A DNA stretch of 20,000 nucleotides from the IMG/VR virus record IMGVR_UViG_2681813236_000004. One strand, given 5' to 3'. Numbering within the stretch: position 1 is the first letter of the stretch; every line of letters begins with the position of its first letter. The notes under the pieces are model-generated. The model made no database searches. It was not told the origin of the DNA and saw nothing but the letters and a program-made list of their open reading frames with translations. This DNA is from an uncultured virus (IMG/VR IMGVR_UViG_2681813236_000004). Lineage: Duplodnaviria; Heunggongvirae; Uroviricota; Caudoviricetes. Made by a program: the position numbers and the translations under genes. This document shows, one piece after another, positions 1-20,000 of this stretch.

Positions 1-583
1 CGGTAAATCCGGTATCAAGCCCCGTTACACCATCATGCGGTCGCTGAAACAACTCTTCTATGCGAGATACCGTTGCATCGAGAATGCTGGCGATATCTTT
101 TGGACCACTACCGCTCTTTTGTCGTTTTTCAGCTATTTCAAAAACGCGGCGCTCGGCCATATCCAGCAATTCATTGCTGCCCCTGCCATCCTGCACATAT
201 CCAGCTTCGGCTATTTCATTTGCGACGGAAATCATTTCACGAACAACCGCGCGTTCACGAACGATATCCGCATAAGCACAAATATTTGCCGCGCTGGGCG
301 TGTTCTTTGACATCTCCGCAAGGTACGCAAAACCACCGGCGCGTTCTAATTTACCGTTCTGTTCAAGTGCTTCAGCAAGTGTTATCAAATCAATCGGTTT
401 GCCATGACTTAATAACCTCTCCATCTCACTGAAAATTTCACGATGAGCACTGGTATAAAAATCATCAGCAACTATACGATCTGCAACTTCATCCCAGCGG
501 CAGTTATCAAGCATTAAGCCACCAAGCACAGCTTGTTCTGCACTAAGGGAATTTGGCATGGATTCAAGAGGGGATGCAGACAT
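1..583 (-). CDS. ban: Replicative DNA helicase, DnaB analog (5' part; runs off the window start)
   Basis: Absent from the ORF track because it is truncated. Manual translation from the ATG at 583 gives MSASPLESMPNSLSAEQAVLGGLMLDNCRWDEVADRIVADDFYTSAHREIF..., the typical DnaB N-terminus (AEQAVLGGLMLDN, DFY...HR.IF). A GGAG RBS lies upstream, and the position after tRNA-Ile matches P1. Confidence 0.93.
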   Translation of the reverse strand, partial: MSASPLESMPNSLSAEQAVLGGLMLDNCRWDEVADRIVADDFYTSAHREIFSEMERLLSHGKPIDLITLAEALEQNGKLERAGGFAYLAEMSKNTPSAANICAYADIVRERAVVREMISVANEIAEAGYVQDGRGSNELLDMAERRVFEIAEKRQKSGSGPKDIASILDATVSRIEELFQRPHDGVTGLDTGFT

Positions 584-869
584 TAACACTCCATCCTGGT
601 GTGCTGAATGTCAGATATAATCGGCATACTCAAATCACTCCTAACGATATGAGTCATCACCAGAAAATCAGGATTAATGCGCCGGACTCTTCCCGGCTGT
701 CACACCGAATCGCCAGGATGGTGAATCCCTTTACCCGAAAAACAACAAACGGTGGCTTGCACATTCCGGCTACCTGGTTCGTTGCCTGAGCTAGGGGCAA
801 GGTTCCCCCCTTTTAACGTCACCAGACCGCTAACGACGCATGTGCCAGACGCCGTGTTACAACCAAATG

Positions 870-945
870 TGGTGGCCCCTACCGGACTTGAACCGGTGAC
901 CGTGCGATTATGAGTCGCCAGCTCTAACCACTGAGCTAAAGGGCC
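870..945 (-). tRNA. trnI: tRNA-Ile2 (anticodon CAT, ileX-like, presumably lysidine-modified); Met not excluded
   Basis: Reverse complement is GGCCCTTTAGCTCAGTGGTTAGAGCTGGCGACTCATAATCGCACGGTCACCGGTTCAAGTCCGGTAGGGGCCACCA: a 76-nt cloverleaf with CT-CAT-AA loop, GTTCAA T-loop and encoded CCA. The GGCCC acceptor resembles ileX. Confidence 0.93.
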
Positions 946-972
946 GGATTACTGCCAATTTTGCTTACACTT

Positions 973-1800
973 TTATTTCACCGGAACAAACGGAACAGCG
1001 GTATTACTGGTCATATACTGCGGTAATGTACCGTTCCATTTGTTGATCGCTTCCAACTCCATAACACCGGGGTTCTGGCGCAGAGCTTCACCACGTAAAC
1101 GAATGGCATCAGCTTCGGCCTGGGCTTTTGTGCGAATAGCATCAGCCTGTCCGGCAGCTTCCGCGCGCAGCATGTTGGCCTCTGCTTCACGTTGTTTGAC
1201 CTCTTGCTCGCGTTGCAGAGTTTTTTGGTTTGCCGTGACTTTGGCGTTAATACTGTCAATAACTGTTGGCGGGTATTCTGGCTTACCTACATAAGAGAGG
1301 CTCATCACCTGAATGCCGATTGGCGTCATTTCTTCCTGAATGTCTTTAAGGGCTGCATCAAGCAATTCAGATTTGCCACCGTCGATAAATTTGTCGGTGG
1401 TCATTTTGCTGGCTAACCGGTTCAGAGCATCTGCAACCTTCTGGCGTAGATCGGTATCAGTAATATCATCTACACCTTTGCGATAGGTCTGAAATACCGT
1501 TGTGACTTTTGCTGGATCAACCTTGTAGGCTACGCCGATGTGGTAACCAATGGTTGTTCCGTCGCTCATCTGGAAGCTGAACGGCTCATCGTATGTCTTC
1601 ATTTGCTTAAAGGTCGGGAAGATATAAACTTCAGTATTCAAGCCTGTCCAGTAGCGACCAACGCCAACTACTTCACCGATACCTTTATCATCCCCCAGCT
1701 TATTTACTTTGATCCCTACGTTACCTGGCTCTACCCGATCGCATCCGGTCAGACATAAAGAACCCAAAATAATCGCTGCACTAATCAACGTTTTTTTCAT
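973..1800 (-). CDS. SPFH/band-7 (prohibitin-like) lipoprotein
   Basis: 275 aa. Signal peptide with lipobox LTGC, SPFH-like core (V.PG.VGI.V, GRYWTG, GIQVMSLS..P.YP), Ala/Glu-rich coiled coil (AEANMLRAEAAGQADAI) and C-terminal 'INKWNGTLP' typical of phage SPFH proteins. Confidence 0.85.
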   Translation of the reverse strand: MKKTLISAAIILGSLCLTGCDRVEPGNVGIKVNKLGDDKGIGEVVGVGRYWTGLNTEVYIFPTFKQMKTYDEPFSFQMSDGTTIGYHIGVAYKVDPAKVTTVFQTYRKGVDDITDTDLRQKVADALNRLASKMTTDKFIDGGKSELLDAALKDIQEEMTPIGIQVMSLSYVGKPEYPPTVIDSINAKVTANQKTLQREQEVKQREAEANMLRAEAAGQADAIRTKAQAEADAIRLRGEALRQNPGVMELEAINKWNGTLPQYMTSNTAVPFVPVK

Positions 1801-2017
1801 TAATTAATTTCCTGGTTTTTTCACGAAAAAAGACTACTGCGAAAGCCGGGTAAATGAGCGCGAGAAGGACTCCCAACAATACAAGTATTGTGCTGTTAGA
1901 TGAGATCATATTTGGCAAAAGCCAAACATACAGAACCAGTGACACAATCAAACAGAGGACGGCATAAATATATAACCGCACCCATAGCGTTCGACATTTG
2001 TTCGGATTGTTCTGCAT
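1781..2017 (-). CDS. Small inner-membrane protein with two predicted TM helices, overlapping the SPFH gene start
   Basis: 78 aa with two hydrophobic stretches (LYIYAVLCLIVSLVLYVWLL; ILVLLGVLLALIYPAFAVVFF). GGAG/GAGG RBS upstream and a 20-nt overlap with the downstream gene. Confidence 0.7.
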   Translation of the reverse strand: MQNNPNKCRTLWVRLYIYAVLCLIVSLVLYVWLLPNMISSNSTILVLLGVLLALIYPAFAVVFFREKTRKLINEKNVD

Positions 2018-2048
2018 CCTCTCACTCCATTATTTAACGAATAAAAAA

Positions 2049-2172
2049 GCTGCGGTGCCGGGTGCCTCCCGGTATCCTTTGGCTGGTTATCTACCGTGGA
2101 CGGGGAAACAAGGAGAAATAATGGACAGATATAACCATTTCCCCGCGTGCGCTTAGCCGCATTCACCGCAAC
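2049..2172 (-). ncRNA. Candidate tRNA-like structured RNA module 1
   Basis: Closing stem GTTGCGGTG/CACCGCAGC, 5' element AATGCGGCTAAGCGCA, 3' hairpin CCGGG-AGGCA-CCCGG, followed by a U-tract (2043-2048). Confidence 0.55.
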
Positions 2173-2332
2173 GGAAAGAGCATTCTTGGTGGACCTGTAG
2201 ATTGGGATATGAACCCGTTACAGGAGAATGCTCTTACCTGTTACGTGCTCCGTTTCGTGGAGCTAACGGCGGGTGATCAGACCGCACCAGACTGGACTTA
2301 TTTCAGCGTTATGCTCATGCCAGAGAATCAAA

Positions 2333-2432
2333 CTGTGATGGTCGGTGCTGAACTCCGACACAGGGTTGTAGCAAGCCCCGCAAAGCGCGCACTACTGTAG
2401 TTGCGGCACATCAGCCTGTGCATTCACCACAA
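2333..2432 (-). ncRNA. Candidate tRNA-like structured RNA module 2
   Basis: Closing stem TTGTGGTG/CATCACAG, 5' hairpin GCACA-GGCTGA-TGTGC, 3' T-arm-like hairpin GTCGG-AGTTCAGCA-CCGAC. Confidence 0.6.
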
Positions 2433-2515
2433 TGTTGAGAACACTGGTTGTCACGCTGCCTCGCGACATTTATTCATAGATTGGGATATGACCCCGTTAC
2501 GCCAATGTTCTCAAC

Positions 2516-2666
2516 GTTGTAGTGCCGGTTACGGTTCCGGCCAGGCCTCTTCCTCAACGGGGTGTTCTCCATACGGACTACCGTTTATTGGTCGTTCCTG
2601 CGGTTTATGTTGTGAAGCCAGATGCTTATCTTCTGGTTGCTTCAAAGAGCTGCACTTCATCACAAC
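2516..2666 (-). ncRNA. Candidate structured RNA module 3
   Basis: Closing stem GTTGTGATG/CACTACAAC, internal CCAGA..TCTGG hairpin, 3' hairpin GCCGG-AACCGTAA-CCGGC. Confidence 0.5.
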
Positions 2667-2729
2667 GGTAAGAGCACTCGATGCATTTAAGCCAAGCCCC
2701 ATAAGGGAGAATGCCCTTACCTGTTGTGC

Positions 2730-2805
2730 TGGTGCCGGTTAACGGACTCGAACCGCTGACATCCTGCTTACAAGGCAGGCGCTCTACCAACTGAGCTAAA
2801 CCGGC
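2730..2805 (-). tRNA. trnT: tRNA-Thr (TGT)
   Basis: Reverse complement is GCCGGTTTAGCTCAGTTGGTAGAGCGCCTGCCTTGTAAGCAGGATGTCAGCGGTTCGAGTCCGTTAACCGGCACCA, with anticodon arm CCTGC-CTTGTAA-GCAGG and a CCA end. Confidence 0.96.
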
Positions 2806-2807
2806 AT

Positions 2808-2883
2808 TGGCGATGGTGGATGGATTTGAACCATCGACCCGTTGATTAACAGTCAACCGCTCTAACCGCTGAGCTACACCATC
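2808..2883 (-). tRNA. trnA: tRNA-Asn (GTT)
   Basis: Reverse complement is GATGGTGTAGCTCAGCGGTTAGAGCGGTTGACTGTTAATCAACGGGTCGATGGTTCAAATCCATCCACCATCGCCA, with anticodon arm GTTGA-CTGTTAA-TCAAC and a CCA end. Confidence 0.95.
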
Positions 2884-3169
2884 ACTTGCCGGGTACGTCT
2901 CCGGCGAGGGCTTCCACCTCCGTATGCTTTTCGGCGCACCGCGCCCTGACTGCAATTCGGTAACAGGGGATGCATAATCCTGGCTTCCAGCGTGATTAGC
3001 GCCTTCAGCATGACGGGATATACCCGTAAATTCGTGGAACTGTACCCAAAGTGCTGTTAAGCACCGCTGTTACGCTGAAAAGAAGACGCAACAGGAAAGG
3101 ACGCTGACCAACAGATGGCCCCTTCTCGTTCATCTGGTTAATCACACCAGCGCCCTTACCTGTTGTGCC

Positions 3170-3340
3170 TCCCCGTTCCCTAATACACAGACGGGGACAC
3201 TCTGTGGTCGATTTTTTGACGGGGGACGACTCATACCCCGTGGCGTCTGGCTTCTTAGGCCGCTACCATCATCAGATTATCGTTTGCATTTACTTTAATG
3301 GTCAGTTTCTAAACCGCCGCAAAGTCGCTAACCATGACGA
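3170..3340 (-). ncRNA. Candidate tmRNA-like RNA (mRNA-like domain only: pseudoknot, tag frame ANDNLMMVAA*, two pseudoknots)
   Basis: Tag-like frame at 3287-3255 reads GCA AAC GAT AAT CTG ATG ATG GTA GCG GCC TAA. It is flanked by three pairable H-type pseudoknots. No tRNA-like domain was found. Confidence 0.55.
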
Positions 3341-3348
3341 AAACCCTG

Positions 3349-3374
3349 AAAAAAACGCCCACCCGAAGATGGGC
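3349..3374 (-). terminator. Intrinsic terminator
   Basis: GCCCATC-TTCG-GGTGGGC followed by GTTTTTTT on the minus strand. Confidence 0.8.
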
Positions 3375-3535
3375 AAACTGGAAGCTCGTAACGCACTTCG
3401 GCGTTGCCACTTAGGCGCATGGTCAACCTGGCAACTCGGTGGTTTGTCTGGGAGGACTAGGCCCAGCCATGCTTACCGCCGCGCCTGTCGCGGCTAACAG
3501 CTAAATCGCTCTATAAATCACGATTCATTGAGGCG

Positions 3536-3565
3536 ATATTACACTAATAAATTTATTAGAGCAAT
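3536..3565 (-). promoter_or_regulatory. Bivalent C1 repressor operator overlapping a sigma70 promoter (Op72/ban-operon-like)
   Basis: Perfect P1 C1 operator ATTGCTCTAATAAATTT at 3549-3565 (-), plus an overlapping inverted copy ATTACACTAATAAATTT at 3538-3554 (+). Promoter TTGCTC-17 bp-TAATAT on the minus strand. Overlaps the dmt stop codon. Confidence 0.88.
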
Positions 3566-5574
3566 ATACCTAAAACGTCATGAGCAACACCTCGAGTGTC
3601 CCCCTTACAAGACACAGAACGTCTGGCAAAAAGAGGTTCCACTCTGAAGCCATTGTCATGATAAAGCTCTCTGATGTTTGGCGCGCCACTGTTAGTAATG
3701 AGAACCTTTGCACCTCGGCGATGAGCATCCGTCAACAGAGACACCAGGCGTTTTTGCTCTTCAAACTTAAAGTCATGACCGGAATAGTTCGTGAATCCCT
3801 CTGTATTTGGAAGCGGTTCATATGGCGGATCGCAAAAAATGACATCTCCTTCTCCGGCAGCTTCAATCACCGCAGCAAAATCACCACATACAAACTCAGA
3901 ACGCCCTTCCGCACCAAGGAAGGCTTCCATCTCCTGCAATGGGAAATACGGAGTTTTATACTTCCCATAACCGACATTGAACTCACCGGCCTGGTTGTAA
4001 CGCGTCAATCCGTTAAAACAATGTCGGTTCAGGAACAAAAACGCCGCTGCGCGATGTAAATCATCATAGACTTGTTTGTTAAACGCATTCCGTACTGCCA
4101 GGTATCCTTCCTGTGTGTTGTAGTCCTGGAAAAACCGATGCGCCAGAGTGATAAGTGAACGTTCCTCACGTTGCAAAGTCTTGTAAAAGTTAATCAGGTC
4201 AGCATTCACATCATTTAGCAGATTTTCCTTGTATCCGGCATTCATGAAGACAGCTCCGCCACCGACAAAAGGTTCAATCAGGCGCTTCCCTTCTGGCAAA
4301 TAGCGAAAGATTTGTTCCAGAACACCAAATTTTCCACCAGCCCATTTGAATATGGACCGTTCGAATTCTGCCGCTGGTTTAACTTTTCGCTCTTTTGTTT
4401 CATTCCCTTCATTCTGCCGACATGCAGCCTTGGTAATCCGATCGCCAATCCAGCGCATTACTGGTATCGCCATACTATTGCCGATCGCTTTGTAACGCGG
4501 TCCGTCAGCTGCAAGCATCGCGGCCTCTTCTTCGCTCAAATCAGGATAGTTTTTGCGAAGGTATGCCAGTTCATCTGAAGAAACTTTTTTACGCTTTTCC
4601 GTAGGGATCAATGTATGTCCATCAGGAAAACCTTGCAGCCTTTCACATTCGACAGGGGTAAGACGGCGCATTCTACCGTCGCCGAGCAATACAATTGGTG
4701 CTTCATGGTTACATGTCAAAGTTGGTGCCGAATTATCGGTTTTTATCTCAGCCCCTCCTTGCCCATGTGCCATGGCAATTATGTTTGTATCATCGCAAGT
4801 TCTGATAGCGATGTTTGAAGTATATCTGGTAGTTTCCTTCCCCTCGCCTCTGCTCGGCGCAATATTCCGGCGCACGCCTTCGAACTCAAAAAGTACCGTT
4901 GCGGGATCGAGGTCTGTTCGAGCACTTGCGACAACAAACACGCGTCGGCGTCGTTGTGCCACTCCGAAGTATTGGGCATCAAGGATTCTCCAGGCCACTT
5001 TTCGCTGCGGTCCATAAATACAACCACACTGCGGCCACTTTGGAGCATGGCAACCGGTTTTGACATCCCACCGCCAGAACGCGTTACTTTTTCCTGATTC
5101 AGGTCGATCACCTGGTTCGAATGGCGCATCTTCTCCAGCCAATCCGGCAAGGAAACATCCGAAGGCGTTATCTGCCGATGACAAGACTCCTGGGACATTT
5201 TCCCAGACGATAACTGCTGGTTTGAGAAATGACTCAGCCCGTTTGTCGTCAATTGCATTTGCAAGCTCCACATACTTTAAAGTTAGCGCGCCACGCTCAT
5301 CATCAAGCCCACCACCTAATCCCGCGATACTGAATGCCTGACAAGGTGTTCCCCCGACGAGCACATCAGGGGATTCGATTTCCCCAGCCAGGACTTTTTT
5401 GGCAAGTTTTGTCATGTCGCCAAGGTTGGCGACATGGGGCCAGCGGTGCGCAAGAACGGCAGATGGAAAAGGCTCGATTTCAGCAAACCACGCCGGACGC
5501 ATACCCAACGGTTCCCAGGCAATACTCGCGGCTTCAATTCCACTGCAAACAGATCCATAGCACAGCTCTTTCAC
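3556..5574 (-). CDS. dmt: Bifunctional DNA methyltransferase: N-terminal C5-cytosine MTase fused to C-terminal Dam-family N6-adenine MTase
   Basis: C5-MTase motifs: SVCSGIEA (I), GGTPCQAFS (IV), ENV (VI), QRRRR (VIII), [15 protein letters not shown] (IX), YKAIGNS (X). Dam motifs: KWAGGK, EPFVGGG, DPPY. Confidence 0.95.
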
Positions 5575-6476
5575 TGCTTAGCCTCTCCACCAAGGGCATT
5601 TACCAGAGCATCAACCAGGCACGAAATTTCACTGGTCAACAGGAAGAAATCTGCGTCCAGTCGCTGCGCAACATCTTCACTATCAATATCAGAGTTCTGC
5701 TCAAGCAATTCATCCGCAAATTTGACGCTGGTAAGGCTGAAGTTATGGTCCAGTGTAAATTTAATGCGGTTCTGCCAGTCGAGTGCCAACTTAGTGACGA
5801 GCTTGCCAGCTTCCAGGTGTGTGGAAATTTCATCGCTTCCCAAATCCTGCTTTTTCACTCGGGCAATACCGCCATCCTCAAGCACTGCCTTAAGTTCTGC
5901 CGCATCCCCCATTTGAAATCCCTGTGGAGCACTACCATCACGTACCCAGTCGGTCAGCGTTAATTCAATGGGATTTTCAACACTCAGGGGAACAACAGGA
6001 AGAGAACCCAGAGACTTACGCATAAGCGCGAGCATATCTTCTGCCTGCCGCGCGCTGGCATTGATATAGATACGTTTAGTTGAACCGTCGTAGATCGCCT
6101 GGATAACAGAAAACTTTGAAAAAGCCCGTGGAAGAAGAGAATGCAGAACTTCGTCTTTCAGGGAGTCCTTCTCTGTTTTCTTCAGTTTACGCGCTTGTTC
6201 TTGCTCAAGTTTTTCAATTTTTTCTTGAATAGCTCGCTGGATAACCGGCGGGGGAAGAATTTTTGTTTCGCGCTTTGCTTCAACAAGGATAAAACCATTT
6301 CCATGCATAGCGATAACTTCGGAATTATCACCAAATGGCGATACAAAACCGAACTTGGCCATATCCTGACTACCGCATGGCGTGAAAAGGATCATTTTCT
6401 TTTTATCTTCTAAGTCGGTCAGATCCGCCTCACGAGAAAGTTTATAAATAGTAATGTTTTTCCAGTGCTTAAACAT
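5571..6476 (-). CDS. hrdC: RdgC-family recombination-associated protein
   Basis: Start taken at [13 protein letters not shown] (6476). RdgC motifs FTPCGSQD...[31 protein letters not shown]. 4-nt overlap with dmt. Confidence 0.93.
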
Positions 6477-6753
6477 GTTGTAACCCTTGAATATCAACCA
6501 CAGAAAGCTCGTCTTTGTAGAAAAAGGCCAGGTTGTGGCACCCCCTCGTTTGAGCGTATGAGCTGGGACCAATTTCGTTCTTCCAGACAAATGGCTTCAA
6601 ATCCGTACGGCGAAGCATAAAAACGCGATTTGTTCCGCTCTGATTCCCAATGAGGCAAAAGCCTTCTTTCACCTTGATAGCCTGCAAGTTGTCGAGTTCA
6701 CCGCTGGTTACACGGCTATCGAACTCTTTGCGGCTTATTAGCTCCATCTGCAT
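6469..6753 (-). CDS. uhr: Hypothetical phage protein upstream of hrdC
   Basis: 94 aa from the ATG at 6753 with a GGAG RBS. Lies downstream of a C1 operator and overlaps the hrdC start. Name from P1 synteny. Confidence 0.75.
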
Positions 6754-6824
6754 CTGACGACTCCAAACAAATGCCCATTGAAGGGCGATGGCTGAATGGT
6801 ACCGAAAATACGACACAAAAAACA

Positions 6825-6841
6825 ATATTTATTAGAGCAAT
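6825..6841 (-). promoter_or_regulatory. C1 repressor operator (Op68-like) upstream of uhr-hrdC-dmt
   Basis: ATTGCTCTAATAAATAT, a 16/17 match to the C1 operator consensus. Confidence 0.85.
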
Positions 6842-6871
6842 TTTGTAATAAGTAAACGCCATACAGCCCAC

Positions 6872-6890
6872 AAATAACTTAAGTTAAAAT
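6872..6890 (+). promoter_or_regulatory. Putative Lpa-dependent late promoter
   Basis: AAATAACTT-N4-TAAAAT, with the same spacing as the element before gene 23. Resembles the P1 late promoter -22 box AAGTTACTT plus a -10 hexamer. Confidence 0.6.
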
Positions 6891-6922
6891 AACGAAAATC
6901 AGAGCAAATAATTGGTGATGGC

Positions 6923-7207
6923 GTGGCAAGTATTGCAACAAAAGACAGCATTTGTTCGGGGCACGGAGGATTCCCATCCAGGCCTCCTGTAGAGAGTGAA
7001 CCACTACTTAAAGTCAACGGAGTCGAAGTGTTAGTTGATGGTAAGCAATATGCACAGCATACCGATGGAAACAGTACGCACGGTGGGCAAGCTATATCAA
7101 CCAGGGCATGGTTTACCGTCAATGGTAAAGGGATCGTATGCGTTGGTGACCCTGTTTCATGCGGATCTACCGTAGCGTCCGGAGACGGCCTGGTTCAGGT
7201 AAGTTAG
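6923..7207 (+). CDS. upfC: PAAR-like tail spike tip protein
   Basis: 94 aa with GTG start. CSGHGGFPSRP, H..H, VNGKGIVCVGDPVSCGSTVASG: a PAAR/T4 gp5.4-like pattern. Confidence 0.88.
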   Translation: MASIATKDSICSGHGGFPSRPPVESEPLLKVNGVEVLVDGKQYAQHTDGNSTHGGQAISTRAWFTVNGKGIVCVGDPVSCGSTVASGDGLVQVS

Positions 7208-7215
7208 GAGATATC

Positions 7216-8004
7216 ATGCTGGAAAAAGACTACCAGTTATCCGCATATAAAAAATTGGCCGCCGCCGGTGGGATGAAAACACCTGGTGCCATAACATCGG
7301 CACGAAACAGTGCTAACACAGCAAAACTGCTTGCAGAAGAATTGACCGGATTAATTCTGGATACAATTGTCTATCCTGACACTATTACCAGCTATGTTTC
7401 AACGATCAGAACAACCACAACCGGCTTAACGAACATTGGAGAACTGGCAACTAAGCACGCGGACCTGTTGGCTGGTTATGCCGATCTGTCAATGCTGCTT
7501 CAACTCGATATTGGTTGGGATGTTTACTGCCGTGCTAATGAGCGAGAAGTTTCAGAACTGCCGATCTCTATTGCCATTGGTGATGTGAATATTACTAAAT
7601 CGCTTGAGGACGCTGTTAACGCGCTTAATACATCAAGTTTAGTCGCTGCTATGGGGGAGATTAACCAGACCCTTAACACTGGCTCAGGAAGCTCGTCAGG
7701 CTCTGGTTCAGGCGGCGGCACTGCCACTCCCCCACCAGCACTAACAGAAGAGCAAATTGAATCTCTGAAAGTAGCAACTGAACAGTTTGGGGTTGTTTTC
7801 AACCAGACAACAGCGCCCACAACTGCGTTACAACAGCAGTATGAACGAGCGAATGAAAGCGCCAACGTAGCCATAACTGCTTATAACCATGCTATCGGTA
7901 CCGCGCTTGCGGAAGCATCAGCAAATAAGGCCAGCACAGCCAGCGCAGTTGCCGCTTTGGTTCCTGATTCTGTTCTTGATGAATTAAACAAAGCGGCACA
8001 GTAA
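7216..8004 (+). CDS. upfB: Putative virion-associated protein
   Basis: 262 aa from the ATG at 7216 with an AGGAG RBS. Ala/Thr-rich with a GS linker. Name from P1 synteny. Confidence 0.75.
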   Translation: MLEKDYQLSAYKKLAAAGGMKTPGAITSARNSANTAKLLAEELTGLILDTIVYPDTITSYVSTIRTTTTGLTNIGELATKHADLLAGYADLSMLLQLDIGWDVYCRANEREVSELPISIAIGDVNITKSLEDAVNALNTSSLVAAMGEINQTLNTGSGSSSGSGSGGGTATPPPALTEEQIESLKVATEQFGVVFNQTTAPTTALQQQYERANESANVAITAYNHAIGTALAEASANKASTASAVAALVPDSVLDELNKAAQ

Positions 8005-8043
8005 CAAAGGACTTCATTGATAATTTTTCTTCAGGAGGAAGAC

Positions 8044-8466
8044 ATGTCATTCTTTTCTACGTTAAAAACAGCTTTGTCTTTGAAGGAGAAACTTGCTGCT
8101 ACTGGTGTTCTTGTTCTGATTTGCGCACTTGTTGGTGCTGGGTTTGCATGGGAACGTCATCAGCTAAAGCAAGCCATGGAGAAAATTGGCAGTCTTGATC
8201 AGGCTGTTAAGGAACGTGATAAGTCAATAATGGATCTTAACCAGACCATTGAGACGATGAACAAAGCAGAGCAACATTTTCACAGCCAGGAAGTGAAAAA
8301 TGAATCAGAACAAGCCAAATATGCTGACAGGCAAATGGAACGAAAAGCTGAAGTTCAGAAACAACTGGTTGCGGCGGGTAATGTTCGCCAGCGTATTCCT
8401 GCTGACACTCAGCGGTTGCTCCGGGAGTCGATCAGCGAATTTAACGCCGACGCCGACAAAGGTTAA
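8044..8466 (+). CDS. ppfA: Putative inner-membrane spanin (Rz-like)
   Basis: AGGAGG RBS, one N-terminal TM (GVLVLICALVGAGFAW) followed by a coiled coil. Overlapped in the +1 frame by a lipoprotein gene. Confidence 0.75.
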   Translation: MSFFSTLKTALSLKEKLAATGVLVLICALVGAGFAWERHQLKQAMEKIGSLDQAVKERDKSIMDLNQTIETMNKAEQHFHSQEVKNESEQAKYADRQMERKAEVQKQLVAAGNVRQRIPADTQRLLRESISEFNADADKG

Positions 8467-8632
8467 CCACCCTGACCCAAAAAGTGCATTTATGTGCAGG
8501 ATGCCAGAGTTTAGCAGTGAATATTTTGATGATCTGCCAGCGTATATCCTCGATACAGAAACGATGCTGATGGGGATTAACAGGAAGAATCGCAACGTTA
8601 ATGATTACAACCGAGCTATTAGCGGTAACTAA
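8300..8632 (+). CDS. mlp: Putative outer-membrane lipoprotein spanin (Rz1-like); start codon uncertain (8300, 8321 or 8381)
   Basis: Basic region plus hydrophobic stretch plus lipobox LSGC, with a Pro-rich mature part. Overlaps the 3' half of the Rz-like gene. Confidence 0.7.
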   Translation: MNQNKPNMLTGKWNEKLKFRNNWLRRVMFASVFLLTLSGCSGSRSANLTPTPTKVNHPDPKSAFMCRMPEFSSEYFDDLPAYILDTETMLMGINRKNRNVNDYNRAISGN

Positions 8633-8643
8633 AAGGGATTTTT

Positions 8644-9036
8644 ATGTCTGATAAAGTAACAGTAAAGCAAACTATCAACAAAGCGACTTCAATCTACAAA
8701 ATTGAGCAAATCACTGTTGGCAAGCCAGGATCTGAACAATACCGTCGTGCTTTCGAGCTTGCCGATCAGCTTGGTTTAAAACACCCGGATTGCATTGAGC
8801 ATGTATTTCCGACCTATGCTGATGAGCAATGTACTCATGTTCTTACCGAAGAGGATTTTTTCAGCACTGAAGAACGAGAAGGCGTTGATCGCTGTATTGG
8901 TGTGATTTGCTCTTCAGTGAGTTATGAGTTATTCCCTAATGTCCATGAAGATGGTGGTATTGGATACCAATTCCTGTACGAAGGCGATGAGCTTAAATGT
9001 TATGAACATGGTCTTCTCATCGAAAGCATAGAATAA
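8644..9036 (+). CDS. upfA: Hypothetical phage protein
   Basis: 130-aa ORF with an AAGGGA RBS, immediately before oriR as in P1. Confidence 0.75.
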   Translation: MSDKVTVKQTINKATSIYKIEQITVGKPGSEQYRRAFELADQLGLKHPDCIEHVFPTYADEQCTHVLTEEDFFSTEEREGVDRCIGVICSSVSYELFPNVHEDGGIGYQFLYEGDELKCYEHGLLIESIE

Positions 9037-9050
9037 TACAGCTTCCTTCC

Positions 9051-9074
9051 AACCGGCTTTGTTGGCCGGTTTTT
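9051..9074 (+). terminator. Intrinsic terminator
   Basis: AACCGGC-TTTGTTG-GCCGGTT followed by a T-run. Confidence 0.65.
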
Positions 9075-9077
9075 CAC

Positions 9078-9336
9078 TTATCCACATTATCCACTGGATA
9101 GATCCAATAATTAGGTCCATACAGATCCCAATTAGATCCATATAGATCCCTGATCGTTGCAGGCCGCGCCACGTCTGGCCTAGAAGTGTATCGCGATGTG
9201 TGCTGGAGGGAAAACGATGTGTGCTGGCGGGATAAAAATGTGTGCTGACGGGTTGCTAATGTGTGCTGGCGGGATATAGGATGTGTGCTGACGGGAAAGC
9301 CTGGGTAGTTATCATCACTTATAAAAACTATCCACA
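9078..9336. other. oriR: Plasmid replication origin oriR (P1 type)
   Basis: Tandem DnaA boxes TTATCCACA/TTATCCACT (9078-9095), AGATCC(A/C) heptamer cluster (9100-9155), GC-rich spacer, five iterons, and right-hand DnaA-box-like 9-mers (9309-9336). Confidence 0.95.
9195..9298 (+). repeat. incC: incC: five 19-bp RepA iterons
   Basis: GATGTGTGCTGGAGGGAAA-like repeats start at 9195, 9216, 9237, 9258 and 9280 (21-22 bp period). Confidence 0.95.
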
Positions 9337-9354
9337 TAATTCGGAAAAAGTAAT

Positions 9355-10215
9355 ATGAATCAATCATTTATCTCCGATATTCTTTACGCAGACATTGAAA
9401 GTAAGGCAAAAGAACTAACAGTTAATTCAAACAACACTGTGCAGCCTGTAGCGTTGATGCGCTTGGGGGTATTCGTTCCGAAGCCATCAAAGAGCAAAGG
9501 AGAAAGTAAAGAGATTGATGCCACCAAAGCGTTTTCCCAGCTGGAGATAGCTAAAGCCGAGGGTTACGATGATATTAAAATCACCGGTCCTCGACTCGAT
9601 ATGGATACTGATTTCAAAACGTGGATCGGTGTCATCTACGCGTTCAGCAAATACGGCTTGTCTTCAAACACCATCCAGTTATCGTTTCAGGAGTTCGCTA
9701 AAGCCTGTGGTTTCCCCTCAAAACGTCTGGATGCGAAACTGCGTTTAACCATTCATGAATCACTTGGACGCTTGCGTAACAAGGGTATCGCTTTTAAGCG
9801 CGGAAAAGATGCTAAAGGCGGCTATCAGACTGGTCTGCTGAAGGTCGGGCGTTTTGATGCTGACCTTGATCTGATAGAGCTGGAGGCCGATTCGAAGCTC
9901 TGGGAGCTGTTCCAGCTTGATTATCGCGTTCTGTTGCAACACCACGCCTTGCGTGCTCTTCCGAAGAAAGAAGCTGCACAAGCCATTTACACTTTCATCG
10001 AAAGCCTTCCGCAGAACCCGTTGCCGCTATCGTTCGCGCGAATCCGTGAGCGCCTGGCTTTGCAGTCAGCTGTTGGCGAGCAAAACCGTATCATTAAGAA
10101 AGCGATAGAACAGCTTAAAACAATCGGCTATCTCGACTGTTCAATTGAGAAGAAAGGCCGGGAAAGTTTTGTAATCGTCCATTCTCGCAATCCAAAGCTG
10201 AAACTTCCCGAATAA
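9355..10215 (+). CDS. repA: Plasmid replication initiator RepA (P1/IncY)
   Basis: 286 aa, MNQSFISDILYADIESKAKELTVNSNNTVQPVALMRLGVFVPKP..., recognised as P1 RepA and flanked by iterons. Confidence 0.97.
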   Translation: MNQSFISDILYADIESKAKELTVNSNNTVQPVALMRLGVFVPKPSKSKGESKEIDATKAFSQLEIAKAEGYDDIKITGPRLDMDTDFKTWIGVIYAFSKYGLSSNTIQLSFQEFAKACGFPSKRLDAKLRLTIHESLGRLRNKGIAFKRGKDAKGGYQTGLLKVGRFDADLDLIELEADSKLWELFQLDYRVLLQHHALRALPKKEAAQAIYTFIESLPQNPLPLSFARIRERLALQSAVGEQNRIIKKAIEQLKTIGYLDCSIEKKGRESFVIVHSRNPKLKLPE

Positions 10216-10499
10216 GTGTGTGCTGGAGGGCAGCTGCATTTGAAAAATGTGCGCTGCCGGGAATGCCTGCCCATTTTCCTGTTTTTGGTGTGCGCTGGAG
10301 GGTTGCGCCACGCAGTTTGCCCAGACATTCCCTCCAGCACACATCTAACCATCCAAGTTTCCCTCCAGCGCACATCTAATCTTCTATCTTTCCCTTCAGC
10401 GCACATATTTGATACCAGCGATCCCTCCACAACACATAATTCAATGCGACTTCCCTCTATCGCACATTCTGGTCCTGCATCATCCCTCCAGCACACATC
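10214..10499. repeat. incA: incA copy-control locus: nine iterons (3 direct, 6 inverted)
   Basis: GTGTGCTGGAGGG-type copies at about 10214-10285, then six TCCCTCCAGCACACAT-type inverted copies at about 10328-10499. Confidence 0.92.
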
Positions 10500-10614
10500 T
10501 AATAGCCTCATCGCTATTTCTTTACGTGCAATAATTTACGCACGAATCAAAATAAGTTGCACGTAGCAGAATCAAACGTACAATTCACTCATACGAAATG
10601 ATAAGGAGATGATG

Positions 10615-11820
10615 ATGAAACGCGATTACGGCGGTGTCGGCACCATAGCTCTTCGTGCAAGCGCATTACTTAAGGCCATGAGTCAGGATATTGAAGATCA
10701 GCGCAAAGAGTTCAATCAGACCGAGTATTATCAGACGTTCACTCGTAACGCTGTGGCAAAGTTGCCGAAGCTGAGCCGCCGCATTGTGGAGCAGGCCATC
10801 AAAGAGATGGAAGATGATGGGTACCAGTTCAACAAGAAACAGGTCGGTAACGTTGAACAGTACGCGCTGACCATCCAGAACGTCATTGATATCTATGCCC
10901 ACCGTAAGATCCCAAAATATCGCGACATTCACAAATCGCCTTACGTTATTTTTGTCGTAAACCTGAAGGGTGGCGTATCCAAAACGGTTTCCACAGTCAC
11001 GTTGGCGCACGCTCTGCGTGTGCATCAGGATTTACTGCGTCACGATCTGCGCATTCTGGTAATTGACCTTGACCCTCAGGCATCCAGCACAATGTTCCTC
11101 GACCATACTCACAGTATTGGTTCCATCCTGGAAACCGCCGCGCAGGCGATGCTGAACGACCTGGACGCGGAGACGCTACGCAAAGAGGTGATTCGTCCGA
11201 CCATCGTTCCTGGCGTAGACGTGATTCCAGCCTCTATCGACGATGGCTTTGTTGCCAGCCAATGGAAAGAGCTGGTTGAAGAGCATCTTCCCGGACAAAA
11301 TCAGTACGAAATCCTTCGACGCAATATCATTGATCGTGTTGCGGATGATTATGACTTTATCTTTATTGATACCGGTCCACACCTGGATCCGTTCCTGCTC
11401 AACGGTCTGGCGGCCAGCGATTTGCTGCTTACCCCTACCCCACCAGCCCAGGTTGACTTCCACTCAACACTGAAATATCTCACCCGTCTGCCAGAAATGC
11501 TGGAGCAACTGGAGGAGGAAGGCGTAGAACCGCGTTTAAGCGCCAGCATTGGTTTTATGTCGAAGATGACCGGCAAGCGCGATCACGAGACATCACACAG
11601 CCTTGCGCGTGAGGTTTACGCCAGCAACATTCTGGACTCTTCTCTACCTCGTCTGGATGGATTTGAGCGATGCGGCGAGTCTTTCGACACCGTAATCAGT
11701 GCCAACCCGCAATCGTATCCAGGCAGTGCAGAGGCGCTGAAGAAGGCTCGAACCGAGGCCGAGCGTTTCACTAAGGCTGTGTTTGATCGAATTGAGTTTG
11801 TTAGGGGTGAGGCGGCATGA
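10615..11820 (+). CDS. parA: Type Ia partition ATPase ParA (P7-like)
   Basis: Deviant Walker A KGGVSKT, IDLDPQ, FIDTGP. Start at 10615 gives the best spacing to the AAGGAG RBS (401 aa). Confidence 0.96.
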   Translation: MKRDYGGVGTIALRASALLKAMSQDIEDQRKEFNQTEYYQTFTRNAVAKLPKLSRRIVEQAIKEMEDDGYQFNKKQVGNVEQYALTIQNVIDIYAHRKIPKYRDIHKSPYVIFVVNLKGGVSKTVSTVTLAHALRVHQDLLRHDLRILVIDLDPQASSTMFLDHTHSIGSILETAAQAMLNDLDAETLRKEVIRPTIVPGVDVIPASIDDGFVASQWKELVEEHLPGQNQYEILRRNIIDRVADDYDFIFIDTGPHLDPFLLNGLAASDLLLTPTPPAQVDFHSTLKYLTRLPEMLEQLEEEGVEPRLSASIGFMSKMTGKRDHETSHSLAREVYASNILDSSLPRLDGFERCGESFDTVISANPQSYPGSAEALKKARTEAERFTKAVFDRIEFVRGEAA

Positions 11821-12782
11821 AAAAAATAGTTTCCCGTGGACGAGTGCTGGGCAAGAATAGCTCCGAGTTTGCTCGCATGCTTGAAGGCAGTGAAGGCACC
11901 AAAACCTTTACCCTAAAATCTGGCCGCCAGGCTAAATTTTTGCTTACCGTTGTGCTGAGTGGTGAGATTGAGTCGCGCACGTTCGTTGACCCGGCAGTTA
12001 ACGGCCGCGATCAGTCTCTGCTCACCCCTGAGTCGGTAAGCGATATTTCCCGCACCATTAAATTGCAACAGTTCTTCCCGGCTATCGGTCGTATGGTTGG
12101 GGAGCGCATTGAGGTATTGGACGGATCACGTCGCCGCGCTGCGTGTATCTTCAATGAAACGAAATTTGAGATTCTGGTGACGAAAGATGAGATCAGCCTG
12201 GCGGATGCACGCCAGCTGGCCATTGATATCCAGACAGCCCGCGAACACACCCTGCGCGAACTGGGTAAACGCTTCGAGGTTATGTATGGTAAGAGCATGA
12301 CCAAAGAAGAGATCGCCCGCGCTGAGAACATTTCAAAGGCTAAAGTTACGCGCGCGTTCCAGGCGGCAGCGGTGCCGGATGAGATGATTGCTGTCTTCCC
12401 TGTTGCCAGCGATCTCGCCCTGCCAGATTACCAGTTACTGCTCCAGATCTCCGAGGATGCCAACGCTAAAAGCGTGCCTATTGAAGAGCTGGTTGATACG
12501 GTGCGCGAACGAATTGCAGAGACTGAGGGCGCGAAAGAGGATAAAGCGAAGATACTGGCTATCTTCAAAGCGGAAAGCAAAAGCCTGAAGCCCGCGCCGG
12601 TTAAATCTGTGGTGGTTGAGAAGCTGCGAGACTTCTCTGACCGTCGCCAATATGCTCGAAAGAAGTCCGATCCGAAAAAACGGGTTGTCGCCTACGAGTT
12701 CTCCAGACTCCCGTCTGAAGTGCAAACTGAAATTGACGAAGCAATAAAAAAAATCATTGGGAAAATGTCTGCTGGGGAATAA
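11817..12782 (+). CDS. parB: Partition protein ParB (P7-like)
   Basis: 321 aa with the ParB CTPase motif DGSRRR and an HTH (TKEEIARAENISKAKVTRAF). ATGA overlap with parA. Confidence 0.95.
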   Translation: MKKIVSRGRVLGKNSSEFARMLEGSEGTKTFTLKSGRQAKFLLTVVLSGEIESRTFVDPAVNGRDQSLLTPESVSDISRTIKLQQFFPAIGRMVGERIEVLDGSRRRAACIFNETKFEILVTKDEISLADARQLAIDIQTAREHTLRELGKRFEVMYGKSMTKEEIARAENISKAKVTRAFQAAAVPDEMIAVFPVASDLALPDYQLLLQISEDANAKSVPIEELVDTVRERIAETEGAKEDKAKILAIFKAESKSLKPAPVKSVVVEKLRDFSDRRQYARKKSDPKKRVVAYEFSRLPSEVQTEIDEAIKKIIGKMSAGE

Positions 12783-12827
12783 TCCCGCTGGTGGGAGGTG
12801 GTGTTAGCCCCTCCCCTTTCTAAAATG

Positions 12828-12909
12828 TCCCGCACCAATTTCATTGATAACATTATGATTTGCATGTGTTTTTTAGGAGAATTTCAGACTGAAATTCCCA
12901 CGATTTAAC
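12828..12909. promoter_or_regulatory. parS: Centromere-like partition site parS (P1/P7 family)
   Basis: Box B-like TCCCGC/TCCCAC hexamers and box A heptamers ATTTCAT, ATTTCAG, CTGAAAT, ATTTAAC flank an AT-rich central (IHF-site-like) spacer, directly after parB. Confidence 0.8.
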
Positions 12910-12976
12910 GCCTGCATTCACCGTCCACTTCCCCGCACAAAAAATTTAAAAAATTACTTTTCGCGAGAAAGTCAAC

Positions 12977-12995
12977 AAGTGACTTTCAATAAAAT
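12977..12995 (+). promoter_or_regulatory. Putative Lpa-dependent late promoter of gene 23
   Basis: AAGTGACTT-N4-TAAAAT upstream of the capsid gene. Confidence 0.7.
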
Positions 12996-13046
12996 CTCTT
13001 CCGAAAAGGGATTCACACAAGTGCCTTGTGTTTAAGGAAGAGTAAC

Positions 13047-14753
13047 TTGAGTAACTTACGCGAATACCAGAATCGTATTGCAGATATCGCAAAACGCTCT
13101 AAAGCCGTTCTTGGCTGGGCAAGTACAGCACAGTTCGGTACTGATAACCAATTCATCAAAGATGATGCCGCGCGTGCCGCATCTATCCTTGAAGCTGCAC
13201 GTAAAGACCCAATTTTTGCGGGTATCTCTGATAATGCCACCGCTCAAATTGCTACCGCGTGGGCAAGTGCACTGGCTGACTACGCCGCAGCACATAAATC
13301 TATGCCGCGTCCGGAAATTCTGGCCTCCTGCCACCAGACGCTGGAAAACTGCCTGATTGAGTCCACCCGCAATAGCATGGATGCCACTAATAAAGCGATG
13401 CTGGAATCCGTCGCAGCAGAGATGATGAGCGTTTCTGACGGTGTTATGCGTCTGCCTTTATTCCTCGCGATGATCCTGCCTGTTCAGTTGGGGGCAGCTA
13501 CCGCTGATGCGTGTACCTTCATTCCGGTTACGCGTGACCAGTCCGACATCTATGAAGTCTTTAACGTGGCAGGTTCCTCTTTTGGTTCTTATGCTGCTGG
13601 TGATGTTCTGGACATGCAATCCGTCGGTGTGTACAGCCAGTTACGCCGCCGCTATGTGCTGGTGGCAAGCTCCGATGGCACCAGCAAAACCGCAACCTTC
13701 AAGATGGAAGACTTCGAAGGCCAGAATGTACCAATCCGAAAAGGTCGCACTAACATCTACGTTAACCGTATTAAGTCTGTTGTTGATAACGGTTCCGGCA
13801 GCCTACTTCACTCGTTTACTAATGCTGCTGGTGAGCAAATCACTGTTACCTGCTCTCTGAACTACAACATTGGTCAGATTGCCCTGTCGTTCTCCAAAGC
13901 GCCGGATAAAGGCACTGAGATCGCAATTGAGACGGAAATCAATATTGAAGCCGCTCCTGAGCTGATCCCGCTGATCAACCACGAAATGAAGAAATACACC
14001 CTGTTCCCAAGCCAGTTCGTTATCGCGGCTGAGCACACGGTACAGGCGGCGTATGAAGCACAGCGTGAATTTGGTCTGGACCTGGGTTCCCTACAGTTCC
14101 GCACCCTGAAGGAATACCTGTCTCATGAACAGGATATGCTGCGTCTTCGCATCATGATCTGGCGTACTCTTGCGACCGACACCTTTGACATCGCTCTGCC
14201 GGTTAACCAGTCCTTTGATGTATGGGCAACCATCATTCGTGGCAAATTCCAGACTGTATATCGCGACATTATTGAGCGCGTTAAATCTTCTGGTGCGATG
14301 GGGATGTTTGCTGGTGCTGATGCAGCATCTTTCTTCAAACAGTTGCCGAAGGATTTCTTCCAGCCAGCCGAAGACTATATCCAGACTCCGTATGTTCACT
14401 ACATCGGTACCCTGTTCGGTAACGTGAAAGTGTACGAAGTACCTGCTGGTATTTGTAAGAACTTAACGACAGAGAACATTCAGTTCAGCTCGATGGATGT
14501 GCTGTGCTACGTCCGTGATGAAAATCCGGGTAAAGCAGGCTTCGTGACTGGTGATGCTGTCCCGGCTATCCCGTTCCAGCATCCGACCACTCCGGCGCTG
14601 GTCAACCGTACCACACTGTGGGGTTCGGCTATCAACGATATGCACCCACGCAACGGCGCTGATTACTTCACTCGTGTAACGCTGACAATGGCCAAAAAAG
14701 GCGGGCTTAACTTCATAAGCGGCGACACGATTGATGCCGGTGACTCTGAGTAA
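13047..14753 (+). CDS. 23: Major capsid protein precursor (P1 gp23)
   Basis: Long ORF with a probable TTG start at 13047 after an AAGGAAG RBS (MSNLREYQNRIADIAKRS...). P1 synteny parB-23-22-21. Confidence 0.88.
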   Translation: MSNLREYQNRIADIAKRSKAVLGWASTAQFGTDNQFIKDDAARAASILEAARKDPIFAGISDNATAQIATAWASALADYAAAHKSMPRPEILASCHQTLENCLIESTRNSMDATNKAMLESVAAEMMSVSDGVMRLPLFLAMILPVQLGAATADACTFIPVTRDQSDIYEVFNVAGSSFGSYAAGDVLDMQSVGVYSQLRRRYVLVASSDGTSKTATFKMEDFEGQNVPIRKGRTNIYVNRIKSVVDNGSGSLLHSFTNAAGEQITVTCSLNYNIGQIALSFSKAPDKGTEIAIETEINIEAAPELIPLINHEMKKYTLFPSQFVIAAEHTVQAAYEAQREFGLDLGSLQFRTLKEYLSHEQDMLRLRIMIWRTLATDTFDIALPVNQSFDVWATIIRGKFQTVYRDIIERVKSSGAMGMFAGADAASFFKQLPKDFFQPAEDYIQTPYVHYIGTLFGNVKVYEVPAGICKNLTTENIQFSSMDVLCYVRDENPGKAGFVTGDAVPAIPFQHPTTPALVNRTTLWGSAINDMHPRNGADYFTRVTLTMAKKGGLNFISGDTIDAGDSE

Positions 14754-14813
14754 TCAGGGGAAGTTCTCCGTTTAACATAGCGCCCCCGTGCGGGGCGCAT
14801 AACAGGGAAAGTT

Positions 14814-16403
14814 ATGTCTCAATATTCAATTCAACAGTCATTAGGTAATGCATCCGGCGTCGCGGTTAGCCCGATCAATGCCGATGCTACGTTATCTACC
14901 GGTGTTGCATTAAATAGCAGCTTGTGGGCTGGTATTGGCGTATTTGCGCGTGGCAAGCCGTTTACTGTTCTTGCGGTTACTGAGTCCAATTACGAAGATG
15001 TTCTCGGCGAACCGCTGAAGCCGTCTTCCGGCTCACAGTTCGAACCAATTCGCCATGTGTACGAAGCTATTCAGCAAACGTCTGGTTATGTTGTCCGTGC
15101 TGTTCCGGATGATGCGAAGTTCCCGATTATTATGTTCGATGAATCAGGCGAACCGGCTTACAGTGCGTTGCCATATGGTTCTGAAATTGAACTTGATAGC
15201 GGCGAAGCCTTTGCTATCTACGTTGATGATGGTGATCCGTGTATTTCACCTACCCGTGAGTTAACCATCGAAACGGCAACAGCGGACAGCGCGGGTAATG
15301 AACGCTTCCTCTTAAAACTGACCCAGACGACTTCGCTCGGTGTGGTAACGACCCTGGAGACACACACTGTGTCTTTGGCGGAAGAAGCGAAAGATGACAT
15401 GGGCCGCTTGTGTTATCTGCCTACGGCTCTGGAAGCCCGTTCTAAATATCTGCGCGCGGTTGTTAATGAAGATCTGATTTCTACAGCGAAAGTAACAAAC
15501 AAAAAATCGTTGGCGTTCACTGGTGGTACCAACGGTGATCAGTCGAAAATCTCAACCGCTGCGTACCTGCGTGCGGTGAAAGTGCTGAACAATGCGCCGT
15601 ACATGTACACCGCTGTTCTTGGCTTGGGCTGCTATGACAATGCGGCTATCACCGCATTAGGTAAAATCTGTGCAGATCGCCTGATTGATGGCTTCTTTGA
15701 TGTCAAACCGACATTGACGTACACGGAAGCGATCTCTGCTGTTGAAGATACCGGTTTACTTGGTACCGATTATGTAAGCTGTGCTGTCTATCACTTCCCG
15801 TTCTCCTGCAAAGACAAATGGACCCAATCCCGTGTGGTCTTCGGTCTGTCTGGCTCGGCGTATGCGGCGAAAGCTCGTGGCGTCAAGAAAAACTCTGATG
15901 TCGGCGGTTGGCATTACTCACCGGCTGGTGAAGAACGTGCCGTCATTGCTCGAGCGTCAATTCAACCGCTGTATCCGGAAGATACCCCGGACGAAGAAGC
16001 AATGGTCAAGGGCCGTCTCAATAAAGTATCTGTTGGCACCTCTGGCCAGATGATCATCGACGATGCTTTAACTTGCTGCACGCAGGATAACTATCTGCAC
16101 TTCCAGCACGTCCCATCCCTGATGAATGCAATCAGCCGTTTCTTTGTCCAGTTAGCCCGACAGATGAAGCATAGCCCGGACGGTATTACTGCGGCTGGTC
16201 TGACTAAAGGGATGACCAAACTTTTAGATCGCTTTGTCGCCTCCGGCGCTCTGGTGGCTCCTCGTGATCCTGATGCTGACGGTACAGAACCGTATGTGCT
16301 GAAAGTTACGCAGGCGGAATTCGATAAATGGGAAGCAGTCTGGGCCTGCTGCCCGACTGGCGTAGCCCGTCGTATCCAGGGCGTACCGCTGCTTATTAAG
16401 TAA
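14814..16403 (+). CDS. 22: Contractile tail sheath protein (P1 gp22)
   Basis: 529 aa with sheath-like features (FARGKPF, LAFTGGTNG, WHYSPAGEERA). Synteny with P1. Confidence 0.88.
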   Translation: MSQYSIQQSLGNASGVAVSPINADATLSTGVALNSSLWAGIGVFARGKPFTVLAVTESNYEDVLGEPLKPSSGSQFEPIRHVYEAIQQTSGYVVRAVPDDAKFPIIMFDESGEPAYSALPYGSEIELDSGEAFAIYVDDGDPCISPTRELTIETATADSAGNERFLLKLTQTTSLGVVTTLETHTVSLAEEAKDDMGRLCYLPTALEARSKYLRAVVNEDLISTAKVTNKKSLAFTGGTNGDQSKISTAAYLRAVKVLNNAPYMYTAVLGLGCYDNAAITALGKICADRLIDGFFDVKPTLTYTEAISAVEDTGLLGTDYVSCAVYHFPFSCKDKWTQSRVVFGLSGSAYAAKARGVKKNSDVGGWHYSPAGEERAVIARASIQPLYPEDTPDEEAMVKGRLNKVSVGTSGQMIIDDALTCCTQDNYLHFQHVPSLMNAISRFFVQLARQMKHSPDGITAAGLTKGMTKLLDRFVASGALVAPRDPDADGTEPYVLKVTQAEFDKWEAVWACCPTGVARRIQGVPLLIK

Positions 16404-16412
16404 GGGAATACA

Positions 16413-17228
16413 ATGAGCAAAAACTTTTTTCAATCCGGGGCATTTTTGGGGAATGGACTGTCCCGTTTCGCTTTGAACTCTGATCCTGTGCAGCTGATGG
16501 AGTCTGCCCGAGCAAGCGCCGAACCGCCAACAGATCCGGTTATTAATAATAATCCGGAACCGGCGGCACAGACTAACGATAACGTTCCATCTGATCCGGC
16601 TCCTGAGCAAATCCTGGAAGAGAAAGACGGTAAAGAATGGACCGTTGAACAGGCGCACCAGATGATTCTGGAAGCTGCAAATCGAAGTGCGATGCAGAAT
16701 GCGTTGAGTGATGCGGCCGATGCCGTTTTCGCCTGGGCTGATAGCGGTGATCTGACTTTCGACTCCCTTGATGGTTTCGTTCAGGCTATCGCTGGTATCT
16801 CTGATGACGACGACTCCGAAGTTACAGAAGAACAGGACGATGCCTATAACGAAGCATGGGCAAATGTTGCTGACTTCCTCGCAGCATGCGGTGTAGATGA
16901 TGACATGATCGAAGCACTGGCTGACGATGAAGACGACGACGCTGCTGCTGATGTTGGTGCCTCTATCGCTGGTTTAGATAGCGACGACCGCGACGAACTG
17001 GAAGCGGCGTTTGTTGTTGCTGGCACTTCTGATGAAATGCTGACTGAAGCATTTAAGAAGGTTGTTCGTAACGGTGAGATCAAACTCATCCGTAAACGCC
17101 TGCGGAAAAAACGTCTGACTGCGGCTCAAAAATCGGCGCTGAAAAAAGCGCGTCGAAAAGCCCAGACCGGCGCGGCAAAACTTGCCCGCAAAAAGTCAAT
17201 GAAACTGCGCCGTAAGCGCCTTGGCTAA
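16413..17228 (+). CDS. 21: Virion morphogenesis protein (P1 gp21)
   Basis: 271 aa with a very acidic core and a very basic C-terminus. Synteny with P1. Confidence 0.75.
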   Translation: MSKNFFQSGAFLGNGLSRFALNSDPVQLMESARASAEPPTDPVINNNPEPAAQTNDNVPSDPAPEQILEEKDGKEWTVEQAHQMILEAANRSAMQNALSDAADAVFAWADSGDLTFDSLDGFVQAIAGISDDDDSEVTEEQDDAYNEAWANVADFLAACGVDDDMIEALADDEDDDAAADVGASIAGLDSDDRDELEAAFVVAGTSDEMLTEAFKKVVRNGEIKLIRKRLRKKRLTAAQKSALKKARRKAQTGAAKLARKKSMKLRRKRLG

Positions 17229-17263
17229 AGGAGGAGGCCGGAGAACTCCGGCCTTTAACTTGA

Positions 17264-17845
17264 ATGGCACCTATACCTTATGGGGTTTACAGCCAGGCTG
17301 ATGGTGTATCGCCATTTCTGAAAGTTACTTTAACGAACTCTCAGTACCAGGTTACCGGATATATCAGCCAGGGGGCAGCAATGAACATGGCCCAGAATTG
17401 GGAAGCGCCGTTTACCGGTATGTCCATGGGGTCTGTTGCTGGTGCTTTCAGTGGTTTTGCGCAGGTTGGTACTGAAACAACGTCGGTGGCCCGTTGGAAC
17501 AGCTTAATGGTTTGGGAGGGGGGAACACCGCCGACTTTCACGCTGCCAGTAACTTTCATCGCTTTGTTTGACCCATTCACGGAGGTTTCAGGAGCTATCG
17601 CCGCATTGTCAGCGATGATTAGCCCGGAACTTAAAGATGCCAGTATTGGTGGTCGAATCCCGGAGCGTGTGACGCTAAACATTGGTCGCCGGATCAACAT
17701 CATTGATGTCGCTATCCAGGACATAAGTTTCGATCTCGATGCACCCAGGGACAGCAATGGGCATTTCCTGAAAAACACCGTCAACCTCCAGTTGACCGGT
17801 TCTTCGATATATAACAGCTCCGATATTGTTCGGGCGTTCCAGTAA
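17264..17845 (+). CDS. pmgG: Putative morphogenetic (tube initiator/baseplate-type) protein
   Basis: 193-aa ORF between gene 21 and bplB as in P1. Confidence 0.75.
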   Translation: MAPIPYGVYSQADGVSPFLKVTLTNSQYQVTGYISQGAAMNMAQNWEAPFTGMSMGSVAGAFSGFAQVGTETTSVARWNSLMVWEGGTPPTFTLPVTFIALFDPFTEVSGAIAALSAMISPELKDASIGGRIPERVTLNIGRRINIIDVAIQDISFDLDAPRDSNGHFLKNTVNLQLTGSSIYNSSDIVRAFQ

Positions 17846-17856
17846 AAGGATTTTAT

Positions 17857-18366
17857 ATGGGGCACAATAACACTAAGGGAAACCGTAAATTTATTAAGGG
17901 CCGCTATACTGCCAACGCGGCCAAAGGCGAACGACTGGTATCTTCTGAATTCCAGCTCACTTTTGCAGGCCATGAAGATATCAGCGTACTGGTTCGCACG
18001 TCGCAAATTCCTGAAATGACCCGCGAGGATGTGGAGGACTATGGTCCGAATGGTGTGAAGTTCAATCAGCACGGTCCAATTCGAAACTCTGGGGAAATCC
18101 AGGTCCAGTGCGTGGAGACTATCGAAGGCGATATTCTTCAGTTCATTAAAGATCGCATTGCGGCGAAGGACTATGTTGATATCACGATGGCTGCTACCCC
18201 TGAATCCAAATCTTCCGGGGTTAACGCTGTGACAAAAGCTGCTACAACAATTGAAATGTTGGACTGCAAAATCTACAGTGATGCAATCGACTTTAGTACC
18301 GAAGATGTGACTGCCGCTGTGCGCCCGTCACTTCGTATCGTCTACAACTGGATTGAGTGGGATTAA
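17857..18366 (+). CDS. bplB: Tail tube/baseplate structural protein
   Basis: 169 aa with an AAGGA RBS and beta-rich tube-like pattern. Synteny with P1. Confidence 0.78.
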   Translation: MGHNNTKGNRKFIKGRYTANAAKGERLVSSEFQLTFAGHEDISVLVRTSQIPEMTREDVEDYGPNGVKFNQHGPIRNSGEIQVQCVETIEGDILQFIKDRIAAKDYVDITMAATPESKSSGVNAVTKAATTIEMLDCKIYSDAIDFSTEDVTAAVRPSLRIVYNWIEWD

Positions 18367-18397
18367 GTGTTATCCCTTGTACTTTTAATCTTCTTCG

Positions 18398-18417
18398 GGG
18401 GAGGTTTACCTCCCCTT
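18398..18417 (+). terminator. Probable terminator hairpin ending the structural operon
   Basis: GGGGAGG-TTTA-CCTCCCC followed by a short T-run. Confidence 0.5.
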
Positions 18418-18663
18418 GATACAACCGCATTCCACCGCCTAGCGAATAGAGTAAAATAACATCTTGTAAATACTCTGGTATGAAGTGAGTGTAAACTAAC
18501 AGTTACCTATTAATAAATACTCCTATACTTTTCTACCTTAAATATTTAGTATGCACATGGTTAAATTTATGTAGCGTCAAAGTTTGTGAAGGCAAGATGT
18601 CCGTTAATCTTTGTCGAAGCATATATGGTTCTAGGAAGTATTGGCTTATTTAAGAGGAATGTC

Positions 18664-19656
18664 ATGTTACGTATCAATGATATGAGCAATATTATTGTAG
18701 GTATTTACAGCAAAAAAAATGAAGAAAAATCATTTGAGTATATGTACTCTTATCTGACAAGGAAAACAGCTTATTTAACACGTGAGTTTATTCGTGATGG
18801 TAATCAGGATAAAGAATTATTAAAAAATACCTATATAGAAGCATTGTCTTGGCTTTTTGCAATCTGTGATAAACTTGAAATACAACCACAGGAAGCATTT
18901 TATAAAAAATTCCCTAGTTGCTGTCCTTATTGCTTAGGGGCGCCTTGTTCCTGTTCTCAAACACACAGAAAGCCAGAGAAAATAAGAAGCGCAAAAGGAA
19001 TTAAAGATGAGCTTTTCAATAAATATAACGCTATTAAACCTATGCAATTTCCGCCTTATGCGCCACGAATGATTAATGATATCTATCCGTCGAATAGAAC
19101 CATTTGGTCTACTTTTGGTGGGTTTTATCATTCATCCAGGTTATTCGAAGAGTTGGGTGAGTTGCAAGAGGCTTATGCTAAATCAATTGAAGATAAAAAT
19201 TACAACAAAGAAAATCTTCATGAAGAGTGTGCTGATATATATGCTTGGTTGTTTTCTTTATGGGGGATTATTTTTAAAGATGATGATCTTGGCGAGGCGT
19301 TTGAAAGTTATTATCTAAATGGTTGTCCTGTCTGCAATAAAAGAGAATGTGTTTGTGTCAGTTATTCAGGGAAGATTAGTAAAACTGATGAGAAAAGAGC
19401 ATCATTGGAAAAACTTAAACAAGAGTTAGAACTTCTCTTGAAGGATGAGACGACAGGTGAGTTTAAGGAGAATTTAGAGTCTGCTATATCTGCAATTAAA
19501 GATGCGATAGACTCAGGAAAAGATGCAGATAGCAGAAGAACTTTATCGGAAGTCGAAAGTGTTCTTGACTCAATCGAAAAAAATTCAGCCAAGATGTCTA
19601 GTGTGGCAAGTAACGCCCTTAATGTTTTTAATGTAATCAGTAAGTTATTCCAATAA
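18664..19656 (+). CDS. Accessory MazG-like NTP pyrophosphohydrolase with tandem repeats and Cys clusters
   Basis: Start at 18664 after an AGAGGA RBS (330 aa). MazG motif LFEELGEL...LHEECADIYAWLFSL, and two CPxC...CxC clusters. Markedly AT-rich compared with the flanking phage genes. Confidence 0.8.
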   Translation: MLRINDMSNIIVGIYSKKNEEKSFEYMYSYLTRKTAYLTREFIRDGNQDKELLKNTYIEALSWLFAICDKLEIQPQEAFYKKFPSCCPYCLGAPCSCSQTHRKPEKIRSAKGIKDELFNKYNAIKPMQFPPYAPRMINDIYPSNRTIWSTFGGFYHSSRLFEELGELQEAYAKSIEDKNYNKENLHEECADIYAWLFSLWGIIFKDDDLGEAFESYYLNGCPVCNKRECVCVSYSGKISKTDEKRASLEKLKQELELLLKDETTGEFKENLESAISAIKDAIDSGKDADSRRTLSEVESVLDSIEKNSAKMSSVASNALNVFNVISKLFQ

Positions 19657-20000
19657 TGGTGCCCACCGGTTTGTTAGAAAATGAACCGGTGTTGTATTAT
19701 TTATTATTAAATTAATTTTAATCCTAATAGATGGATGTTTGTTGTGGATATAATTTGTTTAAGTTTTAGGTGTATTTTTCCATATATAATCTAGGTGGTA
19801 TTAGCAAAGCAAGTATGGAATTTTGTTAACAGCTAGATATTTCTGAAAGTCATCATGTCGCGAAGGCTATTGGGAGATATGGTCTGAATCTTTGCATGAT
19901 GTGAAATAACTCCTTCTACTTCATTGTGTTTTACACTATTGGGGAGAAAAGGGTGCATTGAGGTTACCAGACACACGAAGAGTGGCGGGGATCACTCCCA

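Follow-up and report, generated by a model that had tools for sequence, protein, structure and literature searches.

What does a stretch with a tmRNA-type tag frame but apparently without a tRNA-like domain do in the genome of a phage-plasmid? tmRNA is known as a self-contained molecule, made of one piece or two, and the tag that it encodes in E. coli, ANDENYALAA, is a ClpXP/SspB degron. The DNA analysed here (20,000 nucleotides, 'the window' in the following) comes from a source record that is a 63.6-kb virus fragment, and it belongs to a P1-type phage-plasmid, with 98.6% identity to P1 (AF234172) across 801 bases. An earlier note on this DNA had pointed to the frame GCA AAC GAT AAT CTG ATG ATG GTA GCG GCC TAA at 3287-3255 of the minus strand, on which all features located below also lie, and we could confirm this resume codon GCA, the 10-codon frame ANDNLMMVAA and the TAA stop (3255..3287). 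According to the P1 annotation, the stretch sits within the untranslated leader of the ban operon.

The stretch is one copy of a conserved putative RNA module of about 180 nt. In sensitive BLAST searches, the segment 3345-3169 recurs in unrelated phages at 68-87% identity, whereas the P1 sequences flanking it do not, and a covariance model built on 55 representatives at 95% identity, with 57 hits re-aligned, matches the window at 3345-3155 with 130 bits (E 2e-37). This whole module (3155..3345) comprises an antisense arm, a linker, the tag frame, a stop hairpin and two pseudoknots. BLAST matches were found in 288 phage records of unrelated types as well as in 618 plasmid records, with the annotation beneath them reading either 'none' or 'hypothetical protein'. 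Carriers include Ackermannviridae (phiMAM1, Kevin and Magnus), N4-like Gamaleyavirus phages (Bp4, ECBP1 and KP8), Drexlerviridae and other siphoviruses, and P22-like and other lambdoid phages. The element is real, and it is widespread and under selection rather than a P1 peculiarity, occurring in N4-like phages, Ackermannviridae and siphoviruses as well as in the late leaders of lambdoid phages. Its surroundings differ from phage to phage: in Kevin, Bp4 and STGO-35-1 it adjoins tRNA genes, in ESP2949-1 it lies upstream of terminase, and in HK620 it belongs to the late leader, with pR'/qut on one side and, on the other, the terminator that precedes the holin gene. Siphovirus copies have a consensus promoter (TTGACA-17-TAGATT) approximately 5-12 nt ahead of the arm, which would place the arm at the very 5' end of the RNA.

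In P1 itself, the leader runs from Pban with its C1 operator Op72ab through a dicF-like region, the module, tRNA-Asn, tRNA-Thr, tciABC and trnI to ban. An intrinsic terminator (3349..3374) closes the dicF-like region directly upstream of the module and no promoter-like site was found ahead of the module in P1, so that the P1 module would be reached by readthrough from Pban. The module is flanked by a long 'clamp' hairpin, seen by eye (AACAGGTAAGGGCGCTG ... CAGCGTCCTTTCCTGTT; 3090..3164), which, again as judged by eye, shows compensatory differences from its lambdoid version (AACAGGTAAGAGCATTG/CAGTGCTCTTTCCTGTT) and is a probable processing site bounding the module. Twelve RNA runs from five studies hold the stretch as assembled contigs, from which transcription, ends and strand cannot be read; in four of these runs the contigs cover 2700-3700, which as such cannot show transcription, and one run contains a separate 769-nt contig (2799-3567) with a depth greater than that of the upstream contig, which tells nothing about ends or strand.

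This location raises the question of whether the module may be a cis-acting or processing element of long leader RNAs, which serves stability, antitermination or tRNA maturation and descends from tmRNA but has no role in trans-translation today. That it is always found between long clamp hairpins, be it in an untranslated leader or in a tRNA island, is in line with such a role. However, the siphovirus copies have a promoter of their own, the contexts are very different, and neither the conserved resume and tag features nor the antisense arm would be explained, and we therefore consider a purely cis-acting element unlikely.

How strictly the resume codon and the tag frame are conserved became apparent from two pattern scans of IMG/VR, of which the first yielded at least 119 stretches and the second 49. 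Among the matches listed, 150 of 169 regex matches across the collected loci have exactly 10 codons from GCA to the stop; the remaining 19, which lie inside open reading frames and lack any flanking motif, were discarded as chance matches. GCA, exactly 10 codons (AN[DE]x...[AV]A) and the stop are intact in 150/150 true copies among the matches listed, i.e. the frame whose conservation across homologs the earlier note had singled out for checking is kept throughout, with AND or ANE at its start and Ala at its end. The most frequent tags among these matches are ANDDLMMVAA (39), ANEEMYLAVA (33), ANDDVVLMAA (31), ANDDLMLMAA (12), ANDEQFLAVA (11) and ANDDQFLAVA (7), along with rarer variants, and the window has ANDNLMMVAA. 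Ahead of GCA, where the earlier note saw a UAAAU signal, base -4 is A in all 40 distinct haplotypes among the matches listed and base -5 is U except for a C in two of these 40. This pattern fits what has been described for tmRNA, which depends on A86 but tolerates U85C and has a flexible A-run (Miller et al. 2008, in the passages considered here; PMC2481249).

Whether the tag frame is also selected for what it encodes is a more delicate question. Across the 40 haplotypes among the matches listed, the first, second and third codon positions show 10, 6 and 16 extra letters, respectively, and the peptide ANDDVVLMAA occurs in several synonymous spellings in unrelated phage types; TAG is the sole stop variant, again among the matches listed. 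Yet synonymous differences are no more frequent in the tag frame (154/1371) than in frame +2 (211/1645), so that coding selection is suggested rather than proven, and part of the third-position variation is accounted for by stem pairing. Taken as a pattern, these data suggest that the tag frame may be translated. An ordinary small open reading frame or readthrough peptide, either MVSDFAAV-TAG-...ANDNLMMVAA or the product of the overlapping ATG CAA ACG... frame, is by contrast extremely improbable: although P1 has an in-frame ATG at 3335 and another ATG overlapping the resume codon, neither of these start codons nor the frames are conserved, with Kevin having CTG and the short-arm lineages having no upstream ATG, and a Shine-Dalgarno sequence is absent. 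The readthrough peptide starting at 3335, which had been offered as an alternative, was thus rejected, because ATG and frame are missing in other lineages.

Downstream of the tag codons, the predicted secondary structures show strong signs of compensatory evolution. For the stop hairpin, the stems of pseudoknots 2 and 3 (PK2 and PK3) and a candidate PK1 stem taken together, 91.1% of the cells in 55 distinct rows are paired versus 82.6% after shuffling, a value reached by none of 500 shuffles; double-change cells number 160 versus 55.5 expected (also 0/500 shuffles), compensatory change is seen in 16 of the 31 pairs, and slid controls are paired at only 38-45%. With a z of -1.34, a fold of the single sequence is unremarkable, and structural support is therefore comparative in nature. 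The H5-like hairpin whose loop holds the stop codon (3241..3268), as proposed in the earlier note, is supported by covariation, its two helices being 84.3% and 82.9% paired with three compensatory pairs. Both tandem pseudoknots that were claimed to follow also covary. In pseudoknot 2 (CGGGG/CCCCG with GTCG/CGAC; 3207..3240), stem 1 is 98.9% paired with compensatory change in 3/5 pairs and stem 2, with its P1 register read by eye, is 87.5% paired with compensatory change in 3/4. In pseudoknot 3 (CACAGA/TCTGTG with TCCCCG/CGGGGA; 3170..3206), the corresponding values are 97.0% and 4/5 pairs for stem 1 and 96.5% and 2/4 for stem 2; here it was the bounds of stem 2 that needed revision, since in P1 this stem is TCCCCG/CGGGGA and reaches 3170.

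By contrast, the pk1-like pseudoknot proposed upstream of the resume codon is not confirmed as drawn. Its stem ATGGTTAG/CTGACCAT pairs in P1 and, with one mismatch, in the D6-type copy, but its 5' strand belongs to an insertion missing from many members; its second stem, of the ACTTT/AAAGT type and taken as the candidate PK1 stem 2 in the alignment, is 88.3% paired with one compensatory cell. The region read as pk1 is better explained as a putative antisense arm to host tmRNA. This arm, which was not part of the earlier reading of the region, would provide the module with a concrete way to act without a tRNA-like domain of its own.

That such a domain is absent, as the earlier note had stated, is borne out by ARAGORN and by the Rfam tmRNA model RF00023. 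ARAGORN called no tmRNA in the window, in four phage loci or in 124 oriented loci, and its calls in the window are three tRNAs and zero tmRNA; these tRNAs are also all that Rfam finds there at the gathering score. In the whole genomes of P1, HK620 and STGO-35-1, RF00023 has no match above cut-off, and at the modules of these three genomes its sub-threshold matches cover only model positions 82-140, i.e. the template region. RF00023 has two other weak sub-threshold matches, both to the whole model, which fall on the tRNA regions next to the module of P1 and of STGO-35-1; a further two weak matches in HK620 lie inside an O-antigen gene and were dismissed as spurious. At a permissive threshold, the permuted tmRNA model RF04321 matches the tag region of the window with 25.3 bits (E 0.0043; cut-off 47) and the alpha_tmRNA model gives 15.7 bits, and the Rfam permuted and beta tmRNA models align the resume/tag region with at best 39 bits (E 3e-6, at locus L024), which is below cut-off. 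The check by Rfam models and ARAGORN that had been suggested thus returned no tmRNA call together with a sub-threshold permuted-tmRNA match on the tag region, and the module as such remains below every threshold in Rfam.

In comparison with the mRNA-like domain of tmRNA (SsrA, RF00023), the module shares A at -4 and U at -5 before GCA, a tag that begins with AND or ANE and ends with Ala, and a stop codon that lies in the loop of a hairpin, with H-type pseudoknots downstream of it. It differs in having neither a tRNA-like domain nor a P2 helix, in having two post-tag pseudoknots where tmRNA has three, in carrying an antisense arm at the place of PK1 and in staying below the Rfam cut-off.

With the coding pieces of two-piece or permuted tmRNAs (RF04321, RF01849, RF01850) the module has in common that the template is separate from the acceptor end, and the best sub-threshold Rfam similarity, which is to permuted tmRNA, falls into its UAAAU-GCAAACGAU...GCNGCNUAA region. 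In natural two-piece tmRNAs, the coding piece includes the 5' half of the acceptor stem and has a dedicated acceptor piece as its pairing partner. If the module were the coding piece of a classical two-piece tmRNA, the acceptor piece should be encoded elsewhere in the phage, and the T-arm-like hairpins found beside several copies as well as the odd 'tRNA-Cys(aca)' calls in Bp4 and Kevin could be taken as candidates for it. As acceptor pieces, however, these neighbouring tRNA-likes were rejected, since they are not conserved between families and do not have G3:U70, with the Bp4 tRNA-like having U3:G70 instead. No acceptor piece is conserved across families and none was found in the genomes of P1, HK620 and STGO-35-1; moreover, the siphovirus promoter abuts the arm and leaves no room for a 5' acceptor strand. 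A phage-encoded two-piece tmRNA of the classical kind is thus very unlikely. Unlike natural coding pieces, the module was found to have neither an acceptor strand nor a phage partner, and the sole strong partner found is the complete tmRNA of the host. Of the earlier inference, a coding module of tmRNA type that lacks a tRNA-like domain and lies in the C1-controlled Pban leader is supported, and the classical two-piece arrangement with a phage acceptor is not.

The evidence for this partner lies in the 5' arm of the module (GGUUUUCGUC..GUU.GCGAC UUUGCGGC..UUUA; 3310..3345), which is antisense to nt 67-106 of host tmRNA (reference: E. coli K-12 ssrA, L176:294-656). In the host molecule, this target takes in the 3' strand of PK1 and the resume codon as well as codons 2-6 of the tag. 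Three blocks make up the complementarity: UUUGCGGCUUUUUA pairs with ssrA nt 68-81, that is PK1 loop 3, the 3' strand of stem 2 and AAA; GCGAC pairs with nt 87-91, i.e. the -1 triplet and the GC of the resume codon; and (U)AGUUUUCGU(C) pairs with nt 96-106, which correspond to tag codons 3-6. In lambdoid phages and P1, an insertion in the arm adds GUU opposite the host AAC, and the variant arm of the N4-like phages and Kevin (GCGAUUAUGCGG) fits this target as well, though in a different register. In the alignment, the columns of the arm blocks rank among the best conserved.

We assessed the arm by RNAduplex against ssrA nt 55-115, with 100 shuffles as control. All 36 distinct arms are predicted to pair at nt 67-105/110, with energies of -27.1 to -38.5 kcal/mol, compared with shuffle means of -12.5 to -19.1 kcal/mol, giving z values between -3.1 and -7.8 for 36/36; for the arm in the window, the energy is -36.5 kcal/mol versus -18.7 for its shuffles (z -4.7). 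Among 3102 background windows, only those that contain ssrA and the complementary strand of the arm itself score as well. When the costs of unfolding are included in a nested model, the net cofold gain exceeds that of arm-shuffled controls in 4/4 modules, although in P1, whose arm has two mismatches with the host target, this gain is small (-7.4 versus -3.4 in the control); Ackermannviridae arms have an uncompensated C.A mismatch. Contiguous complementary runs with G-U allowed (14 nt at most) do not exceed those of shuffles in length, and the duplex of the whole module with the whole of ssrA is at chance level (z ~0). The pairing signal is confined to the arm and its target region.

A specific preference of the arm for the host molecule also bears on the idea of a stand-alone decoy, i.e. 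a mimic that does not pair with tmRNA but titrates one of its ligands (SmpB, S1, RNase R or the ribosome); the arm would then be left over from an inverted duplication that a captured piece of ssrA had undergone. The module does resemble an mRNA-like domain, and contacts of S1 and SmpB with the upstream region and the pseudoknots have been discussed for tmRNA (PMC2481249, as far as the passages considered go). However, in 49/49 comparisons the arm prefers the host target over the homologous 61 nt of its own module (mean -34.8 versus -17.4), so the arm has kept its match to the host during divergence of the sense copy, and the strong conservation of the arm blocks would likewise be unexpected for a relic. 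We regard such a decoy as quite unlikely.

In the ssrA genes of 80 gammaproteobacterial species the target is nearly invariant, which explains how phages of many hosts can share the module and also means that the target is too conserved for arm-target covariation to show. Searching by pattern for arms that would fit the ssrA of Yersinia or Haemophilus gave 0 matches, and a scan for a Vibrio-adapted arm gave 10, all of which were the reverse strand of ssrA genes or chance; the module of the 'Vibrio' phage pYD38-A is of the enterobacterial type.

Overall, these comparisons show a module that lacks a tRNA-like domain and in which an arm predicted to be antisense to host tmRNA is combined with a mimic of the tmRNA template. 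The phage RNA would probably dock on host tmRNA and thereby block or replace its tag, and most plausibly the module is a trans-acting modulator or user of host trans-translation. As a tentative proposal, to which we would give somewhat less than an even chance, the module could be a phage-encoded, trans-acting 'anti-tmRNA with spare template', which docks on host tmRNA, masks the template there and offers its own. Just as tentatively, the resulting complex may be seen as a hybrid two-piece tmRNA, with the host giving the alanyl-tRNA-like half and SmpB and the phage RNA clamping on by antisense pairing and supplying the tag.

In P1, such a process might begin with transcription from Pban upon derepression of C1 and probable excision at the flanking long hairpins, after which the arm would anneal to nt 67-106 of host tmRNA. 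Annealing would open stem 2 of PK1 and bury the host resume codon. In the predicted duplex, the phage strand exits opposite host nt 67/68, beside stem 1 of PK1, and is followed by an A-rich linker of 22 nt (3288..3309), in which U and A occupy positions -5 and -4 relative to the resume codon. The distance from arm to GCA is 22 nt in 52/55 rows and nt 68-89 of host tmRNA are also 22 nt, so that after leaving the duplex beside nt 67 the phage strand would present its own resume codon at the spacing used by the host. By letters, about half of the linker agrees with the host, and as both are A-rich this agreement carries little weight. A stalled ribosome entered by host Ala-tmRNA and SmpB could then resume on the phage template and add (A)ANDNLMMVAA in place of (A)ANDENYALAA, which may alter the fate of the rescued proteins, with the rescue machinery still serving the phage. 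Against a tag swap, it has to be said that the P1 module lies behind a terminator, that the host target is too conserved to reveal arm-target covariation, and that the scans for Yersinia-, Vibrio- or Haemophilus-adapted arms found none. Moreover, to our knowledge, there is no precedent for a ribosome resuming on a template that is tied to tmRNA only by an antisense duplex.

The main rival to a tag swap is pure inhibition, with the arm blocking or destroying the host template, for instance by steric block of the resume codon or by RNase III cleavage of the imperfect duplex of about 35 bp; the tmRNA-like remainder would then only stabilize the RNA or help it to find tmRNA, SmpB or ribosomes, and the 'tag' would never be translated. 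Arm-target complementarity in itself speaks for inhibition as well, the synonymous/nonsynonymous test is not decisive, and antisense oligonucleotides against tmRNA were reported to block trans-translation by more than 95% in vitro (PMC7038980, in the sections considered). In addition, a phage RNA consisting of the tRNA-like domain only is thought to inhibit tmRNA (PMC4131195, in the part considered). What pure inhibition leaves unexplained are the invariant A at -4, the GCA, the fixed length of 10 codons, the Ala/Val-Ala ending, the stop that is intact in 150/150 copies among the matches listed and a 22-nt linker equal to the host spacing, and we consider pure inhibition less likely than a tag swap but more likely than the other rivals.

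Several known systems share single traits with the module. According to the part of Hudson, Lau and Williams (2014) considered here, phage ssrA occurs only in mycobacteriophages and Bacillus phage G, along with the DS6A RNA that has just the tRNA-like domain (PMC4131195). This mycobacteriophage DS6A 'mini-tmRNA' is similar in that a phage has retained only one of the two halves of tmRNA and presumably interferes with trans-translation in its host; however, DS6A keeps the tRNA-like domain and the module the template, and titration of SmpB has been proposed for the former in contrast to antisense docking for the latter (PMC4131195, same part). Anti-tmRNA oligonucleotides resemble the module in that antisense pairing abolishes activity in vitro, but they are artificial and bring no replacement template (PMC7038980, in the sections considered). 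DicF and other processed phage small RNAs, such as those of the dicBF operon of Qin, are comparable in base pairing in trans, as proposed for the module, which in P1 lies between long hairpins in a leader that also contains a dicF-like region; unlike DicF, the module carries a frame and pseudoknots, and its predicted target is not an mRNA but a stable non-coding RNA of the translation apparatus. In the sections considered, a 2025 review of phage small RNAs does not mention tmRNA or ssrA (PMC12197685), and no published description of the module RNA was found in the full-text literature, with most subscription journals lying outside this coverage.

Complete tmRNAs and the tRNA-like half on its own are both known from phages, and a template-only RNA that addresses host tmRNA by antisense would be new. 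If the proposal is true, every protein rescued during infection would receive a C-terminus chosen by the phage (ANDDLMMVAA, ANDEQFLAVA, ANEEMYLAVA or others) rather than ANDENYALAA, and viruses would have a new route to seize or shut off a core pathway of translation quality control. Should the tag swap be real, it would also imply that the resume signal works on a template that is not covalently attached, and it would provide a natural tool for retargeting trans-translation tags. Although unannotated and absent from Rfam, the module is carried by well-studied phages such as P1 and HK620 and by many virulent phages of the therapy type, and it is present in 660 of 5426 complete E. coli genomes (approximately 12%), at 582 places on plasmids and 140 on chromosomes.

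The tmRNA-like module of the window, which has no tRNA-like domain of its own, lies directly downstream of the 'dicF-like region' (window 3349-3441, minus strand) of the P1 ban-operon leader, and the end of this region is formed by a terminator with a UUCG loop. The module is bounded by long 'clamp' hairpins (AACAGGTAAG.../...CTTTCCTGTT; window 3090-3164, minus strand), with more hairpins following down to 2884, and these clamp hairpins may be sites of RNase III cleavage. In the late leaders of lambdoid phages, swappable cassettes are bordered by these same clamp stems, which differ there by compensatory changes. Antisense to both the module and the dicF-like region runs a GTG-initiated ORF of 110 codons (window 3165-3497, plus strand), which is likely to be spurious and probably explains why a 'hypothetical protein' is called in some records.

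Codon 4 of the tag frame (window 3278, minus strand) is AAT (Asn) in the window but GAT (Asp) in the P1 reference and in the majority of P1-like copies, so that the encoded tag peptide is ANDNLMMVAA rather than ANDDLMMVAA.

Elements resembling tRNAs occur near some module copies. Some clamp hairpins contain three-way junctions that resemble a tRNA and have a GGTTCGAATCC T-arm (in L011 at roughly +135 to +190 relative to the resume codon, and also in L029, L050 and L063); ARAGORN made no tRNA call for these junctions. In Bp4 (L003:1673-1751 and L003:1310-1381) and Kevin (L002:1281-1370), the module is flanked by odd tRNA-like genes with poor anticodon arms, namely a 'tRNA-Cys(aca)', of which Kevin has a 90-nt version, and a weak 'tRNA-Ala(cgc)'. 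Another conserved leader domain, GTTGTGGTGAATGCGCAGGCTGATGCGC ... AAGCCGGAGATCAGCACCGGCCACCACA, is common to lambdoid phages and siphoviruses; located downstream in L018/L005, at roughly +230 to +400 relative to the resume codon, it has a tRNA-like layout, with a 7-bp closing stem and two hairpins.

The P1-like variant at L023:801-919 has lost PK2 and carries other sequence in place of the antisense arm, yet its tag frame is intact; it looks like a decaying module copy. At L039:192-331, a partial second copy comprises the PK3 part only (20.3 bits). In one prophage, a Sib antitoxin RNA (RF00113, 98.6 bits; L012:326-479) is found close to the module.
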